From: Desulfobacterales bacterium
GTDB lineage: Bacteria > Desulfobacterota > Desulfobacteria > Desulfobacterales > UBA5616
DNA length: 64,000 nucleotides
Direction: 5' to 3'
NCBI GenBank assembly: GCA_046483495.1
Contig: JAWODC010000092.1
Span: forward strand, 32,001 to 96,000
Numbering within the stretch: position 1 is the first letter of the stretch; each line of letters starts with the position of its first letter. Made by a program: the position numbers and the translations under genes. Shown here one piece after another: positions 1 to 64,000 of this stretch. The notes beneath the pieces were generated by a model that was given only the letters and a program-made list of their open reading frames with translations, ran no database searches and had not been told where the DNA came from.

Positions 1-243
1 GGCGATTTCCACTTTTTCCAGAAGGCCCTCGGTATCTGGAATGCCGGCGACGACGGCCTCGGCGATGCGTTTAGGCGCCGATTTGAATGCGGATGCAGAT
101 ACCATGGCAAAATTTGTGGAGAAATCGCCGTGGGTATCATATTTGGGCACCTCGATCGTTATGGGCGGAATGTCCGCGGGATCCAAGTCCTCGAAAGCAT
201 TACGGACGGCCGCCGCAATCAGTTTTTGCAGCTTCTGCTTCAT
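1..243 (-). CDS. argS: Arginyl-tRNA synthetase, N-terminal part (runs off the window start)
   Basis: Manual translation from ATG at 243: MKQKLQKLIAAAVRNAF...IEVPKYDTHGDFSTNFAM...APKRIAE...EKVEIA, containing the ArgRS N-domain HGD(F/Y)STNxAM motif. Not in the ORF track. Confidence 0.9.
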   Translation of the reverse strand, partial: MKQKLQKLIAAAVRNAFEDLDPADIPPITIEVPKYDTHGDFSTNFAMVSASAFKSAPKRIAEAVVAGIPDTEGLLEKVEIA

Positions 244-377
244 GAATCATCCTTACACCCGAATGAACGGAGGTACGCGAAGCACCCTTCGTCCAGGGTG
301 GAAATTTTTGGATTCCTTCATAAGATGTTTTCCCTTGATAGTCAAGCGGCTTGGGTTGGCTGAGAGGACAATTTCAA

Positions 378-407
378 TTGACAAGGCATCGCCTATCCGG
401 TTATATT
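378..407 (+). promoter_or_regulatory. Sigma70-type promoter for the Co/Ni uptake operon
   Basis: TTGACA (378-383), 18-nt spacer, TATATT (402-407). Confidence 0.6.
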
Positions 408-435
408 ATTTTCAATAACAGGTTGAAGCCTGTAC

Positions 436-528
436 GGATGACAACAACCGAAATGGGTAATATTCGGTTGCATCCCGAGCCACGAAGGCAGCCGTATCAT
501 AGGATGGGTGTATTCGTGGTTTTTTTTT
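436..528 (+). promoter_or_regulatory. Structured 5' leader with terminator-like hairpin (candidate attenuator/riboswitch)
   Basis: Stem GGATG..CAACCGAA / TTCGGTTG-CATCC (436-475), then GCCACGAA / TTCGTGGT (479-520) followed by a T run, just before the RBS of the DUF4198 gene. Confidence 0.5.
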
Positions 529-547
529 GGAAAAAATGGAGGACCCA

Positions 548-1321
548 ATGAAAAAGGGAATAGGATCAAGCATTCTCGTCATGGTGATGTTTTTGTGGCT
601 TCGACCGGGAATGGCGCATTATGGTATGGTCATCGTGTCCGACAGCATGGTAACGCAGGAAGATGATCGTGCGGTGAGCGTCACCCTGTCTTTTTCACAT
701 CCCTTTGAAGGCATCGGTATGGAACTGGTCAAGCCGGCGGATTTCGGCGTCATGTCCGATGGAAAGAAACAGGACCTGCTGAGCTTTCTGAATAAAACCC
801 AGGTAATGGGCCATACGGCATGGACGGCGGATTACCGCATTCAGCGTCCGGGCACCTACTCTTTCTACATGGAGCCGGTTCCCTATTGGGAGCCGATCGA
901 AGACTGCTATATCGTTCACTATACCAAAACCGTTACGGCGGCATTTGGAGAAGATGACGGTTGGGACGAACCCGTCGGATTGAAAGCGGAAATAATACCC
1001 CTCTCCAGACCATACGGCCTTTATGCGGGAAACGTTTTTCAGGGCAAGGTTCTCGTGGAAGGAAAGCCCCTGCCCGATGCCACGGTTGAGGTTGAATACT
1101 ACAACCGAAAAGGAAGATACAAGGCTGCGACGGATTACCTGATCACCCAGCGCGTAAAGACAGACGCCAATGGCATATTTGCCTATGCAGCCCCTGCCGC
1201 AGGTTGGTGGGGATTTGCCGCATTGACTACCGCCGATAAAACGATGCCTTACGACGGTGAGGAAAAGGAAGTTGAAATCGGAGCCGTTTTATGGGTTGAA
1301 TTTCATGAGTTCGGCAAATGA
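548..1321 (+). CDS. DUF4198-family periplasmic Co/Ni uptake-associated protein
   Basis: Signal peptide ending AMA-H; SHPFEG, PYWEPx[14 protein letters not shown] and GWWGFAAL motifs; GGAGG RBS before ATG 548; upstream of cbiM. Confidence 0.85.
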
Positions 1322-1371
1322 AACAGGCTACATGTCTGTTCAGCCGAAAAAACAGATGATAAAGGAACCGT

Positions 1372-1980
1372 ATGCATATTTCCGAAGGCGTATTGTCGGG
1401 TCCCGTTTTGGTTTCCGGATATGCTCTGGCGGCTGCCGGTACCGCGCTCGGGCTTAAAAAGCTGGATTATGAAAAAATTGCCCAGGTGGGAATCCTCGGC
1501 GCTTCTTTTTTTGTCGCGTCCTTGATTCATATTCCGATCGGACCTGCCAATGCCCACTTGATTCTAAACGGCATCGTCGGTTTGCTGCTGGGGTGGGGTG
1601 CTTTTCCAGCCATTTTGGTGGCGTTGACCCTTCAAGCGGTTCTGTTTCAATTCGGCGGGATCACCCCCCTGGGGGTCAACACGGTGATTATGGCAGTGCC
1701 GGCGGTGACCGGATTCTATCTTTTCGGATGGATGGTGCGGAGAAAGCCGGACTTGACCGCTGTCGCCGCTTTTTTCTGCGGGTTTGGGGCGGTTTTTTTC
1801 TCAGCGATCATTGCAGGGGCCGCCCTCATGTTTACCGAAGACGATTTTCTAAAAATTGCCTATCTTCTCGTGGCCGCCCATCTGCCGGTCATGGTGGTCG
1901 AAGGAATTGTAACGGCCTTTTGCGTGGGATTTTTAAAAAAGGTCCGGCCGGAAATATTGGCTGCCCATCATCAGGGATAA
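1372..1980 (+). CDS. cbiM: Cobalt/nickel ECF transporter substrate component CbiM
   Basis: N-terminal MHISEG metal-binding motif; hydrophobic; HLILNG and QFGGIT..GVN motifs. Confidence 0.92.
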   Translation: MHISEGVLSGPVLVSGYALAAAGTALGLKKLDYEKIAQVGILGASFFVASLIHIPIGPANAHLILNGIVGLLLGWGAFPAILVALTLQAVLFQFGGITPLGVNTVIMAVPAVTGFYLFGWMVRRKPDLTAVAAFFCGFGAVFFSAIIAGAALMFTEDDFLKIAYLLVAAHLPVMVVEGIVTAFCVGFLKKVRPEILAAHHQG

Positions 1981-2046
1981 CGGCATTCCCGGCTACAAGC
2001 CGCTCCGCGCGCCGATACGGCGGATGCTGCGGCATAAGGAGCAACT

Positions 2047-2664
2047 ATGAAAAACCAACGCCGGAAAAATGATATGCCTTATGTCATATCGATAGTACTA
2101 TTCTGCGTTTTCGCCGCGCAAAACGTGCAGGCGCACCGGGTCAACGTGTTTGCATGGGTTGAAGGTAACCGCGTGTTTACCGAAAGCACATTGAGCAGGG
2201 GCAAAGCCGTTTCGGGCGGCGACATCACCGTATATGACAGTTCCAATCGGATTTTGCTGAAAGGAAAAACAGACGATCAGGGTGAATTTACGTTCATTCT
2301 GCCCCAAAAACCGCCGCTGATTATCGAATTGAACGCCGGCATGGGTCACCGGGCGCAATGGACCCTTTTGCCTGACGATGCCGACGGCAATGCCTCTTCA
2401 GCGGAAGGCGATGCCGCCGGCATGGAACCGAAACCGGAAACGGTTTTCCCATTGACGGAAAACGGAAGCCATATCTCCGTCCCGCAGCTGGAAGCCGCCC
2501 TGGAAAGAGCCCTGGATAAACAACTCAAACCCATTATCCGAATGCTTGTCGATAACGGGAACGAACCGTCCCTAACGGACATTATCGGTGGAATCGGATA
2601 TATTTTCGGCATCTTCGGCATTATCGCCTATTTGCGGGCCCGTTCATTGATGAAGAAGGATTAG
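2047..2664 (+). CDS. CbiL/NikL-like accessory component of the Co/Ni transporter
   Basis: Signal peptide then AHRVNVFA; AGMGH; C-terminal TM DIIGGIGYIFG; follows cbiM. Confidence 0.75.
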   Translation: MKNQRRKNDMPYVISIVLFCVFAAQNVQAHRVNVFAWVEGNRVFTESTLSRGKAVSGGDITVYDSSNRILLKGKTDDQGEFTFILPQKPPLIIELNAGMGHRAQWTLLPDDADGNASSAEGDAAGMEPKPETVFPLTENGSHISVPQLEAALERALDKQLKPIIRMLVDNGNEPSLTDIIGGIGYIFGIFGIIAYLRARSLMKKD

Positions 2665-2681
2665 CTCAGACGCTCCGGTTT

Positions 2682-3083
2682 TCATTTGACTTCAAACCGG
2701 CCTTCCATTCCCAGAGTGGTATGAAATGGAATATCACAGTAAAAGGGGTATATACCGGGTGCGCGCAGGTCCAAACGCAATTCTCCGGATTTTCCGCCTG
2801 CAAGGTCCACCGTTGCAATGATTTCTTCCTCGGGATTTTTTACTGTTAGATTATGTTTGCTATCGGATACGTTGGTCAGATGGATCAGGAGTGTTCCTCC
2901 ATTTTCAAGAACGATATGGTCGGGTTTGTAATAAAAGCTGCCCATTTCCATCGTCAATGCTTCGGGGCGATCCATATGTATGGTTTCCGATTCCTCCTGA
3001 ACTCCTGCACAAGCACTGCATAGCATGAAGACGGTTGGGATCAGCAGCGGAAAACATATGGTATGTTGTCGTTTATCCTTCAT
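2682..3083 (-). CDS. Cupredoxin-domain (type-1 copper) lipoprotein
   Basis: Lipobox-like SACAG; HNL and YPFYCxxxxHxxxGM copper-ligand pattern; ATG 3083 overlaps the stop of the upstream oxidoreductase. Confidence 0.75.
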   Translation of the reverse strand: MKDKRQHTICFPLLIPTVFMLCSACAGVQEESETIHMDRPEALTMEMGSFYYKPDHIVLENGGTLLIHLTNVSDSKHNLTVKNPEEEIIATVDLAGGKSGELRLDLRAPGIYPFYCDIPFHTTLGMEGRFEVK

Positions 3084-4431
3084 CTTGGTCGAACATCCGG
3101 GCCAGGGTCGGCAAATTTTCAGCATAGGTCGGATGAATATGTTGTGCGGATTCGAGCTGCCGCCAGGTGGCTTCAGCCTCGATCAAATCCAGGAGAATGT
3201 GTATCAATTCACCGGCTTCGTATCCCACAAGCGTCGCCCCGATAATCCGATCCGTCCGGGCATCCACCACCAGTTCATAGAACCCCGAACGATGCCCCCA
3301 TTCGATGGCCCGGGCCATGTTTTTTACCTCCATACGTCTGGATATGGCCTCAAAGCCCTGCCGCCGGGCTTCTTCCAGACTGAAACCGGCTCTGGCCAGT
3401 TGCGGTTCCGTAAATGCCGCATAACCGAGTACCCGGTCGTTGGGGCTGCGGTCGATGCCGCTGAGCACGCCGAGAAGCCGCCTGTAGTCTTCCCAGGCCA
3501 CATGGGTGAACGGCGGTTGGCCTGCGGCCTCACCGATGGCATAAACACCCTTGCGGGTGCTTTCAAATCGTTCATCGATGGTGATGCAGCCTCGGTCATC
3601 CAATTCAATGCCTGCCGAGGCCGCATTCAGTGCATCGGTGTTGGGCCGTCGACCGGCGGCAATCAACAGTGCGTCGCCTTCCAAAGTGGTGTTGTCGCTC
3701 AGTTGAACGTGGTAAACCTCATCTGTATAGTCCACCCGATCGATTTGTGCAGCCAAATGGAAGCGTATGCCGTCTGTTTCAAGCGCCTCCTTGAGCACCG
3801 CACTCACTTCCGGGCCTTCTCTAATCATCGGACGGTCCCCTTGATCGATGATTCGGACTCGGCTGCCAAGTCGCGCCAAACCCTGCCCGATCTCGAGTCC
3901 GATATAGCCCGCACCCAATATGATGGTCCGCTTCGGCAGATGTTCGAGATCCCAGAAGTTTCTGTCGGTCAAGAACGGGACGCCGTTCAGTCCTTCTAAA
4001 GGAGGGGCAATGGGGGAGCTTCCCGTATCGACAATCACAAGGGGCGCCGAAAAACGCTCTGTACCGGCACAGACATGTCCTTCGTCATCAAACGCAGCCT
4101 CTTTTCGAATGAGAGTTACACCCGCCCGCTGCAGCCGCTGTTCCGATCCTTCCGTGAAGTTGTCTCGAATCCTGCGAACACGTTCCATAACACGAGCAAA
4201 ATCGATATCGATTTTGACGATCAGCCCGAAATGCTCAGCATCTCGGGCCCTTCCGGCGGCATGGGCTGCAGCCAGAAATGCCTTGGACGGCGTACATCCC
4301 CAATTGATGCAACTCCCTCCCACACGGCTGCGCTCGAACATAACCACTGCTTTTCCCTGACGGGAAAATTCAGCGGCCAGTGGTACGCCCCCTTGCCCGC
4401 TGCCGATAACGATGGCGTCGACGTGTTTCAT
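3073..4431 (-). CDS. Flavoprotein disulfide oxidoreductase (RclA/MerA-like class I, no C-terminal Cys pair)
   Basis: GSGQGG FAD motif, GGSCINWGC redox disulfide, GAGYIGLE, C-terminal HPT..E; AGGAG RBS before ATG 4431. Confidence 0.85.
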   Translation of the reverse strand: MKHVDAIVIGSGQGGVPLAAEFSRQGKAVVMFERSRVGGSCINWGCTPSKAFLAAAHAAGRARDAEHFGLIVKIDIDFARVMERVRRIRDNFTEGSEQRLQRAGVTLIRKEAAFDDEGHVCAGTERFSAPLVIVDTGSSPIAPPLEGLNGVPFLTDRNFWDLEHLPKRTIILGAGYIGLEIGQGLARLGSRVRIIDQGDRPMIREGPEVSAVLKEALETDGIRFHLAAQIDRVDYTDEVYHVQLSDNTTLEGDALLIAAGRRPNTDALNAASAGIELDDRGCITIDERFESTRKGVYAIGEAAGQPPFTHVAWEDYRRLLGVLSGIDRSPNDRVLGYAAFTEPQLARAGFSLEEARRQGFEAISRRMEVKNMARAIEWGHRSGFYELVVDARTDRIIGATLVGYEAGELIHILLDLIEAEATWRQLESAQHIHPTYAENLPTLARMFDQDEG

Positions 4432-4566
4432 CGTCGATTCTCCTGACTTTTGGGAAATGCTTATCCAAGGTTTTTCGGTATCTTCAAATCTATCATTACA
4501 GGATGGACACGATCGATGGGTGTAAACCCCGATTAACCGGTTCACGAGGCTTTAGTTCCATTGCTT

Positions 4567-5535
4567 TCATGGCTTTTTTGCTTTCTCTATTTCCATGAAA
4601 AGCTTTCCGCGGCTGAAAATTCGGACATCCCCGGTGGATTCCGAGATTACCACGGCAATGGCTTTGCTCAGTGCCGTAATACCGGCTGCGCTTCGGTGCC
4701 GGGATCCCAGTCCTTGAGGCAGTTCAGAAGTTTCCACGGATGGGGAAAGATGCCGGCCGGCGGCCAGAATGGTTCCTTCATCGCTGATGACAAATGCCCC
4801 GTCGATGGTTGAAAATTCTCGGATGGTTTCTTTCAATGACGGATCTAAAATATTTCGTTCGGTTTCCGGAACTCCTGAAAAGGGATTGATAACCATTTGA
4901 CTGGACATTTCCATTACTTTTTCGTGATCGCCTAAAATAAATGAAGTGCCGACAGGTCTGCCTTCTTTGCCTTCCTCCGCCAGTTCCAAAACCAGGGTCA
5001 GCAGCCGTTCAAATACTTCGGGGTGAATAATCAAATTGGATATGTCCAGCGTACTGGAAGAGAACATTTCAAATTCGCGATCCAGATCCAATACTGCAAT
5101 GTTGTCGAGAATGCCGTATTTCGGTGAGCCGGACAAACACACCAGTCGGTCGTTTCGATTGATGAGCCCCTTTGACAGGGCGATCATCGCTGCAACTTTG
5201 ACCTGGGCATACCGGTTCAAATTCATGTAAGGGACTTTTATGATCCGATCGGCTGTTCCTTCCATGACGAACAACTCGTCAAGTACATGCTTTCCCCTGG
5301 CAGCCAGAATACAGCGGCACCCTTTCAGCAGGTCTTCGAAATTTTTGCGTGACCGAATCAGATCCACATAAATCAGCATCGCACTTGCACCGATTTCATC
5401 TGCAATTTGCCGGCCGTGGCGGATCATCGAGGCGTTGATAGCCTCCATGGAAGCCTTGCTTTCATCTTCTTCGCCGACTTTTTTGCACTGCTCTTTAAAC
5501 GCGTTGGTATCCTCGTTAATCATAGGCTGCCTCAA
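4567..5535 (-). CDS. dacZ: Diadenylate cyclase, DacZ/CdaZ-type (N-terminal PK_C-like domain plus DAC domain)
   Basis: Catalytic DGA and RHR motifs (STIDGAFVI, GSRHRSAA), EGKEGRPVGT, ISESTG; soluble N-terminal extension. Confidence 0.85.
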   Translation of the reverse strand: MRQPMINEDTNAFKEQCKKVGEEDESKASMEAINASMIRHGRQIADEIGASAMLIYVDLIRSRKNFEDLLKGCRCILAARGKHVLDELFVMEGTADRIIKVPYMNLNRYAQVKVAAMIALSKGLINRNDRLVCLSGSPKYGILDNIAVLDLDREFEMFSSSTLDISNLIIHPEVFERLLTLVLELAEEGKEGRPVGTSFILGDHEKVMEMSSQMVINPFSGVPETERNILDPSLKETIREFSTIDGAFVISDEGTILAAGRHLSPSVETSELPQGLGSRHRSAAGITALSKAIAVVISESTGDVRIFSRGKLFMEIEKAKKP

Positions 5536-5903
5536 TTACCAACTTTTTGTCCGGGTTCGGTTCCAAATATTCATTTGATATCACGTGTTTTTTTGCTGGT
5601 TTTTTGGCGACTGCAGTAACGGTATCAGCATCGTTCCCGGACGGAAATCAAAGTCTTTACCTGTCAACATAAATCAGAATGCGACATGCGCAAGAAGGCA
5701 TTGCGAATTTTTCGCGTACTATGAAAATCCGACGAACGGGTTGGAGTGCCGAGAAAAAATGAAGACATGGGATTTGGGGGTCACCTCGTTTGTGGAATCG
5801 ATTTTATTACTGGATAGCCTCAAGTTTAGGATGGATGGCAGCTTGTAATCGGTATATGTTTTTGATAAGCGATGATTATGTTATTCGGACTGACGAGGTC
5901 ATT

Positions 5904-6827
5904 ATGAAAAGACTGCAAAGATCGATACCTGTTTTGAAAACGATGTTTATCGTTAATCTGATTGGGCTTGGCGTTTTTTTACTGCAGGGTACCTATGAAC
6001 TCGGTTATGCCGAATCATTTCGGTTCGTCTTTATGACCGACATCCATCTGCAACCCGAACGGGGCGCGGATGAGGCGTTCGAACAGGCGATTACAACAGT
6101 GAATAACCTTCGCCCCGATTTTGTCGTGACCGGCGGCGACCTCGTTATGGATACGCTGGAACAAACATTCAAGCGTTCCGTCGAACTGTTCGACCTTTAC
6201 GCGAAGCGGTGTGAGCAATTCGATATGCCGGTGTATAATGCCATTGGTAACCATGACGTCTTCGGGTTATATGAAAAAGGCGTAATTGACACGGATCATC
6301 CCGAATACGGCAAGAAGATGTTCAAAAAAAGGGTCGCAGATCGCACATACCGATCTTTCGATCATGAAGGGTGGCATTTCATTCTCCTGGATTCCATAGG
6401 CATCACCGATGATCGGCGGTATATCGGAAGAATCGATGCCGATCAGATCCGGTGGATCGAAAATGATCTTAAGGATATCGATAAATCCACTCCAATTGCT
6501 ATCATCACCCATATTCCTTTCGTATCCATCACGTCGCAATTAAGAAGCGGTGCAACCGCTTCTATGCCGCCGCATTCAGGCGTTGTCAACAGCCATCAGG
6601 TGTTGGCCTTGTTCAAGGGCTACAACCTGAGGCTGGTTCTGCAGGGTCATTTGCATATCGTGGAAGAGTCCATTATCGGCGGTATCCATTTTATTACCGG
6701 CGGTGCCGTAAGCGGCAAGTGGTGGGAAGGGCCGTTTCACGGATTTCCGGAAGGGTTTTTGCTGATCGAAGTGGATGACGACGACTTTTCATGGAAATTT
6801 CAAACGTATCGTAAGGATCCTTCGTAA
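5904..6827 (+). CDS. Exported calcineurin-like metallophosphoesterase (CpdA/Icc-like)
   Basis: DIH, GGDL, GNHD, THIP and GHLH metal motifs; hydrophobic N-terminal signal. Confidence 0.85.
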   Translation: MKRLQRSIPVLKTMFIVNLIGLGVFLLQGTYELGYAESFRFVFMTDIHLQPERGADEAFEQAITTVNNLRPDFVVTGGDLVMDTLEQTFKRSVELFDLYAKRCEQFDMPVYNAIGNHDVFGLYEKGVIDTDHPEYGKKMFKKRVADRTYRSFDHEGWHFILLDSIGITDDRRYIGRIDADQIRWIENDLKDIDKSTPIAIITHIPFVSITSQLRSGATASMPPHSGVVNSHQVLALFKGYNLRLVLQGHLHIVEESIIGGIHFITGGAVSGKWWEGPFHGFPEGFLLIEVDDDDFSWKFQTYRKDPS

Positions 6828-7201
6828 TTCACACGTTCAATAAGGGGCGGGAAGACCGTTCCCGCCCGACTCATTACTGCCGCCGCTGCCTGCGCTCCTG
6901 TTGGGCTTGGGGTACCGACCAATCGATTCCCGAATCCCACATAGGCGGTCAGGCATTCGAATGCAGGAAAAAATTGAAAGGTTTTACGCTGCCGAAAAAA
7001 AATGAGAAGATGGTTGAATTTTTCAACATCTCGGTAAAGCTTGCTCGAGATGATGCCTGCAATCGGGCACAATCTTTACAGGTTTCAGCTGATTTACGGC
7101 TGAATTATTTAGTATTATATTGAATTGATAAATGCAGGCGAAAGAGAGGGCGGCAAAACCGGCCGGTATGCAGAAAAGATAAAGGAGCCCATTGAAACAC
7201 C

Positions 7202-7714
7202 TTGGAAGGGCTGAACGGAAAAGACTTGGAAAGCCTGGAAAATAGTCACTCCGACAAGCGTAAAGAACGAGAGCGTTATCGTGAACTGTTGGAGGAATTG
7301 CGCACCATTATACCGGGTGCACAGGTATTGTTTGCATTTTTATTGACCGTGCCGTTCTCCTCCCGATTTTCAGGAATAGATCGTCTCGGCAAAATCATTT
7401 TTACCATTTCAATCATTGCCGTAGCGGCTTCCACCATCCTGTTTTTATCCCCGGCCGCGTACCATCGACTTGCAAACCGTGAGGACCGGCTGGGACGGCT
7501 GCGTTTTGGAATTAAAACGACGTTGGCAGGCTTGTCCCTGTTAGCCGTGTCAATGACCTGTGCTCTTTTCGTGGTTATTCGTTTCCTGTTTGACAGCCCC
7601 GGTTTCAGTGCCGTTGTCGCTGCCGCCATTGCCGGGTTGACGCTTGTCACATGGTACATCCTTCCTTTTGTTCGGCGAAAACGATCCGGTGGAAAATCGG
7701 AAACGCAAATTTAG
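7202..7714 (+). CDS. DUF6328-like membrane protein
   Basis: ELLEELR...GAQVLFAFLLTVPF..RF and PAAYHR motifs; four TM segments; start uncertain (TTG). Confidence 0.7.
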   Translation: MEGLNGKDLESLENSHSDKRKERERYRELLEELRTIIPGAQVLFAFLLTVPFSSRFSGIDRLGKIIFTISIIAVAASTILFLSPAAYHRLANREDRLGRLRFGIKTTLAGLSLLAVSMTCALFVVIRFLFDSPGFSAVVAAAIAGLTLVTWYILPFVRRKRSGGKSETQI

Positions 7715-7772
7715 AGGTTTTAAAATTCAGAAACCGGTATGCGATTAAATAACCGAGATAGAGAGGATAAAG

Positions 7773-8189
7773 ATGAAATCTTACCGTAAAGAATTATGGT
7801 TCAATGTACCGACACGGCGGGCGTTTATCAATATTACACCACAGGTCGAGGAATGCCTGAAAAAGAGCGGTATTCGCGATGGTTTGATACTGGTCAATGC
7901 CATGCACATAACGGCCTCGGTGTTTATCAATGATGATGAATCCGGGCTGCATAAGGATTATGACGAATGGCTGGAAAGGCTGGCGCCTCATGAGCCGGTC
8001 TCGAGCTACCGGCACAATGTGGGCGAGGATAATGCCGATGCCCATATGAAGCGCCAGATAATGGGACGGGAGGTGGTGGTTGCGGTAACCGACGGAAAAA
8101 TGGATTTCGGCACCTGGGAGCAGATATTTTATGGTGAATTCGACGGCCGGAGAAATAAACGCGTACTGGTGAAAATTATCGGGCAATGA
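7773..8189 (+). CDS. yjbQ: YjbQ/UPF0047 family protein
   Basis: MHITAS, NADAHMK and [13 protein letters not shown] motifs. Confidence 0.9.
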
Positions 8190-8311
8190 ACTTTGAGCGA
8201 TTTCGGCCTGGGTCGTCTACAGAAGAGCAGGACGGGATGTCCGACACCGCGGACAGGGGCTTTACGGCGAGTTTGAACGGCATTTAAGCCGCATGGCGTA
8301 AACCCTGAAAT

Positions 8312-8345
8312 AAAAAAACCCGGCTTTTTCAAGCCGGGTTTTTTA
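8312..8345. terminator. Bidirectional intrinsic terminator between yjbQ and cooS
   Basis: AAAAAACCCGGCTT-loop-AAGCCGGGTTTTTT between convergent genes. Confidence 0.85.
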
Positions 8346-8356
8346 ATCGCCTTTTC

Positions 8357-10336
8357 TTAAGCAGCGTCCATTTCCCTTCGATCCGCCATATCGACCAATA
8401 TGCGTTCCCGAGCCTTGTCGATGCCCAGGGCTTTACGTTTCTTGTCAATATGTTCGATCATCATTTTTGCCATTTCATAAGGATCCGGTGTGAACCCCCA
8501 TTTCCCCAATCCCAAGCTTTCCAAACCATCGAACAGCAGTTTGTAAAATTTGGTCTCCCTGACAATGGGAAAGGTAACACCGAATACCGTGTATACACCT
8601 GATGCTACGAAGTACTGGCCGATGGATATGGCCTTTTCGCTCATCCACTCCGGAGCCGCCCCGGCAACGGGCAAATCGGCGATGGATTCTCCCAGCCCGC
8701 CGGTGCGGACCATTTCCGAAGCAGCAATCAGAATACGGCTGTTGTCCACGCACGATCCAAGGCCGAGAACCGGCGGCATTCCGACGGTTTCACAAACTTC
8801 ACGCAGTCCCGGACCGGCCAGGTAAGCCGCCTCAGGTGTGTAAAGTCCGGCTTTGGCCAGAGCGATTTGGGAACAGCCGGTCTGAAGAACGAGCACATCG
8901 TTTTTGATCAGTTCTTTTACCAATTCAACATGCACCCAATCCTGCTTGACCCGTGCATTGGTGCAGCCCACTACACCGGCAACACCCCGGATTCGGCCGT
9001 TCATGATGTTGTCGTTCAATGGTGTGTAGCTGCCCCTGAAGGATCCCCCGAGCATGTAATTGATGTATTCGTGGGAGAACCCATGAACGCCTGAATTCTT
9101 GATTTTGGGGATGTGGATCGGTTTATTTCGTGTCTTGAACCGGTCGATTGCCTGTAGGACGACTTCATCGGTGCAGGCCATCGGATCGTGTTCGTGGAAC
9201 TCGATATGGGCGGCCCCTTCGATGTGGCACCGCGGATTCGTAGTAAACAGCTTCGTGCCGTAGCAGGAGGCAACCGGGGCCAGTCCCTGCTTGATGCACT
9301 GAACATCGACACACATGGCGTCAACGGCGCCGGTCACCAAAATCGCCTCGGTTGACATGAAGTTGCCCGCATGGGGAACACCGTGGCGAACCAGCATTTC
9401 AGCTCCGGAGCAGCACATCCCGACGAGGTTGATGCCGTCGGCGCCGGCGGCTTTTGCTGCCTCGACCAGTGAGCGCTGATTTACTGATACCATCATGGAC
9501 TCGAACAGGTTCGGCTCATGTCCGTGAATGATAATGTTTACGGATTTCTCCTTGAGGACTCCCATATTGACATCCACCTGAACCGGTGTCGGGGTGCCGA
9601 ACAGAATATCGGAGATTTCCGTGGCGACCATGGATCCCCCCCAGCCGTCTGATAATGCGGTCCGGCTGATCTGTTTGGCAAGGTTTTCATAATGCTGATC
9701 CACCCCCATGTGTGTCCGGTGCATGATTTCCATGATTTCTCTCATCGCACCCCGGGGAACGATGCCGTTCTTTCGCCATGTCTCGAGCGTTTTTTCAGGC
9801 ACCCGCTTGGCGAACGGGATTTCTCCATCCACCTGGGTATACGTTCTTTCCAATTCGTTATACAGGTCGATGGCGATTTCCTGGGTCGTCTTTCCCTCGA
9901 TATCGATTCCGATCGAAGAGGCGACCTGCTCCAGCTTCATCGTATCTTTTATAATATAATCAGTAATATGGCCGTTAACCACCTCCCGGAAAAGATCGAG
10001 CATCGCCATGCCGTGGTCGGTGTGCGCGGCTGCCCCGGCGGCAACCATCCTGGCAAAATTTCGTGCCATGATCGTGTCTATGGTCGCACCGCAGACGCCA
10101 ACCTTGCTGTATGGATCCTTGGCATTCAGCCGGCATGGTCCCATGGAGCAATGTTTGCAGCACGCTGAATCGGCCCCGATGGGGCAAGCCCTCATATTGG
10201 CCGCTCGGTCAAACGCAATTTCGACCCCGTCCGCCTTGGCCTTTGTCAGCATTTGGGCGGTGGCGTCACATATCGTGAACTCCTTTGGTTCGGTTTTTTT
10301 ATCGGAAACGGTCTTCTTGATTTTGGTTTCACTCAT
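8357..10336 (-). CDS. cooS: Anaerobic Ni,Fe carbon monoxide dehydrogenase catalytic subunit
   Basis: CPIG..SACCKHCSMGPC (D/B clusters); HGHEP, GMCC, DVQC, VVGC, TGC, GSCVDN and SEKA (C-cluster region). Confidence 0.96.
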   Translation of the reverse strand: MSETKIKKTVSDKKTEPKEFTICDATAQMLTKAKADGVEIAFDRAANMRACPIGADSACCKHCSMGPCRLNAKDPYSKVGVCGATIDTIMARNFARMVAAGAAAHTDHGMAMLDLFREVVNGHITDYIIKDTMKLEQVASSIGIDIEGKTTQEIAIDLYNELERTYTQVDGEIPFAKRVPEKTLETWRKNGIVPRGAMREIMEIMHRTHMGVDQHYENLAKQISRTALSDGWGGSMVATEISDILFGTPTPVQVDVNMGVLKEKSVNIIIHGHEPNLFESMMVSVNQRSLVEAAKAAGADGINLVGMCCSGAEMLVRHGVPHAGNFMSTEAILVTGAVDAMCVDVQCIKQGLAPVASCYGTKLFTTNPRCHIEGAAHIEFHEHDPMACTDEVVLQAIDRFKTRNKPIHIPKIKNSGVHGFSHEYINYMLGGSFRGSYTPLNDNIMNGRIRGVAGVVGCTNARVKQDWVHVELVKELIKNDVLVLQTGCSQIALAKAGLYTPEAAYLAGPGLREVCETVGMPPVLGLGSCVDNSRILIAASEMVRTGGLGESIADLPVAGAAPEWMSEKAISIGQYFVASGVYTVFGVTFPIVRETKFYKLLFDGLESLGLGKWGFTPDPYEMAKMMIEHIDKKRKALGIDKARERILVDMADRREMDAA

Positions 10337-10445
10337 TTACAGCCTCCCTTTGTGTACATTAGTGGATACCTCCACGTGAAAAAGACCCTTCCGGATTTTT
10401 GATGCAAAAAATACCGCAATCGACCACCTTTGGAACCTGTTTGTA

Positions 10446-10940
10446 TCATTCGACTTTTTTAAAGGCATTGGATTTCGCACCGCAGACCGGGCACGCGTCG
10501 GGGGCGGCGTCTTCACAGGTGTAACCGCAAACCGAGCAAACGTAATAGTCGACGTTTTTTTGGTCTTCCAGGTTGTCCAGCATTTTTTGATATAAATCCG
10601 CATGAATCTTTTCGACATCATTCGCATATACGAAACTTCTTTCAGCTGCTTTATGCCCCTCTTCCTTTGCCGCTGAAATCATGTCCGGATACATGCTTTT
10701 GAATTCATGGGTTTCGCCGTTTACGGCCTCTTGAAGGTTCTCAGCGGTGCTTTTTACCGCCTTCAAGGCTCTTAAATGGGCATGGGCATGGACGGTTTCT
10801 GCTGCCGCAGCGGCCCGAAACAGTTTGGCAGCCTGATGATATCCTTCTTTGTCCGCTTTTTCGGCAAAGGCCAGGTATTTCCTGTTCGCTTGTGATTCAC
10901 CCGCGAAAGCATCCCATAGATTCTGTTCCGTTTTTGACAT
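10446..10940 (-). CDS. rbr: Rubrerythrin
   Basis: AFAGESQA, ETVHA, ETHE and EKIH di-iron motifs; C-terminal CSVCG...CPVCG rubredoxin domain. Confidence 0.95.
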   Translation of the reverse strand: MSKTEQNLWDAFAGESQANRKYLAFAEKADKEGYHQAAKLFRAAAAAETVHAHAHLRALKAVKSTAENLQEAVNGETHEFKSMYPDMISAAKEEGHKAAERSFVYANDVEKIHADLYQKMLDNLEDQKNVDYYVCSVCGYTCEDAAPDACPVCGAKSNAFKKVE

Positions 10941-11100
10941 GATGTTCCATCTCCTTTCTCTTCGGGTAATAAAGCATTATATTTAATATAATACCGGATA
11001 TGAAATTTTCAAACATCCATACGATTATCAAGAATTGTACCACATATTGAAAATGTATGTTTACCTATTAAAATCGAATAATTAAATATATACAGAATCA

Positions 11101-11114
11101 TTGATCCCGATCAA
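11101..11114. promoter_or_regulatory. CRP/FNR-family binding site (TTGAT-N4-ATCAA) upstream of rbr-cooS
   Basis: Exact TTGATcccgATCAA palindrome in an AT-rich intergenic region. Confidence 0.6.
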
Positions 11115-11254
11115 ATCATCGTTTTGCTCGAGACATTTTGTCTCATGGTATGAGCTTTCGGCGTTTTTAAAAAAAGATGCTAACCAATTCGCGAGGTTAA
11201 TGCTTTCAGGATTGTCTCATATGAATGTGATACACATTTGTCCGAATCGGGTAA

Positions 11255-11370
11255 TAGCCGTCCAGAAATGAGAAAAGTCGATTCTATTCAGTAAAGCTGA
11301 ATATGTTAAGGATTATAATTTACCGGACAAAGCAGAAATGAAATAAATTATTCATTTCCAATTTCACACC
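11255..11370 (-). repeat. Degenerate, internally deleted copy of the ~146-bp palindromic element
   Basis: TCCAGAAATGAGAAAAGTCGATTC and AGGATTATAATTTACCGGACAA resemble the reverse complement of the copy at 18836-18982. Confidence 0.65.
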
Positions 11371-11587
11371 TTACACTTTGATCTGGATGCCAAGGGTGTT
11401 GCCGACAGTGAGACGTTCATCTCGCGGAATCCAGGAGCTGATCCGGTATCCGAGCAACGTTTTCGATCAGGATTGATTCGATTACGGCGTTTCTGCCGTA
11501 AAAATACATGACATAGCTGAATGCTCCGGAGATCTCGATTCTGTAAAATGCAATCAACCGAATTGGATCATTAAAGGAGGTCTCCGG

Positions 11588-12328
11588 ATGAAATATGTCA
11601 TCGTCGTATGTATGCTCATCACATTTCCTGTTGCAGGAACAGCGGGGGAATTCGTGGCCTACACGGTCAATGATCAGGATTTGGAAGGTTATATGACCGG
11701 CATGCCCGCTGAAGCGCCGCTGATTCTGCTGATTCACGATTGGGACGGCCTTACCGATTACGAGGTAAAGCGGGCGGACATGCTGGGCGAACGGGGGTAT
11801 GCGGTATTCGCCGCAGATCTTTTCGGAGTCGGGGTGCGTCCAACAGCCGCGGAGGACAAGCGCCGGATAACATCCGAACTGATGGCGGATCGAGAAACGA
11901 TGCTCTTGCTGATGTACGGGGCGCTTGAAGCCGCGCAGTCAAAAGGGGCTCGTATCGACAATGCCGTAGCTATGGGGTATTGTTTCGGCGGCACCGCAGT
12001 CCTCGAACTGGCCGGATCCGGTGCGGACTTGAAAGGATTTGTCACGTTCCACGGCGGTTTAGAGACGCCGGAGGGGCGGGACTATACCCGAACCAAGGGG
12101 AAAGTGCTTGTTTTTCATGGGACGGCCGACCGGAGCGTCTCGATGGAACAGTTCGCCGAACTGGCCGATGCGTTCGAAGAGAAGAATGTCGATCATGAAA
12201 TGATCACTTATGGCGGAGCGCCGCATGCCTTCACGGTGTTCGGCACCGATCGTTACCGCGAGCATGCGGACAAGAAGTCCTGGAGACGGTTTTTGGTTTT
12301 TCTGAAGGAAACCCTCGGGACAGAGTAG
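11588..12328 (+). CDS. Dienelactone hydrolase family protein (exported)
   Basis: GYCFGG nucleophile elbow, FHG, HGTAD and HAFT motifs; signal peptide. Confidence 0.9.
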   Translation: MKYVIVVCMLITFPVAGTAGEFVAYTVNDQDLEGYMTGMPAEAPLILLIHDWDGLTDYEVKRADMLGERGYAVFAADLFGVGVRPTAAEDKRRITSELMADRETMLLLMYGALEAAQSKGARIDNAVAMGYCFGGTAVLELAGSGADLKGFVTFHGGLETPEGRDYTRTKGKVLVFHGTADRSVSMEQFAELADAFEEKNVDHEMITYGGAPHAFTVFGTDRYREHADKKSWRRFLVFLKETLGTE

Positions 12329-12464
12329 GTGATCTCACGGCATACCCGAAAAGCCGCCATGCCCCCCCACGGCCCCGATGAGTTGACGGCTCGTTTGAAA
12401 ACAGATAAAGAAAAACCATTCAAGCCGTGGAGAAGCTGATTACCTTATCGATTTGGAACCAAAC

Positions 12465-13790
12465 ATGAAACATTCGGTTCGATATGCGGCCGACGTAATC
12501 ATCGTGGGGTCCGGGCCCGGTGGGGCGACTACGGCCAAGTACCTTGCAAAATCCGGGAAAAATGTCCTGGTCCTTGAGCGGGGGAAAGACCATCGCAATG
12601 CATTTTATTATGGCACTTACCTCGGCGCTCTGCTGTATTCGGAAAAGAGAAGTTTTCTGTTCACCGAAGAGGGATTGAATATCGTTGCGCCCGTCATGCT
12701 GGGAGGTGCCACGAGCATGTTTGCCGGATGCGCCTCGGTGCCGCCTCCGTGGCTCAAGGAAAAATACGGGCTTGACATCGATGCGGAGGTGAGCGAAACG
12801 ATCGGGCAACTGGGCATCGAACCCTTGCCGGAGCACCTGCGGGGGGAGGCGTCCACTCGAATCGCCCTGGCCGCGGGTGCCCTTGGATATGACTGGTATG
12901 CCCAGCCGAAATTCATGTTTCCTGAAAGAGCCCGGGGCAAACACGGGTTCGACTGCGGGGCATCCTGCATGCTGGGATGTGCCTGCGGCGCAAAATGGAA
13001 TGCGGCGGAATGGATCGATGACGCCGTTCGTGCCGGGGCTGAGGTTCGGACGGGAGCCCGTGTTAAACAAGTGCTTGCAAACGGCGGGGAAGTTGTCGGA
13101 GTGACAGGGAGAATCGGCCGTCGGGAGTTTATTGCCGAAGCCGGGACGGTTGTGGTGTGTGCAGGGGGGCTTGGAACTCCAAGGATCCTTCAGGCCTCAG
13201 GATTCGCCCATGCCGGTGAAGGCATGACTATGGATACAACGGTGATGGTGTACGGTTTTACCAAGCGCAGGGGAACCGGAATGGAACCGCCCATGACCTG
13301 GTCCTGGGAAAACGACGAGGCGGGGTTCATGCTGTCCACGCTCATCGATCCCTGGCTTCTCTATCCCATGATGGCGGTGCGGAAAGGGCCGGGGCCTGCG
13401 TTAAGATGGGTTAAATGGAACAAGATGCTGGGACTCATGATCAAGCTCAAGGATGATATCGCCGGGGGTGTTTACCCGGACGGCCGGATCAGCAAACCGC
13501 TTACCCGGTCGGACCGGGAGCGTCTGATGCTTGCCGAAGACGTGTGCCGCAGCATTTTGATCGAAGCCGGGGCTGAAAAGAAAACCATTTTCACGACCCC
13601 GCAGCGGGGAACCCATCCCAGCGGCACGGTTCGGGTCGGCCATCTGGTGGACGCCGACCTTCAAACCCACATCCGCGGGCTTTACGTCTGTGATGCCTCC
13701 GTTTTTCCCGAAAGCCTGGATCGGCCCACTGTTCTAACCATCATCGGATTGGGCAAACGGCTGGCCCGGCATTTGACGGCTGCGGCATGA
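12465..13790 (+). CDS. GMC-family FAD oxidoreductase
   Basis: GSGPGG, LGGATS, CxxCxxGCxC, HPSGT and LYVCDASVFP motifs. Confidence 0.85.
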   Translation: MKHSVRYAADVIIVGSGPGGATTAKYLAKSGKNVLVLERGKDHRNAFYYGTYLGALLYSEKRSFLFTEEGLNIVAPVMLGGATSMFAGCASVPPPWLKEKYGLDIDAEVSETIGQLGIEPLPEHLRGEASTRIALAAGALGYDWYAQPKFMFPERARGKHGFDCGASCMLGCACGAKWNAAEWIDDAVRAGAEVRTGARVKQVLANGGEVVGVTGRIGRREFIAEAGTVVVCAGGLGTPRILQASGFAHAGEGMTMDTTVMVYGFTKRRGTGMEPPMTWSWENDEAGFMLSTLIDPWLLYPMMAVRKGPGPALRWVKWNKMLGLMIKLKDDIAGGVYPDGRISKPLTRSDRERLMLAEDVCRSILIEAGAEKKTIFTTPQRGTHPSGTVRVGHLVDADLQTHIRGLYVCDASVFPESLDRPTVLTIIGLGKRLARHLTAAA

Positions 13791-13797
13791 AAACGGC

Positions 13798-14550
13798 TTA
13801 TCGCTCTACGGAGATATTCACCTTCTGTATGTATTTGCCGAAGCTGCGCATGCCTCCCCCTTCACTGACGACCTGCAGCACCGTTTCCGGATGGGTGGCT
13901 TTCACACCGGAAAGAAGCGTAACCGGTGTATCGGTAAAGGCGTCTGGAATCATTGGGGTGGACGCCCCCAACATGACGACTTCCCGGCAGCCGGCGGCGG
14001 CTTCGAGAACGGCATCGACGGTGTTGTTGATGATAGCCGTGGAGGTGATAACGGCCACCTGGCATTCGGGAATCAATTCTGGGATATCGGTGTAGGGCAA
14101 AAGGCCACCCTTGGCGAAATCGATGCGCTCGAACACCTTCACCGAAGCGCATCGTTTTTTCAGCCGCGGCAAAATCGGGGCGAAATTTCCCACGACGCCG
14201 ACGCAATCGTGCGGGTAAAGCGTAAGCTCTTTCAACATGTCGCCGGTTGAAAACGGCTTGTTTTCCAGAGGGGCCAATGCATTGACCGTCGCCATCGCTA
14301 CGGCGGTTTCGATGTCATCGGCGGAATCCAGGCCGGACAGCAGTTCAGAGGCCTGCCGTCCGGCAAGAGGCCGCAGCCAGTTAAATACATTGCAGCTTCG
14401 CTTTACGGGGCTTATGAACGTGTAGGCCACCCCCACGGTTCCGACATCCAGGCCGACGGCCGTGTAGCCTAAGCCGATTCGAACATCCGTAACCCGATGC
14501 TTCCGTGCAGCCGGCAAGATGCGGTCTTTTATTTTTTCTTTGAGGCGCAC
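13798..14550 (-). CDS. DUF364/DUF4213 Rossmann-like protein
   Basis: DVRIGLGYTAV, ITSTAIINNT and LGASTP motifs. Confidence 0.8.
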   Translation of the reverse strand: MRLKEKIKDRILPAARKHRVTDVRIGLGYTAVGLDVGTVGVAYTFISPVKRSCNVFNWLRPLAGRQASELLSGLDSADDIETAVAMATVNALAPLENKPFSTGDMLKELTLYPHDCVGVVGNFAPILPRLKKRCASVKVFERIDFAKGGLLPYTDIPELIPECQVAVITSTAIINNTVDAVLEAAAGCREVVMLGASTPMIPDAFTDTPVTLLSGVKATHPETVLQVVSEGGGMRSFGKYIQKVNISVER

Positions 14551-14619
14551 GTTTCTATTTTCAACAGGTTATGCGTTTACCATTGGGCAGACCGGCGTCT
14601 AAGAAAAACCGGCGTCCGG

Positions 14620-15708
14620 TCAACCGTTTTCCTTTTCGAACGATTCCATGAAATCGCATAGATTTTCAACAGCTTTGACGGAAACGGCATTGTAAATAGA
14701 TGCCCGGCATCCGCCTACGGACCGGTGCCCTTTCAGGCCGCCCAAGCCGTTTTCCAAGGCCTGTTGAACGAACTTCTTTTCCAGTTCTTCGGAAGGCAGG
14801 CGGAACGTGACGTTCATGAGGGATCGGCTGTCCTTTTCCGCTGTGCCGCGGTAAAAGCCGCTCTTATCGATCAACCCGTAGAGCAGGGAAGCCTTTTCCC
14901 GGTTGATTCGGTCCATGCTTTCGAGGCCGCCGATGGTTTCCTCGAGCCATTTTAAAACCCGTTGGATGACGTACACGGAGAAGCACGGGGGTGTGTTGAA
15001 CATGGAATTCTTCTCGGCAAACGTTTTGTAGCTCAGTATGGTGGGAATATGCTCCGGAACCCGGTCAAGCATATCCTGCCGAATAATCACCATGCAGCAG
15101 CCGGCAGGCCCGATATTTTTCTGGGCGCCCGCATAAATCAGGCCGAAACCGGAAGCGTCGAACGGCCGGGACATGATATCCGAGGACATATCGGCCATCA
15201 GTGGAATGCCGCCGGTTTCCGGAAACCGACCCCATTGGGTGCCCTTTATCGTGTTATTGGATGTGATGTGCACAAAAGCCGCATCCCTGCTGAAGGCTAT
15301 ATCCCTTGGGATGTAGGCGAAATTCTTGTCTTCGGAACTGGCGGCCACCCGAATTGGTCTCTCCTGAAGTCGTGCTTCTTTTATCGCTTTTGTGGACCAG
15401 GTGCCGGTGTTGACGTAATCGGCCGTTTGTCCCTCGGCCAGAAAGTTCATGGGAATCATGCAAAACTGCATGCTGGCGCCTCCTTGGAGAAACAGAACGT
15501 GAAACCGGTCATCGAGTTTCAGAAGTCGCCGGGTCCGCGCAATCGCATCGTTGATGACATCGTCAAACATCTTTGAACGGTGGCTGATTTCGGTTATGGA
15601 CATGCCGGAACCCGCGAAATTCAAAAAAGATGCCTGTACTTCCTTTAAGACATCGATCGGCAGAGCTGCCGGACCGGCATTGAAGTTGTGAATTCTGCTG
15701 TCTTTCAT
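14620..15708 (-). CDS. serC: Phosphoserine aminotransferase
   Basis: NFNAGPA, SHRS, GAQKNIGP (PLP Lys) and GHRSVGG motifs; AGGAG RBS. Confidence 0.97.
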   Translation of the reverse strand: MKDSRIHNFNAGPAALPIDVLKEVQASFLNFAGSGMSITEISHRSKMFDDVINDAIARTRRLLKLDDRFHVLFLQGGASMQFCMIPMNFLAEGQTADYVNTGTWSTKAIKEARLQERPIRVAASSEDKNFAYIPRDIAFSRDAAFVHITSNNTIKGTQWGRFPETGGIPLMADMSSDIMSRPFDASGFGLIYAGAQKNIGPAGCCMVIIRQDMLDRVPEHIPTILSYKTFAEKNSMFNTPPCFSVYVIQRVLKWLEETIGGLESMDRINREKASLLYGLIDKSGFYRGTAEKDSRSLMNVTFRLPSEELEKKFVQQALENGLGGLKGHRSVGGCRASIYNAVSVKAVENLCDFMESFEKENG

Positions 15709-15881
15709 GGTTCGTCTCCTTGTTTTAGTCCGCTGGATGCATTGTGATACAGGTGACGAGTCATTATTTGTTCGATTCAATCCCGGTTGTCAAATGTATT
15801 TTCATATTTTTTGCCGCACCGTTGACAAGTTCATCCGAATTGCCGTATGTTCGCATCATCAAAAAAACAGGAAAATATCAC

Positions 15882-17189
15882 ATGAAAACGTATAGCTATC
15901 CTTCTCCTTCGGCCGAAAAGCGTATTGCCGGTATTGTTAACCGGGGATTTGGATTCAAGAAGAAAGACTTGCGGTATGTGGAAGGCATTCTCGAGGATGT
16001 GCGTAAAAACGGGGATGATGCCGTCCTCACCTATGTTCGGCGGTTCGACTCTCCCAAGCTGACACCGGAAACCATAAAGGTGTCGGATGCGGAATTTGCC
16101 TCAGCGCAGAAGCAGGTGGACCGTTCGTTCATGCGTGCACTGAACCGGGCTGCATCTCAGATCGAATCATTTCATCACCATCAGCTTCAAAAATCGTGGA
16201 TCGACACCCGGCGCCCTGGAACCCTGCTGGGGCAGGTGGTCCATCCTGTCGATTCGGCGGGTATTTACGTTCCCGGCGCCAAAGGAGGGAAAACGCCGCT
16301 GGTGTCATCCGTTTTGATGGGGGGTATACCGGCAAAAATTGCCGGCGTCAAACGCATCGTACTGGCAACCCCGCCCCGGGAGGACGGTTCCGTGAATCCC
16401 TATCTGCTGGCGGCCGCCCGAAAAGTGGGGGTCGAATCGATTTATAAGATCGGGAGCGCCTGGGCCGTCGGGGCAATGGCATACGGCACCCAAACCGTCC
16501 CCCGGGTGGATGTCATTGTCGGGCCGGGCAACATCTATGTTACACTGGCCAAGAAAATCGTTTCTCACGTGGTGGGAATCGATATGGTTGCCGGGCCCAG
16601 TGAAATTTTAATCCTTGCGGACGAATCGGCCCGGCCCGAATTTGCAGCGGCGGACCTGCTGTCCCAGGCGGAGCATGATGTAATGGCATCGGCTATGCTG
16701 GTAACGGACTCTCAGCAAGTCGCCGAGAATGTGGTCACGGCGACTGTTGAGCGGATGCGAAATTTGTCGAGAAAGGCTGTAGCGGAAGCGTCTTTTGCAA
16801 AATTCGGAGCCGTTTTCACTGTCCCCCACATGGACGTCGCGATCGATCTGGCGAATCGCATCGCACCGGAGCACCTGGAACTCCACGTGCGGAATCCATT
16901 CGAAATTGTCGGCCGGATTCGAAATGCCGGCGCCGTTTTTTTAGGGGAGTACACACCCGAGCCTGTGGGGGATTACATGGCCGGCCCAAACCACGTGCTG
17001 CCCACGTCCGGCACCGCGCGTTTTGCTTCAGCACTTTCGGTAGACAATTTCATCAAGAAGACCAGCATCCTTCATTATTCCAGAGAGGCGTTCTTCAAAG
17101 AATCCGAGGATATTCGCAGACTTGCCGAAATCGAGGGGTTGGACGCTCACGCCGAGTCGGTGAACATCCGGCTGCGGAAAGGTTCATGA
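15882..17189 (+). CDS. hisD: Histidinol dehydrogenase
   Basis: YVPG, GPGNIYV, AGPSE, SQAEHD, APEHL and GPNHVLPT motifs. Confidence 0.97.
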   Translation: MKTYSYPSPSAEKRIAGIVNRGFGFKKKDLRYVEGILEDVRKNGDDAVLTYVRRFDSPKLTPETIKVSDAEFASAQKQVDRSFMRALNRAASQIESFHHHQLQKSWIDTRRPGTLLGQVVHPVDSAGIYVPGAKGGKTPLVSSVLMGGIPAKIAGVKRIVLATPPREDGSVNPYLLAAARKVGVESIYKIGSAWAVGAMAYGTQTVPRVDVIVGPGNIYVTLAKKIVSHVVGIDMVAGPSEILILADESARPEFAAADLLSQAEHDVMASAMLVTDSQQVAENVVTATVERMRNLSRKAVAEASFAKFGAVFTVPHMDVAIDLANRIAPEHLELHVRNPFEIVGRIRNAGAVFLGEYTPEPVGDYMAGPNHVLPTSGTARFASALSVDNFIKKTSILHYSREAFFKESEDIRRLAEIEGLDAHAESVNIRLRKGS

Positions 17190-17211
17190 TGCGGGTCATC
17201 CGGCTCCGGTT

Positions 17212-18681
17212 TCAGAGGTTTCCCAGCAGGTCGCAGAGCATCCGTACACCGAATCCGGTGCCGCCTGCATTGCAGTAGTCTGTCGCCTTTTTGGCGTATG
17301 CCGGCCCGGCGATGTCGATGTGGGCCCATCGGGCATCGCCGACGAATTCAGACAGGAAAAGCGCTGCTGCTATAGCGCCGCCGAATCGGGAACTGCTCAT
17401 GTTGTGGATGTCTGCAAATTCGCTCTTCAGCAGCTCTTTGTAGTCTTTGGGCATCGGCATCCGCCAGCAGCGTTCGTGGGTATTATCTCCGGATGTGATG
17501 ATTCGTCCGGCCAGTTCGTCGTCAAACGAAAAAACGCCGGCAATTTTTTCCCCCAGTGCTACGGCACAGGCGCCGGTCAGGGTGGCGACATCGATGAGGG
17601 CATCGGGATGATAGGTTTTAACGGCCCAGGCCAGCGCATCGATCAGTATCAAGCGCCCCTCGGCATCCGTATTGCCGATTTCTACGGTTTTCCCCTCGTA
17701 CGTTCTGATAATGTCGCCCGGTCGCGAAGCTCCGCCGGAGGGCATGTTCTCCACCAGAGGAATAACTCCCACCACATTTATGGCGGGTTCGAGTCCCGCC
17801 GCCGCAATCAAGGTGGCGGCAACGGTTGCGGCACCGGCCATATCGCTTTTCATATCTTCAATGGACCCCGACGGCTTTAAATTAAGGCCGCCGGAATCGA
17901 AAGTCACCCCTTTGCCGACCAGGGCCAGCGTCTTATCGGCCTTCGGCGCCCGATATTCCAGAATGATCATTCGCGGCTTGCTGGTGCTGCCCGCGGCAAC
18001 GGCCAAAATGGCGCCGAATCCCTCTTTTTTGAGAATTTTGTCATCCATAACCGTCGATTTCAGCCCCGCTTTTCGGGCCTTGTTCAGAATATCCCGGGCA
18101 AACGCTTCGGGCCGCTTGTCGTTGGCCGGTGTGCTCACCCATTCCCGGGCCGTCAGGGTCTGACTGCATATGGTGGCGGTCCGGTAGGCTGCGGGGTTGT
18201 ATTTCCGCGGTGAGGCCGAACCGATAAAAACGTGTATTTTTTTTAAGGGGAAGAGTTTCTTTTCTCTTTTATACGCATCGAACAGGTGATTTCCCAGGCA
18301 GGCACCCTCCATTGCAGCCGTGAGCATCCGATCGAACGGTATGGGCGCCTTTTCGGGGGGAGGCAGCACGAGTAGTGCTTCCTTGAGACGGTTTCGAATG
18401 CATTTTTTAACGGCTTTTCCGGCCATGTCGCGGAAGGATTCAGGGTTTAGGTCTTCCTGCTTTCCGATTCCGAAAAGCAACACCCGCCGGGCGGGTCCGA
18501 TCCCGGGTTCGTACAAAATAAACTCATCTTCGGGTTTTCCCGCAAATTCATCGAAGGGCCCCATCTTTTCGATGAACGATAGAACAGATGCATTTTCATG
18601 AATCCGTGCATCTTCGCAGACCGGAACGATCCAGTTTTCGACGGTGCTTTTCTCCAAATTCCGTGATGTCAACTGCAGCAT
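17212..18681 (-). CDS. pepA: Leucyl aminopeptidase (M17)
   Basis: GKGVTFDSGG, MKSDMAG, NTDAEGRL and HIDIAG motifs. Confidence 0.95.
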   Translation of the reverse strand: MLQLTSRNLEKSTVENWIVPVCEDARIHENASVLSFIEKMGPFDEFAGKPEDEFILYEPGIGPARRVLLFGIGKQEDLNPESFRDMAGKAVKKCIRNRLKEALLVLPPPEKAPIPFDRMLTAAMEGACLGNHLFDAYKREKKLFPLKKIHVFIGSASPRKYNPAAYRTATICSQTLTAREWVSTPANDKRPEAFARDILNKARKAGLKSTVMDDKILKKEGFGAILAVAAGSTSKPRMIILEYRAPKADKTLALVGKGVTFDSGGLNLKPSGSIEDMKSDMAGAATVAATLIAAAGLEPAINVVGVIPLVENMPSGGASRPGDIIRTYEGKTVEIGNTDAEGRLILIDALAWAVKTYHPDALIDVATLTGACAVALGEKIAGVFSFDDELAGRIITSGDNTHERCWRMPMPKDYKELLKSEFADIHNMSSSRFGGAIAAALFLSEFVGDARWAHIDIAGPAYAKKATDYCNAGGTGFGVRMLCDLLGNL

Positions 18682-18835
18682 GGGAACCCCCTCTCGGCAA
18701 AAATGTCACCATCATTCCATTCTATCGGTTTCCAACGTTTAGTCAATTGGATTATGCAAAACATTCGAATCCGATGCGCGGCGACGGAACCCGAAAAATA
18801 AAAAAAGTTGATAACTGCTATTGGTTATGCTTAGA

Positions 18836-18982
18836 TAGCGCCCATCCAGAAATGGCTAATTCGCTCCGTTTCGGCGTTGGCCGGTAAATTTTAATCCTCA
18901 AAATACTCAATGTATTCCTGTGGTTAAAATTAACCGGCCGCCTTGAACTGAATCGAATTTTCTCATTTCTGGAAGGGCACTG
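18836..18982 (+). repeat. ~146-bp palindromic interspersed element (MITE/REP-like), subfamily A
   Basis: Terminal inverted repeats TAGCGCCCATCCAGAAATG / CATTTCTGGAAGGGCACTG; internal stem GGCCGGTAAATTTTAATC / GGTTAAAATTAACCGGCC; extra TIR fragment at 18985-18995. Confidence 0.9.
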
Positions 18983-19024
18983 GATAGTGCCCATCTTGTT
19001 TAATTTGAGGCTGGAGGAAGGCGC

Positions 19025-19915
19025 ATGCGGATTGTCACCAGACCGGATTTTGACGGAGTAGTATGTGCTGTTTTGCTGAAGGATGTCCTTCCCATCGACC
19101 AGCCGATAAAGTGGGTCGAACCCAGCGATATGCAAAAGCAATTGGTGGAAGTGGTTTCCGGAGATGTCATCGCCAATTTGCCTTACAGCAGCTCATGTTC
19201 CTTGTGGTTCGACCATCATTATTCCAACCGGCCGACACATGATTTTAAAGGATCCTTCCAACTCGCCCCCTCCGCTGCCCGGGTTATTTTCGATTACTAC
19301 GGCGGCCGGTTCCAAAAGGACTACACCGAACTGGTGAGCCGGGCGGATAAGATCGATGCGGCCGATTTGAATAAAGATGAGGTAGCCCATCCCGAAAAAT
19401 ATCCCTATATTCTTCTTTCCATGACGATTTCGGGCAGGGAGGATTATGATGAGGCCTACTGGAACCGGCTGGTCGATTTCATGGGTGCCGCCCGTATCGA
19501 CGAGGTCATGGCCGATCCGGTGGTCTCCGCAAAGTGCGCCAATGTGCTTTTACAGAATGCCCGATACAAAACACTTCTCGAAGAAAACACCCGTGTCGAG
19601 GGCCATGTGGCAATCAGCGATTTTAGAAATCGGGACGAAATCCCGGCAGGAAACCGCTTTCTCGGCTACTGCATGTTCCCGCAGACGGTGGTTCATGTGA
19701 AGATCCGTTATGATAACAAATATGATAACAAATTGGTCGTCTCCGTCGGGCACAGTATTTTCAACCGTAATTGTCAAGTGAATGTCGGAAAGATGCTGTC
19801 ACGGTTCGAGGGCGGAGGGCACGAAAAAGCCGGTTCGTGCACGTTTGACGCAGAAAAAGCGGATGACTATATCCCACGCATAATTGACATTCTCAAGGAA
19901 AACAAGGCGCTCTAG
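19025..19915 (+). CDS. DHH-family phosphoesterase (exopolyphosphatase/NrnA-like)
   Basis: DFDG, FDHH and GGGH motifs. Confidence 0.85.
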   Translation: MRIVTRPDFDGVVCAVLLKDVLPIDQPIKWVEPSDMQKQLVEVVSGDVIANLPYSSSCSLWFDHHYSNRPTHDFKGSFQLAPSAARVIFDYYGGRFQKDYTELVSRADKIDAADLNKDEVAHPEKYPYILLSMTISGREDYDEAYWNRLVDFMGAARIDEVMADPVVSAKCANVLLQNARYKTLLEENTRVEGHVAISDFRNRDEIPAGNRFLGYCMFPQTVVHVKIRYDNKYDNKLVVSVGHSIFNRNCQVNVGKMLSRFEGGGHEKAGSCTFDAEKADDYIPRIIDILKENKAL

Positions 19916-19927
19916 CAAAAAGTCGCA

Positions 19928-21262
19928 TCAGGCGGAGCAAAGTTTCTTCAGCTTTCGAAGTTCATCCCACGAAAATGAATCTTTTCGACAGGGAAAAACC
20001 GAATTGTTGGTGAACACAGGATCCGATTCGATATCATACCGCGAACTTGCAACGGCTTTTTCCCAAAGTGCCGTATGGGGAATAGGGGTGTAATAGGCCA
20101 AAACAGGCGTTAATCCCTGGGATTTTACCAGCAGAACGGCATCTTGGATTTCCTTCAGGGACTGTCCCGGCAGCCCCGCAAGCAGGTATGCACCCACCTG
20201 ATCTTTTCGAAATCCGGCGGACCTCAAATTAAAAGCGGCCTGCAGAAATTCGCTTTGCGTGACTTTGGCGTCCAAATTTCCGGCACCAAATGAGCCCGTC
20301 TCCAGACCCAGGCGTATCGTATGAAACCCGGCAGCCGCCATCAGATCCGCTATTTCACGGGTAATGCCGGCAATGTGAAGGGCATTCGGCGTGTGGAAGC
20401 GAACCCGGATATCGGATCTTATCACCGACTCCAGCAAGGGTACGATGTGGTCATCCGGATTCACAAGCAGTGCATCGTCATAAAAAACAAAATCCACCAC
20501 ATCGTGCTTTCGATGCCAATACATGATTTCATCACACACATTTTCCGGGCTGCGGCGCATCAATTTAGGATTCAAGAAGCGTGAAGCGCAGTAGGCACAA
20601 TTGAAAGGGCAGCCAAAGGAGGTCATAAGAGGAATATAGGCAATCCTGGTCTGAAGGTCGAATGCCGGCTTCGGGAACGTATCCGGATCATCCGGGTCGA
20701 ATGTTACGGCCGGGGTGTAACCGGTGAATGCATCGACAAGATCGAACAGCATATGGACCCCCGAACCCGGAATAACGGCATCCGCGCCGGAATTTCTCCT
20801 TGCGTGTTCTTCACACAGGGTCGTGTATACTCCTCCGAGCACAACCGGCACATCCGGAAACGCCGATTTGATCATGCGGATGGTTTCGTTGACGCCTGTG
20901 TGCCAGTAAGTCATCAATGAGGTGACCAGAATCAGGTCCGGTCGCGGGATGCGGTTCATGTCCTCCAAAAACCACGAGGGCTTAATGCCGTACCGGGAGT
21001 ACGTTCTCGGAATATCGGCGAAACCCGCCGGTTTTGCAATCGGGGTTTTCCGGTAAGGACCCCGGCCGCAGCGTTTTTTATCGTCTTTTAAACGTGACTT
21101 TTGATGGAACCTGTCCAGGCAGTCAACATAGGAGATGCGGACATCGTGCCGACGCAGCAGTCCTCCCAACAAAAGCAGCCCCATGGGCTTTGCCCAGAAG
21201 TCGTAGGCGGCAAAATCGTGGATCCACGGATTGACCAGCAGAATATGGGGCGCATGGTCCAT
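19928..21262 (-). CDS. B12-binding domain radical SAM protein
   Basis: CPFNCAYC motif; N-terminal cobalamin-binding region (TSLMTYW...VVLGGVY). Confidence 0.9.
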   Translation of the reverse strand: MDHAPHILLVNPWIHDFAAYDFWAKPMGLLLLGGLLRRHDVRISYVDCLDRFHQKSRLKDDKKRCGRGPYRKTPIAKPAGFADIPRTYSRYGIKPSWFLEDMNRIPRPDLILVTSLMTYWHTGVNETIRMIKSAFPDVPVVLGGVYTTLCEEHARRNSGADAVIPGSGVHMLFDLVDAFTGYTPAVTFDPDDPDTFPKPAFDLQTRIAYIPLMTSFGCPFNCAYCASRFLNPKLMRRSPENVCDEIMYWHRKHDVVDFVFYDDALLVNPDDHIVPLLESVIRSDIRVRFHTPNALHIAGITREIADLMAAAGFHTIRLGLETGSFGAGNLDAKVTQSEFLQAAFNLRSAGFRKDQVGAYLLAGLPGQSLKEIQDAVLLVKSQGLTPVLAYYTPIPHTALWEKAVASSRYDIESDPVFTNNSVFPCRKDSFSWDELRKLKKLCSA

Positions 21263-21273
21263 TTAAAGCCCTT

Positions 21274-21762
21274 TTAATCTTCCTCCACGTCGTTTGTGGA
21301 GAAATATGCCATCGATGTTTTTTTCAATTCTTTGAGGCTGAAGAGCACGGTGAATCGATCGACACGGGCTTTTCGGGACATTTCCCGGGCTGTTCTCAGG
21401 CAGGATTGCTTATCTGCGGCGTGTATCATCGTATAGAGGTTGTAGGGCCATCGGTCACCGGGATCTCTCCGGTAGCAGTGGGACACTTCCGCAAATGATG
21501 TCATGATGGTGCCGACGTCATCGATACGATCTTCGTCCACACACCAGGCTACCATGGCATTTGCATTGAAGCCGGACTTCTGATGGCGAAGCGTTGCACC
21601 GAACCGTCGGATTATTCCGCGGCTGCAAAGTCTTTCCAGTGTTTCAATAAACGTTTCCTCGTCAATGCCGATTTCGGCGGCAAGTTGACGAAAAGGCCGT
21701 GTCGTCAGCGGAATATCCGCTTGTACGGCGGCGGCTACTTTTTTTTCCAGATCCGTCAGCAT
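21274..21762 (-). CDS. ahbB: Siroheme decarboxylase beta subunit (Lrp/AsnC-like)
   Basis: IIRRFGATLRHQKSG, NAMVAW, VSHCYRR, WPYNLYTMIHA and ELKKTSM motifs. Confidence 0.9.
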   Translation of the reverse strand: MLTDLEKKVAAAVQADIPLTTRPFRQLAAEIGIDEETFIETLERLCSRGIIRRFGATLRHQKSGFNANAMVAWCVDEDRIDDVGTIMTSFAEVSHCYRRDPGDRWPYNLYTMIHAADKQSCLRTAREMSRKARVDRFTVLFSLKELKKTSMAYFSTNDVEED

Positions 21763-21763
21763 G

Positions 21764-22930
21764 TTACCTTTTTTTCATCCTGTTTAAATTCTGCGAAGCA
21801 TCGGCACGCGTGCCGTGATTGGCGGAAATGTTCCGTTTCTCGGGAAACAGCCGGAGAATATCCGCTTTCCCGGCACTGCAGACGCCCCGTTCGGTGATGA
21901 AACCGGTTACAAGTCGTGCCGGTGTGACATCGAAAGCATAATTCATGGCGGGACTTTCGTTCGGCATAACGAGAACGTTTCGAATCTTGCCGTCATCCAG
22001 CCCCTGGACATAACGAACCTCGTCGGGATCCCGTGTTTCGATATGTATGTGTGCCCGGCCGTCGGTCATGGTCCAGTCGAACGTGCTGGAAGGCAGCGCC
22101 ACATAAAAAGGGATTTCGTTGTCTTTTGCCGCCAACGCTTTCAAATACGTTCCGATTTTATTGGCTACATCCCCGGTGTGGGTTGTTCTGTCCGTACCTA
22201 CAAGGACCAGATCCACCAGCTTGTGCTGCATGAGGTGGCCGCCCGTGTTGTCACAGATGACGGTATGCGGCACCCCGCTTTTGCCCAACTCCCATGCGGT
22301 TAACCGGGCGCCCTGGTTTAACGGGCGGGTTTCATCCACCCAGACATGAACCTTGATGCCTGCATTGTGGGCGGCATAGATGGGGGCGGTCGCCGTTCCG
22401 TATTGAACACAGGCAAGCCAACCGGCATTGCAGTGGGTCAGGATATTTACGGTTCCGCCCTGCTTTTGTCTGGCGATTTTCTTCAGAATCGGCAATCCAT
22501 GTTCCCCGATTTTTCTGCAGTTTTCGATTTCCTGCTGCTCTATTCGTTTGGCCTGTTCAAAAGCGCGCTTTGCGTTATCTTCTTCATCCATCAGCGGCAA
22601 AACGCCGGATAATACGGCATCCACCGCCCAGGCGAGGTTGACGGCCGTCGGTCGGACCGATGTTATCCGTGAGCATTCATGCAGCAGATCATCCGCAGTC
22701 GTTTTTTCCGCTCGGGCGTTTTTAAGCGCGAGGTACACACCATAAGCGCCTGTGACGCCGATAAGCGGCGCTCCGCGCACGGCCATTTCAGCGATCGCCG
22801 TTATCACATCATCAACCGTTTCGAGCGTGAGGATGTGGACTTCATGGGGAAGGTGCCGTTGATCGATAATATGAATGCTTTGTGTCGTGCTGTCAGTCCA
22901 GATCGGCTGAAGATTGTTCGTGTCCATCAT
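21764..22930 (-). CDS. mtnA: S-methyl-5-thioribose-1-phosphate isomerase
   Basis: VRGAPLIG, RPTAVNL, THCNAG, DETRP..QG.RLT, NKIGT and AFDVTP motifs. Confidence 0.95.
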   Translation of the reverse strand: MMDTNNLQPIWTDSTTQSIHIIDQRHLPHEVHILTLETVDDVITAIAEMAVRGAPLIGVTGAYGVYLALKNARAEKTTADDLLHECSRITSVRPTAVNLAWAVDAVLSGVLPLMDEEDNAKRAFEQAKRIEQQEIENCRKIGEHGLPILKKIARQKQGGTVNILTHCNAGWLACVQYGTATAPIYAAHNAGIKVHVWVDETRPLNQGARLTAWELGKSGVPHTVICDNTGGHLMQHKLVDLVLVGTDRTTHTGDVANKIGTYLKALAAKDNEIPFYVALPSSTFDWTMTDGRAHIHIETRDPDEVRYVQGLDDGKIRNVLVMPNESPAMNYAFDVTPARLVTGFITERGVCSAGKADILRLFPEKRNISANHGTRADASQNLNRMKKR

Positions 22931-23342
22931 GTTCTCGTGATTTACCGGTTTAATGGCAGCGTCGATTCTGTCCGACAAAGGTCTGCCACGGGCGCCATCC
23001 TTTCTTTCACGTATTATAAGGGATGTCTCTTCTTGACAATACCTTTTTAAAACCTTCTTTGGTTTCCTTTGAATCCCGTGTTTTCATCCTTGCCTTGCGA
23101 CCGCCTCGGCGAGTCGCAAGGCTTCTTGCGGCGGCCATCCGGGTGCACGGCGGCAAAAGGCCGTGACCCGATATCAGCAGGTTGAGCTTTTGGCTTGACA
23201 GGACAAGGTAAACAGCTTTACGTATTATGTATAATTTCAATTCCGGGTTTGTGATCGACGCGATTCGGGCGTTTTGATTTCCGAATGAGCCCAAACGCAT
23301 TCCTTTCAAGCTCCGATCATCCTATACACGGAAAGAATCATA

Positions 23343-23834
23343 ATGAAACTGAAGCGCTTGGTGCTGTTCTGCTTGGCAATTGTGTTGCTGTGCGCCTGCC
23401 GGGCTCAAGGTGGGGGCGACAACCATCTGCTGGGGTTAGGGATGGGATCGATCGGCGTTTTGGATCATACAAAGGTGTTGTTCGGAAGCCTGGAATACCG
23501 GCCGAATATCCAGTTTTACAAATTCAAGCCCTGGTTCAGCCTGGAAGCAGGACACCACCTGTTTTACCTGTCCACGGGCGTCTTGATCGATTTCAGGCTG
23601 TCCCGGCGCCTTCTCTTTACGCCCGGCTTTGGAGCCGGGGTGTATACCGATGACCGGGAGATAGACTTGGGGCATATGCTCGAGTTCCAGTCCAGTGCTG
23701 AAATCAGCTACCGGTTCGATAATGCCGCAAGACTCGCCCTCTGCTACGGACATATATCGAATGCCGGCATCGACACAAACAATCCGGGAACGGAAATGCT
23801 TAAAATTTCGTATTTCGTACCGTTTGGAAAATAA
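23343..23834 (+). CDS. PagL-like lipid A 3-O-deacylase / acyloxyacyl hydrolase
   Basis: Small beta-barrel pattern with HISNAG..NPG catalytic motif and signal peptide. Confidence 0.8.
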   Translation: MKLKRLVLFCLAIVLLCACRAQGGGDNHLLGLGMGSIGVLDHTKVLFGSLEYRPNIQFYKFKPWFSLEAGHHLFYLSTGVLIDFRLSRRLLFTPGFGAGVYTDDREIDLGHMLEFQSSAEISYRFDNAARLALCYGHISNAGIDTNNPGTEMLKISYFVPFGK

Positions 23835-23853
23835 GAACCGAAACCACAGCGTT

Positions 23854-24864
23854 TTATTGAACCCAATTCACATCGAATATCCGGTAGTCAAGCAGATAGT
23901 CTTTTCCGGGAAAGAGATTCAGCTTCGATGCTTCTTCGGATGTAACGTGCATCGTCAGGCTCAAATCGCCGGCCGTAAACGTTGCTGAAATGTTGCCTGT
24001 CCGCCGGCTCAGGGCCATACGGCAGAGTGTTCCTGAAAATCGATGGCTTTCCGTTTTTTCGGTGATTCGATCGGTTGGAGAAACGATGTTCGGCCGGAGC
24101 AGGGCGATTGCTTTTCGGTCTGGTGGCGGTGGCACGATGATGATCTGCCGGTCATCCACTGATTTTCCCCACATGCCGTTTTTCAGACTGCGCCAGGGCC
24201 CCTCGACGATGCTTCCCTGTTCAGCCGCAAAGAGCCTTCCTTTATGCATATGAAGAACCGTATCGCATATCTCATGCAGCCACTGCTGATCATGACTGGC
24301 GACGACAAGGGTGGTCCCCCATTCTTCCCGGGCCCGCAGAGCCGCCTTTTTGATTAACACGGCGCTATGGGCGTCAACATTGGCCGTGGGTTCATCCAAT
24401 AGAAGGATTTGGGGTTCCAGCACCAGCCGTGCGGCCAATGCGACGCGCTGGGTTTCACCGCCGGAGAGTTCGCTGAAATGTCGATGTGAGAAATCTCCGG
24501 GAGAAAGACCCACCCAGGACAAGGCACGGTAGACGTTCTTTCGTGCGTTATCCCCTTTTTTCCTGATTTTCAGCCCGTAAACGATATTATCATAAACCGA
24601 CCGCCGCATGAGATAGGGATCCTGGGTGAGAAGGGTGACTTTGAAGCGAACCCTGTCGGAGAAGGGTGTTTCCGGTCTGCCGAAAAATTGGATAACGCCT
24701 TGTGATGGCTTCTTCATGAAGGCCAAAAGCATGAGCAGGGTGGTTTTGCCGCTGCCGTTGGGTCCGGCCAAACCGGTGATGGTACCTTTTTCGATGGTCA
24801 GGTCTTCAATCCGGAGAACCGTTTTTCTGTGGTACCGGTGTTCGAGATGCTGGATATGATACAT
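23854..24864 (-). CDS. tupC: Tungstate ABC transporter ATPase
   Basis: GPNGSGKT, LSGGE and LLDEPT motifs; operon context. Confidence 0.88.
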   Translation of the reverse strand: MYHIQHLEHRYHRKTVLRIEDLTIEKGTITGLAGPNGSGKTTLLMLLAFMKKPSQGVIQFFGRPETPFSDRVRFKVTLLTQDPYLMRRSVYDNIVYGLKIRKKGDNARKNVYRALSWVGLSPGDFSHRHFSELSGGETQRVALAARLVLEPQILLLDEPTANVDAHSAVLIKKAALRAREEWGTTLVVASHDQQWLHEICDTVLHMHKGRLFAAEQGSIVEGPWRSLKNGMWGKSVDDRQIIIVPPPPDRKAIALLRPNIVSPTDRITEKTESHRFSGTLCRMALSRRTGNISATFTAGDLSLTMHVTSEEASKLNLFPGKDYLLDYRIFDVNWVQ

Positions 24865-24888
24865 GGTTTTTTTTCTCTATAACACCCG

Positions 24889-25575
24889 TCATTTCCGGCG
24901 AAAAAGAGACAGCATGGCACTGACGATAAACGCAATCATCAGCAATACGATCCCCAGTGCGATTCCCATGGCGAACTGCCCCTTGTTGGTTTCAAGGGCG
25001 ATCGCAGTTGTGATGGTCCGTGTATGCCATTTGATGTTTCCTCCCACCATCATCGAAATGCCGACTTCCGTGAGAACCCTGCCATAGGCGGTGATCGCTG
25101 CGGCGAATATGCCGTAGCGAACTTCCCATAAACTGCTCTGTATCAACTGGCGACGGTTTACCCCTAACGACATCAATGTGGCGCGCAACGGGTAATCCAT
25201 GCCTTCCACGGCTGTTGCACAGAGCGCTATAATGATCGGCAGGGCCAGAATGGCTTGTCCAACGGCAATGCCGGGAAGTGTGAACAGCAGATTCAAGTCC
25301 CCCAACGGCCCTCGTTGCGACAAAAATGCATACACCATGAGTCCGATAAACACGGTGGGAAGAGCCAGCAATGTATCCACAATTGTGCGGACATGCCGTT
25401 TTCCGGGAAAGTCGAAGTAACCCAGCAGAAAGCCCAATGGAATTCCGGCAACGAGGCTGATGAGCATTGAATATGACGTTACTTCGAGTGACGCTGCTAT
25501 GGCGGAATACGTTTCCGGGTCCCCCAAAAACAGCAGGTGGAAGGCCCCGGCAATTCCATTTAATATAAAGTCCAT
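24889..25575 (-). CDS. tupB: Tungstate ABC transporter permease
   Basis: EVGISMMVGGNIKWHTRTITTAIALET motif. Confidence 0.92.
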   Translation of the reverse strand: MDFILNGIAGAFHLLFLGDPETYSAIAASLEVTSYSMLISLVAGIPLGFLLGYFDFPGKRHVRTIVDTLLALPTVFIGLMVYAFLSQRGPLGDLNLLFTLPGIAVGQAILALPIIIALCATAVEGMDYPLRATLMSLGVNRRQLIQSSLWEVRYGIFAAAITAYGRVLTEVGISMMVGGNIKWHTRTITTAIALETNKGQFAMGIALGIVLLMIAFIVSAMLSLFRRK

Positions 25576-25592
25576 CGGGAATCACCGATCTG

Positions 25593-26447
25593 TTATTTGC
25601 AGGTGCCGTTGGTACGTGCATTAGGGATGTACAACTGTTTTCCTGAAATTTTGAAATCCCCGATGAGTTGCTGAGCCGTGTCCCCCGCAAGCCAATCGGC
25701 AAGCGATCGGGCTTCATCGGCTTTTACATTCGGGCAGTGATCGGGATGAACCGGAATGATGCTGTATTGATTGTTCAGCAGGGGATCTTTTTCCACTAAA
25801 ATCTGTAATGTCTGATCGGCGCTTTTTTGATTCCGGTATTTGATATAAGTGCCGCGGTCGGAGAGGGTGTACCCGTTTTGCTCATCGGCGATTCGGATGG
25901 TGGACAGCATTCCCTGTCCGGTTTCGAGGCGCCATTCGGTTCTTTCGGGAATCGTTGCACCCGCCAAACGCCACAGTTTAAGCTCCTTTTTGTGGGTTCC
26001 GGAATTGTCCCCCCTGCTGATAAACAATGCCTTTTGCCGGTACAGCGTTTTCATGGCCTCTTCGACCGGATTGCCGGCAATTCCGGCAGGATCGGAGGAC
26101 GGCCCGATGATGACGAAATCATTGTACATGATGTGACGGCGGAAAATGCCGTAGCCGTCGGAAACAAATTTCATTTCAGCTTCCGGTGCGTGAACCAGCA
26201 GGACGTCGACATCGCAGTTTTCACCCAGTTTCAGGGCTTTGCCCGTACCGGTGGCGATCCACTTTATATCGATGCCGGTTGTACGGGTAAAGTGGGGAAG
26301 CAGGTAGTCCAGAAGACCGGTATCATCGGTGCTGGTCGTTGTCGCCATCGTCAACGCCCCCTGTCCGGCAAAAAGGGGCATCCAAAGAGGGGCGAACATA
26401 AAAACGAGAAAAAAAACACACATGCCGGCATACATCGCTTTTTTCAT
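25593..26447 (-). CDS. tupA: Tungstate ABC transporter substrate-binding protein
   Basis: TTTS signature, GTGKAL and SRGDNSGTH motifs; GGAGG RBS before ATG 26447. Confidence 0.93.
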   Translation of the reverse strand: MKKAMYAGMCVFFLVFMFAPLWMPLFAGQGALTMATTTSTDDTGLLDYLLPHFTRTTGIDIKWIATGTGKALKLGENCDVDVLLVHAPEAEMKFVSDGYGIFRRHIMYNDFVIIGPSSDPAGIAGNPVEEAMKTLYRQKALFISRGDNSGTHKKELKLWRLAGATIPERTEWRLETGQGMLSTIRIADEQNGYTLSDRGTYIKYRNQKSADQTLQILVEKDPLLNNQYSIIPVHPDHCPNVKADEARSLADWLAGDTAQQLIGDFKISGKQLYIPNARTNGTCK

Positions 26448-26674
26448 TGTGAGCCTCCAAAATGCCTGGTTTTTCATCCGTTTTTCACTTTTCTCTCAAG
26501 TTAAAAAATTCTTACCGAAAATGATCGTCATTAGTCAATATAAAGATGCTCAGGTATGGATATATAACCAGAATTCGTAAAATTGACATAAAAGAAGTAA
26601 AAATGACAGATAATTCGCTTCGAGGCGTGCTTTTTGAAACCCGTCTTGGACATCGGCGGATGATCTGCCGGCCG

Positions 26675-27169
26675 TCAACCCGAGGAGAGTATGTTTTCGA
26701 TTACGTTCATGCCGTTTTCATCGATGATGCCCAACCTCATCGCCGTTTTTGGTTTCAGAAGCGCAAAATTTCCTTGCGAGGTTGCGCAAATGGTTTGGCG
26801 GCTGTCGGAAATTCTTCCTTCAACCAGGGCTTGGTTTCTGCCGGTCCGTTTTATCGGTGCGGCCCAGGCGGTGAGGGCTTCGCCGACAGAAACAGGTTTG
26901 ATGAAATCGATGGTCATGGATCTGGTCAACACGATTTTTTTCAGTACATGCAGAGCAGACCAACTCATGATTTCATCCAATATAACGGAGAGAATCCCGC
27001 CATGCACGAGTGGGCTCCATCCGCACATGAATTCAGGTACGGTTATGTGGGAAACGACGGATGTCTGATTTCCCAAAAATGTCATCTTCAGGCCGTAGGG
27101 GTTTGTCTGGGAGCATCCGAAACATTTATGGCTGTAACCTTTTGTCAGCGTTTTGTAGGCATCGGTCAT
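26675..27169 (-). CDS. PaaI/hotdog-fold thioesterase
   Basis: CFGC..NPYGL and HGG....LDE motifs. Confidence 0.88.
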   Translation of the reverse strand: MTDAYKTLTKGYSHKCFGCSQTNPYGLKMTFLGNQTSVVSHITVPEFMCGWSPLVHGGILSVILDEIMSWSALHVLKKIVLTRSMTIDFIKPVSVGEALTAWAAPIKRTGRNQALVEGRISDSRQTICATSQGNFALLKPKTAMRLGIIDENGMNVIENILSSG

Positions 27170-27220
27170 GAGCGTCCTCGAGCATGTTCAGAAACGGCAT
27201 CTTTTCGTTTTTTTTCAATA

Positions 27221-27360
27221 CGTTTCCATCCGGAAACGCTGATTCGCTCCATTTCGGTATTGGAAGGAAATGTTAATTCGAAAAAATTGACATATTCCTG
27301 CGGTTGACATTTCCCGTCACATGAACTGAATCGAATCATCTCATTTCCGGATGCACACTA
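27221..27360 (+). repeat. Degenerate copy of the ~146-bp palindromic element
   Basis: CCATCCGGAAAC..GATTCGCTCCATTTCGG..ATTCCTGCGGTT..TGAACTGAATCGAA..CATTTCCGGATGCACACTA. Confidence 0.8.
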
Positions 27361-27517
27361 ACAACAGAAAATCATTTAAATCAATTTTTTTTAGCGGCGA
27401 CTTCCCTTTAGGAGGTTGCCCAATCCGGCCGGAAGAAATTATCCATTGCCCGTAACCATTTGAAATGATATAAAGCAAAGAAGGAAACACGTTTTGTGAC
27501 ATGGAAAACAGCTTTCG

Positions 27518-27544
27518 AAAAATCCCGCTGTAAGCGGGATTTTT
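27518..27544. terminator. Intrinsic terminator-like hairpin
   Basis: AAAAATCCCGCT-GTA-AGCGGGATTTTT. Confidence 0.65.
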
Positions 27545-27549
27545 CTAAG

Positions 27550-27694
27550 TATTGTCCAGCCAGAAATGGCTGATTCGCTCCATTTCGGCGTTGGCCGGTA
27601 AATTTTAATCCTCAAGATACTCAATGTATTCCTGTGGTTAAAATTTACCGGCCGCCTTTAACGGATCGAATTTTCTCATTTCTGCTGGAGACTA
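27550..27694 (+). repeat. ~146-bp palindromic element, subfamily A
   Basis: Closely matches 18836-18982. Confidence 0.9.
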
Positions 27695-27748
27695 GGTATC
27701 GATTTTTTTCCGAAAACGGCATAAGGTGAAGAAACTGCAGGGGAAACG

Positions 27749-28723
27749 TTGAGATCGGATTCAGAACGTCTGGATAATTTATTCGAATTTTGGAAAAATA
27801 CGGCATTCGGGTTGAATTGGCCGTATGTATTTACGCTTCCGGTTTGGCTGAAAGCATGGTGGGCCGTTTTTGGAGAAAACCGCCGGACCGACATACGCAC
27901 CGTTTGGGACGGGCAGGAACTGCTCGGCATTGCCCCGCTGCAAAAAAACGGGCGTAAAGCATCATTTATTGGAAACGCCGACGTATGTGATTACCTGGAT
28001 TTTATCGTTTTGCCGCATAGGGCGGCATCCTTTTTTCACGGGTTTCTGGATGACTTGGTCTCGAGCGGTATCGATGTACTTGAATTGCGGTGTCTGCGTC
28101 CGGAATCCCATGGCATCAGCTGTTTCTTGCCGGTTCTGGAGGAGCGTTCCATTGCATTCGATCAAAAACCCGACGGCGTCTCCTTGGAAATGGAACTGCC
28201 CGCAGCATGGGATGACTACCTGGCGGGGCTTACATCGAAGCAGCGGCATGAAGTCAGACGCAAGCTCAGACGATTATACGAATCCGGTGACATTCGGTTT
28301 ATCGTATATGATAAGCCGGAAGATATTGCCGGCAACCGGGATGATTTTTTGAAGCTGTTCCGGAGAAGCCGGATGGATAAATCCGATTTCATGACCATGA
28401 AAATGGAATCCTTTTTTAAGACAGTCATGTCCGCGACTGTCGATGCGGGCCTGCTGAAAATGGCGATGCTGTATGTGAATCAGGTAAAGGCGGCGGCGCT
28501 GCTGTTTTTTGATTATAACGAAAGGATTTATCTGTATAACAGCGGATATGATCCGGAATGCGGCTCGATCAGTGTGGGGCTTCTGTCTAAGATTCTGCTC
28601 ATTCGTCATGGTATTTCCGAAAAAAAAAGGGTTTTTGATTTTTTAAGAGGAGACGAAGCTTACAAGTATCGTCTGGGAGGATGCGAAACGAGCCTCAGCA
28701 GAATCACTGTCCACTTGAAATAG
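27749..28723 (+). CDS. GNAT/Fem-like (CelD/BcsL, Acetyltransf_6-type) acyltransferase
   Basis: DYLDF, WDDYLAGL..KQRHEVRRKLRRL, LYNSGYDP and FDFLRGDEAYKYRLG motifs; TTG start uncertain. Confidence 0.8.
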   Translation: MRSDSERLDNLFEFWKNTAFGLNWPYVFTLPVWLKAWWAVFGENRRTDIRTVWDGQELLGIAPLQKNGRKASFIGNADVCDYLDFIVLPHRAASFFHGFLDDLVSSGIDVLELRCLRPESHGISCFLPVLEERSIAFDQKPDGVSLEMELPAAWDDYLAGLTSKQRHEVRRKLRRLYESGDIRFIVYDKPEDIAGNRDDFLKLFRRSRMDKSDFMTMKMESFFKTVMSATVDAGLLKMAMLYVNQVKAAALLFFDYNERIYLYNSGYDPECGSISVGLLSKILLIRHGISEKKRVFDFLRGDEAYKYRLGGCETSLSRITVHLK

Positions 28724-28767
28724 ATCATGAATGCCATGATTAAAAATAATTAAAGGATTGCACATCC

Positions 28768-30033
28768 ATGAAGATCGCCATGATCAGTATCCATAGTTGC
28801 CCCATCGGAGAGCTCGGCACCCGAGATACCGGGGGGATGAGCGTTTACATTCGGGAACTGGCAAAGGAACTTGGAAAAAGAGGCCATCGCGTCGACATCT
28901 ATACGCGTTATCATGGTGAAGGGCATGAGCCTGTCATGCAATTGACGGAAAATGTCAGACTGTTGCATATACGGGCCGGTGGCTGTGAAGATATGCATAA
29001 ACTTGCCGTTTATCCGTACGTGCGCGATTTTGCCGAAGAGCTCGACCGAATCCGGCACATCGATAACCTTCGATACGATTTGATTCACAACCATTATTGG
29101 CTGTCGGGTCTGGTCGGCAATTATTTGGCACGATGGTGGCGCATTCCTCAGGTCACCATGTTTCACACGCTTGGCGCCGTAAAGAACACCTTGAACATCG
29201 GAGAGCCGGAACCGGAATGCCGGATTTGCAGTGAAAGGGCCCTGGTGCATGCCGGCGGCATGATTATCGCTCCGACGGCCAAGGAAAAGCATGAGATTGT
29301 CAGATACTATGGCGCGGATCCGCAGACTGTTCGTGTGATCCCTTGCGGCGTTAACCAGAAGCTTTTCCAGCGCGTAAAGCGCGAAAAAGCCAGAAATCGC
29401 CTGGGTATCGGTATGGATGAGCATGTGCTGCTCTATGTCGGCCGGGTGGAGCCTTTAAAGGGGATAGACCGGTTGATACGGACCATGGCATGGCTGAAAA
29501 AACGCATCGACGTAAAATTGCTGATCGTAGGCGGCGATGATACGGGCCATCCCCGGATGCAGCAGATGAGAACCCTGGTTCGTAAACTTGACCTCGAAAA
29601 GTGTGTAGAATTCGCCGGAAGAGCCGACCAGGAGGACCTTCCAGGCTTTTATAGTGCGGCCGATGCCCTCGTAGTGGCCTCGCTTTATGAGAGCTTCGGG
29701 CTGGTCGCACTGGAAGCCATGTCCTGTGGAACCCCGGTTGTGTCGACGGCTGTCGGCGGGATGAGAAGTATCGTTCGTCAGGGTGTAACAGGATGCCTCA
29801 TCGGCGACGACACGGTGACCGGAATGGCACAATCCATCCTGCATATTCTCGATCATCCCGAGCTTTACTCCCATCGTGCCCGAGCCATTCGAAACTCGAT
29901 TTTACGATTTTCCTGGGAGAATATCGCCGCTTCCATGGCAGACGCTTACAAAGACCTCATTTCAGGATATTCACATCGGTTCTACGGGAAGCAGCGGCGG
30001 CGGTTTTGCCTCGATTGGGCTTCCAATGGTTAA
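28768..30033 (+). CDS. mshA: MshA-like GT4 glycosyltransferase (D-inositol-3-phosphate glycosyltransferase-like)
   Basis: IAMISIHSCP..LG..DTGGMSVY, VDIYTR, DLIHNHYWLSG, HTLGAVKN, GRVEPLKG and ESFGLVALEA all parallel MshA motifs. Confidence 0.75.
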   Translation: MKIAMISIHSCPIGELGTRDTGGMSVYIRELAKELGKRGHRVDIYTRYHGEGHEPVMQLTENVRLLHIRAGGCEDMHKLAVYPYVRDFAEELDRIRHIDNLRYDLIHNHYWLSGLVGNYLARWWRIPQVTMFHTLGAVKNTLNIGEPEPECRICSERALVHAGGMIIAPTAKEKHEIVRYYGADPQTVRVIPCGVNQKLFQRVKREKARNRLGIGMDEHVLLYVGRVEPLKGIDRLIRTMAWLKKRIDVKLLIVGGDDTGHPRMQQMRTLVRKLDLEKCVEFAGRADQEDLPGFYSAADALVVASLYESFGLVALEAMSCGTPVVSTAVGGMRSIVRQGVTGCLIGDDTVTGMAQSILHILDHPELYSHRARAIRNSILRFSWENIAASMADAYKDLISGYSHRFYGKQRRRFCLDWASNG

Positions 30034-30034
30034 G

Positions 30035-30128
30035 TAGTGCCCATCCAGAAATGTTTGCTATTTTGAGGATTTCGATTTTGGGTCCAACGCAGAAATCGCG
30101 TGGCAGGGCCATTTATGGATGGACACTG
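30035..30128 (-). repeat. Internally deleted copy of the palindromic element, subfamily B
   Basis: Both TIRs present; the right part matches the copy at 40296-40441; fills the gap between two convergent stop codons. Confidence 0.85.
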
Positions 30129-30129
30129 A

Positions 30130-31041
30130 CTATCGCTTCCTTTCATACCACGGGAGCGTATCGCGGACTTTAAAACCCATGGATCGATATAACCGAACGG
30201 CCGGCGTGTTGCTGCTGTCCGTGGTCAATTCAACCGCATGAACACCCTGGTGCTTCAACCTGCAAAGCCCCGCCTGCAGGGTTGCTTTTCCCAGGCCCCC
30301 GCCTCGATATGCAGGGTTTACGCCGATCATGTGAATTCGGCCTTTTTTTGCGCGCTGCACATCGGTTTTGGTCCAGCAGTACCCTACAGGCCGGTTGCCG
30401 TCGAATGTCACCAGAATGTCATTATGGGTGCCGCCGCACGTGAGGATTTCATACCGGACCTTTTCCACTGAGTTGGGATTGAACCCCCAGCTTCCCTTGA
30501 AGAATTCGTTTTGCATCATTGTCAGGAGATATTCCTGCCCTTTTTTTAAGCTCTTCAGCCTGAACGGATGCGGATCAGGCGCCTCGATTTTCCTGTCCCG
30601 TATGTTCAGATGCAGCTCGCTGTACTGACGAATGCGTTTGAATCCGTGCGCTTCCAAGAACGATTTTCCGGCCACGTTTGACTCCGAAATATTCGCATGA
30701 GTCACGTAAAGGCCGATTTCGCGTCCGCGCAATAGGGCCTTGGTGAGCAGCTCCGAACCGACCCCGTTTCTTCGGTATTCCGGATGAACGATGATGTTGA
30801 GCAGAACTCGACCTATCGCCGCTTCAGGAGCCAACTCGCAGATCCCGATTATTTTTCGGTTTGCCAGGGCGAGAAAAATATTTTCATCCGGACGGCAGCC
30901 CGGATAGTGCAAATGTTCGGTCAGTTGACTGGAAATTACATGCACACCGGATTCATTCATGCCTGTCAAAAATTGGTAAAATGACACAAGCATGTTGAAA
31001 TCCGAAGGGCTGAAATTCCTTATTTTTTTTTGAAGAACCAT
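30130..31041 (-). CDS. mshD: MshD-like tandem-GNAT acetyltransferase (mycothiol synthase-like)
   Basis: Two GNAT domains (VHPEYRRNGVG; VGYCWTK..GRIHMIGVNPAYRGGGLG..N..AVRLYRSMGF), ~300 aa. Confidence 0.65.
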   Translation of the reverse strand: MVLQKKIRNFSPSDFNMLVSFYQFLTGMNESGVHVISSQLTEHLHYPGCRPDENIFLALANRKIIGICELAPEAAIGRVLLNIIVHPEYRRNGVGSELLTKALLRGREIGLYVTHANISESNVAGKSFLEAHGFKRIRQYSELHLNIRDRKIEAPDPHPFRLKSLKKGQEYLLTMMQNEFFKGSWGFNPNSVEKVRYEILTCGGTHNDILVTFDGNRPVGYCWTKTDVQRAKKGRIHMIGVNPAYRGGGLGKATLQAGLCRLKHQGVHAVELTTDSSNTPAVRLYRSMGFKVRDTLPWYERKR

Positions 31042-31186
31042 ATGTCGATTTTTAACCGATGATGATATATAAATATACGATGATGTGTTCGGCTATCTTT
31101 TAAAAATTGGATTTTGGTCGCAATAAATAGAAACGTAGCAATTTTTTCGGGTTTGTTCAACGAAGGATATTCAAGAGGAAAATCGA

Positions 31187-31882
31187 ATGAGTGAAGCTGC
31201 TTACGCGATGGTGATTACACCTCATCCGGATGATTCCGAATTCGGTGTGGCCGGGACGGTAGCCAAATGGACCGGTGAAGGGAAAAGCGTAATTTATGTT
31301 GTCTGCACCAACGGGAACAAAGGTACGAACGACCGGACGACGTTGCCGGAAAAGTTGGCCGAAATCAGGGAAAAAGAACAGCGGGACGCAGCAAATGTAC
31401 TGAATGTGTCCGACGTTTTTTTCCTGGGATATCCGGATCAAGGTCTGGAAGACACATCGGAATTCAGGGGCCGAATCGTCCGGCTGATTCGGCGCCATCA
31501 ACCGGAAGTCGTTGTAACATCGGATCCGTATCGCCGGTATATATGGCATCGGGATCATCGAATTTGCGGCAGAGTGGTGCTGGATGCGGTCTTTCCCTGT
31601 GCACGGGACCACTTGTCCTATCCGGAATTACTGGTGGAGGGCCTCGAGCCCCACAAAGTGAGGGAAATGCTGTTCTGGGCGGCGGAGGATATCAATTACA
31701 GGGTGGATATTACCGAAACCTTTGACATTAAAATGCGGGCGCTTCGATGCCATCGAAGCCAGGTGGGGCACCTTGCCCGGAGCGTGCTCGAGGACCGGAT
31801 GAGAAAACGGCACAGCGGTTTCGCCGAGGAGGAGGACTTCGAATTGGCCGAAGCTTTCCACAGGGTGGCGATTCCGTTTTAG
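31187..31882 (+). CDS. PIG-L/LmbE-family N-deacetylase (MshB/Mca/BshB superfamily)
   Basis: HPDD and HRDH zinc motifs; R..E...A; HRSQ. Confidence 0.88.
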   Translation: MSEAAYAMVITPHPDDSEFGVAGTVAKWTGEGKSVIYVVCTNGNKGTNDRTTLPEKLAEIREKEQRDAANVLNVSDVFFLGYPDQGLEDTSEFRGRIVRLIRRHQPEVVVTSDPYRRYIWHRDHRICGRVVLDAVFPCARDHLSYPELLVEGLEPHKVREMLFWAAEDINYRVDITETFDIKMRALRCHRSQVGHLARSVLEDRMRKRHSGFAEEEDFELAEAFHRVAIPF

Positions 31883-31899
31883 GGCATGTTGAAGCGGAT

Positions 31900-32544
31900 T
31901 CAATCCTCAGAACGCCACAACACATCCCCGCAAAGGTCCGGGGGGTGGGGCTTGGAAGAAAAGGCCCGGTATGCCTCCTTCTCTTTTCCGATACGTGTGC
32001 CCTCTCCATGGCCGGGGAATACCCGTGTTTGCTCGGGCAGTACGAAAATTTTCTCTTCGATGGAGGTCTTTATCTGCAAAAAGGATGCCGGAGACCAGGT
32101 CTTTCCGGGCCCTCCCGGAAAAATCGTGTCGCCGGATATGAGAAAAGGGGCCCGGTAAAAGCAAATGCTTCCGGGTGTGTGCCCCGGCGTGTGCAGGACG
32201 TGCAGGGTGAGATTGCCGATTCTGATATCATCACCGTGCTTCAGGAGAATGTCCGGTTGAACCGGCATTTGCCCTGCATCGGAAGCATGGGCCGCAACGG
32301 GGGCCTTTAAATCGGATTTCAACTGGGCAAGCGCCCCGGTATGGTCCATATGGTGATGCGTCATCAGAATAAACTTTGGAAATGTCTCCTGCAAAGCGGT
32401 ATGCACTTTTTGAGGTTCTCCAGGGGCGTCAACGACAGCACTTTCCTTCGTTCCCATACAGACAATGATATAAGCATTCGTGCCATAAGGACCGAGGGAC
32501 ATTCGTTTGATAAAAAAATCCTGATCTTGCGCTGCGATATCCAT
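31900..32544 (-). CDS. MBL-fold hydrolase (glyoxalase II-like)
   Basis: THHHMDH, HTPGHT, GDT and PGHG motifs. Confidence 0.9.
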   Translation of the reverse strand: MDIAAQDQDFFIKRMSLGPYGTNAYIIVCMGTKESAVVDAPGEPQKVHTALQETFPKFILMTHHHMDHTGALAQLKSDLKAPVAAHASDAGQMPVQPDILLKHGDDIRIGNLTLHVLHTPGHTPGSICFYRAPFLISGDTIFPGGPGKTWSPASFLQIKTSIEEKIFVLPEQTRVFPGHGEGTRIGKEKEAYRAFSSKPHPPDLCGDVLWRSED

Positions 32545-32632
32545 CTTTTCCTCTCGTTTAAAGAATTAAAAAAATATCTTAATTTCTCCCAATTCGAAGA
32601 AAGACACCGGCTATCTGTTCAGCTGCCTGTAG

Positions 32633-33541
32633 TTACTTGTAAAACATGGTCTGAAACCTGCCGTCCACCATCACTACGCGGGATGGATCATCTTTTCTAA
32701 ACGGCTGCTTGTAGCCTTCAATGGTGTATTCCGGATCATGTGGCAGCTTAATGGCAAAACCGGATTCGGTTGAATAGAATTGCGGTAAAATAGGGCATAT
32801 GGTTTTTTCAGCAGCAGCCTTAAAGACATGATCGATGCTTGAATAACCGCTGAGTTCTTCAATTGTTTTCAGCGTCGGCGGCATCAGCAAGATTTCCCCA
32901 CCGGCATGTTTTTCCAATGCTTCCGCAGGTGTAAGCCACAGGGATTCGACCAGTTCAACGGCATCATGCATGGGTTTTTGGTGTTCCGGCATTCGGGCGA
33001 TGAAAAAACGGGTATCGAATCGTTTGCTTTCGATTTCCGGTGTAATCCAGCGGGCATATGGCCGCAAGAGATGGAATGTAAAGAAAATCGACAGTTTCCG
33101 GGCGATATCCTGCAGTGTCAGTTCGCCGCCATGCAGTTTTTTCCGATAGTCTGTTAAATACGCCTCGATCTCCGGATTTCCTGCCGGTCCAACGCTGTTT
33201 TCAGCAAAGTCGGCCAGTAAAACGCCGGCTTCTTCAAATGTTTCCCGCACCGCAGCAAAAAACAGCCCAATGGCTTTTTCTTTATTCGTTTCCGATTCGG
33301 CAAGCAGTCCGAAGGCGTCCTCCGCGGTAAGACCCTTCATCAGCGTCAACAGGACCGGATTGCAATCCGCCGGATCCAGGGCACCCCCGGGAAAGACAAA
33401 TGCACCGCCCATAAACCGCTGTTTTTTGTGGCGGCGCATCAGGAAAAGTTCAAATGGCTGTTTTTTGTTTTCTTTGAGGAGGATAACGGTTGCGGCATCC
33501 CTGGGTTCGACGGCACTGGATGGGGTGAATTTGTTTTCCAT
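32633..33541 (-). CDS. NUDIX hydrolase (NUDT19-like)
   Basis: VFPGG, AAVRETFEEAGV and WITP...RFDTRFF motifs. Confidence 0.88.
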   Translation of the reverse strand: MENKFTPSSAVEPRDAATVILLKENKKQPFELFLMRRHKKQRFMGGAFVFPGGALDPADCNPVLLTLMKGLTAEDAFGLLAESETNKEKAIGLFFAAVRETFEEAGVLLADFAENSVGPAGNPEIEAYLTDYRKKLHGGELTLQDIARKLSIFFTFHLLRPYARWITPEIESKRFDTRFFIARMPEHQKPMHDAVELVESLWLTPAEALEKHAGGEILLMPPTLKTIEELSGYSSIDHVFKAAAEKTICPILPQFYSTESGFAIKLPHDPEYTIEGYKQPFRKDDPSRVVMVDGRFQTMFYK

Positions 33542-33545
33542 AGGA

Positions 33546-33707
33546 TTATTCGTCTTTTTCTTGAGCTTCCTTTACGGCCTGGGCTACCGTTTCAAAAATG
33601 CTTTTGAACGCTTCGGGAAAGCCTGTCGGCGAAACTCTTCCGGTTTCAATGAATTTAACGACAATTTCCTTTGTCGTCCTGAGTATTTGTTCATCTGTTG
33701 ACTTCAT
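33546..33707 (-). CDS. Small hypothetical protein (53 aa)
   Basis: GAGGA RBS; MKSTDEQILRTTKEIVVKFIETGRVSP...; stop 4 nt before the NUDIX start. Confidence 0.7.
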   Translation of the reverse strand: MKSTDEQILRTTKEIVVKFIETGRVSPTGFPEAFKSIFETVAQAVKEAQEKDE

Positions 33708-34004
33708 ACGTCCTCTTGGCTGAAAGTCTCCACAGTTCAACTCCGATTTGGAGTCCATGATGCCGGGTTCAATGGCCCTTTTCGGCGCCTTCAGGCGGTG
33801 CCGTCCAATGGGCTGAACCGAGGCGCCTTTGAATATGGATGCCGAAAATTCAATATAAAACAGATCTGATGTATTGTGTCAAGCCATGGCATTGCATCGG
33901 GAATGCTGAAGAGGAAAAAACCAACAAGTTGGCATCATAAATAGAGAACGCCCCCGGCAATATTCCGGAAGCGTTCTCTTTAGATTCGGGCCGGGTTGTG
34001 CAAA

Positions 34005-35255
34005 TTATTCAACCGGCACTTCGGTAATCGGTGTCAATTCGACCCGGCGGTTTTTCTGACGGCCTGCTTCTGTGTCATTGGGGGCGGTGGGTTTTTCCTC
34101 GCCGTACCCAACGGTGATCAAACGATCCCCTGCAATTCCCTTTTCGAGCAGATAATCCTTGACCGATTGGGCGCGTCTTTTTGAAAGCATCTGGTTGTAT
34201 TCCGCCGGACCGATGCTGTCGGTGTGCCCTCTTATTTCGAGTGCCATATCCTCTTGGCGGGTAAGGATGTCGTAAACATTGTCGAGCTCATCGGAGGCTT
34301 CGGGTCTCAGGGACGCTTTATCGAAGTCGAATAGAACCGTGGCATCGATCACCCAGCATCCGCACTCGTCAACCGTGGCGCCTTCCGGGGTTCCGGGGCA
34401 TTTATCCAGGTTGTCCGGTACGCCGTCGCCGTCACTGTCGATCGGGCAGCCGTCTTCATCCACCGCGACTCCTTCCGGTGTATTCGGGCATTGATCCTGG
34501 TCGTCGGGTACGCCGTCGCCGTCACTGTCAAGCGGGCAGCCGTCTTCATCCACCGCGACTCCCACCGGCGTATTCGGGCATTGATCCCTTGCATCGATAA
34601 CACCGTCGCCGTCACTATCCACCGGGGGTGGAGGCGCAGGCGCCGGTTCGGGTTCGGGAAGGATTTCCTCTTCCGTTTCACCGCCGAAAACCAGGGTGCC
34701 GCCAAAGGCCCAGGACCAATGGATGTCTTTGCCCTCGTCGCCCACATCGCCGAGACCATCCACGCCCATCATGTAACGGGCATCCGCCCTTATGGCGAAA
34801 CGCGGAAGTATGAAAAAATTGAACCCAAGGCCGACATTACCCAGGGCTTGGGTTTCACTGCTGCCTTTGTCCGGATTAAAGGACAGGGCGCCGAGGCCTG
34901 CGGCGATATAGGGAACGAACATGTTGTCCGGCGCCAAATGAACGAGAAGATCCAATTCATACCGGTAGACGTCGATATCACCGAGCCCCACATCGCTTTC
35001 CGGCTGCATATAGGAAAACAGTCCCTCCAATGTAAAGCTCTCGGTGATGTTGTAGCCGATACCCAGGGAAAACATATCCGGGAATTCCTCTTTATCCACC
35101 TCGAGGTCCGGATCCGTGGGATCGGGTTCGAAATTGAAGCTTCCGACCATGGGGGATATGCTCCATGCCCCTGGAATGATTTCGGCCGAACCACTGCCGC
35201 CCAGGGTGAACACAATCATCAGTACCCCTAATCCGATCACGAAAAGATGTTTCAT
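34005..35255 (-). CDS. OmpA/OprF-like outer membrane protein with thrombospondin type-3 repeats
   Basis: Signal peptide, beta-barrel, Pro-rich linker, three DSDGDGV repeats, OmpA C-domain (FDFDK, GHTD, LS.RRA, NRRVE). Confidence 0.93.
   Translation of the reverse strand: MKHLFVIGLGVLMIVFTLGGSGSAEIIPGAWSISPMVGSFNFEPDPTDPDLEVDKEEFPDMFSLGIGYNITESFTLEGLFSYMQPESDVGLGDIDVYRYELDLLVHLAPDNMFVPYIAAGLGALSFNPDKGSSETQALGNVGLGFNFFILPRFAIRADARYMMGVDGLGDVGDEGKDIHWSWAFGGTLVFGGETEEEILPEPEPAPAPPPPVDSDGDGVIDARDQCPNTPVGVAVDEDGCPLDSDGDGVPDDQDQCPNTPEGVAVDEDGCPIDSDGDGVPDNLDKCPGTPEGATVDECGCWVIDATVLFDFDKASLRPEASDELDNVYDILTRQEDMALEIRGHTDSIGPAEYNQMLSKRRAQSVKDYLLEKGIAGDRLITVGYGEEKPTAPNDTEAGRQKNRRVELTPITEVPVE
34390..34620 (-). 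repeat. 90-bp tandem coding repeats (TSP3 units)
   Basis: CGCCGTCGCCGTCACTGTC recurs at 34421 and 34511, with a variant at 34601. Confidence 0.85.
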
Positions 35256-35552
35256 ATTTTTCCTCCTTTCTCCATAATTAAATGTGTTACCATTCTCGTA
35301 CAGGAGACCTGCCTGGCATTCGAATCGGCTGCATGAAACCCGTTAAAGAGCGGTAACCGGCAGGCTGCCGGATTTATTTGTTTTCCTTCTGCGGCATACG
35401 CCCGCCATGCGGCAAGACAATCATACACTGTATAATCTTTCGTATTTATAAATAAAATACATGTATTCAAGTATTTGTCCCGTCAGAACCGAGTAAGCGT
35501 CAAGCCTGTCTGAAACGAAAATGAGTCAATTGTAAATGGATGAATCGTAAAT

Positions 35553-35702
35553 CAGCCTCGATCCAATAACGGCCAATGCACACCATTGCTGCGTCGGTCG
35601 GAAAATATGAATCCTCAAAAGACTCGGCATATTCCTGCAGTTACAATGAAATTTTCATCGCCTTGAACGGAAGCGAATTTTTCTGTTTCCGTATGGACAT
35701 AA
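35553..35702 (+). repeat. Degenerate copy of the palindromic element
   Basis: Conserved blocks AATCCTCAAAA, ATTCCTGCAGTT, CGCCTTGAAC, CGAATTTT and TGGACA in the expected order. Confidence 0.7.
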
Positions 35703-35788
35703 ATAAGGAATATCTGCACAGTCTGTTTGACAGAACGTATTGAATCATTTATTAAGAATACCACTTGTTACGTAAAGATTGAAAAGAA

Positions 35789-36190
35789 ATGGATCAGATG
35801 AATCAGATAAAAAACAATATCATATCCCCTGATCGGATTGCAAGCAATATCCTGGAAATTATTCAATATCAATACAAAACCGTCAGAGATATACACATTA
35901 CTATACGGCAGCCGGAATATACATCGGTCTGCCCCATGACGGGACTTCCGGACATGGGATGCATCACAATCGAGTACTGTCCGTCCGAATGGATTGTCGA
36001 GTTGAAGTCACTCAAGTATTATTTGCTGCAATACCGGAATGTGGGCATTTTCTATGAACATGCGGTAAATAAAATTCTGGAGGATCTCGTATCGGTTCTC
36101 AAACCGAAATGGCTGAAGGTCATCGGTGATTTTACCGCGCGTGGCGGAATAACGACTACCGTAAGGGCGGAATACAAGGAGAGACAATGA
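35789..36190 (+). CDS. queF: NADPH-dependent preQ0 reductase (type I)
   Basis: CPMTGLPD, ELKSLKYYL, YEH and RGGI motifs. Confidence 0.93.
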   Translation: MDQMNQIKNNIISPDRIASNILEIIQYQYKTVRDIHITIRQPEYTSVCPMTGLPDMGCITIEYCPSEWIVELKSLKYYLLQYRNVGIFYEHAVNKILEDLVSVLKPKWLKVIGDFTARGGITTTVRAEYKERQ

Positions 36191-37143
36191 CCTCAAAGAA
36201 TCGTAACCAAGACATTTTTCATATTATTATCCGCTGTTTCGTTTTTTTTATGGTTCCCATGCTGTTCGGGTGCGCATCGATGTCATCCCTCGTGGATACG
36301 ACGAAAAAAGTCGATATCCCGTTGATATCCTCCGGAAATGCTTACAAGAAGAAAATCGGCATACTCGCTCCGCAGTCGAATTCGAGCGATAGAGGTATGG
36401 AAACGGCCCGGCTTCTTCATGCCCGGGTAACGGAGCTTTTGTCAAAAAACGAGGGTGTTCTCATGATCGCTTATGATGACCCCGAGGCGCCGCCCTTTTT
36501 AGCTGCCCCGCCCCGCTCATCGGCCCTGAATGCCGTCGACAGTCTCATTTTGGCGGAGAAAAGCCGTCGAGAGGGATTCCTTGCCTGTGTCGGCGTAGCC
36601 GTTAAAGATGTCTCCGTTTTGGAGAAGAAAAGTGGATTCGCCTGGTTCAAAAATACCAAAGAAACGGCGCGGATCCGCATGACAGTGGATGTTTACGGAT
36701 CACGGACCGGGGCTAAAATCATGTGTGACGATTTTATCCGGGAAGTTGACCTTGAACCCGGTGAAAGGCAGAAGGTGGAAGAAGATGACTATGCAACGAT
36801 CGACAACGTCCGGGATGCCGTATCGGATGCCGGTAAAGATATCGCAAAAGCAATCGAGAAGGTGCTGAAAGATGAACCCTGGAGAGGGTTCGTCGTTGCC
36901 GTGGAAGACGGAAAGGCCGTTATTTCATCCGGATCGGAAGTCGGCATAAGCGTCGGCGATGTATTCGAGGTGCAGGATGTTTACGGCACGATTCAGGGTC
37001 CGGACGGAAACCGGTATCGCATTCCCGGCACCGCGGTCGATGAAATTGAGATTGTATCGGTTTCGGCCGGTGAATCCAGAGGAATATCGGTTCTGGAAAA
37101 ACAAATCGATGTGGGAAACACCATCCAGGTACGCCGCAACTAG
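36187..37143 (+). CDS. Lipoprotein, CsgG/FlgT-like hypothetical
   Basis: Lipobox LFGC; C-terminal G...G..VGD.FEV beta domain; ATGA overlap with queF. Confidence 0.6.
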   Translation: MTSKNRNQDIFHIIIRCFVFFMVPMLFGCASMSSLVDTTKKVDIPLISSGNAYKKKIGILAPQSNSSDRGMETARLLHARVTELLSKNEGVLMIAYDDPEAPPFLAAPPRSSALNAVDSLILAEKSRREGFLACVGVAVKDVSVLEKKSGFAWFKNTKETARIRMTVDVYGSRTGAKIMCDDFIREVDLEPGERQKVEEDDYATIDNVRDAVSDAGKDIAKAIEKVLKDEPWRGFVVAVEDGKAVISSGSEVGISVGDVFEVQDVYGTIQGPDGNRYRIPGTAVDEIEIVSVSAGESRGISVLEKQIDVGNTIQVRRN

Positions 37144-37169
37144 TGGCGGTCCATCCGGAAACGGCCGGT

Positions 37170-38168
37170 TCACTCATTCGAAGCGATACGAAACACATTG
37201 ACAGGTTTTTCCACCCCTTTGACATTCACCGGTGCAAGTGGATGATACAAAATGTTTTCATGAAGCTTTTCACAGGTGCGTTCACATATCAGGATCTCTC
37301 CGGCATTCGCCATGCTTTCCAGCCGTGAAGCGATATTGACGGCCAACCCGATGGAGGTGAATTCTTTTTTCCTCAACGAGCCGAGGATACCTGAATACAC
37401 GCATCCCGTACTGATGCCGATACCGATTCCGAGTTCCAAGCCGCTGGTTTCTTTGAGTCGATCATCGATTTCGGCTGCTTTTTCCTGCATGTTCAGAGCC
37501 GCCTGAACAGCCCTGTCCGCGTCATCTTCACCGGCAAAGGGGGAGCCGAACAGGACCATTATGGCGTCGCCGATATGTTTGTCGATGGTGCCGTTGAATT
37601 GATGGGCGATTTCCCCCATCGGGGTGAAATAGTGATTGTTGAGGAAAAAGGCGACCGCCTCGGGAGATGCTCTTCGACATAAGCCGGTAAAATTGCGAAT
37701 GTCTGAAAAGAGAACGGTGACTTCGGTCTGGGTCGGATTCAGAAGGCCGGAAGAATGTTCGAGTTGACTGTATACCGGCTCCGAGATGAATTGTCTGAGA
37801 TATTTACGAACCGTGATTTCATGTATTTTTAATTTTAACTCTCGGTTGTCGAAGGGTTTGGTCAGAAACCCGTCAATTCCCTGATTTGCTGCTGCAACAG
37901 CGGCGTCCAGTGTGGCATAGCCGGTTAGAATGATGCGTGTAACGGACGGATTTATCTCACCTATGCGGAGCAGTGTTTCGAGGCCGTCGATACCGGGCAT
38001 TTTGAAATCTGAAATGACGGTTGAAATCTTGGAAATATACTGCTTAATCATCGACACCCCTTCTTCGCCGTTTTTCGCCGAGAATTTTTCGTAAGGTTCG
38101 CGTTTCAACGCGCGCAGGATGGAGCGCCTTATGCCTTCATCATCATCGATTATTAGGATTCCCTGCAT
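37170..38168 (-). CDS. Response-regulator receiver plus class III adenylate/guanylate cyclase
   Basis: ILIIDDD, SDFKMP and TKPF (REC); FSDIRNFT, DKHIGD and VNIASRLE (cyclase). The ORF-track extension to 38594 is antisense to tatA and was dropped. Confidence 0.9.
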   Translation of the reverse strand: MQGILIIDDDEGIRRSILRALKREPYEKFSAKNGEEGVSMIKQYISKISTVISDFKMPGIDGLETLLRIGEINPSVTRIILTGYATLDAAVAAANQGIDGFLTKPFDNRELKLKIHEITVRKYLRQFISEPVYSQLEHSSGLLNPTQTEVTVLFSDIRNFTGLCRRASPEAVAFFLNNHYFTPMGEIAHQFNGTIDKHIGDAIMVLFGSPFAGEDDADRAVQAALNMQEKAAEIDDRLKETSGLELGIGIGISTGCVYSGILGSLRKKEFTSIGLAVNIASRLESMANAGEILICERTCEKLHENILYHPLAPVNVKGVEKPVNVFRIASNE

Positions 38169-38466
38169 GTGATCCTGCCGATAGTGTAACCTGAAATCAT
38201 TTCCGTTCCGAATACCGAAAATCTTGAAAAACATACCCAATAAAACGCCTTTATTAATATATATAATTACATATGTCAAGAACTGGATGGATCGGCTCGT
38301 TTCTTCTGAAAACGGAGAAACCGGACTGCCGATAACAAAATGATGAGCCCCCCATGGAATTATGGGGACGCCGTCGAAGTTTCCTTGAAGCTTATGCAGC
38401 ATCCTATCTTGACTCTTTTCAATCAAATCAGTAAGTATGATCAGACGATAAACAAGGAGAACCCCT

Positions 38467-38799
38467 ATGTTCGGTATTGGAATGCCGGAACTCATTTTAA
38501 TATTGGCTATTGCACTTATCATTTTCGGCCCGAAGAAACTTCCCGATCTGGCGAAGTCCCTTGGGAGGGCCATGAATGAATTCAGAAGAGCCACCTACGA
38601 AATCAAGGATTCGCTCGACCTCGACAGTGAGATAAAGGAGGCAAGGAAAAATATCGACACGATCAAAACCGACATCACTTCTTCCCCGACGAACCAAGGT
38701 GCACCTGAGATGAACCGCAAGGAATCCGAAAAGAACGACCCTTCCCCCTCTGCCGATTCGACTGCCGCTGATGAAAGGGATTCCAAAACAAATGGATGA
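38467..38799 (+). CDS. tatA: Twin-arginine translocase subunit TatA/TatB
   Basis: MFGIGMPEL...FGPKKLPDLAKSLG..EFR; AAGGAG RBS; tatA versus tatB not resolved. Confidence 0.85.
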   Translation: MFGIGMPELILILAIALIIFGPKKLPDLAKSLGRAMNEFRRATYEIKDSLDLDSEIKEARKNIDTIKTDITSSPTNQGAPEMNRKESEKNDPSPSADSTAADERDSKTNG

Positions 38800-39538
38800 A
38801 GATGAGAAGATCACGTTTACGGAACATCTGGAGGAATTAAGAAAACGGTTGATCATATCTTTTATCGCCGTTGGGGTTGGATTCGCCGTATCATATGGAT
38901 TCAAGGAGGACATTTTCAAGATGCTCACCCGACCCCTCATTGCTGTTATGGGAGAGGGTGACAAGCTTATCTTTACCGGTCTTCCCGAAGCATTTTTTAC
39001 CTATTTGAAAGTGGCGCTCCTTTCGGGCCTTATGCTGGCGGCTCCTGTGGTGATTTACCAGTTTTGGATGTTTGTCGCTCCGGGTTTGTATAAGAACGAG
39101 CGGCGTATTTTATTGCCGATTGTCCTGCTGTCCTCCATTTTTTTTATCGGCGGATCGCTGTTCGGGTACTTTATCGTGTTTCCCTTCGGGTTTAAATTCC
39201 TGCTGGGGTTTGCATCCGAAACCATTCGTCCGCTCCCTTCCATGCGTGAATATCTTGGATTTTCAGCCAAGTTGCTGCTTGCATTCGGGGTGGTTTTCGA
39301 ACTGCCCCTGGTCCTGACGTTTTTGGCTCGCTTGGGAGTGGTCACGGTGGATACGTTAAAGAAGAACCGAAAATATGCCGTTCTGCTGTTTTTCATCGGC
39401 TCTGCAATTCTTACGCCGCCGGATGTAGTCACCCAGGTGATGATGTCCCTACCCCTGATGGTGCTTTATGAAATCAGCATTATCGGTGCAAAGTTTTTTG
39501 GAAAGAAACCAACCGATGAAGAGAAGGTCTCGAAATGA
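38792..39538 (+). CDS. tatC: Twin-arginine translocase subunit TatC
   Basis: HLEELRKRL, FVAPGLY, FELP and TPPD motifs. Confidence 0.96.
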   Translation: MDEDEKITFTEHLEELRKRLIISFIAVGVGFAVSYGFKEDIFKMLTRPLIAVMGEGDKLIFTGLPEAFFTYLKVALLSGLMLAAPVVIYQFWMFVAPGLYKNERRILLPIVLLSSIFFIGGSLFGYFIVFPFGFKFLLGFASETIRPLPSMREYLGFSAKLLLAFGVVFELPLVLTFLARLGVVTVDTLKKNRKYAVLLFFIGSAILTPPDVVTQVMMSLPLMVLYEISIIGAKFFGKKPTDEEKVSK

Positions 39539-39835
39539 ATTCAAGCATGAAATCGGGTTCGGGCGGTGCTTGTTTCGGTATGTGTTTCACACGGAACCAT
39601 CGGATCCCGATTGAGTCGATACAGTCGAACCGTGTGTTCTGAGTTGACAGGAACGGCTCCGGACTGATAAAAATCAGTTTAACTTTCTTTCGGTGTTTGT
39701 GGCGAGGTGGTAAGGGCGTTCACCGGCCATGATCCTATCCGCTCTGCCGTCGAAATGAAAGCCGAGAGATGAATGGGCTATTTGACAAGCAATGACGTCG
39801 ATCCATACACAACACGTGGAGAAAGGGGGCGTAGT

Positions 39836-40294
39836 ATGATTCGAAAGTGGGTTATGCTGGTGGTTGTCGCCGGCTTTTTTGCCGCGACGGCAATTTTTGC
39901 AGGAACTTCGGTGCCGGATGTCGTGGAAATGAAAAACCCGGCGTATGAGAAGCACACCCGGGGAATTGCGTCGTTTACCCATAAAAAACATACCGAAACG
40001 TATGGGATCGGCTGCGGGGAGTGTCACCATGACGATAGCGGAGAGCCCCTAACCGATCTGGAGTATGGGGATGAAGTCAAAAACTGCATTGAATGCCACA
40101 GCATCCCCGGTCAACCGCCCAGGGGCAAGGATGCCCCCAAGCTGACCGAGGCACAGAAGCTCGAATACCATGCCGAGGCCATTCACGAAAATTGCAGGGA
40201 CTGCCACAGAAAATATAACAAGGAAAAGGGCTTGAAAAGAAAAGACCCGGGATATGCTCCCACCACTTGCAGTCAATGCCATCCCAAAGAATAG
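39836..40294 (+). CDS. Tetraheme cytochrome c3 (class III)
   Basis: Signal peptide; four CxxCH motifs (CGECH, CIECH, CRDCH, CSQCH); FTHKKH. Confidence 0.92.
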   Translation: MIRKWVMLVVVAGFFAATAIFAGTSVPDVVEMKNPAYEKHTRGIASFTHKKHTETYGIGCGECHHDDSGEPLTDLEYGDEVKNCIECHSIPGQPPRGKDAPKLTEAQKLEYHAEAIHENCRDCHRKYNKEKGLKRKDPGYAPTTCSQCHPKE

Positions 40295-40295
40295 T

Positions 40296-40441
40296 TAGTG
40301 TTCATCCAGAAATAGGCAGTTTCGCGTGAGTTCAAGGCGGGCGCAAGATCGAAACCGCAGGAATCGTGTGCTATTTTGAGGATTTCGATTTTGCGTCCAA
40401 CGCAGAAATCGCGTGAAAGGGCCATTTATGGATGGACACTG
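40296..40441 (-). repeat. ~146-bp palindromic element, subfamily B
   Basis: TIRs TAGTGTTCATCCAGAAAT / ATTTATGGATGGACACTG; near-identical to 48367-48513. Confidence 0.92.
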
Positions 40442-40478
40442 TTAGATAAAACAGGTGAACCGGCATCGGGCAGCGTTT

Positions 40479-41318
40479 TCAGTTTTCCCTGATGCCGGTC
40501 ATTTTGAATCCGACCGCCGCCCATCCTTTTTCATCTTCCAGGAAAATTCTTTCAAACCGTTCCGGCCTGTAAACCGATACAATATCCGCCATTTCTTTAC
40601 ATTTGATGCCTGAAAAGACCAAAAAAGACCCGGGCCATGAAATAGCCGGCAACAGAGGAGCCAGCTGAATAATGCCGGTGAACCGAAGATTGGCGGCAAT
40701 CAGGCAAAAGCGGGTGTCCAGACATTCAGCGGTTTTTTCTCGAACATCGAGGGCGCCGGTTAAATGATTCAGCTCGATGTTATGTCGAGCCTCGGCTACG
40801 GCGTTCGGATCGATGTCGATGCCCAACCCGTTGCAGCCCGTCAGTTTAGCAGCTGCAAGAATCAGAATGCCGGAGCCGGTTCCGACATCCAGGCAGGTGG
40901 GGTACTGAAAGGATGTCCTCAATGCGCATGCGATACGGTCGATGGCCCTGACCGCCAGGCGGGTCGAGGGATGCCGTCCGGTGCCGAAAGCGGCGCCGGT
41001 CATCAGGTTGATAACGACTTCACCGTTGTTCAGCACATAGGTTCTTTCAGGCGGTTTGACGATCACGCGTTTCGACATGCGGACCGGTTTGAGAATCGAC
41101 GGTTCGATAAACGTGCAGCCGTATTCATTCGTATAGGAAAGGGTCTCCTTTTTAACCAATTCATGGATGATTCTTCTGGACTGCTTCCGTGTGATCGAAA
41201 ATCGGCAATGGATTCGGTGTTCCAGGGCGTGGGGCGTAATTTTGCGGTTGGACGATGAAAACATTTCAAGGATTCCGGATTCAAACCCACCGGAATCTTC
41301 ATAGTGCCGATAATTCAT
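40479..41318 (-). CDS. PrmA-like SAM-dependent protein methyltransferase with atypical winged-helix-like N-terminus
   Basis: GAAFGTGRHPST, LDVGTGSGIL, DIDP.AV, AANL and FSGI motifs; start overlaps the dsrN stop. Confidence 0.85.
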   Translation of the reverse strand: MNYRHYEDSGGFESGILEMFSSSNRKITPHALEHRIHCRFSITRKQSRRIIHELVKKETLSYTNEYGCTFIEPSILKPVRMSKRVIVKPPERTYVLNNGEVVINLMTGAAFGTGRHPSTRLAVRAIDRIACALRTSFQYPTCLDVGTGSGILILAAAKLTGCNGLGIDIDPNAVAEARHNIELNHLTGALDVREKTAECLDTRFCLIAANLRFTGIIQLAPLLPAISWPGSFLVFSGIKCKEMADIVSVYRPERFERIFLEDEKGWAAVGFKMTGIREN

Positions 41319-42726
41319 GGGAGGACTTTTTCTTTTTCATAAAAGAAAGGGCATTCGAAACCAGGGAGGATGCCCAAGCGGGCAGGCCCAGAGTGTGAAT
41401 ATGGGTGTATGCGGCAAGGACGTTTTTTATGCATACACCGTCTCTACCGTACAAAAAACCGGCGCCTCGTTGCATGTGAAAAACCAGTTGATCCTCTGTC
41501 CCGAACCATTTCAGGACATTGGAATAATGAAATTCATGTCCCTTAAATACCGTTCCCACTTCCAGGAACGGATTCGGTTTGTCCACGCAGGCAACCGTAT
41601 AGCCCAGTCCCTGAGGCTTTTCGGAAATGCCGAAAACGGCAGGCAGAACGCCGGCCATGGGATACGTCGAATCGTTTATCACAAGCGATTCTCCAAGATA
41701 CATAAGTCCACCGCACTCGGCGTAAACGGGAAGTCCGTTTTTCACCATTGCCTTAAGCCGGCGTTTAAAAGCCGTGCCCGCTGAAAGCTTTTGGGCATGG
41801 GTTTCCGGAAAACCGCCCCCGATGTAAAGTCCATCCACGTCAGGCAGGTTGTCGTCGCTCAGAGGACTGATGAAAATGACAGAAGCGCCTGCTGTTTTCA
41901 GGGCGTCGATATTTTCCGGGTAATAAAACTGAAATGCCGCGTCTTTGAAAATGCCGATGCAGGGCCGCGCTTTTTCGACTTGCAGCGATGGTTCGGCGGT
42001 GCAGCCGGAAATGGCTGCTGTGTGCGGCGGCCGTGCCGAATGCCGTCCGGCGATGTCGACAACAGCGTCCAAATCGATGTGCTGTTCGGCAATCAAGGCT
42101 GTCTTCTCGACAGCTTCTTTCGCCCATTCATGCTCAGGCGTCGGGACCAGCCCCATGTGCCGTTCGGGAAAAATTTTATCCGGAATTTTCGGAACGGCGC
42201 CGATAACGGGAATGCCGCAGTGATGGTTGATTGTCTGGGTCAATATCCGTTCGTGTCGTGATCCGGCAACTCGGTTCAATACAATGCCGCCAAAGGCCAC
42301 GTTCGGGTCGAAGTGCATGAGCCCCAATATCATGGCTGCCATGGTTCGGGTGGTTTTCGTGCAATCAACCGCCAGAATCACCGGGGCTTGCAGCAGCTTG
42401 GCCAATTCAGCGGTGCTGGTTTTGCCGTGCAGGTCGATGCCGTCGAAAAGTCCCCGGTTTCCTTCAATGACGGCGATATCGCCGGGAGACGTGCGGGAAG
42501 AAAAAGACCTCAGAATTAGATCTTGCGATAGGATGAAGGTGTCCAGATTGAAGCACGGCCGACCGGCGGCGTATGCCAGCCAGCCTGCATCAATATAATC
42601 CGGTCCTTTTTTAAACGGAACGATTGAGAAATGTTTCTTTTTCAGGGCCGCGATCAATCCGATCGAAAGGATGGTTTTTCCTGACCCGCCGCCAAGAGCG
42701 GAAACAATGAATCTTCCGTATGTCAT
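41299..42726 (-). CDS. dsrN: Cobyrinate a,c-diamide synthase-like siroheme amidase DsrN
   Basis: GGSGKT, KKGPDYID, IEGNRGLFDG, ERHMGL, AECGG and GHEFHYS motifs; directly downstream of dsrD. Confidence 0.85.
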   Translation of the reverse strand: MTYGRFIVSALGGGSGKTILSIGLIAALKKKHFSIVPFKKGPDYIDAGWLAYAAGRPCFNLDTFILSQDLILRSFSSRTSPGDIAVIEGNRGLFDGIDLHGKTSTAELAKLLQAPVILAVDCTKTTRTMAAMILGLMHFDPNVAFGGIVLNRVAGSRHERILTQTINHHCGIPVIGAVPKIPDKIFPERHMGLVPTPEHEWAKEAVEKTALIAEQHIDLDAVVDIAGRHSARPPHTAAISGCTAEPSLQVEKARPCIGIFKDAAFQFYYPENIDALKTAGASVIFISPLSDDNLPDVDGLYIGGGFPETHAQKLSAGTAFKRRLKAMVKNGLPVYAECGGLMYLGESLVINDSTYPMAGVLPAVFGISEKPQGLGYTVACVDKPNPFLEVGTVFKGHEFHYSNVLKWFGTEDQLVFHMQRGAGFLYGRDGVCIKNVLAAYTHIHTLGLPAWASSLVSNALSFMKKKKSSHELSAL

Positions 42727-42786
42727 ACGCGTCTCGGCATGCGTCGGCAATATTCGGGTGAAGCTGAACCGGCCCTGCGGCGTTGA

Positions 42787-43029
42787 TTACTTCTCTTCGT
42801 GTTCGGCTGCAGCTTGTTTGCCTTTTCCGGAAAGACCGTACATGGAGGTGCTGCCGCTTGACCAATATTCGAGCACACCGTCCTGCACCAGTTGATTGAC
42901 TACTTTTTTGGCGTCCCTGGGTTTGGTTTCCAGGATTTTTGCCAGATCATTGAAATAAAATTTTGATTTCGTTTTAAGCTTCTTTGTCAGTTCGGTAACG
43001 ATTTTTTCTTTCGCCTCTTCGTATTCCAT
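42787..43029 (-). CDS. dsrD: Dissimilatory sulfite reductase-associated protein DsrD
   Basis: KSKFYFND and LEYWSSGSTSMYGL motifs. Confidence 0.96.
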   Translation of the reverse strand: MEYEEAKEKIVTELTKKLKTKSKFYFNDLAKILETKPRDAKKVVNQLVQDGVLEYWSSGSTSMYGLSGKGKQAAAEHEEK

Positions 43030-43052
43030 ATTGCGCCCCTTTTTTTATAGAT

Positions 43053-43079
43053 GCCGGTGGACGCGGTGCGTCCACCGGC
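43053..43079. other. Perfect 12-bp GC-rich hairpin between dsrB and dsrD
   Basis: GCCGGTGGACGC-GGT-GCGTCCACCGGC. Confidence 0.7.
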
Positions 43080-43097
43080 TTGTGCAAAAAAATTAAA

Positions 43098-44243
43098 TTA
43101 GAATTTGAATTGGGATGTTTGGCGCCAGGTATAGTATGCCGGATCACGGAAATCGTCGATCAGGTGGTGCGTAAAATCCAGTTCGCATGTTTGGAAGAAT
43201 CTTTCCCATCCGATTCTTTCCGCCCAATCCCCCAGCCTCTCGTATTTCCTGCCGTCGGCGGCATAGGCGTCTACGATCCGCTTGATGGTATCGGTCATGG
43301 TCGGCCAGCGCGGCATCTCATTTGGAATAAACGCCACGACAACCTTTGAGAATTTGGGGGTAGTGATTCGGTTGGATACTTTTCCGCCAACCATCAGAAC
43401 GATGCCGTCGCCTTCCCTGTCCGAAAGCGGCATCGAGGGGCACATGGTGTAGCAGTTTCCGCAGAACATGCATCGGTCATTATTGACTGCCACGCTCTTT
43501 ACCTCTTTATCACCAACCTTCACCTTGGCCGGTTTAATGGCGGCGGTGGGGCAGGCGGCAATGGCCAGCGGAATTTCACACATTTTGTCCAGGTATTCAT
43601 GGTCCAGCATGGGCGGCTTCCGGTGATACCCCAGAATAGCGATGTCGGAGCAATGAACCGCGCCGCACATGTTCAGACAGCAGGCCATGGATACGCGAAC
43701 GGGTGCCGGCATTCTGTGGTTTTTGAAATCATCGAACAGTACGTCCAATGTCGCTTTTACCGTACCCGAGGCGTCTGTTGCCGGGGTGTGGCAGTGAATC
43801 CAGCCCTGGGTGTGCACGATGTTGCTTATTCCGGCACCGGTTCCACCGATCGGAAATTTGAAGCTGCCCCCGTCGAATTTTCGGCTTTCCAGATCTTTGA
43901 CCAACGGATCCAACTTCTCCTTACTGTCCACCATAAACTCGATATTGTTACGGGTGGTGAAGCGCATGTGGCCGCCGCAGTGCTTTTCGGCGATTTCGCA
44001 GATCTCACGGATCATGGTGGTGCTCATGATGCGGGCGCCGCCGCAGCGAACCGTATACACTTCATCACCGGTTTCGGAAACATGAACCAGAACGCCGGGC
44101 TTTAGAATTTCATGGTACAGCCATTTACCCTTGTTTTTGGCGATGACCGGAGGGTAAAACGCGTCGTATTTTTTCGGGCCGATATCGGTGATCCGGTTTT
44201 CCATGGGTTTGTCCGGATTGTAACCTGAAGAAATAAATGCCAT
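43098..44243 (-). CDS. dsrB: Dissimilatory sulfite reductase beta subunit
   Basis: [32 protein letters not shown] and CMFCGNC motifs. Confidence 0.98.
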
Positions 44244-44256
44244 GATTATCCCCCTC

Positions 44257-45573
44257 CTATCTCTGATGGTGTTTTCTATATTCGTTGATGTCGCGTTCCC
44301 AGCCGCCTTCGACTTCGTCTTCCTTCCAGAAGATGTACGGATTGTGACGGGGTTCCTGCACCATTTGCGGCACCGGATCCACACCCATCATCTCGAGCAG
44401 CTTCTGCAGACCCTGGCGTTTCATCAGTTCGCCGAGACGTTCACGGTTTTTGCCTTCTTCCATCCACCAATCCCAGATGGGTTCGATGACATTTTCCTTG
44501 ATTTCCGTATAGGGCTCTTCGACTTTTATGAACGGGACGATCAATGATCCCATCTGGGCACCGTCCAGAATCGGGGCCTTGGCGCCGGCGAAAATGGAGA
44601 CGCCGCGGTCATTTCCAATTCTCAGGGCCCTGGGCATGACGTTGATGCAGTGCATGCAGCGTGTGCATTCCTTGTTGTCGATGACGAGTTTTCCGTTTTC
44701 CATCGCCATGCATTGGGTGGGGCATAAGGCGATGACTTCTTTCTGAATATCGAAGGGACCCCAGTCGCGGCCTGAATGGGCGCCGGCATTGGGAGGCAAT
44801 TCGCCGCCGATATAGGCCTGAACCGCTTCCTGGTCAATCCGGATTTCATCTCTCCAGGTGCCGATGAAGGACAAGTCGGCGCGGGCGATGGATGCTACGC
44901 AGCAGTTGGGGCAGCCGTCGAACTTGAATTTGAACTTGTAGGGGAAGGCCGGCCGGTGAAGCTCGTCCTGGTACTCCTGGGTCAGGTCATAGCAGATCGC
45001 CTGGGTGTCGTAGCAGGAAAATTCACAGCGTGAATCGCCGATGCAGTCCGCGGGGGTTCTGAGGTTCGAACCCGATCCGCCAAGGTCCTGCCCCAAATTG
45101 TGCGTCAGTTCGAAGAAGACTTCCTCCAGTTGCGGCGTTGTCGTTCCAAGAAAAATGATATCGCCTGTCGATCCATGCATATTGGTGATGCCGCTTCCTC
45201 TCAAGTCCCACAAATCACAAATCTTTTTTAAGTATTCAGACGTATAATATTTACCGCCGGGTTGTGCCACACGCATGGTATGAAAGTGGGCGACACCCGG
45301 GAATTGCTGGGGCTGGTCGCAGTAGCGGCCGATAACGCCGCCGCCATAACCGAACACGCCGACGATGCCGCCGTGCTTCCAGTGGGTGGTGCCGTCGGAG
45401 TAAGACAATTCGAGAATGCCCAAGAGATCTTCCACGACATCTGCGGGAATTTGAAATTCAATGCCTTCTTCATTCTTCGCCCTTTTTTCCGCCTGTTGTT
45501 TCAGGTCTGAAACAAAACTCGGCCATGGCCCAGACTCGAGCTGGTCCAACAAAGGGGTTTTATGCTTTGCCAT
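44257..45573 (-). CDS. dsrA: Dissimilatory sulfite reductase alpha subunit
   Basis: [24 protein letters not shown]...GCPNCC siroheme motif, CTRCMHC. Confidence 0.98.
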
Positions 45574-45740
45574 ATTTTACCTCCATATTCGTTTGTTTTG
45601 CTGTTTCTCCGTTAGTTCGCACAACTCAAAATCTACAAGTGGTAACATTCACCTCCTCTCACCGTATTTTAATTAGATAATTTTAAATATTAAAATGGAG
45701 CCTTTTCAAAGCTTGAAGACATTAAACACACAAAAAAAAG

Positions 45741-45769
45741 AATATAAAATGATTATTATATCTTGTCAA
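45741..45769 (-). promoter_or_regulatory. Sigma70 promoter of the dsr operon
   Basis: Minus strand TTGACA-17 nt-TATATT. Confidence 0.75.
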
Positions 45770-45848
45770 TAAAAAACCAGGCATTCATGCATCGAACCGG
45801 CAGGAACGAACGGCAAATTTCGACACGTGCGCCGGAAAACGTGCTGCT

Positions 45849-46400
45849 TTATTTTTGCAGCAATGTCCGGTTCTTCTGCGGCGGATTCAGAGCAAGTTCT
45901 TTAAATCCCAATTCCCTGCATACGGCAATGGTCGTGCTGAAATTCTCACGGCTGACGTGGCCTTTCGGCTCTGCAATGAACAGTGTGCCGCCGGGTTTCA
46001 ATGCATCGGCAATCTGTCTGAAAAAATGCACCCGGTCGGGAACTTCATGCACCATGTGAATGGCGGCCACCAAATCGACCGTCCCATATACATCTTCCAA
46101 ACCCATGTGGCCCTGTTTTGCGACCCTCAAGTCCATTCGGCTTAAAAGCCCGGCCTTTCGAGCTCTTTTTCGTAATGTGGAAATCATCTTATCCTGAACA
46201 TCGACAGCTATGATTTTTCCCAAAGGCCCCGTCATGCGGGCCAGGGGAAGGGTAAAAAATCCCATCCCGCATCCCGGCTCAAGAATCAGCATGCCTTTTT
46301 CGACAAAAGGTCCCAGCAGCTTATCCGGATGCTCGAACAATTTTCTTAAAGGGTTCAACAGAACATATCCCATCCAGAAGGGGCAGACAAACGGTTGCAT
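45849..46400 (-). CDS. Class I SAM-dependent methyltransferase
   Basis: CPFW..L.NPLR, LEPGCGMG, AVDVQ and LKPGG motifs. Confidence 0.88.
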   Translation of the reverse strand: MQPFVCPFWMGYVLLNPLRKLFEHPDKLLGPFVEKGMLILEPGCGMGFFTLPLARMTGPLGKIIAVDVQDKMISTLRKRARKAGLLSRMDLRVAKQGHMGLEDVYGTVDLVAAIHMVHEVPDRVHFFRQIADALKPGGTLFIAEPKGHVSRENFSTTIAVCRELGFKELALNPPQKNRTLLQK

Positions 46401-46726
46401 AAAGCGGCTCCTCTAAAGCGCAAAGGCATATCCATTCCTGTGTGTGTTCATGTTACTACAACAGGCTTTGATTTTTTACAAGCAGTCGTATTGATATGTT
46501 AATTTAGCTTTTAATATTTGACTTTGCGGCCGCCTTTTGTCATAAAACCTTACATTTTAAAGAATTGATTTCGATACCCCGAAATCCGATTCGAGAGCCG
46601 TGCACGGATGCGAAAACCCTCCCCAATGCCGGGGATTTTAAAGCCGTGTGCCGTTTTTCCCGGGCGACGTTTTTCATACGCTGCTGCATTCATCGCCCCC
46701 ACAGATCCTAAATCCAGGGAGGTCCT

Positions 46727-47497
46727 ATGCAACATAAAATTTTTGACGGTTTCGATGCGGCCGTGGCCGACATCGAAGACGGTGCATCCATTGTAGTAGA
46801 GTGCTGGGGGACCACAGCGCTTTCCCAGAATCTCATTGCGGCCATCAAACGAAAAGGGGTAAAAGACCTGACATTGATCACGCATAATTTCATTCCAATG
46901 GTCTTTTTTTCCGAGGATGAAGTGGTGAATCTAACCCATCTCCTTCCTCAGCTGAAGAAAATCATTACGCCGGTAGTGGGCCTGCAGCATCTTGGCGCCG
47001 GTGCTTTTGTAAAGGAATACGTGGATAAGGGGCTGGAAGTGGAACTGACCAGTCATGGAACACTGGCGTCCCGGCTGTATGCCGGCGCTGCGGGACTCGG
47101 CGGGATCTACAACCCGGTGGGCGTTGGAACGATTCTGGAAGAGGGCAAGGAAAAACGGGTAATCGATGGGAAAGAATATATTCTGGAGATGCCCATAAGG
47201 CCGGATTATGCATTTGTTCGGGCACACAAGGCGGACACCTATGGAAACCTCGTTTATTGGGGTGTTTACCGGGCCGACCAGCCGGTGATGGCAATGGCCG
47301 CGAAAAAAACAATCGCCGAAGTGGATGAAATCGTCGAAATCGGTGAAATCGATCCGGAGCATGTCGTCACGCCGAGTATTTTCGTGGACCGCATCGTGAA
47401 AATTCCCGAAGGGGGGTTGGGGAGCAATACCCGGGCAAAAGCGTTGATCGGCAAGTTGACTGAAAATGAGATGGTGCGGCAGTTGCTCTTCAGATGA
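46727..47497 (+). CDS. Family I CoA-transferase-like alpha subunit (divergent)
   Basis: GTLA.R..AG.AG, ADTYGNL, MAMAA and PEHVVTPSIFVD motifs. Confidence 0.88.
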   Translation: MQHKIFDGFDAAVADIEDGASIVVECWGTTALSQNLIAAIKRKGVKDLTLITHNFIPMVFFSEDEVVNLTHLLPQLKKIITPVVGLQHLGAGAFVKEYVDKGLEVELTSHGTLASRLYAGAAGLGGIYNPVGVGTILEEGKEKRVIDGKEYILEMPIRPDYAFVRAHKADTYGNLVYWGVYRADQPVMAMAAKKTIAEVDEIVEIGEIDPEHVVTPSIFVDRIVKIPEGGLGSNTRAKALIGKLTENEMVRQLLFR

Positions 47498-47539
47498 TGG
47501 TCCTGCCGGCAAAGCAAAATGGAATGGAGGTCAAGGAAG

Positions 47540-48208
47540 ATGAAAGAAAAACTTGACAGGGAAGTTATTGCCATGAGAGCGGCCAAAGAGTTGAAGACGG
47601 GGGATTGCGTCAATCTCGGCATCGGTATTCCCAACCTGTGCGCACATTATATTCCGGAGGGTGTTCTCTTTCAAACCCAGAACGGCGCTCTGGGGTACGG
47701 CGCCTTGATACGGGAAGATGAAATCGATCGGGTGGATCACCACTATGTGGATGCCGGCGGCAAATATTGGCGTCCGGCACCGGGCATGGCGCTGTTCGAC
47801 CTGGTGACGTCCTTTGCCATGATCCGGAGCGGTCGTTTGACGACGATTTTAGGGGGGCTTCAGGTGTCGGAATCCGGTGATCTGGCGAACTGGAATACCG
47901 GCGGCGGTTCATTGGGCGGCACTATCGGCGGAGGCATGGACCTTGCCGTGGGAGCAAAAAAGGTGATTGTGGCCCTCGAACATGTCGACAAAGACGGCAG
48001 ACCGAAAATCGTAAAAAAATGCAGCTATCCATTGACGGCTAAAAACTGCGTCGATACGATCGTCACCGATGCAGCGGTTATCGAAGTCGGAAAAGAGGGA
48101 TTGGTTCTCAGGGAAACGGCCCCGGGTTGGACCGCCGAAGACGTGCAGGCCATCACCGAACCCGAACTGATCATTGCGGAGGATGTAAAGGAGATGGACC
48201 TGGAATAA
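47540..48208 (+). CDS. Family I CoA-transferase-like beta subunit (catalytic Glu replaced by Gln)
   Basis: VNLGIGIP, GDLANW, GGGMDL and CSYPLT motifs; TQNG in place of SENG. Confidence 0.88.
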   Translation: MKEKLDREVIAMRAAKELKTGDCVNLGIGIPNLCAHYIPEGVLFQTQNGALGYGALIREDEIDRVDHHYVDAGGKYWRPAPGMALFDLVTSFAMIRSGRLTTILGGLQVSESGDLANWNTGGGSLGGTIGGGMDLAVGAKKVIVALEHVDKDGRPKIVKKCSYPLTAKNCVDTIVTDAAVIEVGKEGLVLRETAPGWTAEDVQAITEPELIIAEDVKEMDLE

Positions 48209-48366
48209 TGGAGAGGGTTTTTCGAATGCCGCGATTCACCGGATCGATTCACCGGATAAAGACACCGGTAGACGAACCCCCTTTATTCCATTCCGGATTC
48301 ACCTTTAAAAACAATGACCGGGCAGGCTTGCGTTTGGTTGCAGGCACCTGCCCGATGATCTTCAAT

Positions 48367-48513
48367 TTGTGTTCATCCAGAAATAGGCAATTTCGCGTGA
48401 GTTCAAGGCGGGCGCAAGATCGAAACCGCAGGAATCGTGTGCTATTTTGAGGATTTCGATTTTGCGTCCAACGCAGAAATCGCGTGAAAGGGCCATTTAT
48501 GGTTGGGGCACCA
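48367..48513 (-). repeat. ~146-bp palindromic element, subfamily B
   Basis: Near-identical to 40296-40441. Confidence 0.92.
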
Positions 48514-48514
48514 A

Positions 48515-49441
48515 TTAACGTTCTTCTCTGGGCACGTAAGCACCGGCCGACATCGGCAGATCGGGAAGGGGGCTCAAAATTTTGTCGATGTTCTGTGCGA
48601 TTTCATCGATGGTAAACATGCCGCCGTCTTTCTCGACCCCTTCGGAAACGGCCATTTTAAACTCGCTGATCTTGTTTCCCTTGATGCCGCCGTGGCTGGC
48701 CATTACGCGTCCGGTTAAATCTTTGGCCAATTCCGACGCCAGGTAAACGGCCAACCGGGCCGTAGGAAGCACCGAACTGACCTCTTCCAATTTTTCACCT
48801 TCTTTGGCGCGATTTTCGGCTCCCGGAATCGTGGCTACCAGCCGTGTGAATCCGCTGGGGCTGACGCAGTTCACCCGGATGCCGTATCGTGCCAGTTCCA
48901 TCGCGGCTATTTTGGTGATGCCGTATATCGCCAGCTTTGCAGCACCATAATTGCTTTGCCCGAAATTGCCGCATAATCCGGACACGGATGTCGTGTTGAT
49001 AATGACGCCGCCGGTTCCCTGGGTCCGCATAATCCGGGCTCCGGCCCGGGTGCACAGGTAGGTTCCTTTGGCGTGAACGCGCATCACGATATCCCAGTCC
49101 GCTTCCTGCATATTCAAAAGGGTTCTGTCACGCAGGATGCCGGCATTGTTGATCAGGATATCCAGCTTGCCGAATTTTGACAGTGCCGTCCACATCAAGG
49201 TATCCACACCGTCAAGGACGCTGATGTCGGAAAAATCTGCTACGGCAGCACCGCCTGCCTCCTTGATTTCGTTTGCCACCACACTGGCGACGCTGGCGTC
49301 GGAACCTTTGCCGTCAGCGGTTCCACCCAAGTCGTTGACCACCACCTTGGCGCCCTCCTCGGCCAGCAGCATGGCCTCGGCCCTGCCGACGCCCCTGCCG
49401 GCGCCGGTGACGACTGCCACTTTTCCATCAAATAATCCCAT
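48515..49441 (-). CDS. Short-chain dehydrogenase/reductase (hydroxyacyl-CoA dehydrogenase-like)
   Basis: TGAGRGVG, VVVNDLG, NNAGILRD and YGAAK motifs; AAGGAG RBS before ATG 49441. Confidence 0.92.
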   Translation of the reverse strand: MGLFDGKVAVVTGAGRGVGRAEAMLLAEEGAKVVVNDLGGTADGKGSDASVASVVANEIKEAGGAAVADFSDISVLDGVDTLMWTALSKFGKLDILINNAGILRDRTLLNMQEADWDIVMRVHAKGTYLCTRAGARIMRTQGTGGVIINTTSVSGLCGNFGQSNYGAAKLAIYGITKIAAMELARYGIRVNCVSPSGFTRLVATIPGAENRAKEGEKLEEVSSVLPTARLAVYLASELAKDLTGRVMASHGGIKGNKISEFKMAVSEGVEKDGGMFTIDEIAQNIDKILSPLPDLPMSAGAYVPREER

Positions 49442-49476
49442 TATGTGCTCCTTTCGCATTGATGTGATTGGTGAAT

Positions 49477-49621
49477 AGGTGCCCATTCCGAAACGGCTGA
49501 TTCGCTCCATTTTAACGTTGAACGGAAAATATCGATCCTCGGAATACCTAACGTATTCCTGCGGTAAATATTCCCTTTCACTTGAACTGAATCGAATTTT
49601 TTCATTTCCGGATGGACACCG
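49477..49621 (+). repeat. ~146-bp palindromic element, divergent A-type copy
   Basis: GGTGCCCATTCCGAAACGG ... CATTTCCGGATGGACACC with conserved internal blocks. Confidence 0.85.
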
Positions 49622-49792
49622 AATCAATTATATGTTTTGGAAGTGAAACTGCACGGCGAGGATAACAACAGCCGTTTTGTAAAATTCGGTTTAGGAGAAC
49701 GTTTTTCTTTGATCGTTTGTACAAAATCAGGGAAAAAGAGTCAAGCATGTCCAGTCCAAAAATAATATAAAGGTGATTTATTTTCCAGGGAG

Positions 49793-51484
49793 GTGGCGCA
49801 GATGATATGCTCAAGGGGCAAATACCGGACGCTGCTGTTTATGCTTTTGGCCGCATTGTGTTTTTCTACTGTTGGTGAGGCTTCTTCGACCACTGCAAAA
49901 AATGTAATCGTTCTGATCGCGGACGGCTGCAGCGCTGAACAGTTCACATTAGCCAGATGGATAAAAAAGGAGGCGCTTTCATTGGACAGGGTCCTGGTCG
50001 GTGCCGTAAAAACCCACATCGCGGATTCCGTGGTGGCCGATTCCGCGCCCGCCGCAACCGCCTATGCAACCGGTGTCAGGACCTTTGACAAGTGCATCGG
50101 CGTAGGACCGGATTGCCTGTCCGGCTCGGATTCGACATCCGGTTCAGCGGTTTGCCGGCCGATGGCTACGGTTCTCGAAGGGGCGAAGCTGCTGGGAAAG
50201 GCGACGGGTATCGTCGTCACCAGCCGGATTTCCCATGCCACGCCCGCGGCCTTTGCCGCACATGTTCCGCATCGGGGCCGGGAAGAGGACATTGCCGAGC
50301 AGATCGTCTATCAGAATATCGATGTGGTGTTCGGCGGTGGTTCAGAGTACCTTCTGCCGATGAATGCGGGCGGCAAACGGAACGATGGAGAAAATCTGAT
50401 GAACGTTTTGAAAAAAAGAGGCGTTCGCATCGTCGGCACCGCACAAGAAATGGCTGACGTACACTCCGGCAGCGTATACGGCTTATTTTCAAAGGGTCAT
50501 ATGCCGGCTGAAATCGATCGGCAAAACACGGCTCCCGGCGTGCCGTCATTGCCTTCCATGACAAGAAAGGCACTCGAGATTCTGTCACAGGACCCGGACG
50601 GGTTTTTTCTCATGGTGGAAGGCAGTCAGATCGATTGGGCATGCCATGCCAACGATCCGGCCCACATGATCGGAGACGTGCTGGCTTTTGAAGAAGCCGC
50701 ATCCGTATGTCTGAAATTTGCCGAAGAAAACGGCCGAACGCTGGTGCTGGCCCTTTCCGATCACAACACCGGCGGTTTTTCCATCGGCAATTATCGTACG
50801 AGTTTTTCATATTCCCAAATAACAACGGAACAGCTGCTGGACCCGTTAACGAAAATGGGGGCATCGGCTTTCATGCTGTGGAAAAGAATAGAGCAGAAAC
50901 GAACACCGGAACAGGTTGTCTCTGTGGTGAAAAACGGATGGGGCATGACGATTCGGCCGGAGGATGGTGCGGCGGTTTTGGCCAGGGCAGACCGATACAG
51001 GGCCTATGGAACACCCCATTATGCGCTCGGCGAGATCTTATGCCCTGAATACACCTGTATCGGATGGTCCACCCACGGGCATACGGGCGGCGATGTCCCG
51101 TTGTACGCCTATGGGCCGAAAAGCCCGGCCGGCGTTTTGGATGCCCCGGACGTGGGGCGCCTTTGCGCACAGGCAATGGGGTTCGATCTTGAACGAACGA
51201 CCCGGCGCCTTTATGCGGACGTTCAGGAGGTCCTTCCGCATGCCGGAGTTATGCTGGACCGCAAAAAACCGGCCAACCCGGTGCTTCGGGTGCAGGTCGG
51301 CCATGTGCGGTATCGATTTTTCCTGAACAAGAATCGGATGGTCACCCCGGATTCAGTGATAACACTCGAGGCACCGGTGATCTACATGGCCGAGTCCCGC
51401 CGGGCCTATTTACCGATGCAGGCGCTCGGCCTGATGGAACCCGGGTTGTTGCCGCTTCCGGACATTGAAGCAAATTCATCCTGA
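49793..51484 (+). CDS. Alkaline phosphatase (PhoA-like)
   Basis: IADG, DSAPAATA (catalytic Ser), HATPA, EGSQIDWACH, SDH and GHTG motifs; signal peptide. Confidence 0.92.
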   Translation: MAQMICSRGKYRTLLFMLLAALCFSTVGEASSTTAKNVIVLIADGCSAEQFTLARWIKKEALSLDRVLVGAVKTHIADSVVADSAPAATAYATGVRTFDKCIGVGPDCLSGSDSTSGSAVCRPMATVLEGAKLLGKATGIVVTSRISHATPAAFAAHVPHRGREEDIAEQIVYQNIDVVFGGGSEYLLPMNAGGKRNDGENLMNVLKKRGVRIVGTAQEMADVHSGSVYGLFSKGHMPAEIDRQNTAPGVPSLPSMTRKALEILSQDPDGFFLMVEGSQIDWACHANDPAHMIGDVLAFEEAASVCLKFAEENGRTLVLALSDHNTGGFSIGNYRTSFSYSQITTEQLLDPLTKMGASAFMLWKRIEQKRTPEQVVSVVKNGWGMTIRPEDGAAVLARADRYRAYGTPHYALGEILCPEYTCIGWSTHGHTGGDVPLYAYGPKSPAGVLDAPDVGRLCAQAMGFDLERTTRRLYADVQEVLPHAGVMLDRKKPANPVLRVQVGHVRYRFFLNKNRMVTPDSVITLEAPVIYMAESRRAYLPMQALGLMEPGLLPLPDIEANSS

Positions 51485-51551
51485 TCTAAAAAAGGATATC
51501 GTTCTATTCATAATGCTTACCCGAAATCGATTGCTTGGGAGAAGCTGTAAA

Positions 51552-51868
51552 ATGTCGAACGGCACTCTTCCGGGATTTACGGATTGTCTGCTGCGGATGA
51601 ACGGATTGGATCGCTACGGATTTCCCAAATAGTTGTTTTTGCCGGGAATGAAATTCAATGACGTTCAAAAATGGTGGGCCGAAGGAAACCGTTTGACGGC
51701 CCACGGCGGTCTGGATGTGAGCCTTTTCGAGGATCGGTTCGGAAAGACTTGCCGGCTGAGTGCCGGAAACGGTGTGCCGGTCGTCCAAGACGGCACGGTG
51801 AAGGCGGTTTTGAACGATTTCCCGGGCATGACGGTGTTGTGTTGCATGATGATTTCAGGCATCTTTGA
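51552..51868 (+). pseudogene. Disrupted fragment of an M23-peptidase-like gene
   Basis: ATG 51552, in-frame TAG at 51630-51632, then LFLPGMKF..KWW..R..HGGLD (HxxxD)...VP...G.V; apparent frameshift near 51840 and truncation at the convergent gene. Confidence 0.5.
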
Positions 51869-52769
51869 CCATCCAGACGTAAAATTCCGGCTTTTTTTTA
51901 AACCCGACACCGACAGCGCCGTCTTCAGGATAGAGGACCCAGGCATATGCCGGATCGATCATGCTGGAGGTGGAAGACCAATAACCGTCCCGAACATGGT
52001 AAAAGGGATGGTTGGCCGAAAGTGCCGGGGTATGAAACCTCATATCGCAAAGGCTTTCCAGTTCGCGTATATTGGGCAGGCGCCATGGGGGGCTTTCGTC
52101 CGCGGCCGTCCGGTTTGCCTGTTCAACGGTGGAAAAGGCCGAATCCCAGGAAACCGGGGCGCCGGTCGCATCCGCCCGTTTTTGCCATACCAGATGACCT
52201 TGCCGATCCAGAATAGTCGTACCGCTTGCGATGAATCTCGAGTTTTCTATCGACCGTGGTCGGCTGCCCCGCACGGGCCAGACCATGTACGATCCGTGTT
52301 TCATGCCCTTGAACACTCTTCCTCCGCCCAAATGGACATACCAGGCCTGGTCGGGCAGGCGGGCACAGGATGTGCCGGTCCAGTAATAGCCGTTGAATAC
52401 ATTCGTGAAGGGGTGAGGTTCGGGAAGTGCGGGATTGACAGTGTCGTGGCTGATCAGTGAGAAAAGATCGGATCGCGTGGGAAGACGCCATCGGCGGGCG
52501 CTGTCTCGGAGCGTCCGGTTCATCTCCTCGACATATTCCGCGGCTTCATGCCAGGTGAGGGGTACATCGGTAAGAGCGGCGTTTTGCGTCCATTCCAAAC
52601 CGGTCAGACGGTCCAGAACAGAATCCTTCATTCCTGCGGTAAACCGGGGAACGGGCCACCCGATCCCGGCATTCACATCTGCGTCCTGGCCGGTTCCCTG
52701 ACAGTCCACCGGCGTCCCATCAGAACGGAAGCACCGGGTCTGATCGGTTTTCATGACGAAACTGTGCAT
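51855..52769 (-). CDS. Tandem DUF1566 (Lcl C-terminal) domain protein
   Basis: Two repeats of D..TGL.W / WRLP...L.SL / YW(T/S)(G/S)T / AW.V. Confidence 0.85.
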   Translation of the reverse strand: MHSFVMKTDQTRCFRSDGTPVDCQGTGQDADVNAGIGWPVPRFTAGMKDSVLDRLTGLEWTQNAALTDVPLTWHEAAEYVEEMNRTLRDSARRWRLPTRSDLFSLISHDTVNPALPEPHPFTNVFNGYYWTGTSCARLPDQAWYVHLGGGRVFKGMKHGSYMVWPVRGSRPRSIENSRFIASGTTILDRQGHLVWQKRADATGAPVSWDSAFSTVEQANRTAADESPPWRLPNIRELESLCDMRFHTPALSANHPFYHVRDGYWSSTSSMIDPAYAWVLYPEDGAVGVGFKKKPEFYVWMVKDA

Positions 52770-52919
52770 AGCAAAATCCTGAAGAGTCTAACCTGAAATT
52801 ATAAATAAAAAGATATACTATTTTACGCAAGCGAAAAAAAATGTTACAAGCCGGTGAAACGTTCTGAGAAAGACGATATGCCACCCATCGACATCTTCCG
52901 ATCACCAAGAGAACGACAC

Positions 52920-54446
52920 ATGAAATCGCCGAAAACACCACGAGATTTTCCCATTGCCTACTTAAAAGATGCCTCGGCGTGGATTTCATTCGCGCACGAT
53001 TTAAATCATCTCCTCGAACTGATCCTTGAAACCGGTACGAAAATCATGAACGCCCGGGCAAGTTCACTGCTCCTGCTGGACCGAAAAACGAATAAACTTC
53101 ATTTCAGAGTGGCGACCGGCGAAAAAAAGGAGGCGGTCAAACATTTTGCAGTGAAGTTGGGGCAGGGAATAGCGGGTCAGGTCGCCCAGACCGGAATTCC
53201 CCTGTTGATTTCAGATGCCTCCGAAGATTCACGGTGGTATGGACATATCAGCGAAAAAATCGGGTTCGTCACCCGCTCGATTATTTGCGCGCCGCTGAAA
53301 GTCGAAGATACGATCATCGGCGCCATTGAATTTATCAACAAAGACGGCGGGGGCCCATTTAGAAAAAACGATCTCGATCTCTTGTGCGTGTTCGCCGATC
53401 TGGCCGCCCTTGCGATTGTCAATGCACGAAAATTTCAGCAGGTGGAACGTGAGAACAGACGGCTGCAACAAGTGCTCGATACCACCCACACCATTATCGG
53501 TGAAAGCAGAGCGATCAAACAGGTGATATCCGATGCCTTGAAGGTGGCACAATCGAATGCCGTTACGATGATCATGGGGGAGAGCGGAACGGGAAAAGAA
53601 CTTCTGGCGCGTCTGATTCATTATTCCAGCCCAAGGAGACAGCGCTCGATGGTTGCGTTGAATTGTGCCGCCCTTCAGGAAACCCTGTTGGAGGACGAAT
53701 TGTTCGGACACGAAAAAGGCGCCTTTACGGATGCCGCCGCCAAAAAGATCGGCAAGTTCGAACTGGCTGATGAGAGCACAATTTTTTTCGATGAAATCGG
53801 TGAGATGAGTCCATCCATGCAGGCAAAACTGCTTCGGGTTTTGCAGGACGGCGTATTCTATCGGGTGGGCGGTAATTTGCCCATTTCGGTAAACGTTCGC
53901 ATTTTATCTGCGACAAATAAAAATATTCGAAAAGAGATTGCCGAAGGTCGATTCCGGGAAGATTTATATTACCGCCTCAATGTCGTGTCCCTTTCCATAC
54001 CCCCGTTGAGAGAGCGCAAAGAGGACATCCCATTGCTGGCAAAGCATTTCGCCGATATGTTTATGAGAGAACGTGCCGGTAAAGAGGCCGTCATCTCCAC
54101 GGCGGCAATGGAAAAAATGATGCACTATGATTGGCCCGGCAACATCAGGGAAATGAAAAACATAATCGAGCGGGCCGTCGTCATGGGAAGCGGGACGACC
54201 ATAAGACCGGAGGATTTGACCATGCCGGGGAAAAAAATCCGCACGCTTCATGCAATGCCTTCCGGAAAAACCTTGCGGGAAGCTGTAGATACTTTCAAGA
54301 AAAACTACATTGCCTCGCAGCTGCATGCGGCAAACGGCAATCAGAAACAGGCCGCCCGGACGCTTGGGATCCAACGCACCTATCTCTCCCGCCTCATCGC
54401 TCAGTATCGACTCAAGGAAGAAAATCCGTCCCGGAATAGCAATTAA
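52920..54446 (+). CDS. Sigma54-dependent transcriptional activator (GAF + AAA+ + Fis-type HTH)
   Basis: GESGTGKE, ELFGHEKGAFTDA, FDEIGE, FREDLYYRLNV and WPGNIRE motifs; C-terminal HTH. Confidence 0.95.
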   Translation: MKSPKTPRDFPIAYLKDASAWISFAHDLNHLLELILETGTKIMNARASSLLLLDRKTNKLHFRVATGEKKEAVKHFAVKLGQGIAGQVAQTGIPLLISDASEDSRWYGHISEKIGFVTRSIICAPLKVEDTIIGAIEFINKDGGGPFRKNDLDLLCVFADLAALAIVNARKFQQVERENRRLQQVLDTTHTIIGESRAIKQVISDALKVAQSNAVTMIMGESGTGKELLARLIHYSSPRRQRSMVALNCAALQETLLEDELFGHEKGAFTDAAAKKIGKFELADESTIFFDEIGEMSPSMQAKLLRVLQDGVFYRVGGNLPISVNVRILSATNKNIRKEIAEGRFREDLYYRLNVVSLSIPPLRERKEDIPLLAKHFADMFMRERAGKEAVISTAAMEKMMHYDWPGNIREMKNIIERAVVMGSGTTIRPEDLTMPGKKIRTLHAMPSGKTLREAVDTFKKNYIASQLHAANGNQKQAARTLGIQRTYLSRLIAQYRLKEENPSRNSN

Positions 54447-54789
54447 CAAGGAATGCCGGCAAAAGCCGATAAGCGTTATTTTTTATTTTATCGGCATGCC
54501 TTGACCGAGAGGCGGGCAATCTGTTTTTGTGCACCACTGTATGATTTTGTATAACTTACGGTTACAAAAGGATACATGTGTATTCACCTCCAAATATGTT
54601 TCATTCAGCGTTCGAGTGCGCTGTCCTGGCCTTTCATATGCTTGCCGATACACAAAGTTACAGAGTTTTTTTTGTGGCGCAACCCACCGTATTATAAATA
54701 AAAGTATGTTCAATGAACCTTTATGGTCGAAATTGGAGCCGGAAAAAATTTCTCATGCCGCAAAGCGTGCCCCGGTCATAATGTTTATT

Positions 54790-54804
54790 TGGCATCATAA
54801 TTGC
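54790..54804 (+). promoter_or_regulatory. Sigma54 (-24/-12) promoter
   Basis: TGGCATC-ATAA-TTGC, consensus spacing, directly downstream of a sigma54 activator gene. Confidence 0.8.
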
Positions 54805-54815
54805 TTATAAAATCA

Positions 54816-55160
54816 CCGTAAGTGAATAACATCGTTAAACCACTAAACACAGATAATCGAAGGGGGGTGATAATGAACGCATAAATGTGGGGAAGAAAGG
54901 GAAAAGTGATTTGATGGATTCACAGAACGAAAACTCACAGGAGGTTTATTCTACGGCTTTATCGAATCAGAGGGGAAAAGTTAAAACGTGCCGGCGGGAA
55001 ATCGGAATGCCCAGCAGGGTTCTCATCAACGGCCGTGAAGAAGGCGTTCTGCCGGGGACGAGCGGTCGTCGATACCGGCATACCTGATCCGAATCTGAAT
55101 GATATTTTCCCGTTCGGAAACCAAAAATACCGCTTTGGTGCAAACCAAAGCGGTATTTTT
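54816..55160 (+). ncRNA. Candidate sigma54-dependent small RNA (GGA-rich)
   Basis: Bounded by a sigma54 promoter and a strong terminator; no convincing protein ORF; nine GGA triplets. Confidence 0.4.
55123..55160 (+). terminator. Intrinsic terminator
   Basis: AAAAATACCGCTTTGGT-GCAA-ACCAAAGCGGTATTTTT. Confidence 0.85.
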
Positions 55161-55179
55161 CATTGACAAACTCCGCTGA

Positions 55180-55213
55180 AATTAAAATACCGGCATAATT
55201 AAAATACCGGCAT
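55180..55213 (+). repeat. Perfect 17-bp tandem duplication
   Basis: AATTAAAATACCGGCAT twice in tandem. Confidence 0.9.
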
Positions 55214-55333
55214 TTCGTATGGTGAATAAATGAATTCCCCTATGGCAATTTGGCTTCGTCACGACTATAGATGTTAGAAAACCCACCCGAGCCGAGATGC
55301 GGCGCAACTTGGGAAATAAACGAGGAGACCGAT

Positions 55334-55777
55334 ATGTTTGGCAAAATTTTATTTCCAGTGGACCTTTCTGAGAATATGTATAAAATTCAGCCCGTCGTTA
55401 TTGAAATGGCGGACAAATTCAATTCGGAGATTCACTGCGTGTACTGCTTGCATGTCGCCATGTACTACTCGCATATCGGTCTCTCCGTGGCCTATGTGGC
55501 GGATTTTGAAAATCAGGCACGTGCAGAAGTCGAAAAAAAGCTGAAAAAATTCACGGCCGAAAACTTCCAAGGCCGCCGAATTCATTCCAAGATCCTGTCC
55601 GGGCGGCCCGGAGATGAAATCGTTCGTTATATTCATTCGGAAAATATGGACCTGGTTGTCATGGGACACAGCAGCACGGGTATTGAAAGGGCTTTATTGG
55701 GCAGTGTGGCGGCCCATGTCGTCAAGTATTCACCCGTACCGGTAATGGTCATCAGCCCTGGAGTACTGAAGGATTGA
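55334..55777 (+). CDS. Universal stress protein
   Basis: KILFPVD, DLVVMG and LGSVA..VV..SPVPV motifs; GAGGAG RBS. Confidence 0.92.
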   Translation: MFGKILFPVDLSENMYKIQPVVIEMADKFNSEIHCVYCLHVAMYYSHIGLSVAYVADFENQARAEVEKKLKKFTAENFQGRRIHSKILSGRPGDEIVRYIHSENMDLVVMGHSSTGIERALLGSVAAHVVKYSPVPVMVISPGVLKD

Positions 55778-55802
55778 CAATCGAACCGCACACTGCTGTT
55801 CG

Positions 55803-58800
55803 TCATATCCCCATCTCGATCGGCATGGGAACGGAGCAGGTCACCGGGAATTCTTTCATTTGGCCCGGCCCGATGACATATTCCTGTTCATTGTGGCTGA
55901 TTTTGATCGGCGGCTGATCACTGGGCAGGACGTATATTCTCAGGGTCTCTGAATCAACATCGATTTCCAATGTGTGACCCCTGTAACGAAGATGCATATG
56001 GAAAAATTCAAGCTCTTCGGGCAGACAGGGGTTGAACCGAAGCACCCTGTCCCTCACTTCGAGTCCCGTGTATCCCCGGGTGACCATGTCCACGGTTCCG
56101 GCCATGGCGCCGAGATGAATGCCTTCTTTCGTAGTGCCGCCCTGTATGTCTTCGATATCACTTTTCAGCGCCTCGCAGAAATGGCTCCAGGAGCCGGCCC
56201 GCGTGGCCCGGGCAAGAACCCACGAATGCACCACCCGGCTCAGGGTGGATCCATGGGAGGTGCGCTTTAAATAGTACGATATTGTTTTTGGAATCCATTC
56301 AGGGTCGAAGGTATACCCCAATCGGTCGAAAAGCCTATCGAGTTCCTCGGCGGACAACAGATAAAAGAGCATCAGGGTATCGGCCTGCTTGGACAACTTA
56401 TAGCGGTTGGGCGTATCCCCCTCCGCCTCGAGAATGCGGTCGAGACGGTGGATGTCGCCGTATTTTGCCCTGTATTTCGGCCAGTCGAATTCTTCCAGTT
56501 TGTCGAATCCCTCGAATTGGGCGAGGACGTTGTCTTCGATAAACACAACCTTCATTTTCCTGCTGACGGCATCCCATCGCCGCATTTCAGCCGAATTCAA
56601 ATTCAGCTTGGAGCAAAGTTGAAGCCGCCGCTCCAATGGAATGATGTCCAGCATCCAGAGCGCTCGACTGAGGACCCAAACGGTCATGACATTGGTGTAC
56701 GTATTGTTGTTCAAACCCGGCTCATCGGAATCGGGGTAAGCATCGTGATATTCATCCGGCCCCATGACGTTTTTCATTTCATACCGGTTCGAGGCCTTAT
56801 CGTAGGACGTTAGACTTGCCAGAAAACGGGCGATTTCAAGCAGCATTTCCGCACCGTAAAACGACATGAATTCGATATCATCGGTTACTTGATAATAAAG
56901 CCAGAGATTGTAGGCGATAGCGATGTTGACATGCCGCTGCAAATGAGAATTGTCCGGGAGCCACCGGCCGGACTTCGGGTTGTAATGCACCACCTGTGTT
57001 TCTTCACGACCGTTGCTTCCGCTCTGCCAGGGGTACATGGCCCCTTCATGGCCGGCGTTTTTCGCCGCCTGCCGGGCGGCGTCAAGTCGGTAGTAGCGGT
57101 ACATCAAGAGAGAACGGGTGATTTCCGGAAGCCTGAAATTCAAAAACGGGAAGATAAACAGCTCGTCCCAAAAAATATGGCCCCTATAGGCTTCGCCGTG
57201 CCAGCCTCTGGCTGGGACGCCGACGTCGATATCGATGGTGTGAAGGGAAACCGTCTGCAGAATATGAAAGATGTATAAATGGGTGATCAACCCGATGCGA
57301 TTGTCCCCGTCGCGGTTCTCGAACCTGAACTGGACATTGAATCGGCGCCATAGGTGCCACCACGCCCGAATGTGTGTCATGAGCAGATCATGAAACGATC
57401 CGGCTCTCTTCACGGCCGATCGGGCCTCGAGGCCGCATTCGGAGATGGCGTAATCCCGTGACGTATAGAGGGAGACGATTTTTTCCACCGTCAGGGTATC
57501 GCCCGTATGCAGCGATACCCGGGCGGTCTGCTCGATATAGCCTTCCCGAATCTCGTGCTGCCACTGTAATTGTATGGGTTCCAAATTATTGAAAACCCGG
57601 GTTCTGGCGGCAAGTGCCACACGAATATCGGATTGTGAGGTGCGGACTTTGAGGTACAGCGTTTCCGGATTTACGGCAAACGCTTCCATGGGACGGAGAT
57701 GCCGGCTGTTCAGGTCTTTGTAGCGCTCCACTCCCGCGTTGGTCACCGTGCCGTCCAACGCGCTGCGGATATCCACCTCCCCGGACCAGTTTACCGCCAT
57801 CAGGTTGATTTCCTCGGCAGCCATGTGGGCGTTTTCCATGTGGACGAATCGCCTGCAAAACAAAATCGATTCCCGGCCCTGCTTATCACGGAAACGAACC
57901 TCTCGATGCAAAATACCGCTTTTGATGTCCAGTTCCTGCCGGTACATAAGAATATCGACGTGCTTCAGTTCGACCCATCGGCCGCCGTCGATTCGAAATT
58001 GAACCGGAAGCCAGTTCGGCATGTTGACAAGGTCCTCGTTTACTATGATACGGCCCGCCACTTCAGTGCCCAGCCGGTTATAACCTCCTGCAAGATACAT
58101 CCCCGGGTAATGGATGTCGTCGGCATGCGATTCCGCAGCGGCCCCCCGTGTTGCAAAGTAGCCGTTGCCCAGTGTGCAGAGCGCTTCACGGAGACCCTCT
58201 TCGGTCGGTATAAAACCCGTGTAGGTGAGCCACCATTGGTGACGGGTTTCACGTGCGGTGCCGGTCAGAAATTGCAAAAACTGCCGGACCTCCTCCGTAC
58301 TGTCAACGGCGAAATGCGCATAGGTGGGTCGGGAGTGCTTGTCACGGACGATAACGCCAAGGCCGCCGATACGCCCCAACTCTCTGAAAGCGTCTTCATC
58401 CGTCGTGTCATCTCCGATATATATGGGGAGAACATCCGGCCGGTCCAGCTGCAGTTTTTCCAGCAGCCACAGCAGCGCCTTGCCCTTGTGCCAATCTATG
58501 GCGGGTTTTAATTCGAAAACCTTTTTTCCGGTTGATTTGCGGAATTCTTCAAATTCCTCCAGGACCTCATCCAGTCCGGCTTCGATTTTAGGCACATCAT
58601 CATCGGCTGCCTGCCGAAAATGTACAGCTATGGAAAATTTTTTGTGCTCAACCACCGCGCCGTGGATCGGTTCGAGTTTCTTTTTCAATGCCTGTGCGAC
58701 CCGCTCGAGGGCCGGGATAAATTCGGTCCCCTTTTCGTGCCGGATTTGCTGATATCCGGGTGCTGCGATATCGAATCCGTGGCTCCCGCCGTAGAGCAGC

Positions 58801-59093
58801 GGGTCAAGACCAACCAGCGATTTCACATCTTCGAGATCCCTCCCGCTCAAAATGGAAACCGTGCAGTACGTTGCGAGATCCTTCAATGTTTCCCGCATGG
58901 ATTCCGACATCACGGCGAGCTCGGGCCGTTCGACGATGGGGGTCAGGGTGCCGTCATAATCCAGAAAAACGGCAAATTTTTTATTATCGGAGATTTCCTT
59001 TATGTCCTCGGACCTCACCAGAGCCGAGGATAGACTCCCCGTATTGGACTGGGAATCGGTAATCGCTGGTATCGGGATAATGTCTGCTTCCAT
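55803..59093 (-). CDS. otsB: Trehalose-6-phosphate phosphatase (OtsB) fused to a GH65 glycoside phosphorylase/hydrolase
   Basis: HAD motifs DYDGTL, SGR and [10 protein letters not shown]65 motifs LGNGY..RG, GHIFWDE, GPDEYH, KQAD and HGSTLS. Confidence 0.92.
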
Positions 59094-59162
59094 GGTACAT
59101 CCTCTGCTGTCGCCTATAGGTTCGGTGCCGTCGCGGTGTTGAATTACATGTCACCATTTAAA

Positions 59163-59969
59163 TTACCGGCAAAAAGGGGCGTTTTTCACTTCGGGCAGTT
59201 TTTCCGGTGTAAAATAAGCATTGGAAATGTCGTCCTTCACTTCGGAGCGCTTTGCCACCCACTCGGTGCTGGTTTTTTCAAAGTGATCGAACATCTCCAT
59301 GGTAAAGCTGATCACATTTCCATCCGGATCCATTTTGGCATCGGAAAAGACCAGGGTCTTCCACAGATCCCCGCCTATATCATAATAATAGCGTTTAACC
59401 GGCATAAAATTGTCGGCAGATACAAACGTTATGATTTTAGAGTAATAAGCGCTTGAACGAGGTATGGATTTCAGAACCACGATATCCTCTTTTTTCTCAT
59501 CGTGATCGGGCATCAGTTCGTGGTCGGCCCAAGGGTCGATAAAACCGATGTCTGTGTAAGTGAAATCGGTTCCGAGAAAGGGTTCATATGTGAAAATATT
59601 GTTTATTCTTCGAATTCGATTAAGTGACGGCGCATAGACCCACGTGTTGATCGCACGTTGTTTCAGCGGTTCTCTGATTAATATCGTAAATCCGTAAAGG
59701 GGTTCGGGTTCTCTGATCATTATCAGAATTTTCTTTTCATCATCGATGGTTTTGCGTATTTCGCACGCCTCCCATTCCATGGTCGTGTCATTTTGGAATT
59801 TGATGTTGACGTGGATATCACGAACCATGGTCTCTTCCGGTTCCAGCAGTTCCTTTATTTCGGTCAACACCTTTTCAGCCGTTATGGATTGGGCCTGGGA
59901 TAACGGCAATGCCGCAATAAGCGTGATGCAGAAAACGATTACATGAGTCGTGAACATCTTTTTTGCCAT
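59163..59969 (-). CDS. Outer membrane lipoprotein-sorting (LolA-like) protein
   Basis: Signal peptide; WVY.PSL.RIRRI and FLGTDFTY.D motifs. Confidence 0.8.
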   Translation of the reverse strand: MAKKMFTTHVIVFCITLIAALPLSQAQSITAEKVLTEIKELLEPEETMVRDIHVNIKFQNDTTMEWEACEIRKTIDDEKKILIMIREPEPLYGFTILIREPLKQRAINTWVYAPSLNRIRRINNIFTYEPFLGTDFTYTDIGFIDPWADHELMPDHDEKKEDIVVLKSIPRSSAYYSKIITFVSADNFMPVKRYYYDIGGDLWKTLVFSDAKMDPDGNVISFTMEMFDHFEKTSTEWVAKRSEVKDDISNAYFTPEKLPEVKNAPFCR

Positions 59970-60209
59970 TCTTCACCGCCTTTCCATTGTTTCCGGTTAT
60001 AGGTCACCTTCCGGGTTCATGCCGGGCGCATTTCGGACCGTTCGCCGGTGGAGCACAAATTCGCCGAAAAGACTCCAGAACCGCAACGCCGGGCAAGAAC
60101 GCAACGTTAAGCATCTTCATTATCGAATTCCGATTGTACCATTCCTGCCGATTTCGTGAAGTAGGTAGATAATGTATTTTACAAAGGACGGCATGTAAAG
60201 GAGCGACAG

Positions 60210-60641
60210 TCAGCAGACAGGATGATGCGGATTTTCCAGCGGGGGCTTGCCCGCCTTTAAGCGCATCCAGTTGACCATATTGAGAACACGCGGACGGCAA
60301 AGGATGCGCCGAATCAGGCGGCGTTTGCCGGGGATGTTTGATAACGAGATCCCGACGGCCATTGTAAGCAGCCCCTGTCCGGGCAGAACGAGCATCGCTA
60401 TGCCGGCGATCACGAGAATAATGCCCAATCCGTTTTTAAAAAATAAGTACGGCCACAGAATAGGTGCGGAAAGATTGTAGGTTTTTTCGCCTTCCCCCGT
60501 CAAGTAACCTCGTGGAAGCCAAATGACCAGGAGCGGACCGATCATCACCATGGCAAAAAATAGAACGAGCGAGGCCAGCGCCGCCCATCCCAGAATATTT
60601 TCATGTGTTTCCAGCCAGGTCCACATCATTTCCGCCATCAT
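60210..60641 (-). CDS. PGPGW-domain-like membrane protein
   Basis: KN..G..L...GIAMLVLPGQGLLT motif. Confidence 0.75.
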   Translation of the reverse strand: MMAEMMWTWLETHENILGWAALASLVLFFAMVMIGPLLVIWLPRGYLTGEGEKTYNLSAPILWPYLFFKNGLGIILVIAGIAMLVLPGQGLLTMAVGISLSNIPGKRRLIRRILCRPRVLNMVNWMRLKAGKPPLENPHHPVC

Positions 60642-61316
60642 TTAAATGTGAATGAGCCGGTATTTAACGGCTATTTTGATCAGATCGGACGTCGATTGGA
60701 CATCCATTTTTTCCATGATATTGTATTTATGGGTTTCAACGGTTTTGGGGCTGATATAGAGGCGTTCCCCTATTTGACCGGGCGTCAGTCCATCGGCCAG
60801 AAGAAGGAAAATCTCCTTTTCGCGCTTGCTGAGGTTTTCAATCCGCCGCCGAACGTTATTGGAAATTTTCTGTTCTTCCTCATTTTCCAGAAAGGTGAGG
60901 TGGGACTGGAGAATTTGACGCACGGCGTTGCTGTAAAAAACGGCTCCGGATTGAATAGTATTAACGGCAAGCAAAACTTCTTCCAATGGTTCATCTTTTA
61001 AAATACAGCCGGAAATGCCCATCCCGAAGAGGGTAATGATTTCCTCCGGGTTGGCCGTCATGGTGAACACCAGAATTCTGGTTCCTTCATTATCCTTTCG
61101 AATCCGCTTCACCACTTCGATGCCGCTCAGATTCGGCATCGCGATGTCCAGAATGATAAGGTCGGGATTCAAGGCGTCGACTTGTTCCAGGGTTTGCGTT
61201 CCATCCTGCGCCAGCCCGACAATTTCCACATCAGGTGCCGCTTTCAGGATTTTGGTCAGGCCCTCCAGGACGACCTGATGGTCGTCGGCGATTAATATTT
61301 TCGTGTTGCCGGCCAT
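60642..61316 (-). CDS. NarL/LuxR-family response regulator
   Basis: ADDH, LDIAMP and LSKREKEI..ISPKTVETH motifs. Confidence 0.93.
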   Translation of the reverse strand: MAGNTKILIADDHQVVLEGLTKILKAAPDVEIVGLAQDGTQTLEQVDALNPDLIILDIAMPNLSGIEVVKRIRKDNEGTRILVFTMTANPEEIITLFGMGISGCILKDEPLEEVLLAVNTIQSGAVFYSNAVRQILQSHLTFLENEEEQKISNNVRRRIENLSKREKEIFLLLADGLTPGQIGERLYISPKTVETHKYNIMEKMDVQSTSDLIKIAVKYRLIHI

Positions 61317-61365
61317 TGTATTTCCTTTAACCGTGTTGAAATATTTGTCGGAATCCTTGCCGATC

Positions 61366-62253
61366 TCAGGTTGTTTCCAGCGCCTCGAACCCTGAAACAA
61401 TGTCTAAAAGTTCACCGGTAATCGCCATTTGCCGGCGACGGTGGTATTCCATACTTAAATCGTCGAGCTCTTCCTGAATATTTTTTTCCGCCTGCTGCAT
61501 GGATTGAAGGCGACTTTGATTTTCACTGGCCATCGATTCGGCAAATGCCTTGTAAATGGCTGTAAACAGATGCTGCTTGATCAGGGATGAAAACATGGCG
61601 GTCGTATCCATCGTAATCATGGGTAGACATCGACTCGGCCATTCTTTTTTCTTCAATTCTTCCACCCACTGCTGATCGATGGGAAGCAGCCGTTCAGCAT
61701 GCGGCAAAAAGCCGGTTTTCTCCGGTTTTATGCTGTAATAAAGCCAGATCCGGCGTGGTGACCAGCGCCTTTCCCACTCGTCGATAACCGAGAGAATATC
61801 CTGGACATGAGAGGTGATGCCCGCCACGGACCCCGGGACCCGGATATAAGCGTCAACCGGGTGACCCACGCGTTCCAATTTGCGTTTCATGCGGGCTCCG
61901 ACGGCGATAAACCGCATGTTCCCCGTTTCGGGCGGGAGAGATTGCCGCAGATGCTTCAGCGTATGGTTGAGAACGACATCATTGAGCTGTCCGGCCATGC
62001 CCTGGTCGGAACCGAACACAACGGCACCGACGTGACCGTCCCGTGTTTTTCGGTCTTCTGCAAGAGGCGGCAAAGGATGCGACACCACCACCTGCATCGC
62101 CATGTCGATCGTGCGGGAAAACGCTCGAAGTGAGAGCACGGCTTTCTCGTATTGCTTGATTCTCACAGATGCCATCGCTTTCATGGTTTTAACCACCGAT
62201 TCCAAATCCGTGACACTGTCGATTTTTCGTTTTAATGCTTCAATGGTCTGCAT
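61366..62253 (-). CDS. atpG: F1 gamma subunit (N-type ATPase)
   Basis: VVKTMKAMA, GSDQGMAG, ASENQSRL..M and RQ..IT.EL motifs. Confidence 0.93.
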   Translation of the reverse strand: MQTIEALKRKIDSVTDLESVVKTMKAMASVRIKQYEKAVLSLRAFSRTIDMAMQVVVSHPLPPLAEDRKTRDGHVGAVVFGSDQGMAGQLNDVVLNHTLKHLRQSLPPETGNMRFIAVGARMKRKLERVGHPVDAYIRVPGSVAGITSHVQDILSVIDEWERRWSPRRIWLYYSIKPEKTGFLPHAERLLPIDQQWVEELKKKEWPSRCLPMITMDTTAMFSSLIKQHLFTAIYKAFAESMASENQSRLQSMQQAEKNIQEELDDLSMEYHRRRQMAITGELLDIVSGFEALETT

Positions 62254-62256
62254 ATG

Positions 62257-63780
62257 TTAATCCATGTGCAAGGCACGCTGCGCCGCCTTTATTAATGCCT
62301 CGATTTCCGCATCGCCGATTTTTTCACCGGATTCGATTTTCCGGCATACCTCCGGAAGCGTATCCGATACCTCCCTACTGATCTTCTCGATGGCTGCGGG
62401 CACCTCATTAAGGTTGAATGCGTCGAATATCCCTTCGTTCAGGGAAACGAGAGCGGCAATTTGTTCACATACGGGCATAGGGTGGTACTGGGGCTGTTTA
62501 AACGCTTCTCGTATTCTTCGTCCCCTCACCAGCGTTGAGCGGGTTTCTTCGTCCATCTGCGTGCCGAATCGGGCGAAAGTTTCCAACTCTTCGAATTGGG
62601 AATAGGCCAGGCGCAGGTCTCCCGATACCGTTCGAAATGCCGGCAGCTGGGTCTTCCCCCCCACCCTGCTGACCGAGCGTCCCACATCCACAGCCGGCAG
62701 AATTCCCTTCCTGAAGAGATCGGGAGACAGGTAAATCTGTCCATCCGTAATTGAAATCAGGTTGGTCGGAATGTATGCGGATATGTTCTGCGCCTCGGTT
62801 TCGACAATCGGCAGGGTGGAAAGGGATCCTCCTCCGCCCTCCTTTTTCAGGTGCGTTGAACGCTCCAAGAGCCGCGAATGAATGTAGAATATGTCGCCGG
62901 GAAATGCCTCTCTTCCGGGCGGCCTTCGCAAAAGAAGAGCGATTTCCCTGTAGGCCCTTGCATGCCGGGTAAGGTCATCAAGCACCACTAAAACATCCAT
63001 TCCCCGGTCCATGAAAAATTCTCCCACTGCCATGGCGGCGTATGGGGTGATATATTGCAGGCCCGGTGGATCTTCCTCGGTTGAAACTACGGCGACACTG
63101 TATTTCATGGATTCGTAACGGCGCAGATCATCGATTAATTTTGCAACGGCGGACGCCCTTTTGCCGATGCCGCAGTAGATGCAGACCATATCCCCCTCGT
63201 TCTGGTTGATAATGATGTCGAGGGCTATCGCTGTTTTGCCGGTTTGACGGTCGCCGATAATGAGCTGCCGTTGTCCCCGGCCGATGGGAATCAGGGCATC
63301 GATGATTTTAATTCCCGTCTGTAGCGGAACCGTTACCGGCAATCGGTCCATCATGGAGGGTGCAGGCTTTTCCAGGGGATAGCGGCGGTCGCTTTTGATC
63401 GGCATCCCATCGTCAAGGGTTTCCCCCATGCCATTGACTATTCGGCCCAAAAGGGATTCGCCGACAGGTATCGTGAGGATTTCACCGGTCAAATAGACTT
63501 CATTGCCTGCTGCCAGGTGTTTGTTGTCATCTAACAGAACGATTCCGGTTTCCGTTTCTCTCAGGTCGAAGGCGATTCCGTATGCTGCACCCGGCAATCG
63601 AATCATCTCCTGGTTTCGTACGCCGGAAAGTCCCGTTGCCCGTATAATGCCCGGCCCGATATAGGTGATCGTGCCGACGTTTTGGACGGTGAGCTCCGGT
63701 GGCAGGGATTTTCCGGCGTTTTCGATGACCTCGGCGGCGCCGTCAAGTGATCTTTTTAGAATACTGGTGTTTTCGTTCAT
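62257..63780 (-). CDS. atpA: F1 alpha subunit (N-type ATPase)
   Basis: GDRQTGKT, RRPPGREAFPGD and SVSRVGG motifs. Confidence 0.96.
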   Translation of the reverse strand: MNENTSILKRSLDGAAEVIENAGKSLPPELTVQNVGTITYIGPGIIRATGLSGVRNQEMIRLPGAAYGIAFDLRETETGIVLLDDNKHLAAGNEVYLTGEILTIPVGESLLGRIVNGMGETLDDGMPIKSDRRYPLEKPAPSMMDRLPVTVPLQTGIKIIDALIPIGRGQRQLIIGDRQTGKTAIALDIIINQNEGDMVCIYCGIGKRASAVAKLIDDLRRYESMKYSVAVVSTEEDPPGLQYITPYAAMAVGEFFMDRGMDVLVVLDDLTRHARAYREIALLLRRPPGREAFPGDIFYIHSRLLERSTHLKKEGGGGSLSTLPIVETEAQNISAYIPTNLISITDGQIYLSPDLFRKGILPAVDVGRSVSRVGGKTQLPAFRTVSGDLRLAYSQFEELETFARFGTQMDEETRSTLVRGRRIREAFKQPQYHPMPVCEQIAALVSLNEGIFDAFNLNEVPAAIEKISREVSDTLPEVCRKIESGEKIGDAEIEALIKAAQRALHMD

Positions 63781-64000
63781 TCGGAATTTTGTCCCGGTTC
63801 CGCGTTTCGATAATCGATCTCACCGGAAATGCGTGATGCATTTTCGATCAGCTCCAACATTTTCTGCTCGATATCCCGGTAGGCGTCTTCCATATTCCAC
63901 GATATGCGTTTATTGTCGATATGCAAACGGATACCGGCAATCAATTCGGGATCCCTTCGATAATCAACCGGAAGATCGGGTGCGATTTCTTCGTGAAGCG
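63777..64000 (-). CDS. atpF: C-terminus of N-ATPase b subunit with delta-like domain (partial)
   Basis: Manual translation LHEEIAPDLPVDYRRDPELIAGIRLHIDNKRISWNMEDAYRDIEQ...; TGA overlaps the atpA ATG. Confidence 0.75.
   Translation of the reverse strand, partial: LHEEIAPDLPVDYRRDPELIAGIRLHIDNKRISWNMEDAYRDIEQKMLELIENASRISGEIDYRNAEPGQNSE

Follow-up and report, generated by a model that had tools for sequence, protein, structure and literature searches.

The locus described here raises the question of whether a sulfate-reducing bacterium may assemble a mycothiol-like thiol with a Fem-like GNAT taking the place of the cysteine ligase MshC. Mycothiol counts as a hallmark of the Actinobacteria and, to our knowledge, many anaerobes possess small-molecule thiols to which no identity has been assigned. 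In its passages on the pathway, PMC6178380 names MshA, MshA2, MshB, MshC along with MshD as members, and the corresponding passages of PMC6282198 confine complete mshA-D to Actinobacteria. Within the window (i.e., the whole stretch of DNA analysed, 64,000 nucleotides from a Desulfobacterales bacterium) five open reading frames were confirmed at the positions given below, with the strand order + + - + -, which together are referred to as the cassette:

27749-28723, plus strand: GNAT of the Fem-fold double-GNAT type (PF13480), proposed aminoacyl(Cys)-tRNA:GlcN-inositol ligase replacing MshC
28768-30033, plus strand: GT4, MshA-like glycosyltransferase (GT), proposed UDP-GlcNAc:inositol-1-phosphate transferase
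30130-31041, minus strand: MshD-like tandem GNAT acetyltransferase, an optional member, proposed to acetylate the cysteine amine
31187-31882, plus strand: PIG-L zinc de-N-acetylase, proposed for the step from GlcNAc-Ins to GlcN-Ins
31900-32544, minus strand: glyoxalase II-like hydrolase of the metallo-beta-lactamase fold, proposed thioester hydrolase acting on thiol conjugates

All motifs noticed earlier (HSCP..DTGGMSVY, HYWLSG, HTLGAVKN, GYCWTK and HPDD/HRDH) were recovered in the five proteins. The GNAT and the GT genes are indeed co-oriented (both plus) and, as they are the sole co-oriented pair, the five genes form a cluster rather than one operon; a promoter scan remained at chance level (5 vs 6.8) and a terminator scan gave 11 vs 7.2 (sd 2.7). 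That the host is a sulfate reducer, as had been assumed, is supported by a profile search which identified dsrA over its cut-off within the same window (44260-45573), a finding which likewise argues against a binning artefact; dsrAB reside on the cassette's own contig. The original prediction, which read the locus as a mycothiol-like pathway with a Fem-like GNAT substituting for MshC, is supported by the data presented below, whereby product and activities are predicted from sequence.

Conservation of the cluster elsewhere was borne out at loci that had been fetched using the GNAT: where 600 bp or more of downstream sequence is available, the GNAT is followed by the GT in 72/76 genome loci and 58/59 metagenome loci, a near-constant pair, and where that sequence extends to 4.5 kb or more, the full set of five is found at 31/50 genome and 15/20 metagenome loci, the glyoxalase II-like hydrolase being present at 43/50 of the former. 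The cassette hosts belong to the Thermodesulfobacteriota and the Dehalococcoidia, and a description of the cassette was not found in the literature covered, i.e., the main texts of mostly open-access work. None of the five genes reaches a Msh, Bsh or glyoxalase family cut-off.

The GT, which was predicted to be MshA-like, scores 332 bits on the MshA model TIGR03449 (cut-off 462.5; for comparison, Nonomuraea MshA scores 641), with the next family at 148, and also falls short on the BshA model (141 bits, cut-off 273.7). Its best PDB match is MshA from C. glutamicum (E 4e-71), the third being 6kih, a sucrose-phosphate-synthase-like structure (E 2e-62). H9, G22, G23, Y110, H133, T134, R152 (=R154) and R226 (=R231) are found in 92/92 rows, M24 in 91/92, K78 in 83/92 and D20 in 76/92, residues which we take to form the inositol-phosphate pocket of MshA; this pocket is kept bar N25, which is replaced by serine in 80/92 rows. 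M24 and T134 are shared with MshA, unlike in the four other GT4s compared. Best profile and structure matches agree with the MshA-like assignment; in the quick, midpoint-rooted tree, the clade of the cassette GTs meets actinobacterial MshA and further GT4s in one open fork.

Inositol supply is documented by ino1, which was identified in 52/55 GNAT-positive versus 13/25 GNAT-negative genomes, in 8/10 versus 8/30 relatives, in 41/50 cassette genomes and in 4/5 family relatives; here, as for all count contrasts given in this work, significance is overstated because the genomes are related and incomplete. In three families ino1 adjoins the cassette: G038, where it is co-oriented with it and followed by a HAD gene, f88 (8/8) and f67 (2/2, convergent). 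Relatives carry IMPase or HAD genes next to the cassette, and in four other families ino1 or IMPase is found there. The host's own assembly, which is 96.7% complete, yielded no ino1, in contrast to most GNAT-positive genomes, and likewise no CDP-alcohol phosphatidyltransferase of the kind found next to ino1; an IMPase homologue is located on contig C69. As two genes that neighbour ino1 elsewhere have their orthologues at the beginning of contig C38, an assembly gap is plausible; this region is repetitive, and none of the public contigs aligned to it reached far past its end. Should the gap not account for the missing gene, the same chemistry might operate on another aglycone, at least in this organism, with the GT glycosylating a different phosphorylated polyol and the product being a new Cys-glucosaminide thiol other than mycothiol. 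Next to the lack of ino1 in the assembly, the exchange of N25, the sub-threshold MshA score and the match to 6kih would be consistent with this idea; it is nevertheless held to be unlikely, given the ino1 genes of the family relatives, the plausible gap, the adjacency of ino1 or IMPase in four other families and the MshA-like M24 and T134.

For the PIG-L protein, the predicted zinc deacetylase motifs HPDD and HRDH stood, with a conservation of 90% or more across 111 rows, and the protein turned out to resemble BshB and chitobiose deacetylase more than MshB: BshB2 (104 bits), BshB1 (103), Mca (76) and MshB (46) models all remain under cut-off and the best PDB match is a diacetylchitobiose deacetylase (E 6e-37). 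The MshD-like gene has MshD as its best family (TIGR03448, 95 bits, cut-off 163) and mycothiol synthase as its best PDB match (E 3e-12), in line with the original assignment; its membership is optional, however, as it occurs in 4/59 GNAT-positive genomes of the phylum. The glyoxalase II-like hydrolase scores 102 bits on TIGR03413 (cut-off 201).

The absence of MshC, at first noted for the window, extends to the host genome (0/1) and to cassette genomes (0/60 over cut-off); likewise BshC was found in neither (0/1 and 0/70), and glutathione synthetase was not found in the host genome (0/1). A Nocardia record in which the GNAT was not found is uninformative, as it is partial and itself lacks mshC. 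The three CysRS-like genes of the host score better as CysRS than as MshC, and most Chloroflexota cassette genomes show one CysRS-like gene or none. Two candidates for a hidden MshC were rejected: a CysK-CysRS fusion (contig C21) is found in 13/46 cassette versus 26/34 non-cassette genomes, and a 421-residue CysRS paralogue (contig C27) scores better as CysRS and is no candidate for a general ligase, five family relatives showing just two CysRS-like genes each.

This leaves the GNAT, whose Fem-like nature, claimed from the start, is corroborated by its AF2 model (pLDDT 95). The best structural matches of this predicted model are FemX (Z 21.2) and Sbb17 (Z 20.6), with Sba18, FemA and MprF also among them; the top nine VIA rows (Z 16.6-21.2) are of Fem/MprF type, one of them being an unannotated protein, whereas other tandem GNATs reach Z 15.1 at best and MshD 13.1. 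Foldseek likewise ranked FemX and Sbb17/Sba18 with streptothrisamine first. The GNAT was thus assigned to the double-GNAT fold of the Fem/MprF aminoacyl-tRNA transferases, which it shares over full length (270-291 residues aligned with FemX and Sbb17) along with a basic helix and a C-terminal aromatic-Lys pair, although identity is as low as 10-16% and its profile found zero matches among PDB sequences. At the family level it matches PF13480 (90 bits) and, weakly, FemAB_like (19.6 bits). Its basic helix K164-R175 is invariant, residues 163-178 containing 7.6 K/R on average; R166, R171, K172, R174 and K306 are found in 131-136 of 136 diverse rows, with the YK motif at Y305 (135/136) and K306 (136/136). 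According to the relevant passages of PMC12945691, FemX relies on a basic helix and Lys305, to which K306 would correspond by position, and Orf11, related to Sbb17/Sba18, acylates streptothrisamine from Gly-tRNA. The same passages name Gly, Ala, Ser, Leu and Lys tRNAs as Fem-type donors, Cys-tRNA not being among them; the Cys-tRNA user TglB described therein is a PEARL, and these passages describe no Fem-fold enzyme using Cys-tRNA. Where GNATs bind the CoA pyrophosphate, an equivalence suggested by topology, the loop reads YxxLSVG and not R/QxxGxG; a global CoA-motif regex (69/136 vs 79/79) is not position-specific and was dropped as evidence.

Support in terms of thiol and cysteine metabolism comes, as for inositol, from genes outside the window. 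A Mca/MshB-type amidase was identified in 16/46 cassette and 0/34 non-cassette genomes and a mycothiol-S-transferase-like DinB protein (MST family) in 19/46 and 0/34, five of these being over cut-off; a DinB adjoining the cassette at L050 also exceeds the MST cut-off (191.5 bits, cut-off 170). Both are paired on contig C46 of the host, the amidase scoring 209 bits as MshB (cut-off 224) and 211 as Mca (cut-off 277). Such thiol-using partners are missing from over half of those cassette genomes that were tested. The combination of a GT4 with a PIG-L protein also opens GPI-type lipid synthesis. Both enzymes might therefore form glucosaminyl-phosphatidylinositol or a soluble glucosaminide to which the GNAT adds a residue other than cysteine, yielding an aminoacyl lipid or an osmolyte instead of a soluble thiol. 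MprF structures among the fold matches would fit this, as does ino1 adjoining the CDP-alcohol phosphatidyltransferase (G001, G005 and G033), by which the ino1 correlation may partly reflect inositol lipids. This scenario appears quite improbable, as it leaves the MshD-like and glyoxalase II-like genes without explanation, as well as the genes for MST, the Mca-type amidase and the tRNA(Cys) reader that are found in cassette genomes only, and the MshA pocket of the GT is kept.

The tRNA(Cys) reader is a fusion of an S51 hydrolase with the CysRS anticodon reader (S51-CysS_C), which was identified in 28/46 cassette and 0/34 non-cassette genomes, often immediately upstream of the GNAT and in the host on contig C27. 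Counterparts of E. coli CysRS R427, D436 and R439 are retained in 31/31 full-length rows, and the Ser-His-Glu-type motifs are invariant (34/34). These features, its position at the head of many cassettes and its frequency within the phylum (26/30 cassette genomes against 0/34) led to the consideration that this protein itself could be the cysteinyl transferase, forming an acyl-enzyme from Cys-tRNA, with the GNAT catalyzing another step. There is little likelihood of this, since the fusion was not found in 14/16 genomes reached via mostly Chloroflexota loci (2/16 carry it; three of the 14 were rechecked by profile and matched only CysRS tails), the GNAT-GT pair being, by contrast, near constant. 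A complex prediction for the GNAT and S51-CysS_C (score 0.00) is evidence neither way.

The size of PF13480 (12,132 representatives at E 1e-10) and a crotonyl-transferase relative mean that fold alone does not fix the GNAT's donor. A non-amino acyl transfer from acyl-CoA or an acyl carrier to glucosamine, which would make the tRNA idea wrong and to which the CelD/BcsL-type acetyltransferase annotation, a weak match to an NCBIfam model described as crotonyl transferase and the low FemAB_like score could point, is very improbable in view of a predicted fold that resembles tRNA-dependent enzymes more closely than it does acyl-CoA tandem GNATs, the basic helix, the altered pyrophosphate loop and the little gain of re-acylating a freshly deacetylated amine.

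Cysteine thus probably derives from charged tRNA by means of a FemX-shaped enzyme and not from an ATP-driven ligase; the product would act in this anaerobe as a protective antioxidant built from a sugar and cysteine. The scheme suggested by genes, motifs, conservation, co-occurrence and predicted fold assumes that initially the GT4 would transfer GlcNAc from UDP-GlcNAc to myo-inositol-1-phosphate, as its MshA-like pocket and the ino1 linkage suggest, whereupon a phosphatase encoded elsewhere would remove the phosphate and the PIG-L protein would deacetylate the product to GlcN-Ins. Next, the Fem-fold GNAT is proposed to take cysteine from Cys-tRNA(Cys) and, without ATP, attach it to the amine of glucosamine, yielding Cys-GlcN-Ins. 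In the host's own family, as in the majority of Dehalococcoidia, the cysteine amine would finally be acetylated by the MshD-like GNAT to give mycothiol or a close analogue; we regard this scheme as a whole as rather likely. In most other cassette-bearing members of the phylum the free amine would be the end product. The glyoxalase II-like hydrolase, the C46 amidase and the DinB S-transferase may serve thiol use and recycling, with S51-CysS_C as a putative accessory for Cys-tRNA delivery, proofreading or product trimming.

With the mycothiol system the cassette shares the MshA-like GT, the MshD-like acetyltransferase, the ino1 linkage and the host's amidase beside a MST-like DinB; it differs in possessing the Fem-fold GNAT instead of MshC, in its clustered genes, BshB/Dac-like deacetylase, optional MshD and sub-threshold scores, as well as in its hosts, which are other than the Actinobacteria of the cited PMC6282198 passages. 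A GT4, a PIG-L deacetylase for which BshB models score best and cysteine ligation are held in common with the bacillithiol system, and cassettes lacking MshD would yield a bacillithiol-like free-amine thiol; in contrast to that system, the GT prefers the MshA over the BshA model (332 vs 141 bits), BshC was not found (0/71 genomes) and it is ino1, not malate, to which the cassette is linked. Chances appear evenly balanced that anaerobic Thermodesulfobacteriota and Dehalococcoidia form mycothiol or desacetyl-mycothiol through a cysteine ligation of a third type, beside MshC and BshC, using a FemX-fold enzyme with Cys-tRNA(Cys), to which an S51 hydrolase reading the tRNA(Cys) anticodon lends aid in many lineages. 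If true, a tRNA-dependent, ATP-free cysteine ligase would join thiol biochemistry, by which the thiol buffer of the cell would be coupled to translation, and a function would be gained for one branch of PF13480, a large family of which little has been characterised. The Fem-fold route may be an anaerobic alternative to, or a forerunner of, the actinobacterial pathway. A thiol buffer would likewise be named for many Dehalococcoidia and about one fifth of the phylum's sampled genomes, GNAT-profile matches being found in 56/301, at least two of which are unrelated family members. Recent gain from Dehalococcoidia is unsupported, as the window's GT and GNAT cluster in quick, midpoint-rooted trees with sequences of the same phylum, outside the Chloroflexota-rich clade. 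Apparent GNAT-GT fusions in two genomes (G108 and G381) were identified as merely long open frames in GC-rich DNA.

All five adjacent genes of the original prediction, with every motif quoted for them, were found to be present in the window:

27749-28723, plus strand: PF13480 GNAT (ORF call)
28768-30033, plus strand: GT4 glycosyltransferase (GT); best NCBIfam model MshA, 332 bits, under cut-off
30130-31041, minus strand: tandem GNAT; best NCBIfam model MshD, 95 bits, under cut-off
31187-31882, plus strand: PIG-L deacetylase; best NCBIfam models BshB2/BshB1, 104/103 bits, under cut-off
31900-32544, minus strand: metallo-beta-lactamase-fold hydrolase; best NCBIfam model glyoxalase II, 102 bits, under cut-off

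Conservation of this cassette elsewhere was confirmed, as the GT was identified at E 1e-60 or better in 10 of 40 relatives (including 5/5 in the family of the window's genome, G000), nine of which possess the GNAT directly upstream, while the tenth GT locates to a contig edge. Within the best 80 genome loci (mostly labelled Dehalococcoidia or Chloroflexota) and the best 80 metagenome loci, each the top of a longer list, the GT follows the GNAT in 72/76 genome loci with room and in 58/59 metagenome loci. The complete set of five was seen in 31 of the 50 genome loci with 4.5 kb downstream and in 15/20 metagenome loci. Within the phylum, 56 of 301 genomes matched a GNAT profile, and two (G355, G323) of 20 neighbourhoods fetched from them hold unrelated PF13480 genes lacking a GT; in genome G033 the cassette is split over two contigs into a GNAT-GT and a hydrolase-deacetylase-acetyltransferase block. 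The closest named GNAT locus among the matches listed is labelled Desulfobacteraceae (52% identity). The MshD-like gene is patchy, being found in 4/59 GNAT-positive versus 0/21 negative genomes of the phylum and in 36 of the 50 mainly Dehalococcoidia loci with 4.5 kb downstream, hence the core consists of GNAT, GT and deacetylase, yielding a predicted free-amine product, with acetylation added in the G000 family.

The likeliest reading is that the cassette probably forms Cys-GlcN-Ins from GlcN-Ins and Cys-tRNA(Cys). The GT would convert UDP-GlcNAc and inositol-1-phosphate to GlcNAc-Ins-P, from which GlcN-Ins would be formed; cysteine would then be transferred from Cys-tRNA(Cys), and acetylation of Cys-GlcN-Ins would be the final step. 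The best solved match of the GT is C. glutamicum MshA (E 4e-71), and the residues that we take to be the MshA inositol-phosphate pocket are kept except for N25, which is replaced by S; M24 and T134 are shared with MshA but not with four other GT4s. In a tree of 102 rows (segments <300 aa or with stops left out) the window's GT resides in a well-supported 83-row clade, whose branching order relative to three actinobacterial MshAs is not fixed. The inositol-1-phosphate supply gene ino1 was found in 8/10 cassette versus 8/30 other relatives, in 41/50 cassette genomes and in 52/55 GNAT-positive versus 13/25 GNAT-negative genomes, the latter sampled from 245 negatives. In G038 it lies 20 bases past the deacetylase and is followed by a HAD phosphatase, it is convergent to the GT in 8/8 genomes of family f88 and 2/2 of f67, whose GTs are divergent, and in family f75 an inositol monophosphatase adjoins the GT. 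An aglycone other than inositol is rather unlikely, though two findings count against inositol: ino1 was not found in G000 (96.7% complete, 94 contigs), and in three relatives it adjoins a CDP-alcohol phosphatidyltransferase. The genes located after ino1 in G001 and G002 have their orthologues at the start of G000 contig C38, so an assembly gap before C38 is a plausible cause of the missing ino1.

Candidate partners of thiol use were identified in G000 as a Mca/MshB-type amidase (211 bits for Mca, 209 for MshB) directly followed by a DinB gene with mycothiol S-transferase (MST) as best model (79 bits, under cut-off); the pair (C46:103581-104990, L245:7582-8991) is kept in family relatives and some Chloroflexota loci. 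In a single panel, made up of 46 genomes that carry the cassette and 34 that lack it (26 of the latter classed as negative by GT search, 8 by GNAT search), the amidase occurs in 16/46 versus 0/34 and the MST family in 19/46 (five over cut-off) versus 0/34, whereby Fisher values overstate significance because the genomes are kin and incomplete. At locus L050 the DinB adjoining the cassette scores over the MST cut-off; MST and Mca form the detoxification pair of mycothiol according to the accessible part of PMC6178380. Set beside these partners, a product devoid of a thiol, i.e., an aminoacyl glycoside or lipid, appears doubtful. A TIGR03084 protein (over cut-off; G000:C93:10686-11474), whose N-terminal domain is of the mycothiol maleylpyruvate isomerase type, is encoded next to a CoA-transferase-like gene and is a possible further thiol-dependent enzyme. 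In the Dehalococcoidia genome G048 an MST-like gene is one gene away from ino1 (L303:7984-11217); the GT frame of its cassette has only 324 aa (L118).

The proposed route works like the mycothiol pathway, but the cassette is no member of that pathway as judged by MshC, of which none scored over cut-off in G000 or in 60 genomes with the cassette (10 relatives plus 50 from the 80 genome loci, mostly picked for longer contigs). BshC was found neither in G000 nor in 70 genomes, and glutathione synthetase was not found in G000. Three CysRS-like genes were identified in G000, namely CysRS, a CysK-CysRS fusion (C21:1082-3403, minus; HIGH and KMSKS motifs altered in the CysRS half, widespread in the order) and a 421-aa paralogue (C27:77650-78915; zinc-site motifs changed to WNIQD and HHDY, no anticodon tail). 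As the fusion is commoner in non-cassette genomes (26/34 versus 13/46) and the paralogue was not seen in five family relatives, neither explains the cassette.

An S51 hydrolase joined to a CysRS anticodon-binding domain, often encoded directly upstream of the GNAT, was found in 28/46 cassette versus 0/34 non-cassette genomes of the same panel (one further match, a CysRS tail, left out). Counterparts of E. coli CysRS R427, D436 and R439, anticodon-domain residues in the available text of PMC13449415, are present in 31/31 full-length rows of a 34-row alignment (three N-terminal fragments). That this fusion is the true ligase is nevertheless unlikely; it occurs in 26/30 cassette genomes within the phylum versus 2/16 of a mostly Chloroflexota set. 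The G000 protein (C27:39109-40182, L272:3110-4183, minus) has 357 aa versus about 417 in relatives, with most of the helical bundle missing. In several relatives two Gfo/Idh/MocA oxidoreductase genes, possibly serving inositol or sugar conversion, lie between fusion and GNAT (L017:2520-5175, L018:3689-6491, L236:8841-11574).

For the GNAT as transferase, the Fem-like label was upheld by its AlphaFold2 model (pLDDT 95.2), with FemX, Sbb17 and Sba18 as top Foldseek matches. VIA-align likewise placed Fem/MprF-type structures in its first nine rows (one an unannotated protein), with FemX (Z 21.2, rmsd 3.7, 291 residues) and Sbb17 with streptothrisamine (Z 20.6, rmsd 3.4, 270 residues) ahead of other tandem GNATs (Z 15.1 or less; MshD 13.1); an ESM Atlas search returned same-family clusters only. 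Of 136 diverse relatives, 133-136 share each of R166, R171, K172, D81, K211, E303, Y305 and K306, and helix 163-178 holds a mean of 7.6 basic residues. The accessible part of PMC12945691 describes FemX as binding tRNA via a basic helix of its C-terminal domain, with Lys305 as reactive residue, and Orf11 as moving Gly from Gly-tRNA onto the amino sugar streptothrisamine; we infer that K306 is the counterpart of FemX K305. C80, invariant in close relatives, is unlikely to be catalytic, as just 92/136 wider relatives keep it. With a predicted fold nearest to those of tRNA-dependent enzymes, acyl-CoA is a quite improbable donor.

Complete mshA-D is confined to Actinobacteria in the available part of PMC6282198, and in that of a Binatota preprint (10.1101/2020.09.14.296780) mshABC is annotated outside Actinobacteria with no Fem-type enzyme; the consulted portion of PMC2922099 presents MshC as working without tRNA and Fem ligases as requiring it, and does not join the two. 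Our literature search found no account of this cassette.

The cassette is flanked by a hotdog thioesterase upstream (window 26675-27169) and a NUDIX hydrolase downstream (32633-33541), an arrangement seen only in several family relatives. dsrA, scoring over its cut-off, lies in the same window and is followed by dsrB and a CbiA/CobB-type amidase, which we take to be dsrN-like (41302-45573, minus); the window thereby documents the full five-gene form in a sulfate reducer. A 1096-aa fusion of trehalose-phosphate phosphatase with a GH65 glycoside phosphorylase/hydrolase (55806-59093, minus) was also identified, and the window ends with ATP synthase alpha and gamma genes (61369-63780, minus), which we presume may belong to a second, N-type operon.

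Follow-up and report, generated by a model that had tools for sequence, protein, structure and literature searches.

What does a methyltransferase of the PrmA type do at the end of a sulfite reductase operon? The question is raised by a gene in a 64,000-nt stretch of DNA from a Desulfobacterales bacterium (contig JAWODC010000092.1, positions 32,001 to 96,000 of the forward strand; the window hereafter), whose product of 279 aa (P0001) was characterized from its open reading frame, profile matches and an AlphaFold (AF2) model. The gene is located at 40479..41318 on the minus strand and is the last one of an operon in which it follows dsrA (44257..45573; TIGR02064, above cut-off), dsrB (43098..44243; TIGR02066, above cut-off), dsrD (42787..43029; canonical YWSSGST type, PF08679, E = 1.7e-28) and dsrN (41299..42750; a CobB-type amidase recognized by CobB-type models), all on the minus strand. 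The operon is bounded by a convergent gene for a class III cytochrome c (c3) at 39773..40294 on the plus strand (PF02085). The 20-nt overlap with the end of dsrN, from which the first-pass annotation of this DNA started, is present at 41299-41318. A sigma-70-like site (TTGACA-17-TATATT, 11/12, a consensus match only) is located upstream of dsrA at 45741..45769 on the minus strand; the promoter scan returned 5 sigma-70-like sites with 5.2 expected by chance, and in the promoter and terminator scan the counts were at the level of chance. In metatranscriptome contig sets (n = 4, from 3 studies), which are unable to rank genes or to prove a single transcript, dsrAB was well covered and the methyltransferase gene was covered faintly, in one run.

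The catalytic part of P0001 is readily assigned. Residues 76-272 (40503..41093, minus strand) form a linker and a seven-strand SAM-dependent catalytic domain of the PrmA type with FGxGxH, DxGTGSG and ANLR motifs, and the two PrmA-type motifs claimed earlier for the C-terminus, AFGTGRHPST and DVGTGSG, are both found in the protein. PF06325 covers only these residues (profile positions 105-294 of 296), and the domain matches the PrmA profile with an E value of 8e-34. When the AF2 model (mean pLDDT 88.6) was used as a Foldseek query, PrmA structures came out on top, with 3GRZ at a TM score of 0.88 by target and an rmsd of 2.4 A. The likeness to PrmA (PF06325, TIGR00406; structures 2NXE, 3CJT and 3GRZ) thus extends over the catalytic domain, the linker and the two-domain layout, with FGxGxH, DxGTGSG, AN and SGI motifs common to PrmA and the family to which P0001 belongs. 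Of 138 family members, 133-136 retain the motifs for SAM binding and the active site (FGxGxH and DxGxGSG in 135-136), so that the family looks catalytically intact as judged from its conserved residues.

The differences from PrmA lie in the N-terminus, the score and the company that the gene keeps. In P0001 a winged helix takes the place of the L11-recognition domain; the TIGR00406 match begins at profile position 103 of 288, positions 1-102 being missing, and its score of 101.4 bits is below the equivalog cut-off of 183.15. R120, C172 and R212 are specific to P0001's family, and the gene is dsr-linked and coexists with a canonical prmA. The latter is located on another contig of the host genome (C81; profile positions 13-294, 217.6 bits against TIGR00406), so that the gene in the window is not the only prmA, and a third PrmA-like gene is found on contig C34. 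PrmA above cut-off is present in 45 of 61 genomes of the order. Since genome and order have a separate canonical PrmA, P0001 is, on sequence grounds, a PrmA paralogue and not the L11 enzyme, and the label "L11 methyltransferase" that databases attach to members of this Desulfobacterales family is a mislabelling. A plasmid search gave only generic PrmA-level matches among the 8 of 41 records listed.

If the L11-recognition domain is missing, what has replaced it? The N-terminus had been described earlier as unlike that domain, and this holds: two structure models show the order helix-strand-helix-helix-hairpin, i.e., a winged helix, and PF06325 starts at aa 76. The domain (aa 8-75; 41094..41297, minus strand; defined by models and profiles as homologous to DsrD) has a DsrD-like winged helix-turn-helix fold of about 70-80 aa, and its wing hairpin (aa 60-73) contains Y62 and G67, which are invariant across 120 homologues. 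The first-pass annotation had aligned this region by eye with the DsrD of the window, and had worried that the match might be a generic winged-helix pattern. The alignment itself is real, but with 4/17 identical positions it is near chance by itself, and a single-sequence BLAST of P0001 against the window's DsrD gave one 12-aa match in a different register (E = 0.034). Matches of this kind were rejected as evidence, being near chance, and the link to DsrD therefore rests on family profiles.

By fold, the worry about a generic pattern is justified. In Foldseek with the N-terminal domain, the DsrD structure 1ucr ranked second (E = 6.6e-3) and no match reached E <= 0.001; in VIA-align, DsrD had a Z score of 8.4 against 9.3 for the top chain, tied with generic winged helices among 56 chains of Z >= 8. 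Since both searches were indecisive, structure alone was rejected as a means of telling DsrD from other winged helices. The ESM Atlas structure search with aa 4-80 returned, after 3 rows of the protein's own family, DsrD-named entries in 4 of the next 7 rows (TM 0.66-0.76), and the ESM Atlas feature search gave only DUF7059 at 0.75-0.76, under the trust level. Standard sequence models are similarly mixed: PF08679 does not match P0001, which lacks the YWSSGSTT motif; Pfam searches of 15 members matched GntR in 3 and DsrD, weakly, in 2; and among solved structures the best sequence match of an N-terminal profile (A2, built from 15 sequences) was the GntR-type AraR (E = 7e-5). Among the six-frame ORFs of the host's own genome, DsrD was the top non-self match of the family profile at values that are not significant (E = 0.47 and 0.066).

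By family profiles the same worry is not borne out, the matches being DsrD-specific. A blind search of 301 genomes of the phylum with A2 gave 27 matches, comprising 9 family members and 18 other proteins, and 17 of these 18 are DsrD or products of genes at the dsrD position. Twelve, of about 80 aa and with the wing motif YTYFGG (E = 1.8e-8 to 6.5e-6), are encoded at the dsrD position, 10 of them between dsrB and dsrN, 1 after dsrB and 1 before dsrN; 5 are PF08679 DsrD above cut-off, and in the remaining one a generic winged helix is joined to an ATPase. The order-wide A2 search added a single weak GntR match (E = 6e-4). In the reciprocal direction, a YTYFGG profile searched against 61 genomes of the order found 9 matches, all 9 at N-termini of the methyltransferase family. 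Profile-profile comparison by hhalign, which had been proposed as a check, aligned the family with the YTYFGG type over 64 columns at 96.5% (E = 9e-10), with canonical DsrD at 63%, and the YTYFGG type with canonical DsrD at 93.4%; the corresponding mean identities are 23%, 15% and 19%. The host's own DsrD is of the canonical type and more distant from the methyltransferase N-terminus than the YTYFGG type. P0001 itself was not detected by a YTYFGG profile of 120 sequences, and because the window's copy is so divergent the link to DsrD runs through the family. At that level the N-terminal domain is, by sequence profiles, a true DsrD relative. The relationship is thus stronger than had been feared, and its closest partner is the divergent YTYFGG type rather than the type encoded in the window.

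The YTYFGG proteins, which in Desulfobaccales and others are encoded where dsrD would stand, are termed DsrD here from position and homology, as they score below the Pfam cut-off. They form a large group (6,360 database matches) and may be missed where dsrD is used as a marker.

These results bear on the reading that P0001 merely duplicates the L11 methyltransferase, or that its gene is a passenger, and that the N-terminus is a generic winged helix. The database name and the fold match, in which DsrD is indistinct from other winged helices, are what one would expect from it; the TIGR00406 score (101 vs 183, profile positions 1-102 missing), the canonical PrmA of the host and of 45/61 genomes, and the reciprocal DsrD matches speak against it, and on these three grounds we consider it largely refuted and highly improbable.

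Compared with DsrD (PF08679; structures 1UCR and 1WQ2), the N-terminal domain has the same winged-helix topology and size, profile homology and operon membership; it differs in being fused to an enzyme, in the absence of the YWSSGSTT motif and of the lysine-rich stretch, in its score below the Pfam cut-off and in coexisting with a normal dsrD. Strictly, then, P0001 is neither PrmA nor DsrD; from its sequence it would function as a PrmA that is addressed in the manner of DsrD. In the accessible text of a study on DsrD (PMC8794893), DsrB-DsrD of Bilophila is the one fusion of DsrD to be mentioned. In the literature searched, with subscription papers and supplements outside its reach, no description of the present fusion was found; the accessible portions of two dsr surveys (PMC10504309 and PMC10591310) contain the word "methyltransferase" 0 times, and the fusion was found neither there nor in that of PMC11406059.

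A DsrD relative suggests a partner. According to the accessible text of PMC8794893, DsrD binds DsrAB with a KD of 350-540 nM and activates it, acts allosterically without being modified itself, and binds DNA only non-specifically. Complex prediction with DsrAB had been proposed as a check, and for DsrA, DsrB and aa 4-80 of P0001 it gave a score of 0.57 (runs 0.16, 0.57 and 0.66) against 0.00 for the best of 3 controls, with a contact agreement of at least 64% and a partner pLDDT of at least 72. In calibration, 116 of the 157 solved complexes and 2 of the 215 mismatches came up to the mark that this score passes. The calibration fits the three-chain DsrAB job only roughly; scores passing the mark but not exceeding 0.60 belonged to 18 of the 157 solved complexes and to both mismatches. 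The prediction is unlikely to echo a solved DsrAB-DsrD complex, because the DsrD profile finds only entries of DsrD alone among solved structures (1ucr, 1wq2). The result separates from its controls and supports the contact weakly: given the prior from homology, it is a modest gain for a predicted contact of the P0001 N-terminal domain with DsrAB.

Docking by itself would also be compatible with a protein whose effect on DsrAB comes mainly from being bound at the DsrD site, where it would compete or would modulate by sensing SAM/SAH, methyl transfer being of secondary importance. The weakly predicted docking and the allosteric action of unmodified DsrD (PMC8794893, in its accessible text) fit such a role. 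The retention of catalytic motifs in 133-136 of 138 members does not, nor does the RNA record (contigs only), in which the gene is faintly and dsrAB well covered, and we regard this explanation as very unlikely.

The distribution of the gene indicates how closely it belongs to the Dsr system. The N-terminal domain is present in 143 of 201 genomes of the order, and in 138 of the 143 copies the fusion is full-length, with a separate dsrD occupying the place after dsrB; outside the order the fusion was found in 1 of 290 sampled genomes. Of 148 near-complete genomes, 140 are dsrD-positive, 112 of them with the gene, and 8 are dsrD-negative, 0 of them with it (7 of the 8 also lack dsrB). This co-absence signal is confounded: in the 4 dsr-less genomes that were checked the third PrmA paralogue is missing as well, and related genomes do not count as independent cases. 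The idea of an essential dsr gene was rejected, the gene being missing from 28 of the 140 near-complete dsrD-positive genomes and from a genome of the same genus (G071). The latter has dsrABDN beside the cytochrome gene with no methyltransferase gene between them, and the gene is therefore dispensable.

The gene neighbourhood was surveyed in the same 143 genomes. Directly upstream of the methyltransferase gene is dsrN in 40 genomes, a ykgJ-c5 pair in 61, mltG in 3, a contig end in 2 and another gene in 37, so that a constant position after dsrN was rejected. Many of the 103 copies that do not adjoin dsrN follow yidC-jag-mnmE, and a place behind these genes is the commonest context (22-23 of 50 loci inspected); the ykgJ-c5 pair, too, is usually found behind them in this order. 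On a family tree of 138 rows, made by a quick method after removal of 5 short ORFs, copies in the dsrN context are scattered (11 changes, at least 2 of them forced by strongly supported branches), so that the context is, as read from this tree, either ancestral or recurrent. The c5 gene encodes an unannotated 120-aa protein; outside the order it is near dsrAB in 12 of 18 loci, which belong to 5 families and were fetched, with about 5 kb on each side, from 39 matches. At two loci (L237 and L238), ykgJ, c5 and the methyltransferase gene are found upstream of dsrABDN. Both main contexts therefore point to the Dsr system, and the dsr link that the operon in the window suggested is conserved in the order.

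The context is also where two other substrates come into consideration. P0001 might be a Dsr-system enzyme that modifies an accessory protein reached without DsrAB, i.e., DsrD, DsrN, c5 or the YkgJ-like protein: canonical DsrD is lysine-rich (16% lysine) and could perhaps be reached through winged-helix pairing, 61 of the 143 genomes have the gene behind ykgJ-c5, and in one genome (G146) it follows a dsrN-like gene about 183 kb away from dsrD. A DsrD-derived domain, however, most simply retains the partner of DsrD, the DsrAB complex prediction passed, if weakly, and many genomes outside the order have c5 and no gene for the methyltransferase; we judge this possibility unlikely. The second alternative is that the DsrD-derived winged helix has been re-used for binding of nucleic acid or the ribosome and that the substrate is a component of translation unrelated to sulfite reduction. 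Basic residues conserved at positions 34, 44, 45 and 48, GntR and Z-alpha domains among the top matches, the non-specific DNA binding of DsrD (PMC8794893, accessible text) and the commonest context, behind yidC-jag-mnmE, would agree with it. Against it are the wing motif common to DsrD, which is the most conserved stretch of the N-terminus, the recurrence of dsrN adjacency and the dsr linkage of c5 elsewhere, and it appears quite unlikely to us.

The explanation that we prefer is that P0001 is a PrmA-type enzyme whose DsrD-related winged helix docks on DsrAB and which methylates DsrAB or a partner bound there, such as DsrC, a reading whose chances we put at about even. The L11-recognition domain of a PrmA-type enzyme would have been replaced by a DsrD relative, and with that relative in its place the enzyme would most simply be redirected to DsrAB itself or to some protein docked there. 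The winged helix would dock on the sulfite reductase DsrAB, as is weakly predicted, and the catalytic domain so positioned would methylate amines on DsrAB or on a bound partner, DsrC being one candidate. Multi-site methylation of lysines or of the N-terminus may be expected by analogy with PrmA, in which, according to the accessible text of two reports (PMC6465133; bioRxiv 10.1101/773556), substrate choice lies with the N-terminal domain and the catalytic domain, being on a flexible linker, can methylate several amines. A speculative candidate site is the N-terminus of DsrA, which reads A-K-H-K once Met is removed and is similar to the A-K-A/G/K start given for the E. coli PrmA substrate in Table 1 of PMC6465133. 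EftM and the rickettsial OmpB methyltransferases, class I protein lysine methyltransferases described in the accessible text of the latter source (bioRxiv 10.1101/773556), likewise recognize a folded substrate body and then methylate its lysines; they were compared by description, and none of them is described there with a DsrD domain or a link to respiration. Lysine methylation of DsrAB or DsrC by P0001 is inferred from the biology of PrmA. The modification would likely have a dispensable tuning or stabilising role, because about a fifth of the dsrD-positive genomes lack the gene.

Methylation of proteins of this pathway has precedent. Mono-, di- and trimethylated peptides (methyl-lysines) of ApsA, ApsB and DsrC are reported from D. 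vulgaris (PMC3125180), the accessible text of which names no enzyme or function for them. We did not adopt the view that the present family explains the Desulfovibrio methylations: of 290 sampled genomes outside the order 1 has the family, and since it is nearly restricted to one order, those methylations are probably the work of another enzyme.

For the order as a whole, we propose, with a confidence that falls somewhat short of even, that most Desulfobacterales have a dedicated DsrAB-directed methyltransferase in which a DsrD of a divergent lineage has been grafted onto a PrmA catalytic domain, and which would dock at the DsrD site and place its marks on DsrAB or DsrC. For this order of sulfate reducers the family, present in 143 of the 201 genomes sampled, offers a specific and testable hypothesis of enzyme and substrate. 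DsrD would have been re-used here as a protein-targeting module, which may help in locating the DsrD site on DsrAB. If the proposal is true, the methyltransferase would form, together with the ykgJ-c5 pair, an unrecognised accessory dsr module, and it would be the first enzyme to be identified as the writer of a post-translational modification in the sulfate-reduction pathway.

The methyltransferase gene that overlaps dsrN was found in other surroundings as well. At one locus (L149, on contig C1 of genome G146), a dsrN-like gene, the methyltransferase gene and a cytochrome c3 gene are grouped approximately 183 kb away from dsrD, and thus in this genome the methyltransferase stayed with dsrN, not with dsrAB. 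A third context, mltG-methyltransferase-nagZ, was detected at four loci (L010, L013, L015, and L188); in L188 the methyltransferase is broken into two ORFs of 138 and 116 aa. In the window, the region between the cytochrome gene and the methyltransferase stop codon (40297-40478) had notable coverage by metatranscriptome contigs in three runs, and it may be a repeat or terminator region.

Two further methyltransferases were encountered. The first is a third PrmA-like paralogue (contig C34:62109-62951 of the window's own genome = L002:1480-2325), present in 21 of 121 sampled Desulfobacterota genomes, whose N-terminus is also non-canonical; it is possibly a second retargeted methyltransferase. 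Upstream of it lie a gene whose product carries a CBS domain, as confirmed by a test, and an ORF that resembles a deacetylase; the pair may be acuB and acuC. The second, a class I methyltransferase of 183 aa (window 45849-46400, minus strand, Methyltransf_31/11 type), is unrelated to the dsrN-linked enzyme; it has the same orientation as dsrA and is located directly 5' of that gene's promoter region. No conserved linkage of this methyltransferase gene was seen in the loci compared.

A candidate for an unrecognised dsr accessory gene is c5, encoding an unannotated protein of ~120 aa with no match in Pfam (L154:4801-5166; own genome C17:36472-36891; also L233-L238). It is usually located behind a YkgJ-like CxxCxxCC gene, is present in 50 of 301 Desulfobacterota genomes, and lies near dsrAB at 12 of the 18 loci examined outside the Desulfobacterales.

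Variation was also observed in dsrD itself. Genome G005 carries an orphan second DsrD-like gene (L144:2969-3226, contig C54; PF08679, 35 bits) with a divergent wing motif, on a contig other than that of the dsr operon. In one family outside the order (L221-L223) dsrD is located 5' of dsrA (dsrD-A-B), and dsrN follows in L222 and L223. A DsrD type with the wing motif YTYFGG occupies the dsrD position in L127, L129-L138, and L143 (e.g., L127:1468-1710, minus strand), the hosts being Desulfobaccales-named and related genomes. This type is large (6,360 database matches) and mostly annotated as hypothetical, and it scores under the Pfam DsrD cut-off, with weak matches in 7 of 12. Organisms with YTYFGG-type DsrD may be scored as dsrD-negative in PF08679-based surveys.
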